A stretch of 63,440 nucleotides of DNA, counting the filler. It is 8 parts of 8 records of this genome, joined end to end, with 100 filler letters (N's around TTAATTAATTAA, not from the genome) between each part and the next. Parts side by side here need not be neighbours in the genome. Positions count along the whole stretch, not along the records: positions 15,205 to 28,196 come from SRR31156797_9240; 7 more parts are not named here. One strand, written 5' to 3'. The notes under the pieces are model-generated. The model did no database searches and was not told where the DNA came from. It worked only from the letters and a program-made list of their open reading frames with translations. This document shows positions 1-63,440 of this stretch, in pieces. The position numbers and the translations under genes are program-made. Every line of letters begins with the position of its first letter. The stretch's first letter is position 1.

Positions 1-1
1 C

Positions 2-27
2 TATGAGAGATAGATTTATCTCTCATA
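2..27. promoter_or_regulatory. Perfect 11-bp inverted repeat (terminator or operator) upstream of the operon
   Basis: TATGAGAGATA-GATT-TATCTCTCATA. Confidence 0.45.
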
Positions 28-128
28 TATAAATTCACACTTAATATTTTACTATCAACACATAATAAATATGCTTATTTTATATTAAGATAACTATTGA
101 TATTATTTCACATTTTTAAAGGACTTCT

Positions 129-542
129 ATGAAAAATATCAATATATTGGAATATAAACTACAAAAAATAAATCAATCTCTCCAAGTACTTATCAAAAGA
201 TATCAAGCAGATAGAGTATCCACTTTAACACAAAATGATTTATTTCTAAAAGATATAACTGAAATAAAAGACAACATACACAATAAAAAGAATCAACTAT
301 CTACTCTTTCAAAAGAAGAGGAAGACAAGTATTTATTAAAAGATGATTTTATTTCAATCTATTTATCAAAAGAATTCCAAGACTTAAAAGAAAATAGTAT
401 TAACGGTATTAAAAATGAATTAGAAATAAAATTTAAAGAAGAACTTCTTACATATAAAAATGAGAACAAATTACTAAAATCAATTTTAATAATTGCAATT
501 CCTATTTGTCTAATAGTATCAATATTAGCTCTACTAAAATAA
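129..542 (+). CDS. Hypothetical coiled-coil protein with C-terminal membrane anchor
   Basis: 137 aa ORF, AAGGA RBS, K/E/L-rich helices, hydrophobic tail ILIIAIPICLIVSILALLK. Confidence 0.7.
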   Translation: MKNINILEYKLQKINQSLQVLIKRYQADRVSTLTQNDLFLKDITEIKDNIHNKKNQLSTLSKEEEDKYLLKDDFISIYLSKEFQDLKENSINGIKNELEIKFKEELLTYKNENKLLKSILIIAIPICLIVSILALLK

Positions 543-554
543 AAAGGATTTATA

Positions 555-1355
555 ATGTTAACCTTTTCAATACTTACAACAATTTTAATGATTGCCTTTT
601 ACCTTTTTAATAAATATGATAAATACTCCAAAGATGTAATTATTCTCAGTACCCTTTTTACAATTGCAACAACTTGGTCAATTTATTTATTGATTGATAC
701 ACAAAGAGTATCTTTATATATTCAAATACTAATACTACTTACACTTATATTTTGTTTATATTATATTAGTTCTTTTAATATGGAAAAAAAAACTTCTATT
801 ATATATGCAAAGCAACAGAACTACTGGGGAATAAAAGAGAGTAAGGTAATAAATACATTTAAAAAACGTTCAAATGAAAAAAGTGATAGAATTGAAGTTT
901 CTGCTCCTTCTGAATTATTATATATTGAAGAGAAAAATAATAAAATCATTTCAAATCATACAATTGCTTATTTTAAAAAACTAGAAAGCTTATACAAACC
1001 TACAATAATAAATAATATAAATGAAATAGAAAAATTTAAACTTTATAATAAAATCTTTAAAAAAATCTCAACTCACCTTGAAAAAGATAAAGAAATATTT
1101 TTAGACTATAACTCAATTTTATCAAAATTTGAAAACAACCTTGAATTATTTATTATTCACATATGGGATACATATAGTAAAGATTTTAATATAGGTATTG
1201 GTCAATTAGAAACGATGACTGAAGGAGATGAACTTTTAACTGAATTTATAAATGCCTTAGATAATACAAATTTAAAAATGATAAAACTAAAAGGTTCTTT
1301 TTTACAATACAAATATGAAAAATTTCTTGAGGAGAAAGGATTAAAAAATGGCTAA
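555..1355 (+). CDS. Hypothetical membrane protein (about 3 N-terminal TM helices), T4SS-associated
   Basis: 266 aa ORF, AAGGA RBS, overlaps the start of the coupling protein gene. Confidence 0.7.
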   Translation: MLTFSILTTILMIAFYLFNKYDKYSKDVIILSTLFTIATTWSIYLLIDTQRVSLYIQILILLTLIFCLYYISSFNMEKKTSIIYAKQQNYWGIKESKVINTFKKRSNEKSDRIEVSAPSELLYIEEKNNKIISNHTIAYFKKLESLYKPTIINNINEIEKFKLYNKIFKKISTHLEKDKEIFLDYNSILSKFENNLELFIIHIWDTYSKDFNIGIGQLETMTEGDELLTEFINALDNTNLKMIKLKGSFLQYKYEKFLEEKGLKNG

Positions 1356-3249
1356 TGAAAATGTTATTCATGAAAAACTCCAAGAGAGAGTTTACAAACC
1401 TAAAAGAACTACTTTTTTAGAATTTTTTAAAAAAAATAGTTTTTTTAATATGCTCATAAAATCAACTATATTTTTAGGGGTGTTAACTACTATCTATAGT
1501 ATGTATTTTTATTATGAACACGGTTTATTTGAAAAATATTTTACTTATTTTTCTTTATCAATCGCAATTGCAACAGCTATAATACTTTTTTTCAATAAAC
1601 AAGAAAAAAAACACCTAAATGAAAATCTCGTGGAAAATACTTCTGAAAATGAGTATCTACTTTCCCTAGGAAAAGAAGTAAAAGATTTTTATGGTGATGC
1701 AAAAAAATCTTCTTTTAGCAACAATATAAAAAGACAAATCCTTTACAATTCAGAAAAATTCAAAAGACATATGATGATTCTAGCAACAATTGGAGCTGGA
1801 AAAACTTACTTAATGAAAGGATTAGCTGAACAACAAATTATATTAGGTGGAGGTTCTTTTATTATTGATGGGAAGGGAACTTCTGAATTTGCAAAAGAGA
1901 TGTATGCTTTATCTTGTCTCTACGGCAGAGAAAAAGATTTTATTCATATTAACTTATTAGATATGGATAACACCCACTCTATTAATCCTTTACAAAGTGG
2001 TAGTGTTAACTCTTTATATGAGATTCTTATTTCTCTTCTTATTGGAGAGGAAGACCAATGGAAAGCAAAGCAAAAAGAGTTTATGAAAAATGTTTTAAAG
2101 CTACTTGTTTATAAAAGAGACTATGAAAATCAAGATCTTAACTTCTCTGTATTAACAGAATACATGAGTCTATCAAAGCTTCTTAATGAAGCTATTTTAT
2201 ACAAAGATGATGCAAAAAGAGACTCATCACTTTTGGATTTTATAAAGTTTGTAGCCTCATCTATTGCCATAGACTACAATGAGTTTTTAAACCACAATAT
2301 TCAAATTGACTATACAGCAGACAAGCACCTCTACCCTAAAGGCAGAATTATTGAACAAGAAAATGCTTTTTTAAAAAAAGCTTTTTCAAATATTAACGGT
2401 GGAGAAAAAATCCAAGGAGTATATGATGCAAGTGTAAGTATAAATGCATGGAGAGGAGTAATCACAACATTAGGAAGTGATTATAAAAATGTCTTTAATG
2501 CTAAAGACCCTACAACTTCACTTTGGGAAGTTATACAACACAATAAAATACTTTTTGTCACTCTTCCTACAATGGATTCTGATACTACACCCAAAGAGCT
2601 AGGAAGACTTATGCTTGGCCTCTTAAAAGGTGTTGCCCAACAAAAAGCAAAGCTCGCAATTCAACCAAAAATTCCATTTCTAGCAATGTTTGATGAAATT
2701 GGTTCTTACATTATAAACGGATTTGGACTCTTGATGTCAAAATGTAGATCACTAGGAATATCAATAATTCCTATTTTCCAATCTTTCGCTCAAATTGATG
2801 TTGTAGATAATGGAAAAGGATTAGAAACAAAACAAATGTTAGATGTAACAGGAACTTTAATTGTAATGAAGGTAACTAGCTCTGATGTAACCGATATGAT
2901 AAATAAAAAAATAAAACAAAATCGGTTTTTAGATCGAACTTATCAAGAAAAAAGAATAGGCTCTTCAGGGCAAACAAATGCTGAGGATAGTTTTCAGGTT
3001 CTTCAAGAAGATGCAATTAAACATTATGAAGTAGAAAAAATGAATAGTGGAGAAATGCTTGTAGTCACAGATGGAGAAATTTACAAAGCTATTGCAAATG
3101 CAGAAAGAAATGTTTTAGAAAAAGGTAAAGTAGTTACTTATGAAGGTAAAGACTTAACAAAAAAAATTCCGCTTACTCAATACATGAATAAAGAAGAATT
3201 TTTTAAACAAATCAATAAAAATAAAAATCATTGGGAACAAGGAGCATAA
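1348..3249 (+). CDS. Type IV secretion coupling protein (TraD/VirD4/DotL-IcmO-like ATPase)
   Basis: Two N-terminal TM helices, RHMMILATIGAGKT Walker A, IIDGKG, HSINPL, MFDEIGSY Walker B, SKCRSLG..IFQS..Q motif. Confidence 0.9.
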   Translation: MANENVIHEKLQERVYKPKRTTFLEFFKKNSFFNMLIKSTIFLGVLTTIYSMYFYYEHGLFEKYFTYFSLSIAIATAIILFFNKQEKKHLNENLVENTSENEYLLSLGKEVKDFYGDAKKSSFSNNIKRQILYNSEKFKRHMMILATIGAGKTYLMKGLAEQQIILGGGSFIIDGKGTSEFAKEMYALSCLYGREKDFIHINLLDMDNTHSINPLQSGSVNSLYEILISLLIGEEDQWKAKQKEFMKNVLKLLVYKRDYENQDLNFSVLTEYMSLSKLLNEAILYKDDAKRDSSLLDFIKFVASSIAIDYNEFLNHNIQIDYTADKHLYPKGRIIEQENAFLKKAFSNINGGEKIQGVYDASVSINAWRGVITTLGSDYKNVFNAKDPTTSLWEVIQHNKILFVTLPTMDSDTTPKELGRLMLGLLKGVAQQKAKLAIQPKIPFLAMFDEIGSYIINGFGLLMSKCRSLGISIIPIFQSFAQIDVVDNGKGLETKQMLDVTGTLIVMKVTSSDVTDMINKKIKQNRFLDRTYQEKRIGSSGQTNAEDSFQVLQEDAIKHYEVEKMNSGEMLVVTDGEIYKAIANAERNVLEKGKVVTYEGKDLTKKIPLTQYMNKEEFFKQINKNKNHWEQGA

Positions 3250-3250
3250 T

Positions 3251-3943
3251 ATGGGATTAATAATACTTGGATTATTTCTTATTTATATAATAGTTGTATA
3301 TCTTCTTTCTATTTTTATATTTAAAAGAAAACTAATATCTAGACTTTTTTTAAGTTTTTGTCTTATTTTCCCTTTTTGGGATATACTCTTACAAAATACT
3401 ACTGCTTTATATTACTCATCATTAAATCCAAACTTTAAAGTATTTCATCAAGCAGAACTTGATAAAAATGGAAAAGTAGAGAGTATTGCATATCTTGAGG
3501 GGACACGAGCAAGTAATTACTACACACCTACTCAACTTAATAAATACTATACAAAAGAATTTAATATGGTAAGTGATTTTTTAGAATTTTTAGTAAAAGA
3601 TGAAGAAGGTAAAGAAAAAATACTAAAGATAAAAAAACTATCTCAAGGTAACTATAAATTTGAACTAAATGAAAAATCTCAAGCACGATATAAAGTATAT
3701 ATAGAAGAAGTTACAGTTAGCTTCTACTATAAACATGGATACAAAAAGATTTTAGATACAAAAGAAAATAAATTAATGGCAGAAAGCTACTACTTATATT
3801 TTAAAGAATTTAGTGAATATTTTAGAACAAAAGTTTTATATATGGTTACAGGGGTAGGAACCAGTGCTTTTAGAGAGCCTAATGAAACATCTTACAATAG
3901 TGAATTCTTATTAGAAGAAATTGGAATAAAGGATAAAAAATGA
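3251..3943 (+). CDS. Membrane-anchored hypothetical protein, putative immunity protein of the downstream lipase
   Basis: Two N-terminal TM helices ending in IFPFWD; 4-nt overlap with the lipase gene; immunity role is inferred from position. Confidence 0.6.
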   Translation: MGLIILGLFLIYIIVVYLLSIFIFKRKLISRLFLSFCLIFPFWDILLQNTTALYYSSLNPNFKVFHQAELDKNGKVESIAYLEGTRASNYYTPTQLNKYYTKEFNMVSDFLEFLVKDEEGKEKILKIKKLSQGNYKFELNEKSQARYKVYIEEVTVSFYYKHGYKKILDTKENKLMAESYYLYFKEFSEYFRTKVLYMVTGVGTSAFREPNETSYNSEFLLEEIGIKDKK

Positions 3944-4938
3944 ATTTAGTAGAAAAATTAAAAGATAATGGACTTTTAGCTGAGTTTGCTTACCTAAGAC
4001 TAGAAGATAATGCTTTCAAGGATGACTACAAAGAATATTCAGATTCAAATATTGTTAGGAATTATATTCAAGGTTTAACAAAAAAAGGAGAAGAATCTTA
4101 CACTCTTAAAAAAGAAACATCCCCTCTTACAGAAGAGCAATTAGAAAAAATAACAGACATAAAACCTGAAAGAAGAGATGAGATGCTTGCTCTTTTAGAT
4201 AAATATGATATAAAAGAGTTTTCAAGTGATGATGGTTTTTTAAGTTCGGATTTCCAAGGAATGCTTTTACAAAACAAAGAAACAGGGGAATATACCATTG
4301 CATTTAGAGGAACAGAAAGTGAAAAAGATTGGTTAGTAGATGCATCAATTGCACTTGATGTAAACCCTCAATACAATGAAGCAGTAGAGTTTACTAAATA
4401 TTGTATGGAAAAATATGATATAAAAAAAGAAGATTTAACTCTTACAGGTCACTCCCTTGGTGGTATTCTTGTTCAAATGGTAGGCTCAAATCTTGAAATA
4501 AAAGGATTTGCATATAATCCTTTAGGCTCATTTGATTTAGTTCATCCTGTATTCCCAAATGCCTTTGAAGCACTTGAAAGATTTGAATTATATAGCTCTC
4601 CAGCTGCAAAATTTGCAAAAGAGAATATTATTAATATTTCATATAATGATACTGGTTTATTAAATGGAGATATATTATCAAATTTTGCAACAGAGATTTC
4701 TGGAACTCAACATCTAGGAAGAGTCGTAAATATTATTGGAGAAAACTTAGGTTTAGATGCACATAGTATGATACCAAGTAATATACTACTTGATAAATTA
4801 TATAAAAACAATATCCAATCTTTAGAGGATATAGAAAAATATAATATTCAAATAATTGAACAGGAGAGTTTAAATAGCCATCAACAAAGACAAAAAGATT
4901 GGCAAAGCATGACACCAAGCAAAAAGCAACTGCAATAA
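3940..4938 (+). CDS. Alpha/beta-hydrolase lipase (Lipase_3/DUF2974 Mbeg1-like), putative antibacterial phospholipase effector
   Basis: IAFRGTE..DW..D, TGHSLGG nucleophile elbow, late DAHSM His motif. Confidence 0.85.
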   Translation: MNLVEKLKDNGLLAEFAYLRLEDNAFKDDYKEYSDSNIVRNYIQGLTKKGEESYTLKKETSPLTEEQLEKITDIKPERRDEMLALLDKYDIKEFSSDDGFLSSDFQGMLLQNKETGEYTIAFRGTESEKDWLVDASIALDVNPQYNEAVEFTKYCMEKYDIKKEDLTLTGHSLGGILVQMVGSNLEIKGFAYNPLGSFDLVHPVFPNAFEALERFELYSSPAAKFAKENIINISYNDTGLLNGDILSNFATEISGTQHLGRVVNIIGENLGLDAHSMIPSNILLDKLYKNNIQSLEDIEKYNIQIIEQESLNSHQQRQKDWQSMTPSKKQLQ

Positions 4939-5369
4939 GAAATGGCTATGGCTTAGGTTTAAGTTACAACACACAAGGAATAGATGATTTAAAAGATTTA
5001 TCAATTGAATTTGCTCAAAAGTTTGAAGAAAATCCAAGTCAAAAAATTAAAGAAATAAATCTAGCAATAAATAATATTCAAAATCAACAAACACATAATG
5101 AAAAAATAGAACTTCTAAAACAAACAAGTATTGCTTCAAATTTTGATAACCCCTACTCTAAAGAATTAATTGAGCAATACCAAGAAAAAGTTATTGAAAA
5201 TCAAGGACTAGAAGTATCTGCTTTAGACTTTATAAAGATGGAAATAACTCCTAATCAAATAGTCGCATCAAATAATCTTGAAAACTTAGAAAAGCAAGAG
5301 AATTCATACTTCTCTTTTGAATCAAATCAAAATGAAGAGAAGAATTCACCAATTCAAACAATAAGTTAA
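4899..5369 (+). CDS. Probable frameshifted C-terminal domain of the lipase (Q/N/E-rich tail)
   Basis: TTG start without a clear RBS, 40-nt overlap with the lipase; adding one nucleotide near 4917 joins the frames as WQSMTPxQKATAIRNG. Confidence 0.55.
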   Translation: MAKHDTKQKATAIRNGYGLGLSYNTQGIDDLKDLSIEFAQKFEENPSQKIKEINLAINNIQNQQTHNEKIELLKQTSIASNFDNPYSKELIEQYQEKVIENQGLEVSALDFIKMEITPNQIVASNNLENLEKQENSYFSFESNQNEEKNSPIQTIS

Positions 5370-5384
5370 TAAAAGGAAATAAAT

Positions 5385-6515
5385 ATGATATGGTTACAAG
5401 TAGAAGAAGAAAGCTATTATACACAAGAAAAGTATAGAGAGTTTCAAGAAAAATATCAAAAAGAAAAATATATTCTCTTCCCTTCTGAAGATGATATCAT
5501 AGAAAACATATCATTTAGTCCAATATTTATTGCACCATATGACGTACCAAAGAGATTCAAAACCTTAATTCCTCAAGTTAAAATAAATAGTGAATTTGGA
5601 GCACTTACTAGTCAAGAAAAAAAACTAGGTGTATCAAGTGCTCAAGCGTTGGAAAAAAGATTAGGAATCACAATAGTTGACCCTGATTACTCTATTAATG
5701 ACATTGGAGGTGCTTTTGGTTTAAAAGAATGGACAAAAGATTATTTATGTGCTGAAAAAAAAGGTTATAAAGTTAAAGCAATACTACTTGCAGGAATTCC
5801 AGGAACAGGAAAAACATTTTTTGCGAAATGCTTTGCAGGTGAAACTAATAGAAAATTAGTATTTTTAAATTTAAGTGATATCCTTGCAAAAGAAGAACCT
5901 ATTTCAGAGCTTGATAAAATTCACACTTACCTTAGTCACTTCAAGAATGACAAATTTGTAATTCTTTTAGATGAAATTGAAAAAATGATAGGAAATCAAT
6001 CTCCAGAAGAAAAACAAATGCTTGGAGCATTTTTAACCGTTTTAAATGAAATGCATACAAAATCATCCAAATATAAATTTGATGTAATTTATATCGCAAC
6101 TGCAAACAACCTAACAAGTATCCTTACTCACAACCCAGAATTTTTAAGAAGAGGAAGGTTTGATGAACTCTTTTTTATAAACATCCCTGACCTAGAAAGT
6201 GCAAAAGATATAATTAAATTATACGCAAAGAAATTCAATTTAGACCATGTATTTGATATATGTTCTATTGATGAAATAATAAATATTGTAGAAGATCAGT
6301 ACTTAAAAGATAATGCACAAGCAAATAAATTCCCCTATTCTCCTAGTGAAATAGAAACTTTTTTTAAACTTTTAGACTTCAAAGAAAAAGCAAGAGGAGA
6401 AATCACTGAGGATATTATAATTGAAGTTATTATGTCAGTAATACCTATTATAAAGAGTGCAAAGGATGGAATAAACGCCATGATTGGACAAAGAGAGCTT
6501 TTTTTAGAAATATAA
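5385..6515 (+). CDS. AAA+ ATPase (Ycf46-like)
   Basis: GIPGTGKT Walker A, ILLDEIEK Walker B, ATANN sensor-1, PEFLRRGRFDELFF second region of homology. Confidence 0.9.
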   Translation: MIWLQVEEESYYTQEKYREFQEKYQKEKYILFPSEDDIIENISFSPIFIAPYDVPKRFKTLIPQVKINSEFGALTSQEKKLGVSSAQALEKRLGITIVDPDYSINDIGGAFGLKEWTKDYLCAEKKGYKVKAILLAGIPGTGKTFFAKCFAGETNRKLVFLNLSDILAKEEPISELDKIHTYLSHFKNDKFVILLDEIEKMIGNQSPEEKQMLGAFLTVLNEMHTKSSKYKFDVIYIATANNLTSILTHNPEFLRRGRFDELFFINIPDLESAKDIIKLYAKKFNLDHVFDICSIDEIINIVEDQYLKDNAQANKFPYSPSEIETFFKLLDFKEKARGEITEDIIIEVIMSVIPIIKSAKDGINAMIGQRELFLEI

Positions 6516-6523
6516 AAATTTAA

Positions 6524-6560
6524 TAATATTTTAAGATATATAATTAATATTTAAGATATA
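6524..6560 (+). repeat. Tandem direct repeat in the intergenic promoter region
   Basis: TAATATTTTAAGATATA (6524-6540) and TAATATTTAAGATATA (6545-6560). Confidence 0.5.
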
Positions 6561-6598
6561 ATAATTTTTTATATTTATTTATAATATATAGGATTATT

Positions 6599-7096
6599 AT
6601 GTCGATTTATTTTTCAAAATATATCTTTTTTTTATGGTACTTCTTTCATCGAAATATAAAGGTTCTTTCTAAAAAGAGAAATGAATTAATCATACAAACT
6701 GAATTAAAAAAACTTACTTTAAAAAAAAATAAAAAATCGTTAAAACAATATTTATTAATTAAATATATACCCATTTTATTTTTTTTATTTCTTACTATTT
6801 CAATACAAGAAATTATGAATTTAGACTTAATAATTATTCTTGCACCTTTATTTATAATTTTAAACCTATTGTTCTTTACATATAGAAGAGTAGTTATTCC
6901 TATTTCAATTTGTGCGGCTTTAATTATTTTTATTTTTTACGACATATTAGTTCTGCCACTTTTCATTAAATACCTGATTGTAAGTTATATTTTCATTGAA
7001 ATATATCTCGATATTTTTAAAAGAGAAATTTATTATGTCTTTGAGGAAGATAGTAATCAAAAACCAGTTGCTTTTGCAATACAAATAAAGGAGTAA
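6599..7096 (+). CDS. Hypothetical multi-pass membrane protein
   Basis: 165 aa ORF with about 4 hydrophobic segments; AGGA RBS. Confidence 0.65.
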   Translation: MSIYFSKYIFFLWYFFHRNIKVLSKKRNELIIQTELKKLTLKKNKKSLKQYLLIKYIPILFFLFLTISIQEIMNLDLIIILAPLFIILNLLFFTYRRVVIPISICAALIIFIFYDILVLPLFIKYLIVSYIFIEIYLDIFKREIYYVFEEDSNQKPVAFAIQIKE

Positions 7097-7099
7097 TAA

Positions 7100-7855
7100 T
7101 TGAAAAAGATATTATTTTTTTCGCTTTGTATCTCTTCTATTATCCTGGCAAGGAATGTAGAGATAAGTAATAGTCCACTAAAACCTAGTAATTTTGCCTT
7201 ACCAGAAGAGAAACAAACAAGAGGACGTTCAAATAAAAAACTTGAAGATTTAAATATAAATAAATTTTATTTAAATATTGATTCTCAAAAAGTAAAAGAG
7301 GTACAATCAAAAGATAAATCAAATAAACATTTACTTGATAAATTTGATAATATCACAATAAATCAAAAACCTGTTATAAAAAGTATCACATCTCAAGATG
7401 CTATTTCTATACATCCATACTTCACAACTACAATATTATTACCAAAAGGAAGTATTATCTCTTTTGCAAGAGGGAAAAGGTTCGAAAAAATTCTTTTTGA
7501 CCAAAATATGCTTACAGTAGATGTTGATAATAGTTTTGATAGAGGAAACCTAGTTATTGTATATTCTGAAAAGAAACAAAATAAAATCTTGAATCTAATG
7601 ATTAAAAGATTCGATAAATCAGAAATAAAAAAAGAAGTTCTAAATACAGTTTATTCATATAAAAACTACAAACCCTTAAGTGATGTAGAAGTTATTCAGG
7701 CTTATATAAAAGAATATAACTCATACCCAATGAAAAAATTTAACTACTTGTATGTTGCTGATGTAGTTTATAGAATTGTGCTTGATAACGAATATGGAAA
7801 TGTATTCGTAAATGGAAATAAATATAGAATAGACAACGGTTTAGTATATAAATAG
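7100..7855 (+). CDS. Secreted T4SS core-complex-like protein (VirB9/TraK-like)
   Basis: Signal peptide MKKILFFSLCISSIILA; ISIHPYFTTTILLPKG resembles the VirB9/TraK N-terminal beta motif; AAGGAG RBS; context. Confidence 0.5.
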   Translation: MKKILFFSLCISSIILARNVEISNSPLKPSNFALPEEKQTRGRSNKKLEDLNINKFYLNIDSQKVKEVQSKDKSNKHLLDKFDNITINQKPVIKSITSQDAISIHPYFTTTILLPKGSIISFARGKRFEKILFDQNMLTVDVDNSFDRGNLVIVYSEKKQNKILNLMIKRFDKSEIKKEVLNTVYSYKNYKPLSDVEVIQAYIKEYNSYPMKKFNYLYVADVVYRIVLDNEYGNVFVNGNKYRIDNGLVYK

Positions 7856-7864
7856 GAGTAGCCA

Positions 7865-7983
7865 ATGAACAAAAAATATTTCAAAATAGGTTTTATTATT
7901 TTTTTTATTCTATTTGTAATCTTTATTATAATAAGAAAAATGAGTATTGATAGTCAATTAGAATCTAAAACCACACTAGATAA
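7865..7983 (+). CDS. 5' fragment of a bitopic membrane protein (possibly VirB10/TraB-like), truncated by contig end
   Basis: AGGAG RBS then MNKKYFKIGFIIFFILFVIFIIIRK... Confidence 0.5.
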
Positions 7984-8083
7984 NNNNNNNNNNNNNNNNN
8001 NNNNNNNNNNNNNNNNNNNNNNNNNNNTTAATTAATTAANNNNNNNNNNNNNNNNNNNNNNNNNNNNNNNNNNNNNNNNNNNN
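7984..8083. other. Artificial contig linker
   Basis: N-run/TTAATTAATTAA/N-run, 100 nt. Confidence 0.99.
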
Positions 8084-8635
8084 TAGTAGGTTAAAGATAG
8101 ACTGCTCTACGGTCTTGTTTATTGGATTATTTGACAGTAATGGAGAAGAAGATTTTATGATGTCTTCCTCGGATATAATTGTTAGGTGGGCAATATCACG
8201 TAAACTAACTGTTCGAGTTGTACCCTTTGCTTTGCTTTTTACAACTTTCATCCCTGACAGTCCGAGGTACTTCAGTAAGTAGTTTGAAAGATTGTCATCA
8301 TTTTCTGCATTGTGTTTCGGGGCTAAATCCTTCACTTTTTTCCCTTCTTTAAAAAGAGTGAAGGCCCCACCTTTTAAAGCTCTTTTGAAGGTTAAAATTT
8401 CTCCGCCATTTAAGGTGAGGTCCATTATTACGGTGTCATAAGGCTCTGCTTCGGGATAATCATATGTCAAACCCTTAGCCCCGAACATGAAATCTATACA
8501 CTGAAGAATAAATGTCTTTCCTGTATCCGACGGACCAGTAATAATGTTGAGCCCTTTATCAAGGACGACTTCAGCATCTTCGATGTCTGGACCAGACAAG
8601 GCTATCCTGGATATATAGAATCTATTTAAGCTCAT
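8084..8635 (-). CDS. lmuB: SMC-like ABC ATPase of an ABC-three-component/Lamassu defence system (3' truncated)
   Basis: GLNIITGPSDTGKT Walker A; 4-nt overlap with the middle-component gene. Confidence 0.85.
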
Positions 8636-9126
8636 GATTGTTCACCCCACCATAATACAGACTCCTGTTCAAATTCAGCTCCCCATTCACCCAAATGCCT
8701 GTTTATATATTCTCCTAAATCTGTATCAGTCATCTCCCCAAAAGAATTGATAACCCACATTGAACGATCCCGTAATAGAGAAACATAATCTGTAATTAGG
8801 GAATCAAGAAAAGAAGCTGTCAGCTCGGAAGCTGAATACTGAATTCCATTCTCAAAATGTCTTTCAATCAATCCTCTGCTCATATAAAGCATAAGTCCCT
8901 GCTCAAGAGTTTTTCTCCTAACAAGTATTTCTCCGCTTCTATGAGGTGTTTTGGGATGTAGTCCAGGAGGACCGCCGTCAACATCATCGGAATGAATCGT
9001 TAAGTAGTCGAAATAAACCAGTTGCTGCAAACTATATCTCTGTGGGTATCCATCACAAAGAATAGATGTTGAGCGGAGCCCTATCTCAATTGGGCTATTA
9101 AACGGGATACTCAGTCTTTCACCCAT
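8632..9126 (-). CDS. lmuC: ABC-3C middle component (MC2-like)/Lamassu LmuC
   Basis: PFNSPIEIGLR..LVYFDYL..HS.D..GP..LHP..P.R.GE..VRR motifs; lies between effector and ATPase. Confidence 0.85.
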   Translation of the reverse strand: MGERLSIPFNSPIEIGLRSTSILCDGYPQRYSLQQLVYFDYLTIHSDDVDGGPPGLHPKTPHRSGEILVRRKTLEQGLMLYMSRGLIERHFENGIQYSASELTASFLDSLITDYVSLLRDRSMWVINSFGEMTDTDLGEYINRHLGEWGAEFEQESVLWWGEQS

Positions 9127-10193
9127 TTTACTTCATCCTTTTCATTAGCCAGTTGGTGGCATATACCACCTCTATCTCTATTATGCATCCGAGATATGAG
9201 TGCATTAGAAGTCAATTGAAGAGACTTTGCTGCTTTTACAACTGCCAGAACTCTGGAATACCCATCTTTATGATCCATTCGGATATCATCTTTAATCCCA
9301 GAATGGATTTCATCTTGTAGAAGGTTATATACATCTTCAGGAAGTGTGTCCCTGGAAAAGCTTCTCAATGCTTCGGCACTATAGAACTCCACCCTTGAGT
9401 CTTTTAAGTGTTCCATGAACTCAGTCTTATCAACTAAATCTTCTATAGAGTCGAAGTCAGTACTATCTCTGTCTCCGTAAGCATCGAGTAGTTTACGGAT
9501 ATAATTCACCTCATTCTCATCAAGAGCTTCAGGTGGTGATGGAGGTTTGGGTCTGTCTGGCAGACTACCTCCAAACCTTGTTAGATGATAAGGAGATTTT
9601 CTATGTTCATCTATCAGACGCAGCGGTGGGAGATGGGTGAAGATACTAAAGTCTAACTCGTTAAGATGTTGTAAAAGGGCTCCTTCTAAGGGAACTTCTT
9701 CCTGATCCGTAATCTTCTTTTTACAATACTTTTCCCAATTTTCGATCAACCCAGCTTTCAGTTCAACTGGTTTCTTAAGAAGCTTAGATAATGTTGTCCC
9801 AACTCCCTTAGGTGCAACGAATGAATATGATTGAGGATATGTATACTCTCCGTTAAAAGTATAGTAAACAAGCTTGCCAAGCTCTAACCAGACATCTATT
9901 GGATACAATGCGTGATCATAGTGCTTGCACTGATAATTATCCCAGTTATCAAGATCGTTTTGATCTGGCCATGCGATTACATCTCTACCCATATCACCAG
10001 CTCCGCCACATCGCTCAACACGTTCATATTCTGTCTTTTTGATATCTGCCCATTCTTCAAGAAACATTTCCCATTCCTCAGGGCTGTACAGCTCTATCCT
10101 TTTTATGGGAAGAATAGGTGGCCCTATAGAAACAGTATCTGTATAAGGGATGGGACGATTTGATGGATCAGGTATTGGGATAGTATCACTCAT
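9111..10193 (-). CDS. lmuA: ABC-3C/Lamassu effector: Mrr-like PD-(D/E)xK nuclease + CTD6-like domain
   Basis: EWEMFLEEW..GGAGDMGRDV..YQCKHY nuclease motifs; C-terminal GICHQLANE..KW. Confidence 0.85.
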   Translation of the reverse strand: MSDTIPIPDPSNRPIPYTDTVSIGPPILPIKRIELYSPEEWEMFLEEWADIKKTEYERVERCGGAGDMGRDVIAWPDQNDLDNWDNYQCKHYDHALYPIDVWLELGKLVYYTFNGEYTYPQSYSFVAPKGVGTTLSKLLKKPVELKAGLIENWEKYCKKKITDQEEVPLEGALLQHLNELDFSIFTHLPPLRLIDEHRKSPYHLTRFGGSLPDRPKPPSPPEALDENEVNYIRKLLDAYGDRDSTDFDSIEDLVDKTEFMEHLKDSRVEFYSAEALRSFSRDTLPEDVYNLLQDEIHSGIKDDIRMDHKDGYSRVLAVVKAAKSLQLTSNALISRMHNRDRGGICHQLANEKDEVKWVKD

Positions 10194-10273
10194 TTGCTAA
10201 CAAACTTTCTTGATGTTTCATAGTTCTATAATCGGTAAGATACCACATAAATGATATGTTTAACAGAAATTGT

Positions 10274-10747
10274 TTATTTTTCAATCGTTTCCTGAGTAGC
10301 TTCTCGAACAGCTTTAAAGTCATTATATGATGGATAGCTATGCTTGAATTTGGGCTCTGTCTCCCAGTCTTTGATACCAAGTCTGTCGAAGACCTGGTGG
10401 TTAACAATCCTCTCTGTATCTGCTTCTGATTGCGGAGATCCCGAAGCAGCGAATTCGTATGCAAGTTCACGGTAGAGGAAGAAGAGATTCGTATCATTTG
10501 CCAGGGCCTCAAATAGGGAATTGTCTTTCTGTCTGTATGAAGTCTGGAAGAGGATCTGGATTAGTGCCATTAGAGTCTGATTCATCCCATTAAGTTGATC
10601 TCCGACTCGTATCTTATCTTTCACTGCCAGATCCATGAGAAACCGAATGTACTCTGAAGGTGATTCACCTCGTTCTTCGGCCTTCTTATAGAAGTCTGCC
10701 TTTAACTTTCCGTCTATCCGTAATTGTAGGGTTTCTTGTTTATTCAT
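10274..10747 (-). CDS. Ribbon-helix-helix DNA-binding protein (likely start ATG 10747)
   Basis: MNKQETLQLRIDGKLKADFYKKAEERGESPSEYIRFLM is RHH-like; the longer ORF to 10912 overlaps the divergent gene. Confidence 0.7.
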   Translation of the reverse strand: MNKQETLQLRIDGKLKADFYKKAEERGESPSEYIRFLMDLAVKDKIRVGDQLNGMNQTLMALIQILFQTSYRQKDNSLFEALANDTNLFFLYRELAYEFAASGSPQSEADTERIVNHQVFDRLGIKDWETEPKFKHSYPSYNDFKAVREATQETIEK

Positions 10748-10841
10748 ATAAACAATGTAATTACATATGCTTGATATGTCAATACATTGAAATTCATCAC
10801 ACCCATTCATCTGTGCTATACTGATGTAATTAGGAGTTTCT

Positions 10842-11615
10842 ATGCCAATACCGATCTCAGCCTGGTCTACATTAAGACCTTCAATAATGACATTCACATT
10901 CAATAATATCAAAGAAATTGCAGGAGCCTCTGGATTTGATTTAACACAAGTTGCACATCTAAATCAGGGTGGAGCAAGACCCACATCAAAAGGTCAGTTA
11001 TTAACAGCTATGGATAGGATCATAGGGGCTATGGAGAGCGAGATCCAGCAAACATTTCTTATATACTTCATCTCTGAGATGGTAACAAGGAATACTGACC
11101 TTGAAGAAACTATTAGTAACTATCTTCAACGTATTGGATGGGGAATATCGGCAGGAGAAATTTATCCACTTGAATTGCAGATTGACCTTGAGCTTGGCAG
11201 TTTTGATGAGGAATCAAGAGAGAAAGTTGGCCAGGCGATAAGCCGTTACCGCAATGGTGACCTTCCAGGTGCAGTTACATCCATTTGCGGAATTATTGAT
11301 AGGAAGACTCAGATTATCTATGACGAGAACGGTATTGAAGATCATGCAGGAGCTTCTTTTGTAGATAAAGTTGTCAAATCCTTGGCAACTAAGGAAGTCG
11401 TCTATAAAACACAGATAGGTGTTGCGATTACAAACGAAAATGAAAGGAACAGAACATGGAAGTCCCACAAACGATCTGTAACCTTTTCAGCCAATGTGTT
11501 AAGTTCATACAGACGGAATGCTTCTGATGCACACGGCCAGTTGACAATGACATCACCTCAGCTTGTACAGGATGCCATAGATAAGTCTCTTTACATATTA
11601 CGATGTCTATCATGA
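10842..11615 (+). CDS. Putative abortive-infection protein (AbiJ/Abi_C HEPN-like C-terminus)
   Basis: AGGAG RBS; GDLPGAVTS..., YRRNASDAHG (RNxxxxHG-type motif); defence-island context. Confidence 0.55.
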   Translation: MPIPISAWSTLRPSIMTFTFNNIKEIAGASGFDLTQVAHLNQGGARPTSKGQLLTAMDRIIGAMESEIQQTFLIYFISEMVTRNTDLEETISNYLQRIGWGISAGEIYPLELQIDLELGSFDEESREKVGQAISRYRNGDLPGAVTSICGIIDRKTQIIYDENGIEDHAGASFVDKVVKSLATKEVVYKTQIGVAITNENERNRTWKSHKRSVTFSANVLSSYRRNASDAHGQLTMTSPQLVQDAIDKSLYILRCLS

Positions 11616-11616
11616 G

Positions 11617-12273
11617 CTACAAATCAATGGGAGAGAAAATATCCCCAACCTTATCCAGGGTAATCTCTATGGCGTCCGTAATCTGTATTAACACAGGGTT
11701 CTGCGCTGCCAGACCATCCAGGATAGCCTGATTCAAATTCGTAAGCTCGGTTATCTTGTCTTCCATCCCCTTGCTGATTTCAGTTGGTTCTCGATGGTAT
11801 AGCTGGCTTTGGATTATCCCTGATACCCTCAAAATGCTGCAAAACTCTTCGATATCGTTAAGGTCCCTATATTTATGGAAGAAGCAGAAGGCAAAGTAAT
11901 CAGCCCATGATTCCGCACGTAGATCATCAACATAGAACTCCGCCGAGGGGCGAGTGAGCCCGACAACATCATCAAGGAACAGATGCCCTATCTCGTGAGC
12001 GACCACCAGCTCAAAAACATGGCCGTACTCTTGAGTTAGCTCTTCATGGATGAAGATCCTGGGATTAGGAGCATGTAGCCTGGTAGGCATGATTCTGACT
12101 GCGAGAGGAGAACTATACTTCCGTGTTTTTTCATCGAAGATTATCTCTGGGTTGCCCCAATAGATGTCATAACTGTAGTGATATCCATTTATATCAATTT
12201 CGAGCGGTCTAAAAAATGATCCTTTGTCGGAGTAATAATATTCTCTGAAGATGTCGGCGTGGGATTGATTCAC
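11617..12273 (-). CDS. Zinc metallopeptidase, ImmA/IrrE-like
   Basis: VAHEIGH HExxH motif followed by ESWADYFA. Confidence 0.7.
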   Translation of the reverse strand: MNQSHADIFREYYYSDKGSFFRPLEIDINGYHYSYDIYWGNPEIIFDEKTRKYSSPLAVRIMPTRLHAPNPRIFIHEELTQEYGHVFELVVAHEIGHLFLDDVVGLTRPSAEFYVDDLRAESWADYFAFCFFHKYRDLNDIEEFCSILRVSGIIQSQLYHREPTEISKGMEDKITELTNLNQAILDGLAAQNPVLIQITDAIEITLDKVGDIFSPIDL

Positions 12274-12286
12274 GGCAATATTATAT

Positions 12287-12606
12287 CACACATGGTTGTG
12301 TGTGAAGCTTCCTCTTTTGGGGATGAAACTTTATGCAAGTAAAAGAATACGCCCGCCGTAGCGGGCTAATAACCGTGTGAAGTGTTTTGGGGCTGCCTTC
12401 GGCAGGAAATATGATTGTATAATTGTTCAAAGATAATCGTTTTCCATGGTCAGCGTAGCTGACCATATAAAAAGAAAATCCTTCAGCTCTTTACTATAAA
12501 TTCTTTTGTTCTTTTACTTCTTTTACTTACATTTACTTTATCACTCAAGAAGTAAACTATAAGGCAAAAATTATTAACTATTATGCCAAATCTTACTTTT
12601 TACTAC
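12287..12606. other. Putative replication origin / single-strand initiation region downstream of rep
   Basis: Short hairpins at 12351-12366, 12393-12405 and 12446-12466, followed by an AT-rich tract with repeated TTTACT. Confidence 0.4.
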
Positions 12607-14094
12607 CTATATTGAAACTTCTTGATCATATCCATGCATCCTGTTGTATATGTCCAGCTTGGCTGTATGAATATCTACATGATTCCCATCAAGTTTTTTT
12701 ATCTCAACAAGACCAAAATTACGGATGATCTTCAATCCCAGTTCATTAGCAGCTTTATCGACATCGATCTTATCACTGGTAATATATTTATCGAATGACC
12801 CATCTATTATCCATCCATACAGTCGGTCAGATTCAATCTCTGCCTCCCTTCTTATCCATTCGAATATTTTCAAATGGAATACAGATGTCAGACAGCTGTC
12901 GCCGAGGGTTCCTTTGTTATTAAATTTTTTGTCATAGACATAATTCATAACAGGTTCAATCATAAGCCTATCATCTATCTGTTTGAACAACCGTACAAAA
13001 GACTCATCCTTAACAAGTAACATGTCTTTATCAGATAAGGTCTTTCCCATGGATGTATTATACTTTTTCATTTTTCGCCTTAGGACTTCATCTGGAATGA
13101 TCTCATATGATAGTTTCTTTTTGGGCTTCACTGGTGTCATTGCTGATCGACCACCACCATTCTTAACTACTCCTTTGACAACACGGAGTTCTTTTTTTAA
13201 TTTTGTTACTTGTTCCTTGAGGTCGGACATTTCTTCCATGGCACTCTTGAACATGGGTGAAAATAATCCCCAGATATCATCTACAACTCCTTTCTTAAGA
13301 TCAGCATGATCTTCAACTGAGAGCTTTTCTTCGTAGACGGTCACCATCTCAACACCAGCCAAGTCACAGAGAATAATCTGTAGTGGCGTAAAATTATATA
13401 CATACCCATCCTCAAATGGTACGGCACGTATTATGCCTTTACTCTTTAATGATTCCCGATACTTTAATACTGTCCGTGGGCTGAAAGGAAATATTTTATC
13501 GTCATCTGTTGTGCTTAATTCTTCCCCTTTAACTAATAGGCACAATAGAAATAGAAGCTCCAACTCCGTAATACCAATCTCTCTGTGTTTGTCGATAAGA
13601 GCATTCGGAATTTGAAGAAAGCCGTAGATAAGAGATTCCTTGGACCAGGGCGAGTCTTTGATATATGTGTTTGGGTATGCTTTTAGTTCAAGTCCCAGTT
13701 GCTCTTGGATGTCAAAATCTACCAATAAGCCATCTATTGGGGAGAGGTCATATTTAGCACTTGATTGCTGTATAATCTCTTTTTTGTTCTTTAATGGCTT
13801 TATCTTATATATAAATCCATCGACGACAAGTTCCTGAGTCATCTTTGATACTCTTGCCTTAATTTTATTTTTTTCGTCATCGGATAAGTTATCCTTCCTC
13901 GAATAGCCTTCCAAGACAATATGAGGTATTCGTCTTGATCTCATATGTCGATTGATTTTGACAATCTTGATAGCTTTCTTATTTGTGATCTTAGCATCAT
14001 TATTTCCTATCAGATGCTTGAAGGCATAGAAAAACTTGTTGGGGACAGAACTTCGTTGTCCCCCCTTTTCAATAAGTGCTTTATTCCATTTCAT
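12607..14094 (-). CDS. Putative replication initiator with DnaD N-terminal-like winged helix
   Basis: GFLQIPNALIDKHREIGITELELLFLLCLL..RTVLKYRESLKSKGII resembles DnaD/phage replisome organiser wHTH; AGGAG RBS. Confidence 0.55.
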   Translation of the reverse strand: MKWNKALIEKGGQRSSVPNKFFYAFKHLIGNNDAKITNKKAIKIVKINRHMRSRRIPHIVLEGYSRKDNLSDDEKNKIKARVSKMTQELVVDGFIYKIKPLKNKKEIIQQSSAKYDLSPIDGLLVDFDIQEQLGLELKAYPNTYIKDSPWSKESLIYGFLQIPNALIDKHREIGITELELLFLLCLLVKGEELSTTDDDKIFPFSPRTVLKYRESLKSKGIIRAVPFEDGYVYNFTPLQIILCDLAGVEMVTVYEEKLSVEDHADLKKGVVDDIWGLFSPMFKSAMEEMSDLKEQVTKLKKELRVVKGVVKNGGGRSAMTPVKPKKKLSYEIIPDEVLRRKMKKYNTSMGKTLSDKDMLLVKDESFVRLFKQIDDRLMIEPVMNYVYDKKFNNKGTLGDSCLTSVFHLKIFEWIRREAEIESDRLYGWIIDGSFDKYITSDKIDVDKAANELGLKIIRNFGLVEIKKLDGNHVDIHTAKLDIYNRMHGYDQEVSI

Positions 14095-14169
14095 TTTTAT
14101 ACTCCTGAGTAGGTTTCACAAAAAAGTATGCTCAGGAGCTGTAAATTTAGAGGCTGGTAATGGGATTTC

Positions 14170-14523
14170 TCAAAATTTCTTTGGTACCTCATAGTCCCTC
14201 AATCTACCGATCAACTCAACAGGATTGTCATCGGGATAAAGACCAGTCAGTAACTCCAGGGCAGAACCCTTAGTCGGAACCCATGCATAGTCTTCATCAA
14301 TGTAATTCGAGTTTGAGCGGTAGAAGGTTTCTGAACCATCTTTCTCCTTAGTGATGAATAAGAAGTTTCCTTCACCAGAAAAGGGACATGGCGTGATAAT
14401 CAAAGTTCGTCCGCTGTCCCGAGTAATGTTGAATTGATCTGTTACCAATGCTTCAACGATGTCAGCTATGCTATACCGCCGACTCAATAGTTCTCTCAGT
14501 GATGTCATATTTGTCATTTCCAT
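14170..14523 (-). CDS. Small protein resembling a degenerate primase CHC2 zinc-binding domain
   Basis: SIADIV..CPFS..FY..KGSALELL pattern with most Zn ligands lost; GGAGG RBS. Confidence 0.45.
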   Translation of the reverse strand: MEMTNMTSLRELLSRRYSIADIVEALVTDQFNITRDSGRTLIITPCPFSGEGNFLFITKEKDGSETFYRSNSNYIDEDYAWVPTKGSALELLTGLYPDDNPVELIGRLRDYEVPKKF

Positions 14524-14528
14524 TCCTC

Positions 14529-14708
14529 CTAAAAAGTATCTTTGTCCTGCTGGTTCTTTTTAAACCAGGAACTTATATAGTCCTGAACCAAATCCTCTAT
14601 GAGTCGGGACCGAACAAGACCTTCCGTTTGAATAATTTGCTCCAAGGCCAGAGTTGTCTTCAGGCTGAGACTTACGGTCATTGGAATCTTTTTGTCTTTC
14701 GTTTTCAT
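14529..14708 (-). CDS. CopG-like ribbon-helix-helix repressor (start ATG 14708)
   Basis: GGAGG RBS; MKTKDKKIPMTVSLSLKTTLALEQIIQTEGLVRSRLIEDLV. Confidence 0.7.
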   Translation of the reverse strand: MKTKDKKIPMTVSLSLKTTLALEQIIQTEGLVRSRLIEDLVQDYISSWFKKNQQDKDTF

Positions 14709-14884
14709 TAAGACCTCCGTAAATAAGTGCTTCATAATTAACTTTGTGTTTCTCAAATATTTGTTGCGTTCTTTCTATCTATAATTTAAGAAAGTGAACT
14801 ATTTTCTCTGATAGGTTAATGTTGCTGATCATCCGCATAAAAAGGTGTACAATAGTTGGAGATTTATCACCAGGAGCCTTCAAC

Positions 14885-15104
14885 GTGTCCGAAAAACTAA
14901 CACTACAGGAATTAGAATCCCACCTTTGGGGAGCAGCAAATATTTTACGGGGTAAAATAGACTCTGCTAACTTTAAAACCTATATTTTCGGTCTTTTCTT
15001 CTTCAAACGTCTGTGTGAAGTTTGGCAGGAAGAATATGAAGAGAAGCTGGCAATCTATCAAAACTCGGAACTGGCTGCTGATCTCGCTGAGCAACAGATT
15101 GTCA
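14885..15104 (+). CDS. hsdM: Type I restriction-modification methyltransferase, N-terminal fragment
   Basis: AGGAG RBS, GTG start; LESHLWGAANILRGKIDSANFKTYIFGLFFFKRL is the HsdM_N signature; truncated by linker. Confidence 0.9.
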
Positions 15105-15204
15105 NNNNNNNNNNNNNNNNNNNNNNNNNNNNNNNNNNNNNNNNNNNNTTAATTAATTAANNNNNNNNNNNNNNNNNNNNNNNNNNNNNNNNNNNNNNNN
15201 NNNN
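15105..15204. other. Artificial contig linker
   Basis: N-run/TTAATTAATTAA/N-run. Confidence 0.99.
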
Positions 15205-15572
15205 TTGTTGATAAAAGAAGAGAAAAAGCAAATGAATCTGAAGTGATGAATATCATTGGAGAAGTTGAAGGTAGAGATGTAATTTTAGTAGATGATATGG
15301 TTGACACTGCTGGAACTTTAGTAAAAGCCGCTGAAGTGTTAAAAGCTAGAGGGGCTACTAGTGTAATGGCATGTTGTACTCATGGGGTTTTAAGTGGGCC
15401 AGCATATGAAAGACTAGAACATGGTACGCTTGATGAACTAGTGATCACAGATACAATCCCTTTAAAACAAGATTGTTCAAAGATCACTGTTTTAAGTGCA
15501 AGCAAAATCATTGCTGAGACAATTAGAAGAATTTACAATAATGAATCAGTAAATGATATCTTTTCTGAGTAA
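15205..15572 (+). CDS. prs: Ribose-phosphate pyrophosphokinase (5' truncated)
   Basis: [28 protein letters not shown]-binding motif, CTHGVLSG. Confidence 0.97.
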
Positions 15573-15591
15573 TATTCTAACTCAAACACCT

Positions 15592-15625
15592 AACTAAAGA
15601 AAATCATTAAATATTTTCTTTAGTT
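15592..15625 (+). terminator. Probable intrinsic terminator after prs
   Basis: AACTAAAGAAAAT-8nt-ATTTTCTTTAGTT 13-bp stem. Confidence 0.6.
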
Positions 15626-15756
15626 TCATTTTAAAACTCTTTGCTGTAACCAAGTAGTTATTTAGTTTCAGTATTATAAAAAGTGATTATAGATAAAATA
15701 AAACATTATTTTTATAGAATAAAAATCTTCTCACAAATCATAATAAGGAAAAATTT

Positions 15757-16818
15757 ATGAAAAAAACACTCCTAAGTATGTTTGCAGCAAGTTCTATCTT
15801 ATGTGCTGCTGAATATAATTATGAAGTATCTCCAATGATTGGATATATTGATACTAAAAAAAATGTTGATCTTAAAGATCATAAAGTAATTGGACTTGCT
15901 GGATATAAAAATATGGGAGAGGAGTGTATGTTCGATCAATTAGAACTTGCATTTTTACGAGCTACTAATGTTAGTTATGAAAACTCTACTTTAGATACGG
16001 CTATTAGTCTTTTCTCTTTTAATGGAATTAAAGAATATAACCTTAACGATACTGTAAAGCTTTATGCTCTAGCAGGTCTTGGATATGAGAATATAGATGA
16101 TAGCTATTTTGGAAACGAAAGCAACCCTTTTGCTGATTATGGGTTTGGACTCAAAACAAAACTTACAGATCTCGTGTCATTAAAATTAGATGTAAGACAT
16201 CTTTTAAAATTTAATGGAGAGCAAAATATTCTTTACACAGCTGGATTGATGCTTCCTTTTGGAGAAAAAGTACCAAAGGCACCTGAGCCTAAAAAAGTAG
16301 AAGAGCAACCAAAACCTGAACCAGTAATAGAAAAAGAGCCTGAACCAGTTGTTGAGCCTAAAATGGAAGAGAAACCAAAAGTATTAGATAGTGATAATGA
16401 TGGAGTAATAGACTCACAAGATCTTTGTCCAAATACAATAGCAGGTGCAAAAGTGAATAAAGATGGATGTGAAGTGGTGATTGATCCAGTTGATCTTGAG
16501 GTATTATTTGATTTTGATAGTGCACAGATCAAATCTTATTCAATTGAGAAATTTGAAACGTTTATTGAATATTATAAAACTATCGAAAACTGTAAAATTA
16601 TCATTGAAGGGCATACTGATGATTTAGGAACTGATAAATATAATAAAGGGCTTTCTCATAGACGAGCACTAAGTGCAAAAAAACAACTCATCTCAATGGG
16701 TGTGCCTGAAGATAGAATTATCACTAAAGGGTATGGTGAAACAAAACCAAAAGTACCTAATACAACAGAAGAAAATAGACAACTTAATAGACGAATTGAA
16801 GCAAGTGTAATTAGATAA
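15757..16818 (+). CDS. OmpA-family outer membrane protein (CadF/OprF-like)
   Basis: Signal peptide, beta-barrel, P/E/K-rich linker, DSDNDGVID..DLCPNT Ca-binding repeat, IEGHTD..N..LS.RRA..NRRIE OmpA C-domain. Confidence 0.95.
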   Translation: MKKTLLSMFAASSILCAAEYNYEVSPMIGYIDTKKNVDLKDHKVIGLAGYKNMGEECMFDQLELAFLRATNVSYENSTLDTAISLFSFNGIKEYNLNDTVKLYALAGLGYENIDDSYFGNESNPFADYGFGLKTKLTDLVSLKLDVRHLLKFNGEQNILYTAGLMLPFGEKVPKAPEPKKVEEQPKPEPVIEKEPEPVVEPKMEEKPKVLDSDNDGVIDSQDLCPNTIAGAKVNKDGCEVVIDPVDLEVLFDFDSAQIKSYSIEKFETFIEYYKTIENCKIIIEGHTDDLGTDKYNKGLSHRRALSAKKQLISMGVPEDRIITKGYGETKPKVPNTTEENRQLNRRIEASVIR

Positions 16819-16819
16819 G

Positions 16820-16846
16820 AATAAAGCCTATAAATTAGGCTTTATT
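16820..16846. terminator. Bidirectional terminator between convergent ompA and channel genes
   Basis: AATAAAGCCTA-TAAAT-TAGGCTTTATT. Confidence 0.7.
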
Positions 16847-17638
16847 TTGTTTTAAAATAATCTCTTTTAACTCTTTAATCTCTTGGCGCAATTTTTGAAC
16901 TTCAACTTTGGTATGATCATCACTTGTATCGATCTTTTGTATAATATCACTTTTTTCTTCATCTTTAATCTCATTCATTGCATCTACAACAATTGCAATA
17001 ATTAAATTGATCATAATAAATGTTACAACAAAAATAAATGGAACAAAAAATGTCCAAGCAAGTGGTTGAGTTTCCATAATTGGACGAACTATTCCCATTG
17101 ACCAAGACTCTAATGTCATAATTTGAAATAGTGTATAAAAAGACTCTCCTAATGTTCCAAACCACTGTGGAAAATTTTCTCCAAAAAGCTGCACTGCCAT
17201 AATAGCAAAAATATAAAAAATAAGCATCAATAAAGCCCCAATAGAAGCCATCCCAGGAATAACACTTACAAGAGCAATGACGATCTTTCTCATTTGAGGA
17301 ATAACTGTTACTAGTCTAAAGAGCCTAAATACTCTTAAAACTCTTAATATCTCAAACCCAGCACTTGAAGGGACTAATGAGATTGCAACAATTGTAAAAT
17401 CAAAAAGATTCCATCCATTTTTAAAAAAAGGAAGCTTATAAACATATATCCTCATAGCAATCTCTATTGTAAATATAGTGATCACGATCACATCTACAAT
17501 ATGAAGAAGATCTTCATAATCATACATGATCTCTTTTGAGGTTTCAAGTCCCATTGTGATACCATTAAAAATGATCACACCAATGATAAAGTTTTGAAAG
17601 AATGAACTTTCAACTATTGTACGCATCTTATCATACAT
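16835..17638 (-). CDS. Bacterial voltage-gated sodium channel (NavAb-like)
   Basis: S4 [12 protein letters not shown] voltage sensor, TLESWSMG selectivity filter, C-terminal coiled coil, 267 aa. Confidence 0.95.
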
Positions 17639-17667
17639 ATATTTTTCTCCAACTATAAAGTGAAAAC

Positions 17668-18969
17668 TTATTTTGCCCCAATTCTAAATAAAACAACTTT
17701 AAGTGTCTTTAAAAAAATAATAAAATCCATCCATAAAGACCAATTTTGTATGTACCAAATATCAAGTTGTGTTCTATCATAAAAAGAGAGTTTATTTCTT
17801 CCATTTACTTGCCAAAGCCCTGTGATACCAGGTTTTACCTTCAAAATAATATCCATATTGATTTTATCAATATTGTTTTTCTCATCAATCATATATGGTC
17901 TAGGTCCTATAAGATTCATATCCCCTCTTAAAACATTAAAAAACTGAGGAAGTTCATCTAAAGAGCTTTTTCTTAAAATCTTTCCAAGTCGAGTAATTCT
18001 TGGATCATTTTTGTATTTATGGTATTTTTTATAATGCTCAACTTCATCTTTATTCTTTTTTAAATAATCTTTCAAGATACCATCACTATCTTCATACATA
18101 GTTCTATATTTATAACAACTAAACTGTTTTCCATCTTTTCCTAATCTTTTTTGCTTGTATAAAATAGTTCCATGTGAGTCTAGTTTAATTAAAATATATA
18201 AAAAGAGATGCAAAATTAAAATCAGAGGGAAAAGCAACATTACTAAAAGTTTTTCGACAATCGATTTAATAAAAACATATTTATAATTTAAAAGTCTATT
18301 TTCTATCTGAAAAGAAGAAAGTCGAATATTAAAAAAATCGATTATTTGCGAATTAGAAAAATCAAAATTATCTAGATAGGGGATAAGATAGATATTTGTA
18401 ATATTAGGGGAGTATTTTTTTAAAAGAGCGTCCAATTCTTCGGTAGAAAAATCTTTTGAATATATAAGCACATTGCTATACCCTTTAATAGCAGGTTTAT
18501 ATCCTAAATACCAATTATTTTTTAACTCATTATGTAAAATCTTTTTTGCATTTTTTTTTGCAACAATCTTGATGTTCTTTTTAAAATGTGGAAATTGAAA
18601 TAAAAAATATTTACTAATTCTTTTTGTAAAAGGTAAAATAACTGCTATACTAATAAATAAAAATATTAGATACTCTTTTGAATATGTTTCAAAAGTACTG
18701 TTTAATGAAAGAAATAAAACAACTGCAATAAAAGAATAAAACACTGCTTTATAAATCTGCTTCATCTCCCTCCAAAAATCAAATCTTTGAGAATAGATTT
18801 TTTCATAAAAAAGGAAAAAACATATAATAAAGTTAAACCAAATATATTTTTGGTCAAAAGGAAGAATAGTAGTTTGTTCTAAAATAAAAAGATCAAAAAA
18901 AACAGATGTGATTATATTAATAAATATAATAGATACAAAATCTATAGTAAATAATATTAATATAAACAC
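17668..18969 (-). CDS. Undecaprenyl-phosphate glycosylphosphotransferase (WbaP/WcaJ family)
   Basis: N-terminal TMs; [51 protein letters not shown]. Confidence 0.95.
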
Positions 18970-18980
18970 AAAAAACTTTC

Positions 18981-20294
18981 CTAAAAAATGGCTTGATCAA
19001 TTTTCTTTAAATCTTCTAAAGAGTGAACCATCATCAAGTACTCAACGTAATATCCCATAAACTCTTGAATATTTTTTACAAATTCATAACGAATCTCATA
19101 CATTTTATATTCAGCATCTAAAAGATCTGTTGTATTTTTTAAACCATTTTCAAAACCAATTTTTATAAACTCTAAATAGGTTTTTGATGAGTCATATGCA
19201 TCTTCATATACTTTCATACTATTTGAAGATGCTTCTAATTTTGTTATAGTCTCATCAAAAGCTAATTCTAATTCTTTTTTTGTAGCTTCAAGATCCTCAT
19301 ACGAAGCTTTATTACGAAGCTTTAATGATTGTACTCTAGAATAAGTTGCTCCACCTTGATACAGTGGGATTTTTAAACTTACAATAACTCTTGATAAGTT
19401 TTCATAATCTACACCAATATCATCTGAAACATATTTTGTATATTGTGCATTTAAATCAAGTTTTGGATAGAAAGCACTTTTTGCATTATCAATCTCATCA
19501 GAGGTAAGAGCAATAGTCTTTTTTGCCTGTAAATATTTTAAGTTTTTATTTAACATTTCCTCTTTATTTGTAACAAATAAAAGCTTGTCAAAAGTATTTA
19601 CATTAAACCTTTCTACATCTAATGAAGGTAACTCAATATCATCTAGTTCAACATATTTTTTTAGTGAAGTGAGATATGATTGAAATATTTTTTTCTCTTT
19701 TTCTAAGTCTATTTTTGATCTATTGTATTCTACTTGTGCTTTTAAAAGCTCCATCTTATCTGTAAGTTTCATCTCAAAACGTTTTTGCAAAGTATTAAGC
19801 TGCACTTGAGTAAGTTTTACTTTTACTTTGAGTAGATCAATTTTATTCTTTGAATCTAAAGTTATAAAATAACTTGTTAATGCTTTTTGAAGTATCCCAT
19901 CTATTTCAGACTTCATCTGAACTTCATTTAATTCATATCTAGTCTCTTCTAGACTCAATTTAGAATATATTTCATAATCAAACAAAGATTGATTCACTCT
20001 CAATGTATAATCAAGTGAATCTTCTGATTTAAGTTTATCAATAGGATTTTGTAACTTATTAATCTCATAATTAACCTTATTCATATCAATTGAGGCATTT
20101 ACTTGTGGATAAAGTCTAGACCAAACCTGTTCAATATCCTCTTTTTTCGATTCTAATTGTAATTGTGTTGACTTGATCTTATTTGAATTTTGACTTACCA
20201 ATTCATACAATGAAAAAGGAGTAAGAACTTCCCCTTTCAAAGATACTAACGTTAGTACTAATCCAAGTACAATATTTGAATATCTATTCTTCAT
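18981..20294 (-). CDS. tolC: TolC-family outer membrane protein of T1SS (SapF/PrtF-like)
   Basis: Signal peptide, two OEP repeats (LYPQVN, FYPKLDL, IPLYQGG). Confidence 0.9.
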   Translation of the reverse strand: MKNRYSNIVLGLVLTLVSLKGEVLTPFSLYELVSQNSNKIKSTQLQLESKKEDIEQVWSRLYPQVNASIDMNKVNYEINKLQNPIDKLKSEDSLDYTLRVNQSLFDYEIYSKLSLEETRYELNEVQMKSEIDGILQKALTSYFITLDSKNKIDLLKVKVKLTQVQLNTLQKRFEMKLTDKMELLKAQVEYNRSKIDLEKEKKIFQSYLTSLKKYVELDDIELPSLDVERFNVNTFDKLLFVTNKEEMLNKNLKYLQAKKTIALTSDEIDNAKSAFYPKLDLNAQYTKYVSDDIGVDYENLSRVIVSLKIPLYQGGATYSRVQSLKLRNKASYEDLEATKKELELAFDETITKLEASSNSMKVYEDAYDSSKTYLEFIKIGFENGLKNTTDLLDAEYKMYEIRYEFVKNIQEFMGYYVEYLMMVHSLEDLKKIDQAIF

Positions 20295-21579
20295 TAAATC
20301 CCCTTGTTATCATATCTGTAAATGGTTTTACGAAATAACTAAGAGGTGTTCTTTCACCTATGTTTATCATTACTTCAGCTGGCATACCAGAGACTAAATT
20401 AAAATTATAATCTCTTAACTGTTTCTCTCCATGTTTTGTAACTTCAACTTTAGCTTCATAATAAGGCATCCCTGTTGCTTCATCTATAAAACTATCTGCT
20501 GAAACATGAATCACTTTTCCTTCAATTACATGAGCTTGATTCATATTAAATGCTGAAAATCTCACATCAGCAGTAAGTCCTGTTGTAACTTTATCTATAT
20601 CAGTCGTTTGGACTTTTGCTAAAACCATTAGTTGTGAATTCTCAGGTACAATTTCTAATATTTGTTTTCCTGGTGCTATTACACCTCCAACTGTATGAAT
20701 ATCTAAACCTACTACAACACCATCAATTGGTGATATTATTTTAGTTCTTACTAATTTATCTTCTGTTGCTATTATTTTAGACTTTATATCAGATAGTCTA
20801 GATTTAGTTTCAGCCAAATAATTTAAAGTTTCTTTTTTAAACTCTTTTTCACGTAATAATTGTTGGGTTTTTGTTTCTTCAATCTGCTCTTTTGTTTTAG
20901 CAATTTCTGATTTAGCTTTTGAGATATCACCGGCGAGAGTATTTTTTTCCCTTTTTAATTCTCGAATTCTTACTTTATCTACAAGTTGTTCTTTAAATAA
21001 TATTTCTAATTCAACAATCTCCTCATCTAAAGAAGCTAATCTATTTTGTTTACTGTCTATAAGTGATTCTATCCCTTCTACTTGATTCATAAGTTGCTCG
21101 ATTTTATTTTTTGTGATTGCTTTTTCATCTTCTTGAGATCTTTTTGTATTATAAAAAGTATCTTTTTGATTCATAATCACTTTTTGATCTGTTAATTCAG
21201 CAGGAAATTCAATATTTTCTAATTCTTTATCTTGTGCTTGCAATCTTACATAAAGACCTAAAATATCTTGATACTGACTTTTATAAATATTTAATTGTGA
21301 TTTAATTTGTACCTCTTCAAGCTTAATTAATACATCACCTTTTTTAACTTTATCACCATCTTTTACAAATATTTCATCAACTATTCCACCCTCTAGGTGT
21401 TGTATAGTTTTTTTATCTAAATCGGCAGATACTGTACCTACAGCAACAGATGATGCTGCTAATGGTGCATATGCACTCCAACCTCCAATTAAACCAAAAA
21501 CTATAAATAAAACACCAAATCCAAACTTTATTACTTTTGAAGCATCAGATGATGGCATACTTACTTGTTTATTTTCCAT
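20284..21579 (-). CDS. prtE: HlyD-family T1SS membrane fusion protein (SapE/PrtE-like)
   Basis: KTIQHLEGGIVDEIFVKDGD, ISPIDGVV, GMPAEV..GERT. Confidence 0.95.
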   Translation of the reverse strand: MENKQVSMPSSDASKVIKFGFGVLFIVFGLIGGWSAYAPLAASSVAVGTVSADLDKKTIQHLEGGIVDEIFVKDGDKVKKGDVLIKLEEVQIKSQLNIYKSQYQDILGLYVRLQAQDKELENIEFPAELTDQKVIMNQKDTFYNTKRSQEDEKAITKNKIEQLMNQVEGIESLIDSKQNRLASLDEEIVELEILFKEQLVDKVRIRELKREKNTLAGDISKAKSEIAKTKEQIEETKTQQLLREKEFKKETLNYLAETKSRLSDIKSKIIATEDKLVRTKIISPIDGVVVGLDIHTVGGVIAPGKQILEIVPENSQLMVLAKVQTTDIDKVTTGLTADVRFSAFNMNQAHVIEGKVIHVSADSFIDEATGMPYYEAKVEVTKHGEKQLRDYNFNLVSGMPAEVMINIGERTPLSYFVKPFTDMITRGFNEE

Positions 21580-21582
21580 CTA

Positions 21583-23355
21583 TTAACTCCCTGGCTTACT
21601 TAGCGAAATTTTTGGTTGCTGATTAGGCATTTGTTTAGGCTGCTGTTTTTGTTGTGTATTAGCTGCAGAAAGTTTAGATAATATCTCTTTCGTATCACCA
21701 TACATTTCTAAAACTCCTTGTTTCATAACTGCTAATTTATTTGTTACTTGTAAGATACTTGGTCTATGAGTGATTAGTACTACTGTTGTATTTGAAGCTT
21801 TTAATGACTCAATTGCCTTTACTAAAAGTAATTCTCCTTGTTCATCTAAATTAGAATTTGGTTCATCTAAAACTACTAAAACTGGATTATCATAAATCGC
21901 TCTTGCAAATCCAACTCTTTGTCTTTGTCCACCAGAAAGAGAGGTACCACCCGTACCAATAACTGTATCATATCCATCAGGAAGTCTTAATATCATTTCA
22001 TGAACTCCAGCTTTTTGTGCCGCATCAACTACTTTTTGAGAATCTACCTCATTAAATCTTGCAATATTTTGAGCGATTGTTCCTTCAAATAACTCAATAT
22101 CTTGAGGAAGATAACCAATAAACTTTCCAAGATCTTGCTTATCCCATTGATAAATATCAGCTTTATCTAATCGAACCTTTCCTTGAACTAATGGCCACAG
22201 TCCTAATATTACACGTGCTAAACTTGATTTTCCTGCAGCACTTGGGCCAATAATACCAACAACATCCCCTGCATCTATTTTCATTGAGATCCCTTTTAAT
22301 GAAGGGTTTTGTGCTCCAGGAGGGATTAAGGCAACTTGTTCTAAAAGAATTTCTCCTTTTGGTTCAGGTAGCTGCATATATTCTTTATCTTTAGGAAACT
22401 CATCTAAAAGCTCATTTAATCTACCATATGATGTTCTTGCACTACTAAAACCTTTCCAGCTATTAATAATGAGATCAAGGGGAGCTAAAGCTCTACCCAT
22501 AATAATTGATCCAGCAATCATCATACCTGGACTTACTTCCATCTGAATTGCTAAATATCCACCAAGCCCTAATATTAAAGATTGAAACAACATTCTTGTA
22601 CTTTTTGAGACATTAGACCAAATACCTGCTTTATTACTTGCATCATTTTGAGCATTTAAAAAACCAAAATATTTCTCTTGCCAGTTACCTCTAATAGCAT
22701 TTTTCATACCCATTGCATTTACAACTTCTGCATTTCTCAAATTTCCATCAACATATAAAGTAGAAGATCTATTTAATCCATTTGCTTCTTGTAGTTTTTC
22801 TTTCGTAGAATACTCATTAATAATGGTAAAACATACTAAAACAATTGCTGCAAAAATTGCAAAATATCCAAACATTGGATGAAAAAGGAAGAGAACTGCT
22901 ATATAAATTGGAATCCAAGGTGCATCAAAAAAGGCAAATAATCCATTTCCTGTCATAAATTGTCGTATTTGAGTAAGATCTGACAATGGCATTGATGAAG
23001 CTTTTCCTGGATGTTTATTTGCTAATTCAAATAATGAATCAAATATTCTTTGACTTAATATACTATCAAGTTTATTTCCAACTTTGACTAAAATTTTTGA
23101 CCGTACTATCTCCAAAAGAGCCATAGTAATAAATAGAACAACTACTATCCCTGTCAACATAACTAAAGTATCTTCACTTCTACTTGTTAAAACTCTATCA
23201 TATAACTGTAACATATAAAGTGGTGGTACTAACATTAATAAGTTAATAAATAAACTAAAAAAACCAACTACAAAAAATGATTTTTTTGAAGCTAAAATAG
23301 CGCTTTTAAGCTCACTTTGTTGTTCTTCTTTTTTATTTTGTTTCATTTTGGCCAT
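21583..23355 (-). CDS. prtD: T1SS permease/ATPase (SapD/PrtD-like, no C39 domain)
   Basis: YMLQLYDRVL, FFDAPW, GPSAAGKS Walker A, LSGGQRQR, VLDEPNSNLD. Confidence 0.97.
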   Translation of the reverse strand: MAKMKQNKKEEQQSELKSAILASKKSFFVVGFFSLFINLLMLVPPLYMLQLYDRVLTSRSEDTLVMLTGIVVVLFITMALLEIVRSKILVKVGNKLDSILSQRIFDSLFELANKHPGKASSMPLSDLTQIRQFMTGNGLFAFFDAPWIPIYIAVLFLFHPMFGYFAIFAAIVLVCFTIINEYSTKEKLQEANGLNRSSTLYVDGNLRNAEVVNAMGMKNAIRGNWQEKYFGFLNAQNDASNKAGIWSNVSKSTRMLFQSLILGLGGYLAIQMEVSPGMMIAGSIIMGRALAPLDLIINSWKGFSSARTSYGRLNELLDEFPKDKEYMQLPEPKGEILLEQVALIPPGAQNPSLKGISMKIDAGDVVGIIGPSAAGKSSLARVILGLWPLVQGKVRLDKADIYQWDKQDLGKFIGYLPQDIELFEGTIAQNIARFNEVDSQKVVDAAQKAGVHEMILRLPDGYDTVIGTGGTSLSGGQRQRVGFARAIYDNPVLVVLDEPNSNLDEQGELLLVKAIESLKASNTTVVLITHRPSILQVTNKLAVMKQGVLEMYGDTKEILSKLSAANTQQKQQPKQMPNQQPKISLSKPGS

Positions 23356-23372
23356 ATGGCTTTCCTTGTTTT

Positions 23373-24749
23373 TTATTGTTGCTTTTGACTAGCTAAATTA
23401 AATAATGTATTAATATTATCTAATGATTTCATATGAAGATTAAGAATGTCTATAATTCCACGTCTTACCCATGAAGCTAAAATATCATCACTTAATTCAT
23501 TAAGCTTATCTTTATCAACTACTTTAAATCCATTTACTAAAACTTTCTTTTCTTCATCTTCTCCCACAGAGATTTCTCTCTCCTCTAAAATACCACTTTT
23601 TACAATCTCATTTACAAACTGTTGAGTAATAGTTGCCTGTTGCTCATTTTTTTGTAAAAAATCTATTGCATGGGTTAATAGTTCAGAACGCTCTCCATCA
23701 TTTGTAAAAAGTTCTTTCCCCTCTGATTGAGAAACCAAAGAAGAATCTTCATCAATCATAATTAATCTTTGTTCTGGGTTTTCTTTTGTAGCTGCTAAAG
23801 AAAATGGGTATTTTCTTAAAAAACTTGGTACATAAGGAGTTATCCACTTACCTTCATTATTAATTGCTAAACTTCCACTTCCTCCAAGAGAAACTATAGA
23901 AATAAGTGATGCATTCTCATCTGCTGTAAATACAACAGGAAATGATGATGCAATATGAGCTACCTCTCCTATAGTTACAGGAATAAATGGTGTATTTCTA
24001 GCAAAATCAAGGTTTTCTAATGACTTTACTTTTAAATTTTTGTGTTTTTCTTTGTCTAATATCTGTAAATTTTTATACATTTTTGTTGTTTCCTTTTTGG
24101 GTTTTTTAGGTCGTCCTCTTTTTTGTTCGGAAAGTATCATATTTAAACTTTGTTCTAGCTTTTCAATAAATTCCTTACTCCCTGTTACAGTTTGTTTTTC
24201 TAGTGAGTTTTCAATAAAAGAATAATCTTTAGATGTAATACTTTGAGTCACTTGTTTATATTTTTGAAGTCTTTCTTTTTGAGTATATCCCAAATCTTTG
24301 TACATCTGATGATAAGATACTATTTTATCTTCTTTATCAAGACAATTTTTTTCTTTGCTTGACAGTATATTTGTACTGAAACTTTCAATATAACTCATAA
24401 CACTAAAAAGATAATTTTTAGCTTCCACTATAGAAGACTTATATCTTCCTTCCCAAATTGTTCCTTTACGCTGGTATTGTTTATTATAATATACTGTATA
24501 TTGCCGACATAGTTTTTGCATAAACTTCGGTATCGTATCTACTGTTGCGGGTGTTGCAACAAAACTAAATGATACTTTATCTAAAGAATATGAATGAATG
24601 TCCAATAAAACTTCTTTCATTAGATCATATACTAATTGTACAAATACTTTATAGTCATTTTCACTATTAAATAAAATAATTGAATCAATACTTTGCACCT
24701 TCACATGTGCAGGAACATCTTGTATGAAAACTCTTAACTTTCTAGCCAA
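23373..24749 (-). CDS. sapC: Fusion of an inactivated REP-associated tyrosine transposase (RAYT) domain to a SapC-family domain
   Basis: Likely TTG start at 24749 after AAGGA (MARKLR); GTIWEGRYKS..YIE and RGRPKK RAYT motifs; C-terminal 235 aa has YVPSFLRKYPF, SapC-like. Confidence 0.85.
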   Translation of the reverse strand: MARKLRVFIQDVPAHVKVQSIDSIILFNSENDYKVFVQLVYDLMKEVLLDIHSYSLDKVSFSFVATPATVDTIPKFMQKLCRQYTVYYNKQYQRKGTIWEGRYKSSIVEAKNYLFSVMSYIESFSTNILSSKEKNCLDKEDKIVSYHQMYKDLGYTQKERLQKYKQVTQSITSKDYSFIENSLEKQTVTGSKEFIEKLEQSLNMILSEQKRGRPKKPKKETTKMYKNLQILDKEKHKNLKVKSLENLDFARNTPFIPVTIGEVAHIASSFPVVFTADENASLISIVSLGGSGSLAINNEGKWITPYVPSFLRKYPFSLAATKENPEQRLIMIDEDSSLVSQSEGKELFTNDGERSELLTHAIDFLQKNEQQATITQQFVNEIVKSGILEEREISVGEDEEKKVLVNGFKVVDKDKLNELSDDILASWVRRGIIDILNLHMKSLDNINTLFNLASQKQQ

Positions 24750-24950
24750 ATCTATCCTTAACTCAAAATATATTGTAATCATACACTATTTTTATTTAAA
24801 TTAAATTTAATCCGATACTATTTTATAAAAATAAAATTGGTGCCATATTAAATACATCTAATAAAACTTACTAATTTATACTGATGAAAATATTGACAAC
24901 AGTATGACATAGCTTTTAAATATAATAAAAAATTCACTAAAGGATTTAAA

Positions 24951-25610
24951 ATGTCTATAGTCACTACTTGTAGCCTAGATAAACAAACTATTTTATATGA
25001 AAAGATAAGTAAAGACCTCCAAAACTTATTTACAAATAACACTTCTAAAGAAACGCTTGCAAAACTTACAAAGGATATCTCCTTACTTGTTTCTTCTATA
25101 CTAGAAAAGAACTTCACTCTTTCTTCTTTTTTATCTATTTTAAATGATATCTATTATACCCATACTCATTCACTTAATGTAAGTGTTTATGCTATATGTC
25201 TTGGAAAACATATGGGGCTTAGTCAAAGTCTCCTTGAAGATCTTGCTTTATCAGCTTTATTACACGATATTGGAAAAAGTAAAATTAGTGAAGATATTTT
25301 ATATAAAAAAGGAAAACTTACCCAAAAAGAGTTTTTAGAGGTTTCAAAGCACTCTTTGTATGGATGGGAGATACTTAAAAACATAGGTATAGATAATGGA
25401 AATATTTTAAGAGGGGTTAGAAATCATCATGAAAAACTTGATGGAAGTGGATATCCTGATGCTTTAAAAGGTTCCCAGATACATTTATTTGCTAGAATCA
25501 TTGGTCTTTGTGATGTTTTTGATGCATTATCTACTCAAAAAAAACACCAGGATTCATTTAGTTCTTTTGAAACTCTTCAACTAATGAAACTAGAAATGAA
25601 AAATCCCTAA
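24951..25610 (+). CDS. HD-GYP domain phosphodiesterase
   Basis: THSLNV, LHDIGK, HHEKLDGSGYP, CDVFDAL. Confidence 0.93.
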   Translation: MSIVTTCSLDKQTILYEKISKDLQNLFTNNTSKETLAKLTKDISLLVSSILEKNFTLSSFLSILNDIYYTHTHSLNVSVYAICLGKHMGLSQSLLEDLALSALLHDIGKSKISEDILYKKGKLTQKEFLEVSKHSLYGWEILKNIGIDNGNILRGVRNHHEKLDGSGYPDALKGSQIHLFARIIGLCDVFDALSTQKKHQDSFSSFETLQLMKLEMKNP

Positions 25611-25668
25611 AGATATTATTGTTTCTTGTTATGAAGTAGGATATAAAATAGTTATTGAATAATCTTAT

Positions 25669-26574
25669 TTAGTATTGTATTTGATTCAAACAATGGTTTA
25701 TAGCAACCCCTTCTCGTAACCCATCATCAAATACAATTGATTCAGTCAACCCAAGAACTTCAAAGAAAAGTAAATAGATGGATATTCCAGAATCTATATA
25801 ATCATCTCTACCACTTCCAACCTCTTTTATTAACTCATCTTTTGATAAGGATTGAAGATACTCTTTTCTTAATTGTATCTCTTGTTTATTTAAAAGAGTT
25901 CCATTGACTATAGTTTTATCATAGGTTTTATAATTGAGTCCATGTTTTAATGCGGCTAAGGTGGTTGGAGTCCCTGCAGTACTTATAAAGATACAATCTT
26001 CTTTTTTTAAATGTTTTATAAATGTTTCTATCTCTTGCTTGAAACTTTCAAGCTCTTTTTGTTTATCTATAGATTGAGAAAGTGTCACAATACCATAGGA
26101 AAAACTTTTTAAAAGTGTTTGCTCTTTTTCACAATAGATCAGTTCAGTGGAACCTCCCCCTATATCCAATAAAAAAAACTTTTCTGTTTGAATATTTTCT
26201 CTTTTTAAAGCATACCTCATAGCTAAAAGAGTAAGCTTTGCTTCAATCTCCCCATCAATTATTTGAAATAAAACTCCTGTAAGGGCTTGTAGTTTTTGGA
26301 TCACCTCTTTTGAGTTTTTTGCTTTTCTCATCGCTTGAGTAGTAACTGCTATTGCAGATTTTGGATCATATTGAAGTCTTTGTATACTTTTATCAATAGC
26401 ATCAAGTACTCTTTGTATCGCTTCATCTGAAATTTTTCCAGTAGAGGTAAGACCATCAGCTAAACCAACTGTTGTTTCAAACTCTCCCACAGTTTTTTGA
26501 CTGTCACAATCATATTGTAAAACACGGAAGGAGTTTGAGCCTAAATCAATAGAGGTAATAACGCCAAAGTTCAT
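25669..26574 (-). CDS. ppx: Ppx/GppA exopolyphosphatase family protein
   Basis: IDLGSNSFR, DIGGGSTE, GLREG. Confidence 0.93.
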   Translation of the reverse strand: MNFGVITSIDLGSNSFRVLQYDCDSQKTVGEFETTVGLADGLTSTGKISDEAIQRVLDAIDKSIQRLQYDPKSAIAVTTQAMRKAKNSKEVIQKLQALTGVLFQIIDGEIEAKLTLLAMRYALKRENIQTEKFFLLDIGGGSTELIYCEKEQTLLKSFSYGIVTLSQSIDKQKELESFKQEIETFIKHLKKEDCIFISTAGTPTTLAALKHGLNYKTYDKTIVNGTLLNKQEIQLRKEYLQSLSKDELIKEVGSGRDDYIDSGISIYLLFFEVLGLTESIVFDDGLREGVAINHCLNQIQY

Positions 26575-26704
26575 AATATCCCTTTTTTTGGAGTAAATAT
26601 GAAGTGTATCAAAAAAATAATTAATATATTTTTATGATAAGTATGTTACAATTGCTTAAGGTGGTTAAGAGGTTTAACCGCATTTTCAACACAAGGAGTA
26701 CACG

Positions 26705-27244
26705 ATGAATACAAGTATCGTAGGAAGACATGTAAAACTAACAGATGATTTAAAATTACATGTAGAAAGTACAATTGACACTTTCAAAAAATATAATTTA
26801 GATATTATTTCAGTAAATGCAATAATCTCACAAGAACAAAAACATGGAAAAAATTTAATAACTTTTGAATACGTTTTAAATGTAGCAAACATTGATACAG
26901 TTGTCGTAAAACAAAAAGATAAAGACCTTCATGCGGCAATCGATATTGCAACTGATAGAGTATGTAAGATTTTAAGAAGACATGCAGATAAAGTAAAATC
27001 TCATGATGCTACTAGCTTAAGTGATCTAGCAATTGCAGAAGAAGAAGATTCTATTGCAAAAGAGTTAGAAAAATTTGATAATGAGATTGTACCTATGAAA
27101 CTAGAATCTTATAAACCAATTGAGATCGAAGAAGCGTTAAATGATCTAAAAGGTTCAGAGGAGATCTTTAAAGTATTCTATGATATGGATGATAACTTTA
27201 GAGTTCTTTATAAAATGAAAGATGGACATTTTGGTCTTTATTAA
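26705..27244 (+). CDS. hpf: Ribosome hibernation promoting factor (long HPF/RaiA)
   Basis: IVGRHVKLTDDLK..DLHAAID, C-terminal S30AE domain (F.VF..VLYK..DGHFGL). Confidence 0.95.
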   Translation: MNTSIVGRHVKLTDDLKLHVESTIDTFKKYNLDIISVNAIISQEQKHGKNLITFEYVLNVANIDTVVVKQKDKDLHAAIDIATDRVCKILRRHADKVKSHDATSLSDLAIAEEEDSIAKELEKFDNEIVPMKLESYKPIEIEEALNDLKGSEEIFKVFYDMDDNFRVLYKMKDGHFGLY

Positions 27245-27265
27245 TTAATACCTTTCATAATTTCT

Positions 27266-27298
27266 AAAAAGGGGCTGGGTTTTCCAGCCCCTTTTTTT
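27266..27298 (+). terminator. Rho-independent terminator after hpf
   Basis: AAAAAGGGGCTGG-GTTTT-CCAGCCCC-TTTTTTT. Confidence 0.92.
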
Positions 27299-27414
27299 AT
27301 TTCTAATTATTTCATTTTGATAATCTGTATTTATTAATATATTTATAATTAATATCCCTATATAATAGAACAAATGGAAAATATTTATCCATTAAAACTC
27401 AAAAGGAATTACTA

Positions 27415-28074
27415 ATGAAAAAATATGAATCATACAAATGTCCAAAATGTGGAAACGTAATAGAAGTACAAGAAGTTGGTGGTGGAACTTTAGTATGTTG
27501 TGGTGTAGATATGGAATGTATCACTGAAAACTTAACTGCGGTAAATCTTATGAAAGCATTTGCTGGTGAATCACAAGCTAGAAATAAATATGAATTTTTT
27601 GCAGATGTTGCATTTGAGCAAGGATATCATAGAATCGCTAGATTTTTACAAGAAGCAGCAGATAATGAGAAATACCATGCAATGGCTGAGTTTAAAGCAT
27701 ATAATAAATTAGTAAACGATTTTGAATTTGATACAACTGCTAAAAACTTAGTATATGCAGCTGAGGGTGAAAAATACGAACATGAAATTATGTATCCAGA
27801 GTTTGAAGAGATCGCTAAAGAAGAGGGTCTAAAAGAGATCGCTAGAATGTTCAAAGCAATTGGAAAAGTTGAAGTTGAGCATGAAAGAGAATATAGAGAA
27901 CTTCTTGATGCACTTGAAGCTGAGGGATTCTTTGAAAGTGATGAAGATGAAGAGTGGGTATGTGAAGTATGTGGTCATGTTCATCGTGGGAAAAAAGCTC
28001 CAGGAGCCTGTCCATTATGTAGAGTAGATAAAGAGTATTTCAAAAAAAGAAATAGTGACGTTACAGTTGGATAA
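27415..28074 (+). CDS. rrc: Desulforubrerythrin (desulforedoxin + rubrerythrin + rubredoxin domains)
   Basis: YKCPKCGN..LVCCG; AFAGESQARNKY, EKYH, EVEHE diiron motifs; WVCEVCGH..CPLC. Confidence 0.93.
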   Translation: MKKYESYKCPKCGNVIEVQEVGGGTLVCCGVDMECITENLTAVNLMKAFAGESQARNKYEFFADVAFEQGYHRIARFLQEAADNEKYHAMAEFKAYNKLVNDFEFDTTAKNLVYAAEGEKYEHEIMYPEFEEIAKEEGLKEIARMFKAIGKVEVEHEREYRELLDALEAEGFFESDEDEEWVCEVCGHVHRGKKAPGACPLCRVDKEYFKKRNSDVTVG

Positions 28075-28094
28075 AAGAGTTTATCTCTTTTATC
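28070..28094. terminator. Bidirectional terminator-like hairpin
   Basis: GATAAAAGAG-TTTAT-CTCTTTTATC between convergent genes. Confidence 0.65.
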
Positions 28095-28106
28095 TTATCC
28101 TGTTAA

Positions 28107-28196
28107 CTAAGCAACCCAAATTCGTAATAACTTACAAACTTCATTGAATCTTCTCTCACCTAATTGATTTTTTGCTTCTTTTTTAGATGCTGTACA
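28107..28196 (-). CDS. 3' end of a hypothetical protein (5' truncated)
   Basis: Open frame ..TASKKEAKNQLGERRFNEVCKLLRIWVA* ending at the shared terminator. Confidence 0.5.
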   Translation of the reverse strand, partial: CTASKKEAKNQLGERRFNEVCKLLRIWVA

Positions 28197-28296
28197 NNNN
28201 NNNNNNNNNNNNNNNNNNNNNNNNNNNNNNNNNNNNNNNNTTAATTAATTAANNNNNNNNNNNNNNNNNNNNNNNNNNNNNNNNNNNNNNNNNNNN
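28197..28296. other. Artificial contig linker
   Basis: N-run/TTAATTAATTAA/N-run. Confidence 0.99.
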
Positions 28297-30055
28297 AAAA
28301 GTTGCCGGAATAATCTCAAACCTGGTCATGGTAGAAGTCGATGGTCCCGTTTCGCAAAACGAAATTTGTTACATTTTATTTAGCGAAGCAAAACTAATGG
28401 GAGAGGTTATTAGAATCGGTAAAAAGTTTGCTTACATACAGGTTTTCGAAAGTACCCGCGGGTTAAAAACCGGAATTGAGGTAGAATTTACAGGACACAT
28501 GCTCGAAGCAACACTTGGACCCGGAATTCTATCCAAAAACTTCGATGGGCTGCAACACGATTTAGATAAAATGGAAGGTATCTTTTTAAAAAAAGGAGAC
28601 TACACGCCTGCCCTCGAAAATGAAAAACTCTGGCAATTTACTCCACTGGTAAAACCGGGCGACGAAGTTGTCCCCGGATCGTGGATTGGCGAGGTAAAAG
28701 AAAACTGGATTCCCCATAAAATAATGGTTCCTTTTAAATTCAGCGGCACTTATAAAGTTAAAACAATTGTTGCTGAAGGTGAATATAAAATTAACGATAC
28801 AATTGCCGTAATTACCAATGCCGAAAACCAGGAAATTAAGGTTTCTATGGTACAGAAATGGCCGGTAAAAATTCCAATTAAAACATACAAAGAAAAACCA
28901 CGCCCTTTCGATTTTATGGAAACAGGAATTCGGGTTATCGACAGTTTAAATCCTATTGTGGAAGGAGGAACCGGTTTTATCCCAGGACCCTTTGGAACCG
29001 GAAAAACAGTACTTCAACATGCTCTTTCAAAGCAAGCCGAAGCCGACATGATAATTGTTGCTGCCTGCGGAGAACGCGCCAACGAAGTGGTTGAAATTTT
29101 TGCCGAATTCCCCGAACTCGACGATCCCCGAACCGGAAGAAAATTGATGGAACGTACAACCATTGTTGCAAATACATCGAATATGCCGGTGGCTGCCCGA
29201 GAAGCTTCGGTTTACACAGCAATGACAATTGCTGAATATTACCGGGCAATGGGATTAAAAGTTTTAATGCTCGCCGATTCAACTTCACGCTGGGCACAAG
29301 CGCTGCGCGAAATGTCGAACCGAATGGAAGAACTGCCGGGCCCCGATGCTTTTCCGATGGATTTACCAGCCATTATCTCAAATTTTTATGCACGGGCAGG
29401 ATTTGTATATCTGAATAATGGAAAAACCGGCTCGGTTACTTTTATCGGAACAGTTTCTCCGGCCGGTGGAAATTTAAAAGAACCGGTTACCGAATCAACT
29501 AAAAAAGCCGCACGTTGTTTTTATGCTCTTTCACAAAACCGCGCCGACAGCAAACGTTACCCAGCAATAGATGCAGTCGACAGTTATTCGAAATATCTTG
29601 AATATCCGGAATTCCAGGAATTTATGGCTAAAAAAATTTCGCCGAACTGGATTAACAATATTATAAAAGCAAAAAATATTCTTATCAGAGGACGTGAAGC
29701 ATACGAACAAATTAATATTCTGGGAGACGATGGTGTGCCCATAGAGTATCATGTCGTTTTCTGGAAATCAGAGATTATCGACTTTGTAATTCTTCAACAA
29801 GATGCATTTGATAAAATTGATGCATCGACTCCAATAAAAAGACAAAGATACATGATGGATAAAGTACTGGAAGTGTATGAAACCGAATTCAATTTTGAAT
29901 CGTTTGAAGAAGTTAATCCATATTTCAAAAAAGTGATAAATGTCTTCAAACAAATGAATTACTCAGAATTTCAAAGCGATAAATTTAAAAAATATGAAAA
30001 TGAACTAGCTGCTATTTTAAAAGAACAAACGAAAGTTGAATCGGAAATTTTATAA
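28297..30055 (+). CDS. ntpA: V-type ATP synthase subunit A (slightly 5' truncated)
   Basis: GPFGTGKT P-loop, ACGERANE, NTSNMPVAAREAS, DSTSRWAQALRE. Confidence 0.97.
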
Positions 30056-30069
30056 CAACATTTATTATA

Positions 30070-31410
30070 ATGGAAACCACAGCATTTCAAAGAATATATA
30101 CAAAAATTGAACAACTTACCAAGGCTACAATTGCTTTGCAGGCCACCGATGTGGGTAACGAAGAAATGGCAGTTGTTCACAATCGCCTGGCCCAGGTTGT
30201 TAAAATTGAAGGAAGCCTTGTAACACTTCAGGTTTTTTCGGGAACCGAAGGTATTCCAACAAATGCCGAAGTAATTTTTTTAGGTCATGCGCCGCAACTT
30301 ACCGTTAGCGACGAATTGGGAGGGCGGTTTTTTAATGCCTACGGAAATCCAATTGACGGTGGTCCTCAAATCGATGGCGTAAAAGTAGAAATTGGCGGTC
30401 CTTCTGTTAATCCGGTGCGAAGAAAACAACCTTCGGAGTTAATTGCCACAGGAATTGCAGGAATAGATTTAAACAACACGCTGGTAACCGGACAGAAAAT
30501 ACCGTTTTTTGCCGACCCCGACCAACCTTACAACCAGGTAATGGCAATGGTGGCTTTACGCGCAAAAGCCGACAAAATTATTTTGGGAGGAATGGGAATT
30601 ACTAACGACGATTATCTCTTTTTCAAAAATGTTTTTGAAAATGCAGGAGCCATCGAACGAATAATAAGTTTTGTAAATACAACCGAAAACCCTCCCGTTG
30701 AACGACTTCTTGTTCCCGACATGGCATTAACAGCAGCAGAATATTTTGCAGCAGAAAAAAATCAAAATGTATTGGTTCTGTTAACCGATATGACACTTTT
30801 TGCCGATGCACTAAGTATCGTCTCAAACCGCATGGACCAAATTCCTTCAAAAGACAGCATGCCCGGATCGTTATACAGCGATTTAGCCCGATTATATGAA
30901 AAAGCGGTTCAATTTCCTGCCGGGGGCTCCATTACAATTATTGCTGTAACAACACTCTCGGGCGGCGACATAACTCATGCTATCCCCGACAACACCGGCT
31001 ATATTACCGAAGGTCAGTTATTCCTGCGAAAAGACACTGATATTGGGAAAGTAATTGTCGATCCGTTCAGAAGTTTATCCAGATTAAAACAACTGGTAAT
31101 CGGTAAAAAAACAAGAGAAGATCATCCGCAGGTTATGAATACGGCAATCCGCCTTTTTGCTGATGCAGCAAACGCCAAAACAAAAATCGAAAATGGTTTC
31201 GACCTCACAGACTACGATAAAAGAACCATGAGTTTTGCAAAAGAGTATTCCGAAAAATTACTCGCTATCGATATCAACATTGAAATAAATGCCATGATTA
31301 ATACCGGGTGGGAACTCTTTAAAAAATACTTTTCTGCAGCCGAAACAGGCATTAAATCAGAGCTCATAGAAAAATATGGAGAATGGGATACAAATGACAA
31401 GCAAACTTAA
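30070..31410 (+). CDS. ntpB: V-type ATP synthase subunit B
   Basis: LVTGQKIPFF, LLTDMT, PGSLYSDLA..YEKA, PDNTGYITEGQ. Confidence 0.97.
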   Translation: METTAFQRIYTKIEQLTKATIALQATDVGNEEMAVVHNRLAQVVKIEGSLVTLQVFSGTEGIPTNAEVIFLGHAPQLTVSDELGGRFFNAYGNPIDGGPQIDGVKVEIGGPSVNPVRRKQPSELIATGIAGIDLNNTLVTGQKIPFFADPDQPYNQVMAMVALRAKADKIILGGMGITNDDYLFFKNVFENAGAIERIISFVNTTENPPVERLLVPDMALTAAEYFAAEKNQNVLVLLTDMTLFADALSIVSNRMDQIPSKDSMPGSLYSDLARLYEKAVQFPAGGSITIIAVTTLSGGDITHAIPDNTGYITEGQLFLRKDTDIGKVIVDPFRSLSRLKQLVIGKKTREDHPQVMNTAIRLFADAANAKTKIENGFDLTDYDKRTMSFAKEYSEKLLAIDINIEINAMINTGWELFKKYFSAAETGIKSELIEKYGEWDTNDKQT

Positions 31411-31422
31411 AAATTAAAAATC

Positions 31423-32544
31423 ATGGAAAGTCAATTGGTTACAATTCTAAGGATTTTAAAGCCCCAAATTGGAAGTTTTGTTAAGAACAAATTCGAAGCA
31501 GAAGGAATTGAATGTTTCTTCACCAATGAAGGAATGACCATCGGCAGCAAATACAATCCCGATGAAGTTTTGCTTAAAGTCAGGTTGGACCAATCGGAAC
31601 AAGCAATTGATTTATTGCTGCAATTACACAAAGAATTTGATTTAAACCAAATTAAAGATGATTTTGGTTATGCCGAAATGAAGAAAATTTTGCTCCCCGT
31701 AAAATTAGGCGACGATTGTATTGAATTATGCAAATTCGCCATTTCGATGGCACAAACCAATAATGCCGAAATTAAGCTGCTTTATGTTTATGAGGATCCG
31801 GCATTACACAATTCTGTAAAGCATACCGTGTCGTGGGAAAAACACGTAAAAATTGAACTTCAGGAAGCGCATAAAAAAGCACAACTCAAACTGGTGAATT
31901 TCAGCCTCGAAATAAAAAAAATAATCCCTAAAGAGATCCTTTCTTCAGTACGACTGCACTACAGGATGCTAAAAGGAGTGCCCGAACATGTAATTGTAGA
32001 TGCCGCCGAAAGATACGCTCCAGATGTAATAATAATGGGAACAAACGGCTCTCAGAATACAAATGGTGAATTTCATGGAAAAACCATTTCGAAAGTAGTA
32101 GAATTCTCAACCAACCCGGTTCTTGTTGTTCCTTCGAAAGCTTGCTGTTTTATGAAAGATGAAAAATTAAAAATAATGTACGCTACCGATTTTTACGATT
32201 CAGACAACAGTTCATTAAATAAACTGCTTGGAATTTTACGGTCGAACGAAAAAGAAATTTATTGCGTCCACATCGATCTGAACGACGATGCACATCATGA
32301 TGAAAAAGTAAAAGAACTAAACAAAATGCTTGCTGCCGAATATAGTATTCATAATATAAAATGTGTGCTTTTTGAAAGCGACAATGTAATTAGCGGAATT
32401 GAAAGATTTGCTGAAGAACAAAACATCGATATTATTTCATTTTCAAAAATGAAAAGATCATCATTTTACAAAATGTTTCATTCTAATTTAATGGAAAAGA
32501 TGGTGAATTACGAAAAGCTTCCGATGCTTATTTTCCCGGTTTAA
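31423..32544 (+). CDS. Universal stress protein (tandem USP domains) with N-terminal DUF2007-like domain
   Basis: KKILLPV, DVIIMGTNG..G..SKVV..PVLVVP, KIMYATDF; N-terminal KFEAEGIECF..N. Confidence 0.85.
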   Translation: MESQLVTILRILKPQIGSFVKNKFEAEGIECFFTNEGMTIGSKYNPDEVLLKVRLDQSEQAIDLLLQLHKEFDLNQIKDDFGYAEMKKILLPVKLGDDCIELCKFAISMAQTNNAEIKLLYVYEDPALHNSVKHTVSWEKHVKIELQEAHKKAQLKLVNFSLEIKKIIPKEILSSVRLHYRMLKGVPEHVIVDAAERYAPDVIIMGTNGSQNTNGEFHGKTISKVVEFSTNPVLVVPSKACCFMKDEKLKIMYATDFYDSDNSSLNKLLGILRSNEKEIYCVHIDLNDDAHHDEKVKELNKMLAAEYSIHNIKCVLFESDNVISGIERFAEEQNIDIISFSKMKRSSFYKMFHSNLMEKMVNYEKLPMLIFPV

Positions 32545-32562
32545 CCTTTATAATAACTAATT

Positions 32563-33168
32563 TTGAGTATTAAATTTCAATATAACAAAACGGCGCTGCA
32601 AAACCTGAATAAGCAGCTGAACATAAGAATAAGGGCACTTCCTACCTTAAAAAATAAGGAAGCGGCATTGCGTGTAGAAGTAAAAAAAGCAAAAAATGTA
32701 ACCCAACAACTTAGTAAAAAACTAAATACCGAAATAATAAAACACGAGGTTTCTGCCGGATTATGGAATGAATTTTTAGTTGATCTGATTTCAATCGCCG
32801 ATGTTTCAGTAACCACAAAAAAAATTGCCGGGGTAAAAACGCCCGTCCTGGAAAAAGTTATTTTTAATGAAAAAGAATTTAGCCTTTTTGATAAACCAAA
32901 ATGGTTTCCCGAAGGAATTTCGTTTGTAAAAAACCTGGCAATAATTGTTACTGAAAAAGAATTTTTTACCCGGAAAATGTTGCTTCTCGATTATGCCCGA
33001 AGAAAAACTACACAAAAAGTAAACCTGTATGAAAAAGTACAAATTCCGGGATACCTCGATGCCATTCGTAAAATAAAACGTTTCCTGGAAGACGAGGAAA
33101 ACCTTTCGAAATCGGCACAGAAAATTGTAAAAAAACGTCAACAAAAACAAAGGGAGGAAGCACAATGA
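32563..33168 (+). CDS. ntpD: V-type ATP synthase subunit D
   Basis: FQYNKT, LPTLKNKEAALR, RKTTQKVNLYEKVQIP. Confidence 0.96.
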   Translation: MSIKFQYNKTALQNLNKQLNIRIRALPTLKNKEAALRVEVKKAKNVTQQLSKKLNTEIIKHEVSAGLWNEFLVDLISIADVSVTTKKIAGVKTPVLEKVIFNEKEFSLFDKPKWFPEGISFVKNLAIIVTEKEFFTRKMLLLDYARRKTTQKVNLYEKVQIPGYLDAIRKIKRFLEDEENLSKSAQKIVKKRQQKQREEAQ

Positions 33169-34958
33169 TTGTTCCAATGCGAAAATATTATTTCCTGGTA
33201 TTTCATAAAGAATATCAAAAATTCCTGGAAGAAATTCAGCAGCTGGGAGCTTTACATGTAGTAAAAAAGGAGGCTGATGCAACCGACCAAATTACACAAA
33301 AATATGCCCAGATAGACCATGTAGAAAAAATCATCGACTTTCTTGATAAAAGAGAAATATCGCAACCATCCGAAATTAACCTTAACCCAAATGCAGAAGA
33401 GATAATTGAAGAAATAAGAACCAATCAGATTGAGTTGGAACAAATAACTCAACTTATTGAAGAAAAACAAAAAGAATTAAACAAAGCAAAACCCTGGGGA
33501 AGTTACTCACCTGAATTAATGGCTAAATTATTTGAAGCTGACATTCATATTCATTTTTTTGCTGCTCCAAAAAAATATTTTAACGAGTTAAAAGAAAAAG
33601 AGTTCCCGGTTGAAATTATTTCGGAAAGTAATAACCTGGTCTATTTTGTTTTAATAAGTAAAAAAGAGGAAAAATTTACGTTGGAAACGGATGAAATTAA
33701 ACCGCCTGAAATTCCGTTCTCCCAATTAAAAGATGAAATAGAAGAATTAAAAAACAGCATTCGTACTATCGAAGATAAGTTCGATTTCCATGCTGCCGAA
33801 AATGTTCCAACGCTCGAAGAGTACAGGCTAAATCTCATGAAATCTCTACAATTCGATTTGGTTATTCAAAATACAACAGCCGAAGCCGAAGATAAATTAA
33901 TGGTTTTGGAAGGTTGGGTTCCGGTTTCAAAAAAAGAGCAAATGGATTCGTTTGTTTCGCAGAGCAACGCCATTTTTCATTCCAGAAAAGCAACTCCCAA
34001 CGATAATATTCCGGTACTTTTAAAAAACAACAGGTTTAGCAAATTATTCGAACCCATCGGCTCAATGTTCTCACTGCCCGACTACAACGAAATGGATTTA
34101 ACCATATTTTTTGCTCCATTCTTTATGTTGTTCTTCGGTTTTTGTTTGGGCGATGCCGGCTACGGACTACTATTTATTTTAGGGGCAGGTTTATATAAAC
34201 TTAAAGCCAGTAAAAGTGTAAAACCTTATCTTTCGCTCATTCAGTTTTTAGGCTTGGCAACGGTACTTTTTGGTGCAATTTCAGGTACTTTTTTTGGAAT
34301 TAATTTAATTGAAGCCGAATTTTCATTTACCCAAAATATCAGAAGCATGTTTCTGAATCCGGATAAAATGTTTAACCTGGCGCTGGTTTTAGGTGCAATA
34401 CAAATTATATTCGGGTTAATTATAAAAGCAGCCAATCAAACCAAGCAATTCGGTTTTTCTTATGCCCTGGCAACTATTGGCTGGCTCATTGTACTTTTAG
34501 GAAGTGTTATCTATTTATTGCTGGTGAACTTTGAAATTATCGCCGAAAATAAAACCATTTTATATGCCATTATTTCTTTAGGAGGTTTCTTTATCCTATT
34601 TTTCAGCGATCCATCCATCAATGTATTTTCGCGAGTAGGTAAAGGAATTTGGGATATTTATTCTACTGTAACCGGAATTTTTGGAGACCTCTTATCGTAC
34701 ATTCGGCTATTTGCATTAGGACTTTCGAGTGCAATTTTAGGATTTGTAATCAATGATATTGCTTTACAGATTTTAGGCAGTTCCAAAATACTGGGGCCCG
34801 TATTTTTTGTTATTTTTTTATTGCTCGGTCACACACTCAACATCCTTATCTCTTCGCTTGGCTCGTTTGTGCACCCAATGCGTTTAACATTTGTCGAATT
34901 TTATAAAAATGCCGGATTTAAAGGAGGTGGAGAAGAATACAAACCGTTTACCAAATAA
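33165..34958 (+). CDS. ntpI: V-type ATP synthase subunit I (a)
   Basis: FFGFCLGDAGYG, DLLSYIRLFALG, VHPMRLTFVEFY. Confidence 0.96.
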   Translation: MIVPMRKYYFLVFHKEYQKFLEEIQQLGALHVVKKEADATDQITQKYAQIDHVEKIIDFLDKREISQPSEINLNPNAEEIIEEIRTNQIELEQITQLIEEKQKELNKAKPWGSYSPELMAKLFEADIHIHFFAAPKKYFNELKEKEFPVEIISESNNLVYFVLISKKEEKFTLETDEIKPPEIPFSQLKDEIEELKNSIRTIEDKFDFHAAENVPTLEEYRLNLMKSLQFDLVIQNTTAEAEDKLMVLEGWVPVSKKEQMDSFVSQSNAIFHSRKATPNDNIPVLLKNNRFSKLFEPIGSMFSLPDYNEMDLTIFFAPFFMLFFGFCLGDAGYGLLFILGAGLYKLKASKSVKPYLSLIQFLGLATVLFGAISGTFFGINLIEAEFSFTQNIRSMFLNPDKMFNLALVLGAIQIIFGLIIKAANQTKQFGFSYALATIGWLIVLLGSVIYLLLVNFEIIAENKTILYAIISLGGFFILFFSDPSINVFSRVGKGIWDIYSTVTGIFGDLLSYIRLFALGLSSAILGFVINDIALQILGSSKILGPVFFVIFLLLGHTLNILISSLGSFVHPMRLTFVEFYKNAGFKGGGEEYKPFTK

Positions 34959-34996
34959 CTTATTATAAATAAATTGAATTAAAAAATATTAACTAA

Positions 34997-35163
<167 letters not shown>

Positions 35164-35263
35164 NNNNNNNNNNNNNNNNNNNNNNNNNNNNNNNNNNNNN
35201 NNNNNNNTTAATTAATTAANNNNNNNNNNNNNNNNNNNNNNNNNNNNNNNNNNNNNNNNNNNN
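35164..35263. other. Artificial contig linker
   Basis: N-run/TTAATTAATTAA/N-run. Confidence 0.99.
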
Positions 35264-35811
35264 TAATAGGTGCCGCCGGTGGTTAAAATCGTGCTGAAGT
35301 ATCCCTTGCCTGGGGATGCGGGGTCGTCCTTATCAAATTTACCTGTGGGCAGGTTAACGCCCAGCCCCAGGGTATAGTCCCACCTGCTTCCGTGCCAGCC
35401 CAGAGTAAGGGGTTCAACAAGCAGGTCCGCCAGGCCGATCTCTGAATCGTGAACGCCGGCGGCGCCAATATTGAAATCAGTCCCCACAACCGTGGCAATT
35501 ATGTTCATCCCGTAATCTGCCCCGAAAATTTTTTTGTCCGTTATATAAATGAATCGGTGGGCCTGGGCAAAAACCGTTAAATCAAAATCATTGTCCAGAT
35601 CATTACCATTCGGGTCTGCCAGGGTGTCGGACTCAATATAAGTATTATACTGGCGGTAATGAAAGCCCGGTGGCGGGACTGTTCCGGCCGTCACTCCTTC
35701 AACTCCCGGGGTATAATGATTTCCACTGGCCAATACGGGCATTGCGCCCCCTGAAACCAGGAGCATGACACCCAGAAAAACGCCTGCCAATTGATACCGT
35801 TTTGTTTTCAT
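35264..35811 (-). CDS. SphA/Phenol_MetA_deg-family outer-membrane channel (3' truncated)
   Basis: Signal peptide; HYTPGVEG..AGTVPPPG, GADYG, GLADL.VEP..LGWH, PTGKFD. Confidence 0.85.
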
Positions 35812-35882
35812 CCTTCTCCTTTTCTAAAAATTATATGTGGTTAAATGCAACCCCGTACGGGCAATGCTTTGGGGTTGACGGT

Positions 35883-36128
35883 TCATGTATCGGAGTGCTT
35901 TTTCAGGCGCTCCGCCCAACGCTTCATTTCTTCTCCTGACAGTGTTGAATTAATTTTTGGCTGAGGTTTTGCCAGTTCCGTGGAAAGCGTCTTGAGTTTA
36001 GACGTTGTGCGGAATTCATTCGCAAGGTTCTTCCCGACGTCGGCCATGACCAACAGGGAACAGACAAGAACAAAAGCAACAATCAGCAGTTCTTTAGAAT
36101 TACCGTTACTTAGTTTTTGTTGAGCCAT
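35883..36128 (-). CDS. Small single-TM hypothetical protein in the rdh operon
   Basis: Overlaps rdhC stop; hydrophobic LLIVAFVLVCSLLVMA. Confidence 0.55.
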   Translation of the reverse strand: MAQQKLSNGNSKELLIVAFVLVCSLLVMADVGKNLANEFRTTSKLKTLSTELAKPQPKINSTLSGEEMKRWAERLKKHSDT

Positions 36129-37354
36129 ATTTGTTTTACCCATGTTTTGAGGAATCTGATAAAAGGTTCAAGCGGCTTGATCGGGCAAAGATAGCGGCAC
36201 CAGGGACGGTGGACAAACAGGGACGCCAATATCACCAGGCCCAGCAGAAAAAACTGCAGAATATTCCCTTTCAGATCGAACAGGGTGCCGAATATCTCAT
36301 AACTGGAGATGCCCGGATTGCGGTACAGCAGGGCAATGAGGATTGCTGCCAGGGCGAGACCGCGTTGCAGCCATTTCAACAATGATTTGTAGCGGGGAAT
36401 CGCATAGGGCTTTGCACCACCGATTTTGCCTATACATTCCTGGGCGGCGCCAAAAGGGCAAAACCATTCACAATAGGGGTTTTTGCCGGACGCTGTCAGG
36501 GTGAACAGGATCCCTCCGAGCAACAGGTACCAGTAGAGATGGGTGTGCCAGTCGGGCCAGAACCCGAGCAGTATTTTGTTGACCAGAGAAATTGTCAGGG
36601 GATTGGTATAGATAAACCCCAAGGCAATCATGCCGGTCAGCATACAGAACCAGCGCAGCTTTTTCTTGTAGGGAAACGATCTCCGGCGGCCGATGAAACC
36701 AAGGGCGAACAGCGCCAGCAGCACAATTTCCGGCAGGCCGAATTCAATTTTCGCCGGTGCCTGGGCAGGGACCGAAAAGTTCAGGTCTTTTTCGGACGGG
36801 AGGCGGCTCCCGTGCAAGGCCGCCGCTGCAATTGCGCGCGAGGTGTAGGTCGCTCCGCTGACGGCGTCGATATCACGGCCAAGTTCAAACGGATCGCTGT
36901 AACTTTTACCGATCAAGCGGGAGAAAAAATCGTTTTCCCGAACCCGTTTAAACCAATCGGGAGTCTCACGGTGGCGGACAACGGCCAGGCCCGTAATCTT
37001 GCCCTGCAGATCGGTTGCGACAGCCAGGTTCATGGGGCCTCCGTAGCCGTACCCTTCTCCGACGGATATATAGCCGAGTAACTGATCGGAACCATAGGCC
37101 GCATAGCTTCCATGGGAGGTCTTTTCAATGCGTTCAGCCGTGGGCATCGCCTGATGAAGATAAGGTTTTATATCTGCATTTTCCCGGTCGAATCCCATGA
37201 CCCAGGCGACAATGATCAGGATGATTGTCACCACGGCAAAGGCCCGTTCTCTTTTTTTCTGCCTGGGAGCTTCAGCCCCCGGATTCGCCCGGTATTCGGA
37301 ACTGTGATTGCTGCATGCCAGTGTTGGCTTTTCAGCGATGGATTCAGATTTCAT
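36110..37354 (-). CDS. rdhC: RdhC/NosR-like FMN-binding, 4Fe-4S membrane protein
   Basis: DAVSGATYTS flavinylation motif, CEWFCPFG and CRYLCP motifs, multiple TMs. Confidence 0.9.
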   Translation of the reverse strand: MKSESIAEKPTLACSNHSSEYRANPGAEAPRQKKRERAFAVVTIILIIVAWVMGFDRENADIKPYLHQAMPTAERIEKTSHGSYAAYGSDQLLGYISVGEGYGYGGPMNLAVATDLQGKITGLAVVRHRETPDWFKRVRENDFFSRLIGKSYSDPFELGRDIDAVSGATYTSRAIAAAALHGSRLPSEKDLNFSVPAQAPAKIEFGLPEIVLLALFALGFIGRRRSFPYKKKLRWFCMLTGMIALGFIYTNPLTISLVNKILLGFWPDWHTHLYWYLLLGGILFTLTASGKNPYCEWFCPFGAAQECIGKIGGAKPYAIPRYKSLLKWLQRGLALAAILIALLYRNPGISSYEIFGTLFDLKGNILQFFLLGLVILASLFVHRPWCRYLCPIKPLEPFIRFLKTWVKQIWLNKN

Positions 37355-37413
37355 CTTTTTTTACCGTTGTTTTGTCCTTGTTATTTCGCCTGCATTACCG
37401 CTGCGGACCGTCA

Positions 37414-37446
37414 GATTCTCCCTGTAGCACAGGGCCGGGGAGAATC
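37414..37446 (-). promoter_or_regulatory. Intercistronic stem-loop between rdhB and rdhC
   Basis: GATTCTCCC...GGGAGAATC 9-bp stem with alternative inner CCTGT/ACAGG pairing. Confidence 0.55.
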
Positions 37447-37460
37447 CGGGGTCACAGTGG

Positions 37461-37769
37461 TCAGGCTTGCCGGTTGGGAGTCATCCTGGCACGAATCGAG
37501 CGTAGAACGACAACCGCCATGAAAATGATCGGCAGCCCCATAAAAACAACGGTTAACCAGGCAGCGCGGGGTTCGCCTTCGTTAAAAGAGGCGATAAAGG
37601 TCTGTCCAAGGAACAGGAAGGTTACAAAAGACAGTATGGTCAGGGTCAGTTCATACCAGACCAGTTTGACGCTTTTTTCTTTGAGCAAAGTGTAGAGGTA
37701 ATGCGCTCCGCCTCCCATGATAAAGCCGAGCAGCACATACCAGAACCAGTTCCAGCTAACGATACGCAT
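37461..37769 (-). CDS. rdhB: Reductive dehalogenase membrane anchor
   Basis: 102 aa, 3 TMs, WYE and EGEPRAA motifs, AAGGAGG RBS, directly downstream of rdhA. Confidence 0.93.
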   Translation of the reverse strand: MRIVSWNWFWYVLLGFIMGGGAHYLYTLLKEKSVKLVWYELTLTILSFVTFLFLGQTFIASFNEGEPRAAWLTVVFMGLPIIFMAVVVLRSIRARMTPNRQA

Positions 37770-37784
37770 GATATCCTCCTTTTT

Positions 37785-39236
37785 CTACGAACGTGATTTG
37801 TCGAGACCGAACAGGGGAATGTCCATGGGATCGACATCCCAGGGAGACTTCTCCGGTGGCGGTTCCTGACCGTAGCCGAAGACGTCGTCCATTTGCCGGA
37901 TGGCAGCGTTGAGGGCAGGCGCTTTGGCAATGGAGATTCGAACCAGGTCATGCATGACTGCTTCATCAAACTTGGTGAAGGGACAGACGGCCTGGCAGCG
38001 GCTGCAGTCGGGGTCGCCGCCGAGCATGTAGGAGAAGCACTTCTTGGCGTCCTGATACCACCCCTTGATTCCTTTTGCCTGCCAGGCTTTGTCGCCGCCC
38101 CAGAAGGGTTCATCGTTTTTCGGGATCGCTCCGGACGGGCACATTTCAGCACATTTTTTACAGGCTCTGCAAAATTTGATAATCCCGGCGTCGATCGGCT
38201 TGGTTTCTGCCAGGGGAAGGTCCGTTACGGTCAGCATGACGGTGCGGAAATTGGTGCCCCACTGCGGACTTATCAGAATGCCGGCACGGCCGTATTCGCC
38301 CAGGCCAGACATGACGCCGAAACCGACACTGCGGCCGACGGAACCCGTATTGCCGCCGTAGTGCTGGTAACCCAGGCCGCGCAGGAATACATTAATGCGA
38401 TTGGAATAAATATTGGCCCTTGAATAGGCTGCGGTATTGGCCGATGCCCAGCTCATGCGGTCGGTGTACTGTGCCATCCACAACGATTGCGGGATAACGG
38501 CACAGATGACCCACAAGTCCTTGTCGGGCAGGACGAAGGTGCCGTCCCCGGGATCGTAGCCTTTTTCTACGTTTTCAAAACGGATGAAGCCATAAAGGAG
38601 CTTTTTGGTCCTTTTATTGAGCTTGACAAAGCCCATGTCGGCGGCTCCGAGAATGCGTCCGGCAACGCGTAACATGCGCGCATTCTCTTCCGGGGTACCT
38701 TCGTAACGCGGAACTCCGAACTGTTCGGGGGTGTAGAACATGGTCGGATGTTCCCATCCGTTGAACGACTTAATATCGGGACCGGTCCAGGAAGGGGCTA
38801 TTGAGCTTAGCGCGCCCCAGCCCCAACAGTTGGCGTCTCCCAAAGCACGGTCACGGAGAGAATAGCCTGGAGCATTCTTTTTGACCTTCTCCGTTGTCGA
38901 GGCAATGTTACGGGCGTGGATCTCCATGTATTCCTTTGGATTGTCCCAGGCTTCGGGGTTGAACAGGCTTTTGTGGACGCCTGGGAATATTTCCATATTG
39001 TCCCAATCGATTTGCACTGTTGGTTCATCGACCTCCTTGACCCACCAGGGCAATTTGCGTTCCGCATAAGGCGATGCCATCATTTCATCCAGATCGGCAA
39101 AAGCCGTTTTGGCCGTTGCGCCGAGCCCGACAGCTCCTGCTCCGACAGCTCCGGCTCCCAACCCCAGCATTTTCATGAAATCCCGGCGCCCGACTGTTGA
39201 GTGATAGGTTGATTTTCGAGAACCTGATCGGCTCAT
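37785..39236 (-). CDS. rdhA: Respiratory reductive dehalogenase catalytic subunit (start ATG 39236)
   Basis: GGAGG RBS; Tat signal GRRDFMK; SGLGEYGRAG..P.WG; FCRACKKCAEMCP and C-x10-CSRCQAVCP Fe-S motifs. Confidence 0.97.
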   Translation of the reverse strand: MSRSGSRKSTYHSTVGRRDFMKMLGLGAGAVGAGAVGLGATAKTAFADLDEMMASPYAERKLPWWVKEVDEPTVQIDWDNMEIFPGVHKSLFNPEAWDNPKEYMEIHARNIASTTEKVKKNAPGYSLRDRALGDANCWGWGALSSIAPSWTGPDIKSFNGWEHPTMFYTPEQFGVPRYEGTPEENARMLRVAGRILGAADMGFVKLNKRTKKLLYGFIRFENVEKGYDPGDGTFVLPDKDLWVICAVIPQSLWMAQYTDRMSWASANTAAYSRANIYSNRINVFLRGLGYQHYGGNTGSVGRSVGFGVMSGLGEYGRAGILISPQWGTNFRTVMLTVTDLPLAETKPIDAGIIKFCRACKKCAEMCPSGAIPKNDEPFWGGDKAWQAKGIKGWYQDAKKCFSYMLGGDPDCSRCQAVCPFTKFDEAVMHDLVRISIAKAPALNAAIRQMDDVFGYGQEPPPEKSPWDVDPMDIPLFGLDKSRS

Positions 39237-39337
39237 ATTTATACCTCCCATCGATTAAAAAATTTGCAGGGAGATTGCGCCCCCTGCGCTTAGATTTTGT
39301 TCGATGCGAATATAGAGGGATGGAAGATTTAAAAAAA

Positions 39338-39388
39338 CACCCCTGCGGGTGATTTTGTAGACAACCCGAAGTCACCCAAAAGGGTGAT
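39338..39388. promoter_or_regulatory. Two palindromic operator boxes CACCC-N4-GGGTG upstream of rdhA
   Basis: CACCCCTGCGGGTGAT (39338-39353) and TCACCCAAAAGGGTGAT (39372-39388), centres 35 bp apart. Confidence 0.7.
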
Positions 39389-39405
39389 GGGCAAGGAGAA
39401 AATAA

Positions 39406-42141
39406 TCAGCGGGTTCTGTGATAGGATGAAAACGGTGTGAGCAGATTGAATTCTTCGGCCTTATTGATGGCCTGGGTCCGGTTGCCGACACCCAGTTTGC
39501 TGTAGATTCTTTTGGTGTGTGTTTTTAAGGTGTTGACGGAGACGAACAGTTGAGTGGCTGTTTCCGTGTAGCTCGCTCCTTTGGCCAGGCAATTCAGTAC
39601 CTCTACCTCACGCTGGGTCAGATCGAAAGTATCGTGCTGTGATTTGCCTGAATCGGAAATTCTGGTCAGTATCCGGGCAATAAAACAGTCGGTTTCCGGA
39701 TCGTTGGCGCTTAGTTGCCTGCCAGCCTGTTTAAGCAGCTCGTATAGTGGCAGCCCCTCTCTTATAAATATCTGGCAATAATTTTCAGGTGCGACCAGGG
39801 TGACGGCTTTTCCCAGACTGATCTGCGCCTGTTTCCCATTGCCGAGCAAGCGATGGGCCAAGGCCACCTGAATCAATACTTCAGACTTGAACAGAAGACT
39901 GGTTTTTTCGTCAAATTTTGAAACGAGTTCATTCAGTATTGAAAGTGCCTCTTCCGCTCTATCCGTTTCGACGGCAATTTTGGCCGTAATGAGGTGGATG
40001 ACGTTTGAGTATGACCTCAAGGGCTGCTGACCGGTTCGGTAGATTCCCTGGAAGTTCAGGGGGGATAAATCAGGATATTTCTTTCCGGTAAGGTATTGAT
40101 GATCGCTTTTTGAAAACGATCTGTCAGCCAGCTCCGGCCGGCCACTCAATCTTTGAATCAGGGCTTTGCAGGATTGCGCGATTATGGTTTCGGCCTGTGA
40201 TGGTGCCAGGCTGTCAATGATGGTGCTCATTTTATCCATGGCCTCTATGCCTTGCGCCGGTTCATCTTGATCGAGCAGGCACTGCGCCAGAGTCAGATAC
40301 GCATCGACGATTGAAAAAACGTCACCGTCTTTCAGGATCTTTTGCAATCCGTGGTTGAGGTGTTTTTCAGCATGAATCAGCTCTCCGGAATGGTAGAGCA
40401 GTTGTCCCATAACGACATGGGCAAGGCCGGAAAAAGGTATTTCTCCGTCCTCAGCTGAATTGTAGTCTACAAGTGTCCGGCAGGTCTGCAGTGCTCGTTC
40501 GAGCTGGCCGTATTCCAAGTAGAGTTTAGTTAAAGCTATCGAATCCATAAAAAAGCAGAACGGTAGATTTGCCTTCAAGGCCATTGCGGCTGCATTTTTG
40601 AAAACCTGTATCGCCTCGCTGTGGTTGCCGTTGACCCGGTGGCAAAATCCGTAACCACCGAGAGCCAGGATTCGCCAGAATTTTTGCTCTTCCGGGAGCA
40701 TATTTAGGGCGTTGTAAAAATGTTTTCTGGCTTCGTCTACGGCAAAGAACGATGCACTGCGAATCCCTTTGATGGCTGAAAGGATTCCATGTTGTACGGA
40801 TTTTTGTCCTGGCTTGCCATCAACGGGGGGGCCAAGCTGTTTCTCGATGCGCTGCAGGCATTGATCGAATGCTTCGAATTCCCCCATTTCATGAAGAAAG
40901 AACAGCTGATGCAAGGTCAGGGCCGGAGGCAGGTAGTCTGCGGGAACCTTGCTGAACCACTGGAGATAAATATTGAAATGCCCCCGGGCAAGAATCCGGT
41001 CGATGTTTGTCTCCAGATGGCTGATGACCTGATCGTAGTCCTTTGCCTCCAGTGCATGATCTATGGCCTCTTCCCTCATGCCATGGGCCATGAACCAGTT
41101 TGCCGCTTGCCGATGAAGACGGGTGACTTGTTGTTCGCTGCGGTTGCGCAGGCGATTGTTGAGCATTTGGGCAAATAGATGATGATATCGGTACCAGCAG
41201 CGGTTATTGTCCAGAGGTATGATGAACAGGTTGTTCTTTTCCAATTGCTCAATGATCTGATGGCTGTTGGTAATGCCAAGCAGATGGTCGCAGATATCTG
41301 CATTCATCCGTTTAAGGATTGATGTCTGAATCAGGAATTCCCGTATCTTTTCTTTTTGATGGGCAATAACTTCACTGATAAGATAATCCGTGATATGGCG
41401 ATCCTCACCGGACAGATTGTCGATGAATACATTTGCCTCCGGGAGATCCCTCAGGGACAGGGCTGCAAGCTGTAATCCCGTGACCCATCCTTCGGACTGT
41501 TTCTCCAGTCTGGAGATCTGTTCCCCTGTCAGGCTCAGCGCCATGGAACGGTTGAGAAAGGCATTGGTTTCCTCGGTGTTAAAACGCAGGTCCTCAATCC
41601 CAAGCTCTTTCAGCTGGTTTTTAGCACGCAGCCTGGCAATTGGCAGTGGGGGGGCCGTACGACTGATGATAAGCAGGTGCAGATGCTGCGGCTGGTGGTT
41701 GATTAAAAAACTGATGGCTGCATGGATCTCCCGATTTTCGATCAGGTGGTAATCGTCCAGGGCCAGGATGAGAGTTTGTCCCGCCTGTTCCAGGTCGTTG
41801 ATCAGTTGTATTATTGCTGTAGTTAATATGGATGGATTCGGTGACTGCAAAAGCTCAAAAGACTTTTTTGCAACACCGGGCTCAATACGGTTCAAGGCTG
41901 TAAACAGGTAGCTGAAGAAGCGTTGTGCCTCATTGTCGTTTTCATCCAGTGAAAGCCAGGCTGCAGGAGCTTTTTGCCGGCTGAGCCAGGCGCTGGCGAG
42001 GGTGCTTTTCCCGAATCCGGCCGGTGCGCAGATCAGGGACACCTTGGCCGTGGATGACAGTTTGTTGCAGAGGCGTGGTCTTGTGACGGTCTCATCCGGC
42101 AGAAGAGGCATGTGGAATTTGGTTATCAGCAATGTGTCCAT
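39406..42141 (-). CDS. MalT-like (LAL) ATP-dependent LuxR-family transcriptional regulator
   Basis: APAGFGKS Walker A, WLSLD, LDDYH, WYRYHHLF, TPR region, C-terminal LTQREVEVL..LFVSVNTLKTH HTH. Confidence 0.95.
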   Translation of the reverse strand: MDTLLITKFHMPLLPDETVTRPRLCNKLSSTAKVSLICAPAGFGKSTLASAWLSRQKAPAAWLSLDENDNEAQRFFSYLFTALNRIEPGVAKKSFELLQSPNPSILTTAIIQLINDLEQAGQTLILALDDYHLIENREIHAAISFLINHQPQHLHLLIISRTAPPLPIARLRAKNQLKELGIEDLRFNTEETNAFLNRSMALSLTGEQISRLEKQSEGWVTGLQLAALSLRDLPEANVFIDNLSGEDRHITDYLISEVIAHQKEKIREFLIQTSILKRMNADICDHLLGITNSHQIIEQLEKNNLFIIPLDNNRCWYRYHHLFAQMLNNRLRNRSEQQVTRLHRQAANWFMAHGMREEAIDHALEAKDYDQVISHLETNIDRILARGHFNIYLQWFSKVPADYLPPALTLHQLFFLHEMGEFEAFDQCLQRIEKQLGPPVDGKPGQKSVQHGILSAIKGIRSASFFAVDEARKHFYNALNMLPEEQKFWRILALGGYGFCHRVNGNHSEAIQVFKNAAAMALKANLPFCFFMDSIALTKLYLEYGQLERALQTCRTLVDYNSAEDGEIPFSGLAHVVMGQLLYHSGELIHAEKHLNHGLQKILKDGDVFSIVDAYLTLAQCLLDQDEPAQGIEAMDKMSTIIDSLAPSQAETIIAQSCKALIQRLSGRPELADRSFSKSDHQYLTGKKYPDLSPLNFQGIYRTGQQPLRSYSNVIHLITAKIAVETDRAEEALSILNELVSKFDEKTSLLFKSEVLIQVALAHRLLGNGKQAQISLGKAVTLVAPENYCQIFIREGLPLYELLKQAGRQLSANDPETDCFIARILTRISDSGKSQHDTFDLTQREVEVLNCLAKGASYTETATQLFVSVNTLKTHTKRIYSKLGVGNRTQAINKAEEFNLLTPFSSYHRTR

Positions 42142-42791
42142 ATTGAAATCTTGTCTTTTCCTTTAATCGGCCCTATGACCTGGCAGCTGTCAATTTCAGC
42201 CAACCCTGCAGGCATATTTATAGCGGATACTCCTGATGACCTGAACTTCATCCAGATCCTGAGTCTTTTTAAATTTCGACTTTCACAGGACCGACATATA
42301 CCATAACCATGCGGTTTTTTCCCATCAGTTTTCCCAGGAACCCATGGCGTAATTAAAAACGGCTCGCCCGGTATCTGGATGCGCAGCGTCCATCCATGTT
42401 CTGATCCATCATTTTTATTGGCCACCGAGCCATTGATTTGTGAGGCCGCGCGCATGACAACGACCGACAGTCGCCTTGCATATCATGAAATATCCGAGTT
42501 GATCAATATCCCACCAAGAAACTAAAGCCCTTTGCATCCCAGCCCCTCTCCCCAATTTCGTGAAATCAAGGTTTTTTCCTGCGAAAACAAGAGCATCATC
42601 TGCCCAAGAGTTTCTCGGCGGAAATATCACATTCACGGCCCCTGACGGGCTGATATCAGGCAGAACACCATGTTGTTCTGCTGTTGATCATCTGTCAGTA
42701 TATAACCAGACAAAGCAAAGGTAGAAAAAATCTCTTTTAGAGCTTGGAGTATTTCTCGGTCTCCCTATGTGGCAGGATAGTTGTCGCCTCA

Positions 42792-42891
42792 NNNNNNNNN
42801 NNNNNNNNNNNNNNNNNNNNNNNNNNNNNNNNNNNTTAATTAATTAANNNNNNNNNNNNNNNNNNNNNNNNNNNNNNNNNNNNNNNNNNNN
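42792..42891. other. Artificial contig linker
   Basis: N-run/TTAATTAATTAA/N-run. Confidence 0.99.
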
Positions 42892-43403
42892 CCATCCATC
42901 ATATCAGATGGAGCAACCATATCAGCTCCTGCCTTAACGTGTGAAAGAGCCACATCACCTAAAAGATCAGCTGTCTCGTCATTTTTAACAATACCTCTCT
43001 CATCTAATAGACCACAATGCCCATGAGAAGTGTATTCACACATACAAACATCTGTTATAACTATAAATTCCGGATAATTTTCTTTAATATATTTTATTCC
43101 TTGCTGGATAATTCCATTCGAATTATATGCTTCCGTTCCTATCTCATCTTTAGAAGCAGGAATACCGAAAAGTAAAAGTGATCTAATTCCCAGTTCATAC
43201 GCTTCATCTAATTCTGTTTTTAGCATATCAATTGATAATCTGTAAATTCCCGGCATTGATGAAATTTCTGTTCTTATACTTTCTCCCTCTTCAATGAAAA
43301 TAGGATAAACTAAGTCTGAAAGTTCCAGATATACATCTTTTACTAAATTTCTCATATTTTGATTTATTCTCAGTCTTCTGTGTCTTTTAAACACTTTACA
43401 CAA
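42892..43403 (-). CDS. hemB: Porphobilinogen synthase (3' truncated)
   Basis: RHRRLR, SMPG, DVCMCEYTSHGHCG, VAPSDMMD. Confidence 0.97.
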
Positions 43404-43421
43404 CCCCTTTATATTAAAATA

Positions 43422-43994
43422 CTAATCGTGTTTAAACTCTATAACTCTAAATGAACTGTTAGGCATAATATCGCTCTCTCTAAGTTCAAATATGTGTTTT
43501 CCGTCAAGATAATTAAAATAAAGCTTTAATACCGTTCCATGTGAAACAACTAATACTGTTTCATTGTCATGTTTTTCCTTAAGTATCTCTACTCCTTTTA
43601 TCATTCTATCCAGTGCAGTCTGCAAGCTTTCTGATTTAATAGTTTCATGATCATACTCGGCGGGATTATTAAAAAATGCATCAGCTTGTTCAGGAAATTC
43701 ATTCATAACATCAGCTATTTTCATCCCTTGCCATACACCAAAGTGTTTCTCTTTGAATTCAGACATTTTTTCTACTTTCATATCTTTATCTTTTGCTACA
43801 AACATAGCTGTATCATATGCTCTATCAAGGTCACTCGAGTAGATATGATCAAATTCTACATCTTTAAGTGAGTCTGCTAAGATTTTTGCCTGTTCAATTC
43901 CCTCTTCTGATAAATTAGAGTTTAAATATCCCTGCATAATTCCAGCTTTATTCCATTCTGTTTGCCCGTGTCTGGCAAAATAGATCTTTAACAT
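43422..43994 (-). CDS. cobC: Histidine phosphatase, probable alpha-ribazole phosphatase
   Basis: RHGQTEWN, SSDL.RA, VVSHG; cobalamin gene context. Confidence 0.75.
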   Translation of the reverse strand: MLKIYFARHGQTEWNKAGIMQGYLNSNLSEEGIEQAKILADSLKDVEFDHIYSSDLDRAYDTAMFVAKDKDMKVEKMSEFKEKHFGVWQGMKIADVMNEFPEQADAFFNNPAEYDHETIKSESLQTALDRMIKGVEILKEKHDNETVLVVSHGTVLKLYFNYLDGKHIFELRESDIMPNSSFRVIEFKHD

Positions 43995-44021
43995 ACTAAA
44001 ACCTCCAAAAAATTATTAAAT

Positions 44022-44040
44022 TATTTTTGTTCATATACAT
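44022..44040 (+). repeat. Copy of 19-bp repeat TATTTTTGTTYRTATACAY
   Basis: TATTTTTGTTCATATACAT. Confidence 0.8.
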
Positions 44041-44090
44041 AAAATTATGAACAATTTTTTATTTTTCTTCTCAATAATATAAAAATTTAT

Positions 44091-44115
44091 AAAAAAGGCA
44101 GGGAAAACCCTGCCT
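44091..44115 (-). terminator. Intrinsic terminator after the hypothetical gene
   Basis: AAAAA-AGGCAGGG-AAAA-CCCTGCCT (U-tract on minus strand). Confidence 0.85.
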
Positions 44116-44173
44116 ATATTTTCTTAATATTATATCATTTATTGTTGTTTTTCACAATTGATTAAACTATATT

Positions 44174-45136
44174 TTAGTAGAAATTATCCCCTTGATTTTC
44201 ATCAAGATTTTGCTCGGGAGCACTTGGTAATGATCCAATAATTGTTCCGCCATTTTCAACGAATTCAAATACAAATCTTATTGATTTTTCAAGGTTTCTT
44301 TGAACTTCGCCATTTACGTTTCTTCCCATAGTAATATCTCTGCCTATCTTCTCAATACTCTCTTTTCTTAATTTGTCAGCTTCTCTCTCAAGATCCAACT
44401 CAATCTGTTTATTACTCAGATTCATACTTCTTATCTCTTCAACTTTTCTCATTATATCAACTATTTTTTCTATTACTTCTAGAACTTTTGAGCTTACCTC
44501 CAGTATAGAGCTAATTATCTCATCTGTGCTTTTTAATACTAATGTAAATGAATCTCCTGCTACACAAGATACCTTAACCTCTTCAGGAGTTTTTTCATGA
44601 AGCATTGTAACTCCTCTAATTATCTCATACCAACTTTCAGTTCTAACATTGAGATCAACAATATTATCAATAGAAGCTCTCTCTTCGAAACATATTTTGA
44701 TAGGATTTCCTACTGAAACCTCAGGTTCACTTTTATCAAATACACCATCAAGTCCTTGCTTAACTTGAGCTAATTTTCCAACTCCTCTATTTATCTCTTC
44801 TTTAAATTGATTTAGTTTATTTACAACTGTGGCCAAATCAAGTGCATTTCTATATAAAGTATCCTCTACTCTCTGAACGCCCTGATTTCCTATATTTTCA
44901 AATACGCCTAATTTTGTTAATATTTTTGTTTGTTCTTCACTTAGATTATCAATATATACATCATTTATAGCTCTAATAAGTTCATCCCTTTGATGTTCAA
45001 AAGGTCTTTTCTCATTATGAGGCTGTAAATTCTCATTTAAAATATTTATTAAATCTTGAAACTTATTTTCAATAAATTTATCACTTATCTCTCTTTGTAC
45101 CCATTCAGCAATCAGATAAAGCTCTTCAACAACCAT
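44174..45136 (-). CDS. Hypothetical alpha-helical protein (start ATG 45136)
   Basis: GGAGG RBS before MVVEELY; no recognisable catalytic motif. Confidence 0.75.
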   Translation of the reverse strand: MVVEELYLIAEWVQREISDKFIENKFQDLINILNENLQPHNEKRPFEHQRDELIRAINDVYIDNLSEEQTKILTKLGVFENIGNQGVQRVEDTLYRNALDLATVVNKLNQFKEEINRGVGKLAQVKQGLDGVFDKSEPEVSVGNPIKICFEERASIDNIVDLNVRTESWYEIIRGVTMLHEKTPEEVKVSCVAGDSFTLVLKSTDEIISSILEVSSKVLEVIEKIVDIMRKVEEIRSMNLSNKQIELDLEREADKLRKESIEKIGRDITMGRNVNGEVQRNLEKSIRFVFEFVENGGTIIGSLPSAPEQNLDENQGDNFY

Positions 45137-45414
45137 AATTTTCCCTCCTAAAATATACTTGATTAACTCTTCTTTAATATAAGATAACACATAAATAGCT
45201 TATTTTCTAATAAATAATTGAATTAATTGAGATTGATGATATAAATCTTGCATTAAAAAAGCAAAATTACAAGTGCTTATAAAAACTATTCTTGTAAAGT
45301 AACTCTTATAGACTTATAACTTTATTAAATATCGCTAAACTATTTATTATAGGAAAGATTCTCATTTCATGTTATAGTATATAAGACTTATTATTATAAA
45401 AAAAGGATGAAAAT

Positions 45415-46248
45415 ATGAATTCAAAAACTATAGCTACATCTGCTGGAATTATCGAATACAGCATTCACGGAAAAGGAACACCGATACTTGTTGTTCATGG
45501 AGGACATTCAAATTGTAACGAAACACTTTGCCTAAAAGGATTTGACCTTAATAAATTTAAGCTAATTATTCCTTCAAGACCAGGTTATGGATCAACTCCG
45601 CTTGGTGAGAATGGCTCTATTAAAAAAACTGCAGAACTTTTTATAGCACTTATGGATAAATTAAGCATTGATAAAGCTAGTGTATACGGTATCTCTACAG
45701 GGGGACCAATTGCAATAGAGTTAGCGGCAAATTATTCTGCTAGAGTTAATAAACTAATTTTAGCATCAGCTATCACAAAAGAATGGGTAAACAAAACAAG
45801 TCCTGCGTACAAAAGAACTGTTGAGAAATTTAATCCAAAACTGGAAAAATTCACTCTAAAAGTTGCAGGTCTTTTATCTAAATTTACACAAGATGCTATA
45901 ATGGATAAAATCTATTCTCAATACACAATTTATCCAAAAAACAGACTTTCAAACGAAGATAAAGCTGAATTAAACAACTCAATTAACTTATATCAATCAA
46001 AGCAAGGATTTATAAATGATCTACAACAAAGTATTGAAGTAGAACCGTTAAATAAAATCACTTGTCCAACACTAATTATTCACAGTGAATATGATAATAA
46101 TATTCCTATTTCACACGCTATTCATGCATCAAAAAACATTAAAAATTCTGTTTTCAGAGTTCTTAATAACAAATGGGGACACATGATCTGGATAGGAAAA
46201 GATGCAGAAATCGCTATCAAAAGAATAGTTGAATTTGCGGAAAAATAA
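45415..46248 (+). CDS. Alpha/beta hydrolase
   Basis: ILVVHGG, SRPGYG, GISTGG nucleophile, PTLIIHSEYD, WGH. Confidence 0.92.
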   Translation: MNSKTIATSAGIIEYSIHGKGTPILVVHGGHSNCNETLCLKGFDLNKFKLIIPSRPGYGSTPLGENGSIKKTAELFIALMDKLSIDKASVYGISTGGPIAIELAANYSARVNKLILASAITKEWVNKTSPAYKRTVEKFNPKLEKFTLKVAGLLSKFTQDAIMDKIYSQYTIYPKNRLSNEDKAELNNSINLYQSKQGFINDLQQSIEVEPLNKITCPTLIIHSEYDNNIPISHAIHASKNIKNSVFRVLNNKWGHMIWIGKDAEIAIKRIVEFAEK

Positions 46249-46264
46249 TAAAATATTAGAAAAT

Positions 46265-46298
46265 AAAAAAAGTATTCCTTAACGGGAATACTTTTTTT
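46265..46298. terminator. Bidirectional terminator between hydrolase and cobT
   Basis: AAAAAAAGTATTCC-TTAACG-GGAATACTTTTTTT. Confidence 0.88.
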
Positions 46299-46317
46299 GT
46301 GTATACGAACAAAAATA
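46299..46317 (-). repeat. Inverted copy of 19-bp repeat
   Basis: GTGTATACGAACAAAAATA is the reverse complement of TATTTTTGTTCGTATACAC. Confidence 0.8.
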
Positions 46318-46324
46318 TTTTTTT

Positions 46325-47356
46325 CTAAACTTCAGGGTATTTCCTAACATCATTTGAAATATTTAGAGCTGATTCCAGTAAAGGGAACATCAATACTGCA
46401 CCACTTCCCTCACCAAGTTTCATTTTCATAAACAAAGTCGGATCTAATTTTAACTCCTCCATAATCCACTTATCTCCTGGTTCTTCACTTAAATGAGAGG
46501 GTATCATATATTCTCTGGCCTCAGGACATATTTTGTAGGCAAGAAGTGCCGCAACTCCTGATATAAGGCCGTCAATTACCACAGGAACTCTATTCTTTGC
46601 ACAAGCTAAATAAGCTCCTGCCATAGCAGCTATATCAAGTCCTCCTACTTTTGAGATTACATCCAGCACATTTTTTTTATCGGGATTATTTAGATTGATA
46701 GCATCAAATATTACCCTCTTTTTGAGATAAAGTGTCTCGTCATCAATACCACTACCTCTTCCTACCAGATCATCAAGAGGAAGATCTGTTATCACTTTCA
46801 ACACAGCACTACTTGTTGTTGTATTTCCAATTCCCATTTCACCTAAAGCAAATAAGTTATAGCCTTTTTCTACTAATTCATCAATTACTTCAATCCCTGC
46901 TTCAATAGCATCTTGTGCCTGATCTCTAGTCATTGCACGACCTAATCTAATATTTTTGGTACCTTTTTTCATAATTTTTTTGTTAATAATACCATTAAAT
47001 TTTTTCTTACTATCAATACCCAGATCAGTAACAAAAAGATCACTTCCAAATGTTCGTGCAAGAGAAGCAATAGAAGCCTCTCCGTCAAGCATCGCTTCTA
47101 CAACATATTGAGTTATAATCCTCTTAGAAGCACTTACACCTTCACACTCTACTCCATTGTCAGCAGCCATTACTACTACAGCCTTTTTATTAAGCTTAAA
47201 CTCCTTTTGCATTCCGGCAATTTGAATAGAAAAATCTTCTAACCTTCCCAAACCTTTTGGCGTTTTTAGCAGTGAATTCAGTTCATTCTCTTTTGAATTC
47301 ATCCAACTATTATTCAGCGGTTTGATTTTTTTAATTGTCTTACTTAATAAACTCAA
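46325..47356 (-). CDS. cobT: Nicotinate-nucleotide-dimethylbenzimidazole phosphoribosyltransferase
   Basis: GLGRLE, AADNGV, GEMGIGNTT, SHLSEEPG, LGEGSGA. Confidence 0.96.
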   Translation of the reverse strand: MSLLSKTIKKIKPLNNSWMNSKENELNSLLKTPKGLGRLEDFSIQIAGMQKEFKLNKKAVVVMAADNGVECEGVSASKRIITQYVVEAMLDGEASIASLARTFGSDLFVTDLGIDSKKKFNGIINKKIMKKGTKNIRLGRAMTRDQAQDAIEAGIEVIDELVEKGYNLFALGEMGIGNTTTSSAVLKVITDLPLDDLVGRGSGIDDETLYLKKRVIFDAINLNNPDKKNVLDVISKVGGLDIAAMAGAYLACAKNRVPVVIDGLISGVAALLAYKICPEAREYMIPSHLSEEPGDKWIMEELKLDPTLFMKMKLGEGSGAVLMFPLLESALNISNDVRKYPEV

Positions 47357-47793
47357 AGTATTTCCTCCAATCGCTTCCTTATCTCTACAGCTCGCTTCGG
47401 ATTTTGTCCTTTACTTGACACAGCTATTACGAAATCATCTCTTTCAAGTATCGCAGAAAATCGGGTATTTAAATCAACTTTTGTTGTCATATTATTTACT
47501 AATATTCCTTTAGCATCAGCCTCAATAAATATCTCGTAATTAAGAGCTTGATTATTCGTAGCAGCTACAACCATAAAATAACCATCTATATCATCTGTTT
47601 TGTAATTACGTTTTTCAATCTCTATATTTAAGTCATTTATTTCCTTTTTATCAATTGAACTAGCAATTACATCTACTTTAGCACCATATTTTATTAGTGT
47701 TTTGATTTTTCTGTATGCAATATTTCCGGCACCAACTACTAAACATTTTTTATTTTTCAGATTTATAAATACAGGAAAAAAATCGTTTTCCAT
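47353..47793 (-). CDS. sirC: Precorrin-2 dehydrogenase (SirC/CysG N-terminal domain), start ATG 47793
   Basis: FPVFINL..CLVVGAGNIAYRK, VVAATNN..LN, IAVSS.G. Confidence 0.9.
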   Translation of the reverse strand: MENDFFPVFINLKNKKCLVVGAGNIAYRKIKTLIKYGAKVDVIASSIDKKEINDLNIEIEKRNYKTDDIDGYFMVVAATNNQALNYEIFIEADAKGILVNNMTTKVDLNTRFSAILERDDFVIAVSSKGQNPKRAVEIRKRLEEIL

Positions 47794-47810
47794 ATTTAAC
47801 CGCCTTTTAT

Positions 47811-48566
47811 TATTTTTGTTTATATACACTTTATTTCTATTAAAATTAATATCTTTTTCTCATTTCATCGAATTCAAATAAAACAACTTTTCTTAACTTA
47901 TTGATTCCAATACTTTAAAGAATACTCTCTATTTTTGTGCGTATACATGTTTTTAATAAAAAATTAACGACAAAAACTCCATTTCATCGAATTTAGTTTA
48001 AATCTTCACACCATCAATTTGGGCAGGAACTTCTAATCAAGTAAAACTATAAATGATTCAAGGATAGTCCTTACGCAACATGGTGTGTGTAAACTTAATT
48101 CTTATTTACACTCTATTAAATTTATTAGTTCACTATTTTATTTCTGTTTATATACATATTAATTTTAATAAAAACAGTAAGCTAATCAACAATTAGCAGA
48201 AAGATAATTAATCTTTAAAATCGCAGTTTTAACTTTATTATTGATTATAAGCACTTTGATTAGTTTGATTTATTTTTGTTCGTATACATGTGCTGATTTT
48301 ATTAATTCGAGATACTGACAAATTGAGTTTAAATTAAAACACTTTATTTAAACTCAATAAAATCAGCATATATATACTTTTATATATAATTTTTCTATTC
48401 TAAGTAAGAGATCTCACTTTTTACTTTTATTTTTGTTCGCATACATAATAGATATAATAAAATCAATAAATTTTTATCTTAATAGTCTTACGTACAAAAA
48501 TATTTTTTTCATGATATATTCAAAATAAAGCATTTAATTCAAAATTTTATTTTTGTCTATATACAT
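47811..48566 (+). repeat. Array of six direct copies of the 19-bp repeat (plus one degenerate inverted copy) filling the hemL-sirC intergenic region
   Basis: Copies start at 47811, 47930, 48139, 48271, 48428, 48548; degenerate inverted copy at 48484-48502. Confidence 0.85.
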
Positions 48567-48604
48567 AAATAAAACGACATTTTAGCGTCATTTTTAACAA
48601 TGAC

Positions 48605-49220
48605 CTAAGCCATTATTTCAATAAAAGCCTTCTCTACACCTTTTAGAATTCTTTCAATATCAGTATTATCATGTACAGCAGAAATAAAATGAGCTTCATA
48701 TTTAGATGGAGGTACCATTACACAGTTTTTAAGCATTACATCAAAATACTTAACATACATCTCATCATTAGTAGCAATTACATCTTCAAGAGTTTTGATC
48801 TCATTCTCTGCAAAGAAAATTGTATAAAGACTTCCCATATGATTAACAGTTGCAGGAACTTTATGCTCAGCAATAAGTTCTCTTATTCCATCAACTATTT
48901 TACTTGTCATCTCTTCTAAATGACCATAAAAATTAGGTACTTCTTTTAATTGCTTAAGTGTCTCAATACCTGCTCTAACTGAGATAGGATTTCCCGAAAG
49001 AGTACCTGCATGATATACATTTCCAACTGGAGCAATCATATTCATAATGTCTAATTTTCCACCAAAAGCACCAACAGGATATCCTCCTCCGATTATTTTT
49101 CCAAGAGTTGTAATATCTGCTTCTACACCGTAAACTTCTTGAGCTCCACCTTTAGCAAGTCTAAATCCGCTAATAACTTCATCAAAAATTAAAACTGTAT
49201 TATTGTTCGTACACATATCT
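48605..49220 (-). CDS. hemL: Glutamate-1-semialdehyde 2,1-aminomutase (5' truncated)
   Basis: LIFDEVISGFR, TTLGKIIGGGYPVGA, YHAGTLSGNP, PPSKYEA. Confidence 0.97.
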
Positions 49221-49320
49221 NNNNNNNNNNNNNNNNNNNNNNNNNNNNNNNNNNNNNNNNNNNNTTAATTAATTAANNNNNNNNNNNNNNNNNNNNNNNN
49301 NNNNNNNNNNNNNNNNNNNN
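49221..49320. other. Artificial contig linker
   Basis: N-run/TTAATTAATTAA/N-run. Confidence 0.99.
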
Positions 49321-49559
49321 AATGGCGAAGTTGAAGAAACCTGCATTAATTCCCACTTTATTCCGTCGTAACTAAGCAGGCCGTCGTTGTTGGCAAAATA
49401 CATTACGCCATCTTCATCCTGGCTGACAGCCCAGTTTTGAGTCCCAGCACCATAAACCGATTTTGGGTAATTTTTAATATAAGGAGTTCCAAAATTCTTT
49501 ACCTGAGCATAGCCAAAAAAAGGTAAAAGTATCAACAGTATTAGAAATGCCTTATTCAT
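49321..49559 (-). CDS. N-terminus of a beta-propeller (two-component regulator propeller/YYY-type) protein, truncated
   Basis: Signal peptide, GTPYIKNY..Y.AGTQNW..QD..G.MYFANNDGLL.YDG..W. Confidence 0.85.
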
Positions 49560-49825
49560 TAAAAATTAGTAATCAATCATAAAAATAATGAATATAATTA
49601 TTATAAATTAGGTATTGACATAATAAATCTAATTCCTGTCTTTGTTCAGAGCTCAGTCACATCTATAGAAATAAAATCATTATCTTCTTAATTTTGCACA
49701 AAACGTAATATGGTATTATATTATAGGTATACTCTGTTGATTGAAGCGAATATGAATCGGATTATTGCGACAGTACTGAATCTTTAAACTAACACAATCT
49801 ATAGAAGTATAGGCAGTTAAAACTT

Positions 49826-49912
49826 TCATAATTCAGCAGGAAAATACAATCTAAGTGTACTTCGAATATAATTGCTTAATTCATACATTGTATGATTCTG
49901 AATGAATGACAT
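49826..49912 (-). pseudogene. Remnant of a cheR N-terminus
   Basis: MSFIQNHTMYELSNYIRSTLRLYFPAEL* starts right after the cheW read-through and resembles the CheR N-terminal helices (L..I...GL.FP). Confidence 0.45.
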
Positions 49913-49914
49913 GG

Positions 49915-50373
49915 TCAAGTTATCCATTCCTTTTTTAGAACTGCATTGAGATTATTCTCTTCCTCAACCAATTAAAATTTATCAAAATCGTGAATCAAAA
50001 TTATCTCATCATTAATATTAGTAATTCCCTCAACAACGTTATTGAATCCAGAGAACTTGCCGGAGAGTGTTAAAACATCAGACTGTTTTATTGTTTTCAG
50101 TCCTATAATTTTGTCAACGAAAAAGCACAAAGTATTTTTATTCGTATTAACAATCAGAAGATTATCCTTAAGATCTGTAGTCTTTTCTTTTAACTGAAAT
50201 CGTTTTCTGAAATTAAGACCAGGAATGATTTCTCCTCCAATATTAACCACACCTTGAACTATTTCAGGAGCACCTGGTAATTCAGATATTTCAACTGAGT
50301 GCATGGCATACTTTATCTTCTGTCTAAAAACGCCTATTTTTAATATACCCAGGTTGACACACAGAATATCCAC
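49915..50373 (-). pseudogene. cheW: CheW-like protein with a premature stop near the C-terminus
   Basis: LPGAPEIVQGVVNIGGEIIP..FRKRF, FFVDKIIG; frame continues past TAA (49972) as LVEEENNLNAVLKKEWIT*. Confidence 0.65.
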
Positions 50374-50736
50374 TATTAAAGTTCTCTTTATCTTAGCATT
50401 AGTTAACTTTCAGAACAAAGTCTGAGCGCCAGGATATTACTATCAACACATTTATTATGATTTCTTTACCAACATTAACGTCCCTAAAAACCAAACAATT
50501 ACGCCCAACTCTATTACAGTTTAATAAAATTCTAATAATTTATATTTTCTTTTCTGAAGACTTATAGCATATAACCTGAATGATATTAAAGATTTCTGAC
50601 GTATTTGGAAATACTTTTGGGGGAGGTGGATGATTTGTTTACGCAAAATGATTGTCAGTATAAAAACCAAACGTTTGTACTAACAATGGATAAATTTATC
50701 GCATTTAAGGTTGGAGAAAACGCAGCAACCAGGTAT

Positions 50737-50779
50737 AAAAAAAGGCCTGCAAACCACATGATTTGCAGGCCTTTTTTTT
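50737..50779 (-). terminator. Intrinsic terminator after galM
   Basis: AAAAAAAGGCCTGCAAA-CCACATGA-TTTGCAGGCCTTTTTTT. Confidence 0.9.
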
Positions 50780-50791
50780 ATCACAGTAATT

Positions 50792-51910
50792 TTAAAGCGA
50801 ACTAAACTTATAAATACAAATAGAATAATATTCTGCACCGGATTCAAGAATTACACTAGGGAATTCAGGTTTATTCGGACTATCCGGAAAATGTTGTGTT
50901 TCCAAACAAAATGCGCTTCTGAGTCCGAAACTAATGTTGTTCTTACCAATATCCGTTCCATCCAGGAAGTTCCCGCCATAAAATTGGATACCCGGCTCGT
51001 TGGTATACACCTCCAATACCCTACCCGATTCCGGCTCTGTAACTTTTGCTGCCAAAACGGTAACATCATTATTGGTATTCAATACCCAATTATGGTCGTA
51101 ACCTTTTCCAACCTTAAGCTGCTCATTATCTGCTTCAACTCGTTCGCCAATAACTCTTGCTTCTTTAAAATCGAAAGGAGTTCCGGTAACTTCTGCCAAT
51201 TCACCGGTAGGAATTAAGCCACCATCAACAGGGGTATAACGATCTGCATTAATTTGCATTAAATGATCGTTAACCGAAGTTTTCCCAGCATCTTTCAAAT
51301 TGAAATAAGTATGATTGGTAAGGTTCAGTACCGTTTTCTTATCAGATGAAGCAAAATACTCTATTTTAAGTTCATTGGCTGCCGTTAACTGATATTTTAC
51401 TTTAACTGAAACTGTTCCTGGATAACCAGCTTCCAGATCAGGAGAAACATATGAAAAAGTAATCTCAGATTCATTCACATTTTCAACTTCCCACACCTGG
51501 CGATGAAAACCATTTCCTCCACCATGTAGATGGTTTTCACCATCATTCTTTTCCAAAGTATATTCAACGCTATCTATAGCAAAAGCACCATTTCCGATGC
51601 GGTTACCGTAACGACCAATAGTTGTTCCGAAGTAATTCTCCTTTTTTTCGACAAAATCATTACCGGTCCCATAACCAACTACAATATCTCCAAGAGTACC
51701 ATTTTTATCAGGAGTATATATACTTACAACCCTGGCTCCAAAATTAGTAAGCTGACATATCACTCCATTCTCGTTTTTAAGAGTATAGAGTTCAATCTTT
51801 TTACCACTTAGATCAAATTCAAAATCTTCAGCGGAAATGATTGTTAACTCATCTTTAGGCGCACAGCTTGCAAAAAGTAAAACTGCAATCAAAAAAACTA
51901 AGTTCTTCAT
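50792..51910 (-). CDS. galM: Aldose 1-epimerase (mutarotase), lipoprotein
   Basis: Lipobox LFASC; GRYGNRI, HLHGG, NLTNHTYFNL, GYDHNW, CLETQHFPDSPN. Confidence 0.96.
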   Translation of the reverse strand: MKNLVFLIAVLLFASCAPKDELTIISAEDFEFDLSGKKIELYTLKNENGVICQLTNFGARVVSIYTPDKNGTLGDIVVGYGTGNDFVEKKENYFGTTIGRYGNRIGNGAFAIDSVEYTLEKNDGENHLHGGGNGFHRQVWEVENVNESEITFSYVSPDLEAGYPGTVSVKVKYQLTAANELKIEYFASSDKKTVLNLTNHTYFNLKDAGKTSVNDHLMQINADRYTPVDGGLIPTGELAEVTGTPFDFKEARVIGERVEADNEQLKVGKGYDHNWVLNTNNDVTVLAAKVTEPESGRVLEVYTNEPGIQFYGGNFLDGTDIGKNNISFGLRSAFCLETQHFPDSPNKPEFPSVILESGAEYYSICIYKFSSL

Positions 51911-52103
51911 AACATTTATTTTTAAGTTTTATTCGGTTTTTGAAAAAGCATCTATCTAAAAATATTGAACCACAAAGTAGTATTGAAAATTGCAAAGAAC
52001 TCAAAGCATTAGCCATACTTGTAACCTTGTGAACTTTGCAAAATGTTAGCAATCACTTTGCTTCATTCATAATTTTAAACAACAGTTAACGATTCTAATT
52101 CGC

Positions 52104-53771
52104 CTAAGTTAACTGAGTTTCTACAAAAGCCCCAAATTTCTGATACTTTTCGTACAGATCTTTGTATTTCTCTACATTCTCTGGTATCGGGTGGTATTCC
52201 ATTTCAAATCCTCCACCCATTTTATCCTGAGCTTCACCAAGGTTAGTATAAACACCTGCCGCAACGGCAGCTGCCATTGCTGTACCCAAAGCACAGGCCT
52301 GCTCCGAATGCGCCACTTTAATAGGCATATCCAAAACATCGGCTACAATCTGCATTACAAGTGGAGATTTTTTAGCCACTCCTCCCAAAGCAATTACACC
52401 GTCAATACGAACTCCTTCTGAAATAAAACGATCGTTAATCGCTTTCGAACCAAATGCAGTAGCTTCAACCAAAGCACGAAAAATACGTGGAGCATCAGAT
52501 CCAAGGTTTAATCCGGCTATTGCTCCTTTTAAAGCCTGGTTAGCATCAGGAGTACGACGACCGTTCATCCAGTCTAAAGCAACAATTCCACTTTCACCGA
52601 TTGGAATTTTAGAAGCCTCTTCACTTAGTTTTGCAATTATCTTTCCTGAAGTTTCACTGATTAATTTTTGTTTGGTCGTTTCATCAATGAGCTCCGAATC
52701 AGCAAGAATATTAGTTAACGGCCATTCCAATACACGACGAAACCAGGCGTAGATATCACCAAAAGCCGATTGACCAGCTTCAAGCCCCATCATTCCTGGA
52801 ACAATAGAACCATCCACCTGTCCACAAATACCTTTAACCAACTTATCACCAACATCTTCTAAAGGAGCAATCAGCATATCGCAAGTAGAGGTCCCCATTA
52901 CTTTTGATACGTGGTACGGTTCAATTTGTGCACCAACGGCACCAAGGTGTGCATCGAAAGCACCAACACCAATAACCACATTTGGAGACAGGCCTAATTT
53001 CTGTGCCCACTCCTTTGTTAAGGTTCCGGCCGAAACATCAACGGTATAAGAGTCTTTAAACAAACGATCTTTTAAACCTGCCAGCATTGGGTCCAGTTCT
53101 ACTAAAAATTCTTCTGCCGGTAAACCACCAAAGGCTTCGTGCCACATGGCCTTATGTCCGGCAGCACAACGACTACGTTTAAGTGTTTTAGGATTTGTAT
53201 TTCCGGTAAGTACTGCTGAGATCCAGTCGCAATGTTCAACCCACGAGTAAGCTGCACGGTAAACACCAGCATCTTCGCGAATTACATGTAATAATTTAGC
53301 CCAAAACCACTCTGATGAATAAATTCCTCCTTCATATTTTGTAAAATCGATGTCCCACTTTTTTGATAGCACATTAATTTCATCGGCTTCTTTTACAGCT
53401 GTATGGTCTTTCCAAAGAACAAACATGGCATTTGGGTTTTCCTCAAATCCCGCAGTTAACGACAAAGGTGTACCTTTTTCATCAACTGCAACCGGTGTCG
53501 AACCTGTGGTATCAACAGAAATTCCTACCACGTTCTCAGCAACTCCCTCAGGTGCTTCTTTTAACGCTTCTACTATGGTGTACTCTAACCCTTCCAGGTA
53601 ATCTAAAGGATGCTGGCGGAATTGATTATTAGGTGCATCGCAATATTTGCCTTCTTTCCAACGCGGGTATTCAAAAACAACGCTGGCAACTTCTTCACCA
53701 TTTTCGGTGTTTACGATTAATGAACGTACTGAATCTGAACCGTAATCCAATCCTATTGTATATTTTGTCAT
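52104..53771 (-). CDS. araB: Ribulokinase
   Basis: IGLDYGSDSVR, QFRQHPLDY, LWKDHTA, YSSEWFW, LDWMNGRRTP. Confidence 0.96.
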   Translation of the reverse strand: MTKYTIGLDYGSDSVRSLIVNTENGEEVASVVFEYPRWKEGKYCDAPNNQFRQHPLDYLEGLEYTIVEALKEAPEGVAENVVGISVDTTGSTPVAVDEKGTPLSLTAGFEENPNAMFVLWKDHTAVKEADEINVLSKKWDIDFTKYEGGIYSSEWFWAKLLHVIREDAGVYRAAYSWVEHCDWISAVLTGNTNPKTLKRSRCAAGHKAMWHEAFGGLPAEEFLVELDPMLAGLKDRLFKDSYTVDVSAGTLTKEWAQKLGLSPNVVIGVGAFDAHLGAVGAQIEPYHVSKVMGTSTCDMLIAPLEDVGDKLVKGICGQVDGSIVPGMMGLEAGQSAFGDIYAWFRRVLEWPLTNILADSELIDETTKQKLISETSGKIIAKLSEEASKIPIGESGIVALDWMNGRRTPDANQALKGAIAGLNLGSDAPRIFRALVEATAFGSKAINDRFISEGVRIDGVIALGGVAKKSPLVMQIVADVLDMPIKVAHSEQACALGTAMAAAVAAGVYTNLGEAQDKMGGGFEMEYHPIPENVEKYKDLYEKYQKFGAFVETQLT

Positions 53772-53874
53772 TTTATTTTTGATTTTTTTTTGGAAGTTTT
53801 ATGCTGAACAAATAAAGTTTCTCTGCTCAATCCTACTCCCTTTTATCTTTAAACTATAAACGCTAAATGTTGAA

Positions 53875-54561
53875 CTATTTTTGTCCGTAGTAAGCATTCT
53901 TACCGTGCTTTCGCAAGTAATGTTTATCGAGCAAGAACTGATCGATTTCAGCATCAGGATTAAGCTGCAAAGCATTAAAGGCCATCATGGCAACTTCTTC
54001 CATAACTTTAGCATTGTGAACCGCATTGTGCGCATCCTTTCCCCATGAAAACGGACCGTGGTTATTTACAATAACTCCGGGAACTGCATCAGCTTCAATA
54101 TTGGCAAAAGTCTCTACAATTACATTTCCTGTTTCCACCTCATATGCTGTTTCCACCTCACCGGCTGTAAGTTTACGCGTACAAGGAATTGGTCCGTAAA
54201 AATAATCGGCATGTGTTGTTCCCAGCGCAGGAATACTTTTTCCTGCTTGTGCCCAACTTGTTGCCCAATTGGAGTGCGTATGTACCACTCCTCCAATATT
54301 TTCAAAAGCTTTATAAAGAACAAGATGAGTTGGCGTATCGCTCGATGGTTTTAATTTGCCCTCAACAAGATTGCCTTCAAGATCCACAACAACCATATCA
54401 TCTGCCTTCATATCATCGTATGAAACGCCACTTGGTTTAATCACCACCAAACCCTTTTCGCGGTCGATTGCACTTACATTCCCCCAGGTAAAAACAACCA
54501 AACCTAGTTTTACCAAATCAAAATTCGCCTGCAATACCTCTTCTTTTAATTTTTCAAGCAT
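53875..54561 (-). CDS. araD: L-ribulose-5-phosphate 4-epimerase
   Basis: [42 protein letters not shown]. Confidence 0.97.
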
Positions 54562-54576
54562 ATTTTACAGTATTTC

Positions 54577-54618
54577 GTTCAGTGCTCAAAGTAGCTAACA
54601 CTACGATGAACACTGAAC
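54577..54618. promoter_or_regulatory. Intercistronic stem-loop between transporter and araD
   Basis: GTTCAGTG...CACTGAAC outer stem, GTAG/CTAC inner stem. Confidence 0.5.
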
Positions 54619-54636
54619 ATGTACTTTTAATTCTTT

Positions 54637-55492
54637 CTACCAGAAATAAATATAGAATACAACAGTTATTCCAACGATTATTAATGAGTGAACAACATCC
54701 CAGCGATTCCAGCTGGCACGTGTTGTTGCCTTTTGTTCTGAAGTTGCCGATGAGAATGTTAGTCCTTCAAGTTGAGCTGCAGAAGCAGGAGCAGTAAATT
54801 TACTCACCACAAGAACTACAAGCATACTAAAGATTAACATACCTCCACTAAAAAACAGCCAGTTAACCTCGTAAAACAAGGTATAAAAAATATTGTTTAC
54901 CCCAGTTTCCGACGCCCAAAGTTTAACATCTTCGTAGCCTGCACCACCTGCAAGCGAAGTATAAAGCACTTTGGCTCCAAGACGTAAAATACCGATTATA
55001 AAACCGGCAATCATTCCCCACATACCTCCTTTTGGTGTTGGCTTTGAAGACAAAACACCAAGCAAAAAAGCAGCTGCAATACCTGGAGCAAGTACAGACT
55101 GAACATCCTGCAGGTAAGTATACAATACATCACCGATACTACGCATTACAGGGATCCACAAAATACCCAGGATTACAATAACTACTGTTGCGGTTCTACC
55201 AACCCGTAACAATCTTTTTTCTGAAGCTTCAGGTCTGAATTTCTTGTAAAAGTCGATGGTAAACAGCATGGCCGAGGAGTTGAACAATGACGCCAACGAA
55301 CTCATCAAAGCTGCCAAAATTCCACATACAACCAAACCTTTGACCCCGGCTGGCAACAATTTGGCCACCAATGTTGGAAATGCAGCATCGGCATTGTGCG
55401 TACCGTTTTCAAGCATAGGTAAAAACGTTCCTGTTTTTTGATGCAAAGCAAAAGCAATCATACCCGGAATCATAAATAAAAATACCGGAGTA
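54637..55492 (-). CDS. Sodium:solute symporter, likely arabinose transporter (5' truncated)
   Basis: ADAAFP.LV..LLP.G.KGL..AALMSSLASLFNS...LFTIDFY. Confidence 0.93.
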
Positions 55493-55592
55493 NNNNNNNN
55501 NNNNNNNNNNNNNNNNNNNNNNNNNNNNNNNNNNNNTTAATTAATTAANNNNNNNNNNNNNNNNNNNNNNNNNNNNNNNNNNNNNNNNNNNN
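55493..55592. other. Artificial contig linker
   Basis: N-run/TTAATTAATTAA/N-run. Confidence 0.99.
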
Positions 55593-55597
55593 TAGAA

Positions 55598-55622
55598 CGC
55601 GATGCAATCGCGCACTAGCGGT
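55598..55622 (-). repeat. REP-like palindrome at the contig end, overlapping the stop codon of the FGE-fold gene
   Basis: Minus strand ACCGCTAGTGCGCGATTGCATCGCG; CGCGAT-GCA-ATCGCG hairpin. Confidence 0.4.
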
Positions 55623-56520
55623 TTTTTTTCTTCTTATCTCTTTTTACCTTTTCTGCAATACATCTGAATCCAAGCCATTTTTCTGGTTTAGAATAATATT
55701 GTACTGAATCAACATTACAACTATGACTTGCGTAATCTGCGTAACTACCTCCTTTCGCAATACCTTTCTGAGAAATCATTTCTGCAACATTACCAAATAA
55801 ATCATATATATGATTATTATCTCTCAAATAACTAGCAGGAATTAATAATTGTCCAAGCTGGAAGTTTTTATATTTACCTGCTGCTTTCGTTTGTGTTTTA
55901 TAACCATAACTGGGAAATTTAAAATACATAGTATCCTTCTGGTTACTTTTTTGTTCAGACTCTGTTAAACCACTCAAAGCATATTTTTTCCATTCATCTT
56001 CTGTCATTAGTCGAAAAAGATATTTTTCATCACCTTGAACTTTAGTTCTCCACCTACAAAATTGTACAACTTGATCATATGACACTCCAGTTATAGGGTA
56101 ATCTAACAAAATACAATTCTTAGTATAATCTGACTGCTCAAGTTTTCTTAGATCATCAGTTAGAATATCAGCGCAAGTGCTTTTATAATAACCGATAGAT
56201 ATAAATGAATTTTTAGCTAGATAATTAGATTTTTTATCGGACTTACAATTTTTTATATAAAACCATATTTCAGGAAGAACGCAACAACTATCTGGCAATA
56301 TTCTTTCAGCTGCTTCTTCTCCTTCTTGCTCCAAAACCCATGAATAATACGAAAGCCATGAAGCCACATCTACCTCCGTTTGATCTACGTATTTTTTATT
56401 TTCAACTTTAATGGTTGCATAAGGTCCTTTTTGCCCTAATGTTGTAGAAATAATTGGAATAAATAGAACCAATAACTTAAATTTTAATTTCATGTTTTTT
56501 GTTTTAATCTCGAACATCAT
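55615..56520 (-). CDS. FGE-sulfatase (SUMF1/GldK-like) fold protein, putative immunity protein
   Basis: Signal peptide, DQTEV, YPITGVS..FCRWR, RLMTEDEW, YDLFGNVAEM, KGGSY, LGFRC; starts at the RHS stop. Confidence 0.8.
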   Translation of the reverse strand: MMFEIKTKNMKLKFKLLVLFIPIISTTLGQKGPYATIKVENKKYVDQTEVDVASWLSYYSWVLEQEGEEAAERILPDSCCVLPEIWFYIKNCKSDKKSNYLAKNSFISIGYYKSTCADILTDDLRKLEQSDYTKNCILLDYPITGVSYDQVVQFCRWRTKVQGDEKYLFRLMTEDEWKKYALSGLTESEQKSNQKDTMYFKFPSYGYKTQTKAAGKYKNFQLGQLLIPASYLRDNNHIYDLFGNVAEMISQKGIAKGGSYADYASHSCNVDSVQYYSKPEKWLGFRCIAEKVKRDKKKKNR

Positions 56521-59500
56521 TAATAAAGTGATTTATATGCCAATAACCATATGTAGATAGATATTCATTACCTTTAAAATATTGATCTGTAATTTTTAAT
56601 ATACCTCTTGCAGCTTTACCTAGATAAGAAGTTGGAATATTATAACTATAATTTCTACCTCCTGTTGGATATTTATTTATTCGCCTTGAAAATGTTCCTT
56701 CAGTAATTTTTGAACGTACCTTATGTTTTCCTGTTCCGGTCCAAGATCGCTTAATATTGCTTTGAATTAATGATAACCCAAAAACAGTTTCATATCCCAT
56801 TTCAAATCGTTGTTTGTCTGATAAGTCACTACTAAAAATTGAATACCCTTCTCTTTTATCAAAATCATAACCTAAAATTCCAATATGATATCTACTAGAA
56901 GAAAATAGGCCATCCTCCATATTATCTGAAATATTATCTGCAAGAACAATTCCAGCAAAAGTCCTAGAACCACTTATCGCTCCCTTACCTACTTTTGCTG
57001 GAGTCATTGAAGTCAAGGCTGCAGATGCACCGTATCCAGCCATAGCCCAAACACCATTCCATCCCTTTTCATCTGCTTGTTTTAATTGGTCTTTATGACT
57101 AAATGCATTCATTGCTGTAACACTTGCATATCTGAAACCATAATTACCACCTGCATTACCAAAAACTGCATTCATACCCTGAGAAAATGTTTTTGCATTG
57201 CTAGCTGCACCTGCTCCAAAGGTATTCCAACCTAACCAAGAAACACCTGCTGTTATTCCTCCGGCTACAACTGCTTTCCATCCATAATTCCCAGTTGATA
57301 TTCCATATGATAAATAACCCGCAACGAAACCAACACCTGCAGCAATTAAATCATCAATACCAAACCATTCCCCTGTTGGATCTGTGTACAATAACGGATT
57401 ATTCAAACAATACGAATACTTATTATAGTTTAACCAGTTACCCGGTGATTGTAATTGTGGATCGGGACTCAGGAACGACCCTAGCGCAGGATCATAAACA
57501 CGTCCATTCATATTTATTAATCCAATACTATAATAGTGTTCGTGCATGGTAAATCCACGAGAAAAAGTACCTGCTGATACATTATCCGCTTCATCCCAAT
57601 TGTCATTCGATCTTTTAATACCCCATGGATCAAAAGATTGTTTTTCTATATTGCTGTTTCTATTATTGGTTAAGGCTACTAAACTTCCCAAATGATCGGT
57701 AAATGCATAGTATAATGTATCCTGGTTACCATGTATTACCTTAATAGCTGATAAGCCATTTCCACCATCTATATAATGAATTTTTCTAACTGTTCCATCT
57801 GCCAAATGTTCCTCCTCATAATTACCCAAATAGTATTTGGTTTTATGTACTCCATTATGCCAAAAATCCGCTTTACGTCGATAGTGATCTACTCCATAAG
57901 CCAATATAATACTATCTGAACCTTCAGTAATTTTATACATCTTATTAAAGTCGGTATAGGCAATATCCTGAGTAATATCCGATATTACATCCGGATTTCC
58001 ACTTATAGACGAAAGTGCATGAGGAGGGGTATTATTACCATACTGCATACTATAATCAATATCCGTTTTATCTGTAATATTACCGTATTGATCATCATAT
58101 TGAATTGAATTGGCTTTGCTTAAACTACCGTTTTTATAAATATCCCAATCTGTTAATCGCTTCAATTGATCGTAGAAAAACTCCTCCTTTTGCATGCTTA
58201 AACTATCCATACGGTATTCCATATTTCCGTCATTGTAAAAAACATAATTCATACAAATAACATTCGGACTTTTAATGGATTCTATTAAACCTTTTTCATC
58301 GTAGTTATAGTTTAACTGGCGATTACCATTTTTCATTTTAGTTAATTGGCCAAAACGATTTACCTCCTGCGCAGTCCAAATATCGGCATTATCACTATCG
58401 GTTAATTTAACCAAGTTACCGTAGCTGTCGTATTTATAACTTACCGCATAGCCCGAAGGATATGTTTCCTTTTTTACCCTACCAAGTTCATCGTATTCTG
58501 TACCAGTTGTAAACGATTGTTCTCCCAAAACAGTTTCATTTACGCCAATTACTCTATCCAGGTCGTCATATGTAAATGTCTGCGTATGTTTACCTTCAAC
58601 AGAAACAGAAGATACATTGTAGTTGTCATCGTAGGTATAACTAGTTAATTCACCGTTAGTGTACTTTTCTTTCAAAAGCCCCTTATTGGTATAAACAAAC
58701 GAATCTACATTAGCAGATGAATTGATGTGTATAATATGTTCATTTCTAATAATTTCTCCAAAACCATTATATTCCGATGTGATCACACCGGCATCCGGAT
58801 CGCTCAGGTAAATTCTGTTACCTTGCAAATCGTAGTCCATTTCCCACTTTAATTCAGGTGATCCCTGAGGAACGGAACTTCTTAACTGTCCAGATGGCTT
58901 GTAAGTAAAATGCACTGTCTTACCATTGATTTCCTGACCTATTTTCTGACCCATTTCATTCAGCGCCACAATTTTTGTTTGGTTAGGAGATATAATTGTA
59001 TTTACTAATTTATTGTAAATAAAAGATGTTTCCCCTTGTGGTGTTATTACCAGGGTATCTCTTCCATATGTATCGTAATAATGGGTACTGGCATAACTAA
59101 CTTGTCCTCCTTCTTCAAATGGTTGGGATACACGGAATAATCTGCCTTGGTCATCATATTCTTTAGATACTGATATTTTCTTATCGTTTAACAAATACGT
59201 ATCTGTTTGTATCTCTCTTCCATACTGATCGTACCAAGTGGTCACTGAGCTACTTCCAGAAACGTCCTTATAGGTATAATAAAATGCACCAATGGCATTT
59301 TCCAGATCAGCCCATTGGGTTGTTGAGGTCTGTTTTAAACCTTGCGGTGAAGTCGTTTTTAATAATCGACCGGCTTCATCATATTCATAGGATGTACTTC
59401 CGTATTTATCTGTTTCCGAATTCAATCTCCCTCTAAATACATCCCAATCATAACTTATGGTATTGTTTAAAATATCGGTTTCTGTTTCCAGAAATCTACC

Positions 59501-62500
59501 ATCACTACTATATGTTTTACTTATCGTCCTGGTTGTACCATTGGCACTAGTTGCAATAGTCCATGGATGCCCAAATAAATCATATGCACTATAAGATGTT
59601 GTAAGCGCATTAACATCACCCGGATCTTTTACCTCAGAAGTAAGATTCCCACTATTATCATATTCAAAATAACTAATTCGTGTATATTCTTCCGGATCAA
59701 CTGCATCATCATAAAATGCTTCCTTAAATAATTTAATGGAATCAACCTTATTTAAACACCAGGAACCTCGTTTCACGTAATGATATCTGGTTTCTTCATA
59801 ATATTCATCATATCCGGAAACTGAAGTTAAAAGTACATTACCATAATTATCGTAATCTTCATAATTAATCGTTTTTTCAATAGTAGTTAAATGATCCTTA
59901 GCTGTTTTACTTTCTAGTTGTAAAGCATAGCGCTTCCCTCCTAATCCTTTGATTTTGTATTTACTAGTTTCCGTTTTTATTTTGGATATAGGTGGATTCA
60001 AATTGGTAGATACGCCATCCCCTAAATTAATAGACTTCCCTGTAACTGATTTGTAGGCCACAAAAGCATAATATTTAGCATCTGTAACCAAAGGCGCATA
60101 ATATGAAACCTGGGTCATTCCTGTACGCTCATTTTCTACTCCAAAATACCTGCAGCCCATAAACCCACGTACATTCCAATTCACAATAGGACTTCCATAA
60201 TAATAAGTTACTGTATCTAACCCTTCCTGAATTTGCGAGGCCACCATCATACTCGATGATTTTACCCTTTGACAATTAATATTTAAATAATCTTCCGTAC
60301 TATTAAGGTTATAATCTTCATCAATAATCCCATCATTTAACAAGGTTGTTTCATCATCATCATAATCATCGCAATCTGTAATTGGCTTATAGCTGATCTT
60401 TTGAGAACCGGATAAGGGATTATACACTTGAGTGAGATAGTTTGATCCGATTGTAAAACCAAAATCAACCACTTGTATTTTATCATTATCATCGAAGTAT
60501 ACAAAGTTTAACATCCCATCTGCATTTATATCAGCCAAACAAGCACATGAGCCACTTTGATTACTACTATAGGATCTAAAACCGTCGAATCCATCAACGG
60601 TTTGCAAATACACTGTCCAATCAGTACTAAAATCAAAATCACTTTCGTCCCCAAGAACAATGTCTACCATGCCATCCATGTTGATATCTCCCACAAAAAT
60701 TCTATCTCTGTCAGGCTCATCTGAATCCGTTACACCGGGTACATATTTAGTTGAAGCAGCCATTAAACCGAGTTCTTTTTTAACAAAAGTATAGGATGAA
60801 GGACCATTTCCAATATTGTAGGCAATATTCCAATTTCTTATTTTGTCTCGATATATTATATCTGCAGTACCATCACTATTAAAGTCTCCAAAACTATAAG
60901 CTCCATATTTACCAATATCAAAACCTAAATCAAACACACTGTTCTCGTCAGAAAAACAAGAGACCGTCTGGCTATTTTTAATTACATATGTATCACTATT
61001 TTCCAAAATAAGCATCAGATCATCGGAATAAGGAAGTCCGCTAAAATTAACCAACGACATTGATTCTATTTTACTTGGCACTGTAAATTCATAATAATCA
61101 GTATCACTTACCGGAGCTCTGTTTATAATGCCATTTTTATTACCTAAATAAAGTACATATTTGTATTTATAACCGCCAGATACAGATTGGGGGTTATCAA
61201 TTATAATTAACAGATCGCTGGTATAATCTTTTTGTGCAGATAAATAACCTGTTGCAACAAAAGGATTTTCTAATGTTTCGCCAGATGAAATAGGATTTAA
61301 TAAAGTTTCTTCTTTTAAAACTTCGTTATTTTTTCTATCAACAATTCCAAAACTAAACTTATTGTTATCGATGCCCTGACGCAAAATATCAAGTGCATTG
61401 TCTCCATTAAAATCAACAAACATACCTGGTAGTCCAGAGCTGATATTGTCAATTCCAGTAATATAAGACAAATTTAAAGTTCCTGTATTGCCTGCCATAA
61501 ATATAGACGATGCTGTTAACCCTCGAAAGTTTCTTTCAACAAAAGTTAAGGAGTTGGCCAATAATATACTATTACCTTCTTCCCAATTATCGCTAACTTT
61601 TCTTATTCCTGCATAAGATTGATTAAGTACAAAACTTCCCCCATTATCTAGCATTGAATAAATATCCAATAATTCATTTTGTCCGTCTCCATCTATATCG
61701 GCCACCCCCAATGCCCTAATTTTTTTTCCTATACCATTATCTGAATCTGTATAAGGTATTTCTGTTTTAGTCTCTGCGAGTTTATCTTCACCATATGTAA
61801 AATCCAGTGGATAAACATAGCGTGTTCCTTCGTTTCGTAACTCTATACTTGCTAACTGACTGATGTCGCCATCGGCATAAATTAAATCATAACTGGTTAG
61901 GTTAGTACCATTAACGCTAACTTGTATATCTGTTAGCCTGTTTTGTTGATTAAATTCAAATCCGGAAATATAATTCTTCGTTATATCAGTCCTGTTCTCA
62001 TAGGTAAAATCTATTGAAGCATAATGAGAAGTACCTGCATTTTCGTTACCGCCATATTCAATTTTAGTCAATAAACAATTAAAATAAGGGGTTGCATTAA
62101 ATCCAAAATTATAGGTGTAATCTATATAATTCCCATTTGAATCGGTCACTTTACTAATAGCCCAACCTAAGTTAGCAAAGATCTTGTACGCATTTGGATT
62201 ATACATATCAGACCCTGATATTACTAAATATGACTGGCGATTAGAAGGATTACCATATTGAATTACCTTGCCATCTTTTGTATAAACCAAAAAATAAGAT
62301 GGTCCAAAATCTTCAATACCATATGCCATTATTTTTGAATACGTAGCTATTTCTGTTTTATATTCAATACTATCCGTATAATCATTCTCTATAATTAACC
62401 GGTTTCCATCCAAGGCGAAAGGAGATTCCTTAGTCCAATCGATCCGAGCATCTGCATCATCAAAATACTCTGTTTTAGGAACTCTCATTATAGCCGAAGA

Positions 62501-62965
62501 ACCAGCTAAACTCCATCCATATCCTGCAATTCCATTTTTTGCAGTACTAGAGTAATTTAATGAAATACTGGGTTGCATATTATTTACACCGGCAGGAATG
62601 CTAATAGGAATATTATATGTAAATGTACCGCTATTAGTAACATTACTACTTCCGGGTATCTTACCAACGATACTTCCATCTCCATCTAAATTATATGCAG
62701 AAAGTTCTCCTTCAGCATTTCTATAAGTGCCTTCTTTAGGGGAAAAAACCAATAGTTTATCAATTTGCAGCTTTAAGGATTCTCCAGAACCAGGTATATA
62801 GGAAAAACCATTCCGTAGAAAAATATAATCCCTCGCCACGTAGTTTTTGGTTCCGGATTCTTGTGAGCTTAGTATATAAGACTCTTGTGGTTCCTGCGCA
62901 TTTACCCCTAGCAGATGTACACACAGGAATAATATTATAAGTAATAACTTATTCATTTTTATCAT
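56504..62965 (-). CDS. RHS/YD-repeat polymorphic toxin with SpvB and FG-GAP/VCBS domains
   Basis: Sec signal; IPISIPAG..P.ISLNYSS..NG.AGYGW SpvB; DIDGDG/DFNGD repeats; YD repeats; RGFTMHEH..INMNGRVYDP..SPDP..NNPLLYTDPTG core. Confidence 0.95.
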   Translation of the reverse strand: MIKMNKLLLIILFLCVHLLGVNAQEPQESYILSSQESGTKNYVARDYIFLRNGFSYIPGSGESLKLQIDKLLVFSPKEGTYRNAEGELSAYNLDGDGSIVGKIPGSSNVTNSGTFTYNIPISIPAGVNNMQPSISLNYSSTAKNGIAGYGWSLAGSSAIMRVPKTEYFDDADARIDWTKESPFALDGNRLIIENDYTDSIEYKTEIATYSKIMAYGIEDFGPSYFLVYTKDGKVIQYGNPSNRQSYLVISGSDMYNPNAYKIFANLGWAISKVTDSNGNYIDYTYNFGFNATPYFNCLLTKIEYGGNENAGTSHYASIDFTYENRTDITKNYISGFEFNQQNRLTDIQVSVNGTNLTSYDLIYADGDISQLASIELRNEGTRYVYPLDFTYGEDKLAETKTEIPYTDSDNGIGKKIRALGVADIDGDGQNELLDIYSMLDNGGSFVLNQSYAGIRKVSDNWEEGNSILLANSLTFVERNFRGLTASSIFMAGNTGTLNLSYITGIDNISSGLPGMFVDFNGDNALDILRQGIDNNKFSFGIVDRKNNEVLKEETLLNPISSGETLENPFVATGYLSAQKDYTSDLLIIIDNPQSVSGGYKYKYVLYLGNKNGIINRAPVSDTDYYEFTVPSKIESMSLVNFSGLPYSDDLMLILENSDTYVIKNSQTVSCFSDENSVFDLGFDIGKYGAYSFGDFNSDGTADIIYRDKIRNWNIAYNIGNGPSSYTFVKKELGLMAASTKYVPGVTDSDEPDRDRIFVGDINMDGMVDIVLGDESDFDFSTDWTVYLQTVDGFDGFRSYSSNQSGSCACLADINADGMLNFVYFDDNDKIQVVDFGFTIGSNYLTQVYNPLSGSQKISYKPITDCDDYDDDETTLLNDGIIDEDYNLNSTEDYLNINCQRVKSSSMMVASQIQEGLDTVTYYYGSPIVNWNVRGFMGCRYFGVENERTGMTQVSYYAPLVTDAKYYAFVAYKSVTGKSINLGDGVSTNLNPPISKIKTETSKYKIKGLGGKRYALQLESKTAKDHLTTIEKTINYEDYDNYGNVLLTSVSGYDEYYEETRYHYVKRGSWCLNKVDSIKLFKEAFYDDAVDPEEYTRISYFEYDNSGNLTSEVKDPGDVNALTTSYSAYDLFGHPWTIATSANGTTRTISKTYSSDGRFLETETDILNNTISYDWDVFRGRLNSETDKYGSTSYEYDEAGRLLKTTSPQGLKQTSTTQWADLENAIGAFYYTYKDVSGSSSVTTWYDQYGREIQTDTYLLNDKKISVSKEYDDQGRLFRVSQPFEEGGQVSYASTHYYDTYGRDTLVITPQGETSFIYNKLVNTIISPNQTKIVALNEMGQKIGQEINGKTVHFTYKPSGQLRSSVPQGSPELKWEMDYDLQGNRIYLSDPDAGVITSEYNGFGEIIRNEHIIHINSSANVDSFVYTNKGLLKEKYTNGELTSYTYDDNYNVSSVSVEGKHTQTFTYDDLDRVIGVNETVLGEQSFTTGTEYDELGRVKKETYPSGYAVSYKYDSYGNLVKLTDSDNADIWTAQEVNRFGQLTKMKNGNRQLNYNYDEKGLIESIKSPNVICMNYVFYNDGNMEYRMDSLSMQKEEFFYDQLKRLTDWDIYKNGSLSKANSIQYDDQYGNITDKTDIDYSMQYGNNTPPHALSSISGNPDVISDITQDIAYTDFNKMYKITEGSDSIILAYGVDHYRRKADFWHNGVHKTKYYLGNYEEEHLADGTVRKIHYIDGGNGLSAIKVIHGNQDTLYYAFTDHLGSLVALTNNRNSNIEKQSFDPWGIKRSNDNWDEADNVSAGTFSRGFTMHEHYYSIGLINMNGRVYDPALGSFLSPDPQLQSPGNWLNYNKYSYCLNNPLLYTDPTGEWFGIDDLIAAGVGFVAGYLSYGISTGNYGWKAVVAGGITAGVSWLGWNTFGAGAASNAKTFSQGMNAVFGNAGGNYGFRYASVTAMNAFSHKDQLKQADEKGWNGVWAMAGYGASAALTSMTPAKVGKGAISGSRTFAGIVLADNISDNMEDGLFSSSRYHIGILGYDFDKREGYSIFSSDLSDKQRFEMGYETVFGLSLIQSNIKRSWTGTGKHKVRSKITEGTFSRRINKYPTGGRNYSYNIPTSYLGKAARGILKITDQYFKGNEYLSTYGYWHINHFINDVRD

Positions 62966-62976
62966 TTAGTTTAAGG

Positions 62977-63399
62977 TTATTCTTTAATTATTTTAAAGGT
63001 CTTTTTATCTCCTTTACACTCCAATACCAGGTAATACATACCCGATGCATAGCGTTGTAGCTTTATGGGGTATTCTCCCAGCTTATTAAAACGACCGTTT
63101 TTGATTGCTTTACCGGCATTATCAAAAACAACGTAAGTAAACTGGTCTTCCTGATCTCCACCTTCTATCTTTATTCGTAAATTACCTTTTGTAGGATTGG
63201 GAAATACGGTTACCGTTCTTTCCTCCCAGCTATCTGTAATTGGATCTTGTTTTAGTTGTCCGCTTTTAATCTCAACCTCAACCATTGTTCGTTGAATACG
63301 ATTTCCTGCATTGTCGTATGTATATTGTACTTCGTAGCTTTGCGCCACCGCTATATGACCAACTAAAGCCAATAGGGCTATTATCAGTATCTTTCTCAT
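62977..63399 (-). CDS. Small T9SS type A C-terminal sorting domain protein
   Basis: Signal peptide, YTYDNAGNRIQR, VFPNPTKG, SGMYYL, KTFKIIKE. Confidence 0.92.
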   Translation of the reverse strand: MRKILIIALLALVGHIAVAQSYEVQYTYDNAGNRIQRTMVEVEIKSGQLKQDPITDSWEERTVTVFPNPTKGNLRIKIEGGDQEDQFTYVVFDNAGKAIKNGRFNKLGEYPIKLQRYASGMYYLVLECKGDKKTFKIIKE

Positions 63400-63440
63400 C
63401 TCTATTGTAGTTTAAGGTTATTGGTTTAACAATTGCTCAA

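Follow-up and report, generated by a model that had tools for sequence, protein, structure and literature searches.

The gene at positions 23373-24749 of the window (the whole stretch of DNA analysed, 63,440 nucleotides) encodes a protein whose N-terminal 223 residues are an exapted Y1/HUH transposase from a TIR-associated, RAYT-related lineage and whose C-terminal part is SapC. What is new is a conserved inverted repeat that stands beside promoter-like boxes in all 18 loci. With slightly more confidence than doubt, we posit that the domesticated, dead transposase binds this fossil transposon end as an operator and controls its own gene together with the secretion operon.

Gene, operon and loss of the catalytic site

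A preliminary description of the window had read an intact frame running into SapC at the head of a T1SS operon. Both points are borne out, as the fusion is one ORF with a SapC match at E=2.9e-60 and ABC, HlyD and OEP genes lie directly downstream, with gaps of 17, 3 and -11 bases along the series fusion gene, ABC, HlyD and OEP. The order SapC, ABC exporter, HlyD-family and TolC-family protein, all on one strand, matches the sapCDEF type. The features of the region are as follows:

23373-24749 (-): whole gene, TTG start, 458 codons plus stop; dead Y1 domain, linker and SapC
24081-24749 (-): Y1/HUH transposase-like domain of TIRYT/RAYT type, residues 1-223 in TTG numbering
24564-24572 (-): S-F-S at the HUH metal-binding position, residues 60-62, placed by alignments
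24390-24392 (-): Tyr120, equivalent of the catalytic Tyr; YIE falls on the catalytic Tyr in the ISDra2 TnpA profile alignment
24102-24119 (-): RGRPKK, AT-hook-like basic motif in a disordered linker (pLDDT <50, residues 213-220)
23403-24059 (-): SapC (PF07277; Pfam E=2.9e-60, profile positions 1-220 of 220)
23427-23504 (-): C-terminal helices of SapC, residues 416-441, homodimer interface as predicted by the model only
24755-24759 (-): Shine-Dalgarno sequence AAGGA, 5 bases before the TTG
21583-23355 (-): T1SS ABC transporter, SapD-like (Pfam ABC_tran and ABC_membrane)
20284-21579 (-): HlyD-family membrane fusion protein, SapE-like (Pfam HlyD_3; synteny)
18981-20294 (-): TolC-like outer membrane protein, SapF-like (Pfam OEP)
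24951-25610 (+): divergent HD-domain gene (Pfam HD_5 and HD), context only

In the window gene, the MARK... start of the relatives falls on the TTG at 24749-24747; the version of the ORF that begins at the first ATG spans 23373-24782 (-). A TTG with the same AAGG box was present in 18/18 orthologous genes inspected. Since the relatives begin at the MARK... position and AAGGA lies 5 bases before it, the TTG start is favoured and the real gene likely covers 23373-24749, as first described. A mis-joining of two genes is ruled out by the single open frame in 58/58 aligned fusions. The boundary to SapC carries a nearly invariant Met, where an internal start is possible. The genes adjoining the operon are a sugar transferase and the HD-domain gene, with no S-layer gene seen among them (Pfam), and the adjacency of the HD-domain gene is not conserved in the other loci, where the upstream genes vary.

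The RAYT-pattern motifs quoted in the preliminary description are all present in the translation, and structure prediction, which it had proposed as a check, returned a Y1/HUH fold. The AF2 model of the N-domain (pLDDT 91.5) is closest to E. coli TnpA-REP (4er8_A; VIA Z 14.4, rmsd 2.8, 150/165 residues aligned), with IS608 TnpA as runner-up (2vhg_A; VIA Z 9.3). Foldseek likewise matched 4er8_A (E=7.4e-6) and listed 25 PDB matches at E<=0.001, TnpA chains leading, and in two fold searches with the full-length model all matches were taken up by the N-domain. A profile of the N-domain (A2) matched ISDra2 TnpA and 4er8 in the PDB (E=3-4e-4), the HUH and Tyr positions lining up, and a profile of the full-length alignment (A1) gave no match there. 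The N-domain had 4814 representatives at E<=1e-3, and 23/26 aligned relatives matched PF01797 at E<=0.01. The window protein itself had no PF01797 match at E<=10, even with the N-terminal part alone (Pfam); this part gave no usable match in Pfam, NCBIfam, PHROGs or the PDB sequences, and the protein atlas search returned SapC clusters only. The Y1 assignment of the window protein therefore rests on the PF01797 matches of its relatives, the profile match to TnpA and the predicted fold.

The N-domain has preserved its fold and W/R/K core, together with the helical extension at its C-terminus and the basic RGRPKK linker. AT-hooks consist of an R-G-R-P core with basic residues on either side, set in a disordered stretch. 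The linker RGRPKKPKK (pLDDT <50) fits this definition and may bind DNA. In the RGRP core, G, R and P each occur in 57/58 fusions and the first R in 53/58, and the RGRPKK motif is also common to the stand-alone relatives.

The catalytic site is lost. As first noted, the metal-binding HUH is replaced, with S-F-S aligned to it, and NPVRAG is gone: the N/Q-P-V or NPV(R)A stretch that follows the Tyr in active relatives is absent after Tyr120 (the Tyr of YIE) in the window protein. The loss of HUH is conserved, with no His at either position in 50/58 fusions, one in 5/58 and a full HxH in 3/58, compared with HxH kept in 50/60 stand-alone relatives. The triplet in place of HUH is mostly YFE in the relatives and SFS in the window. 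The Tyr is kept in 48/58 fusions and replaced by F, H or S in 10/58. Judged by these residues, the fusion protein would no longer cut DNA, and as 3/58 fusions still carry HxH, the fusion probably preceded the loss of HUH. At least two further lineages have lost HUH, namely the Microbulbifer clade and HisZ-like fusions.

We regard it as very improbable that the Tyr and other ligands still nick or rearrange DNA at the repeat, for example as a promoter-orientation switch as in S-layer antigenic variation. The frequent retention of the Tyr and the few fusions with one or both His would fit such an activity, as would the 37/58 HUH-position triplets that end in E, putting a Glu in the place of the second His. 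Two further points in its favour are the earliest-branching, HxH-keeping locus L012, whose repeat is a perfect 19-bp palindrome (-16.7 kcal/mol), and the sap promoter of Campylobacter fetus, which inverts, in part without RecA. However, SFS offers no metal ligand at either position, the N/Q after the Tyr is gone and the Tyr is not invariant. The gene is also single-copy with fixed synteny, and a scan of the 63-kb window with the repeat model turned up no further inverted copy of the element.

The SapC domain spans residues 242-460 in ATG numbering and scores 204 bits, where the curated Pfam cut-off is 28.9. A homodimer prediction, computed without the alignment of this study, scored 0.41, compared with 0.00 for the best of three controls; this score was reached by 21/30 solved one-chain pairs and 0/23 solved single chains. 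Contact agreement between runs was at least 56% and the pLDDT of the partner at least 79. According to this model, the protein may dimerise via the C-terminal helices of SapC.

Distribution, ancestry and selection

The fusion is not unique to this assembly: a protein database search yielded 36 fused proteins, and species genomes contained 16 fusion loci. ABC and HlyD genes follow it in 15/16 loci and TolC in 14/16, and the ABC transporters, adjoining the fusion in 15/16 loci, are 67-82% identical. Arcobacteraceae, initially taken as the range, proved too narrow: going by record titles, the fusion was found in Sulfurimonas, Sulfuricurvum, Poseidonibacter, Sulfurospirillum and Aliarcobacter, reaching further Campylobacterota genera, and a truncated form occurs in Campylobacter. 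Among 401 sampled Campylobacterales genomes, a frame of fusion size was present in 10 and SapC matches in 64, most of the latter with 230-245 aa.

In the tree, the 18 fusion N-domains group as a single clade (SH-aLRT 90) inside a HUH-intact, TIR-flanked (TIRYT-like) family, with the HxH-keeping L012 as first branch within the clade. On the evidence of these sequences, the fusion has a single origin. The RAYT label given at the outset is correct with respect to the fold, which is of Y1/RAYT type, but the closest active relatives are TIR-flanked and TIRYT-like, not REP-flanked RAYTs. Stand-alone Y1 genes of Campylobacterales were rejected as source or split forms, as they keep HUH, fall into other clades and do not adjoin SapC or T1SS genes.

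As judged from dN/dS, the N-domain evolves under purifying selection, with values of 0.067-0.27 (seven pairs, dS <1.1) compared with 0.035-0.12 for SapC, which makes the N-domain about twice as relaxed. The check proposed in the preliminary description, a dN/dS below 1 across relatives, thus gave 0.07-0.27, and the domain is neither neutral nor frameshifted in the relatives. Together with the intact frames, these values rule out a pseudogene or neutral relic.

The inverted repeat upstream of the fusion gene

Two features lie between the Shine-Dalgarno sequence and the divergent HD-domain gene:

24803-24853 (-): conserved inverted repeat, candidate operator, with arms at ~24839-24849 and 24808-24820 and an AT-rich spacer
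24772-24800 (-): promoter-like boxes, -35 TTTAAA and -10 TACAAT, immediately following the repeat

All 18 aligned loci share the TAnnnT box without exception; a promoter consensus scan gave 4 sites against 2.4 expected, consensus matches that are weak alone. The repeat occurs in one copy per locus in 18/18 loci, all 33 matches of the repeat model fell on those 18 places, and no copy was found beyond them over 296 kb. A dispersed REP family was rejected, with no extra copy in the window or flanks (repeat model). The early statement that no REP hairpins flank the gene therefore stands for dispersed REPs, but a conserved inverted repeat is present upstream. The gene is not devoid of a cognate element: the terminal repeats carried by HUH-intact relatives are akin, via the orthologues, to the repeat at its promoter.

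In these HUH-intact relatives, GGGGTCAGAGT-type TIRs flank the gene on both sides, whereas the fusion genes have a paired repeat upstream only, with the in-frame SapC where the downstream repeat would lie. A model of 35 stand-alone TIRs, run over 296 kb, gave 6 matches at E<=10, all inside the fusion-upstream repeat, the best being L010 (E=0.0021) and L012 (E=0.0069). With this model, the window repeat ranked third of 12 matches at 6.1 bits (E=1.6) and is too diverged for a significant score, so that its tie to transposon ends rests on the orthologues. From these similarities, the repeat probably derives from an ancestral transposon terminal repeat. RNAalifold predicted no local hairpin within single stand-alone TIRs; one proposed structure shows covariation in the stand-alone TIRs and was not seen by eye in the fusion repeat. 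No such repeat was found in the Microbulbifer clade, whose stand-alone members have lost HUH, and its retention is thus not automatic.

These findings bear on the possibility, in our view unlikely, that the dead domain is a structural or protein-binding module, for instance one that serves the secretion machine, or the substrate of that machine, as adaptor or chaperone, next to a repeat that is ordinary promoter architecture or the site of another regulator. SapC occurs mostly without a Y1 domain, as seen in the 64/401 genomes with mainly 230-245-aa matches, the Campylobacter forms have only a shortened core and lack the basic linker, and the N-domain has about twice the dN/dS of SapC, all of which a module of this kind would accommodate. 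Against it, the W/R/K core and RGRP, common to DNA-active relatives, have been retained, and the repeat accompanies the fusion in 18/18 loci and resembles the TIRs of the relatives, while the HUH-lost stand-alones of the Microbulbifer clade have none.

Within the repeat alignment, 81.5% of cells are paired, compared with 31-47% when the arms are slid. The wobble pairs (41 G.T vs 9 A.C) indicate better pairing on the coding strand, and coding-strand folds are stronger than antisense folds in L005 (-7.8 vs -5.0) and L014 (-11.9 vs -9.3). Covariation is modest (0.244 vs 0.203 in shuffles; 14/500 shuffles as high), and RNAalifold returned only 7 pairs at -4.4 kcal/mol. The window copy is degenerate, with 9 Watson-Crick and 2 G.T of 14 pairs, and its fold is weak (-4.9 kcal/mol, z -1.5). 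A co-directional upstream gene ends at most ~175 bases from the fusion start in 10/14 loci, usually just before the repeat, so that an upstream transcript could likewise be a target of the repeat.

The strand bias of the wobble pairs, the stronger coding-strand folds and the co-directional genes that end just before the repeat would all be compatible with an element that acts as RNA, in a leader or an upstream 3' end, where the Y1-derived domain would bind the hairpin and tune termination, stability or translation of the operon. We consider this improbable nonetheless, as the repeat precedes the conserved -10-like box, is kept beside a divergent upstream gene in the window and in L004, L008, L009, L016 and L106, and showed no terminator-like site in a promoter/terminator scan of the region. 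With upstream genes that differ or are divergent and no terminator-like site, serving as the upstream gene's terminator is unlikely to be its main role.

Proposed mechanism and comparison with known systems

According to the operator mechanism that we favour, the C-terminal helices of SapC would bring two copies of the protein together, so that two dead transposase heads with their AT-hook-like linkers could bind both arms of the repeat, either as duplex DNA or as a top-strand hairpin. Binding would set transcription of the fusion gene and the secretion operon, and SapC may be a signal-receiving or secretion-coupled domain. The fusion protein now probably controls the T1SS operon. In line with this, locus L106 has the repeat flanked on one side by a stand-alone sapC-ABC-HlyD-TolC operon and on the other by a fusion gene pointing away from it, an arrangement often seen for regulators and their targets. 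To our knowledge, solved Y1 transposases bind single-stranded hairpins and not duplex operators, which counts against the repeat being read as an operator.

Like E. coli TnpA-REP/RAYT (4er8), the fusion is a single-copy, host-retained Y1 protein tied to a palindromic element. RAYT, however, keeps HUH and Tyr and cleaves genome-dispersed REP hairpins, whereas the fusion protein carries SFS and has an additional C-terminal helical extension, basic linker and SapC, with one cognate-like repeat per locus. The closest sequence relatives are TIRYT or TnpA-Y1 subclass 2.1 proteins, 230-aa stand-alones of Gamma- and Betaproteobacteria that are 26-34% identical; they were put in subclass 2.1 by its described features (PMC6006769). 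They share a GTLWEGRYKS core, Y.WSS, the C-terminal extension and inverted repeats with a GGGGTCAGA core. The published motif of TIRYT elements is given as GGGGWSAS (Di Nocera 2013, PMC3733652), and the GGGGTCAGAGT-type TIRs of the stand-alones, with their GGGGTCAGA core, fit the motif as stated there (PMC3733652). In TIRYT-like stand-alones, HUH and NPV are intact and the gene is bracketed by two repeats, one per side; in the fusion, by contrast, both arms lie upstream, SapC takes the place of the 3' repeat and the catalytic site is lost.

If the mechanism holds, a bacterial TnpA-type (Y1/HUH) transposase, having lost catalysis and kept its cognate DNA end, serves in host gene control. This would parallel the TldR proteins, described as nuclease-dead repressors derived from TnpB (PMC13622181): in concept, a protein from the same kind of element, of IS200/IS605 type, has lost its catalysis and been retained by the host for gene regulation, a role that is proposed for the fusion. 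TldR, however, stems from an RNA-guided TnpB nuclease and is targeted by guide RNA, whereas the fusion stems from the TnpA-type Y1 lineage and its proposed target is the fossil end. Domestication in the Y1 superfamily may be under-counted, since the main survey, by its stated selection steps, dropped unusually long proteins, such as fusions, and those without HuH or Y (Quentin 2018, PMC6006769).

In Campylobacter, SapC comes first in the ABC-HlyD-TolC operon sapCDEF (PMC4943207; bioRxiv 10.1101/2024.07.26.605372). This gene order is the same as in the window operon, which differs in that its SapC is not truncated and no S-layer gene was seen alongside. The sections of these two sap-locus papers that deal with SapC give no function for it, and our literature search brought up no publication devoted to the SapC family; the dead-Y1 fusion offers a first testable handle on it. 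The ~365-aa SapC of Campylobacter has a truncated N-domain that lacks the helical extension and the RGRP linker. The 366-aa SapC of locus L100, 100% identical to an NCBI Campylobacter sputorum protein, heads an operon of the sapC-ABC-HlyD-TolC type, and hhalign matches its initial 130 residues with the dead Y1 domain (probability 96.9%, E=2e-10). In the Campylobacter loci, the repeat model gave a weak match in L100 (E=0.13) and none in L101. With this truncated form devoid of RGRP and the repeat weak or absent, the DNA-binding role may not be general.

A broader proposal, which we put forward tentatively and with more reservation than conviction, is that the SapC proteins heading S-layer-type T1SS operons in Campylobacterota are one-component regulators that arose from a Y1 transposase, the head reading a fossil-end operator and SapC dimerising and coupling a secretion signal. 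Were this so, the Campylobacter relic would mark a more advanced step of this exaptation, and it could shed light on what sapC does, a long-standing puzzle, and possibly on DNA transactions at the sap promoter.

The fusion gene, its operon and its distribution

The protein sequence quoted in the preliminary description is the translation of a minus-strand open reading frame spanning 23373..24782 when extended to its first ATG. Its relatives begin at a MARK motif, which in the window coincides with a TTG codon at 24749, five bases downstream of an AAGGA; the product is therefore likely 458 aa long. A TTG start behind an AAGG box was found in 18 of 18 orthologous genes inspected. SapC was the sole Pfam match of the whole protein (E=2.9e-60). 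The N-terminal part alone (N-domain, residues 1-223 from the TTG) had no match in Pfam, NCBIfam or PDB; PHROGs yielded just two weak ones (E about 0.1), both to families without a known function. According to Pfam, the three same-strand genes that follow encode an ABC exporter, an HlyD-family protein and a TolC-family protein, with successive spacings of 17, 3 and -11 bases from the fusion onwards, which bears out the placement of the gene at the head of a T1SS operon.

Features of the window
23373-24749, minus strand: fusion gene, Y1/HUH transposase-like N-domain and SapC
24803-24853: conserved inverted repeat upstream of the fusion gene, candidate operator
12607-14094, minus strand: 495-aa ORF matching no Pfam family, about 5 kb past the TolC gene
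56504-62965, minus strand: 2153-aa ORF combining SpvB, FG-GAP and RHS-repeat domains, as is seen in RHS/Tc-type proteins

The search for Y1_Tnp plus SapC architectures proposed in the preliminary description was productive. Among 37 proteins found by database search and scored on residues 1-240, 36 have 404-476 aa and contain SapC, most of them also with a precomputed Y1_Tnp match; the remaining one, of 624 aa, has a HisZ-like domain. When 26 aligned proteins were scanned singly, PF01797 was matched at E<=0.01 by 23 and SapC by 25, the window protein being one of the three that missed PF01797. A scan of species genomes gave 16 fusion loci (Sulfurimonas, Sulfuricurvum, Poseidonibacter, Campylobacteraceae, Helicobacteraceae and one MAG labelled Odyssella) and 63 loci of stand-alone relatives of about 230 aa, mostly from Gamma- and Betaproteobacteria. 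Downstream of the fusion, ABC and HlyD genes are present in 15/16 loci and TolC in 14/16, where one contig stops within the fusion gene and another after HlyD. Of 401 genomes sampled from the order Campylobacterales, 178 contain an N-domain family member, 64 contain SapC, and 10 have both within one frame of 439-485 aa. Relatives of the N-domain numbered 4814 at E<=1e-3 among 1.84 billion representatives.

Literature searches on RAYT with SapC, the SapC family, sapCDEF and TIRYT, and on inactive or domesticated Y1/HUH factors, returned no description of such a fusion; supplementary lists may contain such proteins. A passage in Quentin 2018 (PMC6006769) states that long fusion proteins and sequences without HuH or Y were discarded. 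The Y1-SapC architecture is already in public databases as precomputed domain matches; what is new is therefore how the architecture is interpreted, together with the cis element, rather than the sequences themselves.

Fold, catalytic residues and descent of the N-domain

The N-domain was modeled from a 77-row alignment (the window and 76 of 79 loci, three long ORFs being left out) with a pLDDT of 91.5 and a pTM of 0.87. In Foldseek its fold is closest to 4er8_A, TnpA-REP in complex with a REP hairpin (E=7.4e-6); IS608 and ISDra2 TnpA chains come next. VIA-align on the full-length model ranked 4er8_A first as well (Z 14.4, rmsd 2.8, 150 aligned; next entry Z 9.3). The alignment profile matches ISDra2 TnpA and 4er8 at E=3-4e-4, placing the family HVH over HUH and YIE over the catalytic tyrosine. 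The full-length model (pLDDT 90.7, pTM 0.52) consists of two domains with a low-confidence RGRPKKPKK stretch between them.

Alignments confirmed the reported replacement of HUH, which reads S-F-S in the window protein, and the loss of NPV(R)A after the tyrosine. A full-length alignment of 58 fusions was made from the window, 46 proteins of the database and 11 loci; the HisZ-like fusion, one fragment of 404 aa and five loci that were redundant or partial were set aside. At the HUH positions, HxH is kept in 3 fusions, one His in 5 and none in 50; HxH is kept by 50/60 stand-alone relatives in the N-domain alignment. The tyrosine is retained in 48/58 fusions. Residual DNA processing by the N-domain is an alternative, though an unlikely one. 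Core W, R and K are kept in 57-58 of 58 fusions, as are G, R and P of the RGRP linker motif (each 57/58; first R 53/58). According to Nei-Gojobori estimates for seven fusion-gene pairs with dS below 1.1, N-domain dN/dS is below 1 throughout: 0.067 for L002/L013, 0.13-0.15 for L005 versus L006, L015 and L011, and 0.22-0.27 among L008, L009 and L099. Values for SapC are 0.035-0.12; the N-domain is under purifying selection, yet about twice as relaxed as SapC.

In a quick IQ-TREE search of all 103 rows, the 18 fusion N-domains formed one clade (SH-aLRT 90) nested among Gamma/Beta stand-alone proteins. Within it the HxH-keeping L012 branches first, L014 next and a crown group (95) last. A single fusion event, with HUH lost afterwards, is the simplest reading. 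The exact sister group is unsure because of long branches (window 0.92, L016 1.31, L073 2.05). The order's own stand-alone Y1 genes are all HUH-intact and fall in other clades, and none was found adjoining SapC or a T1SS. Three Sulfurimonas-type loci also have a distinct Y1_Tnp gene of 247-270 aa, located about 5 kb before the fusion (L001:64-876, L002:2857-3600, L013:2047-2790; Pfam E=1e-15 for L002), a member of a multi-copy 255-285-aa Y1 family across the order.

HUH loss was also seen elsewhere. A second fusion type of 613-634 aa joins the same Y1 domain to a HisZ-like tRNA-synt_His domain (P0038, P0052, P0061, P0092, P0102 and L073:8010-9911; Photobacterium angustum, Morganella morganii), and HUH is lost in both members inspected (P0038, L073). 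A 230-260-aa stand-alone clade has lost HUH (e.g. NMIQII) and NPV in Microbulbifer (L022, L024, L026, L028, L046, L060), L025 and L063; it looks like an independent domestication without fusion.

The upstream inverted repeat and its link to transposon ends

The 120 bases before each of 18 fusion genes share a TAnnnT -10-like box and a TTTAAT-like box, both consensus matches only, with a conserved inverted repeat directly upstream of them. Its consensus arms are GACTATGGCACC and GGTGTCGGAGTC, separated by an AT-rich spacer. Scored for a 14-pair structure of our choosing, 81.5% of 248 cells are paired, versus 31-47% with the partner slid; 15/500 shuffles were as high in pairing percentage and 14/500 in covariation score. 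A covariance model gave 33 matches in 296 kb, all at the same 18 places on either strand, one per locus. The genes upstream vary by locus (an unknown 150-aa ORF, an MFS protein, a sulfatase-modifying/methyltransferase fusion, divergent genes), and the repeat therefore belongs to the fusion gene.

Non-Watson-Crick cells comprise 41 G.T, 9 A.C and 37 other; the excess of G.T over A.C means that pairing is better on the coding strand. This bias would favour an alternative, less probable reading in which the hairpin acts at the RNA level. RNAalifold alone predicted 7 pairs only (-4.4 kcal/mol). As single-stranded DNA the repeat folds at -16.7 kcal/mol in L012 (z -10.4), -11.9 in L014 and -10.8 in L010, and at only -4.9 in the window (z -1.5).

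In HUH-intact stand-alone relatives the gene lies between inverted repeats with the core GGGGTCAGA(G/T)T, which is present up to 160 bases upstream in 38/57 loci examined (three doubtful by eye). This core fits the GGGGWSAS motif that a passage in PMC3733652 reports for TIRYT elements. A sequence-only model of 35 stand-alone repeats, searched against the window and 17 fusion loci, gave six matches at E<=10, all six inside the fusion-upstream repeat: L010 (E=0.0021), L012 (E=0.0069; left arm E=0.11) and, more weakly, L016 (E=0.084), L008 (E=0.13) and L011 (E=0.33). Judged by these sequence matches, the promoter-adjacent repeat of the fusions is related to the terminal repeats of their relatives. 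With filters off, the window's own repeat ranked third of 12 matches, at no more than 6.1 bits (E=1.6), and its tie is therefore by orthology only.

No GGGGTCAGA repeat was found upstream in the HUH-lost clade of six Microbulbifer loci, L025 and L063, and no TIR-like repeat in the Morganella fusion L073; HUH-lost L050 keeps downstream copies. This comparison of HUH loss with repeat loss comprises few independent events. Single terminal repeats of HUH-intact relatives (L017-L079, upstream) contain a conserved GGTCAGA as possible loop, around which a small hairpin may form. In their alignment 70% of cells are paired versus 57% in shuffles (0/500 as high), and one pair switches between UA (16 sequences) and AU (15). 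No structure was predicted there by RNAalifold.

Predicted dimerisation, proposed role and SapC variants

Two copies of the fusion protein are predicted to dimerise through SapC residues 416-441. The self-pairing score was 0.41 versus 0.00 for the best of three controls, a mark reached by 21/30 proteins solved as one-chain pairs and 0/23 solved as single chains; contact agreement between runs was at least 56% and partner pLDDT at least 79. These figures express the confidence of a model rather than a measured interaction. We posit that such a dimer could bind the upstream repeat by means of its basic linkers and its catalytically dead transposase heads, that this binding would control the secretion operon, and that SapC might act as sensing or coupling domain. 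Alternatively, though less probably, the role of the N-domain may be purely protein-binding.

Met224 (from the TTG; 24078-24080) lies precisely where the SapC domain begins and follows an A/G-rich stretch. At least 90% of fusions retain it, and in alignments it coincides with the beginning of stand-alone SapC. An internal start yielding a SapC-only product is possible at this codon.

SapC also heads ABC-HlyD-TolC operons in other forms. In locus L106 (4957-7286) it is a 234-aa stand-alone protein with a 474-aa fusion divergent to it, and the 200-bp gap between operon and fusion holds the repeat, at 39.9 bits on the operon's strand. Campylobacter 'SapC family' genes occupy the same position (L100:4616-5713, L101:4724-5815); the 366-aa product of L100 is identical to an NCBI protein of Campylobacter sputorum. 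The hhalign alignment of fifteen such proteins of 350-396 aa (P0188-P0202) with the N-domain profile spans 127 columns, at a probability of 96.9% (E=2e-10); these proteins have a truncated, degenerate Y1 core in the first 130 residues or so, without helical extension or RGRP linker.
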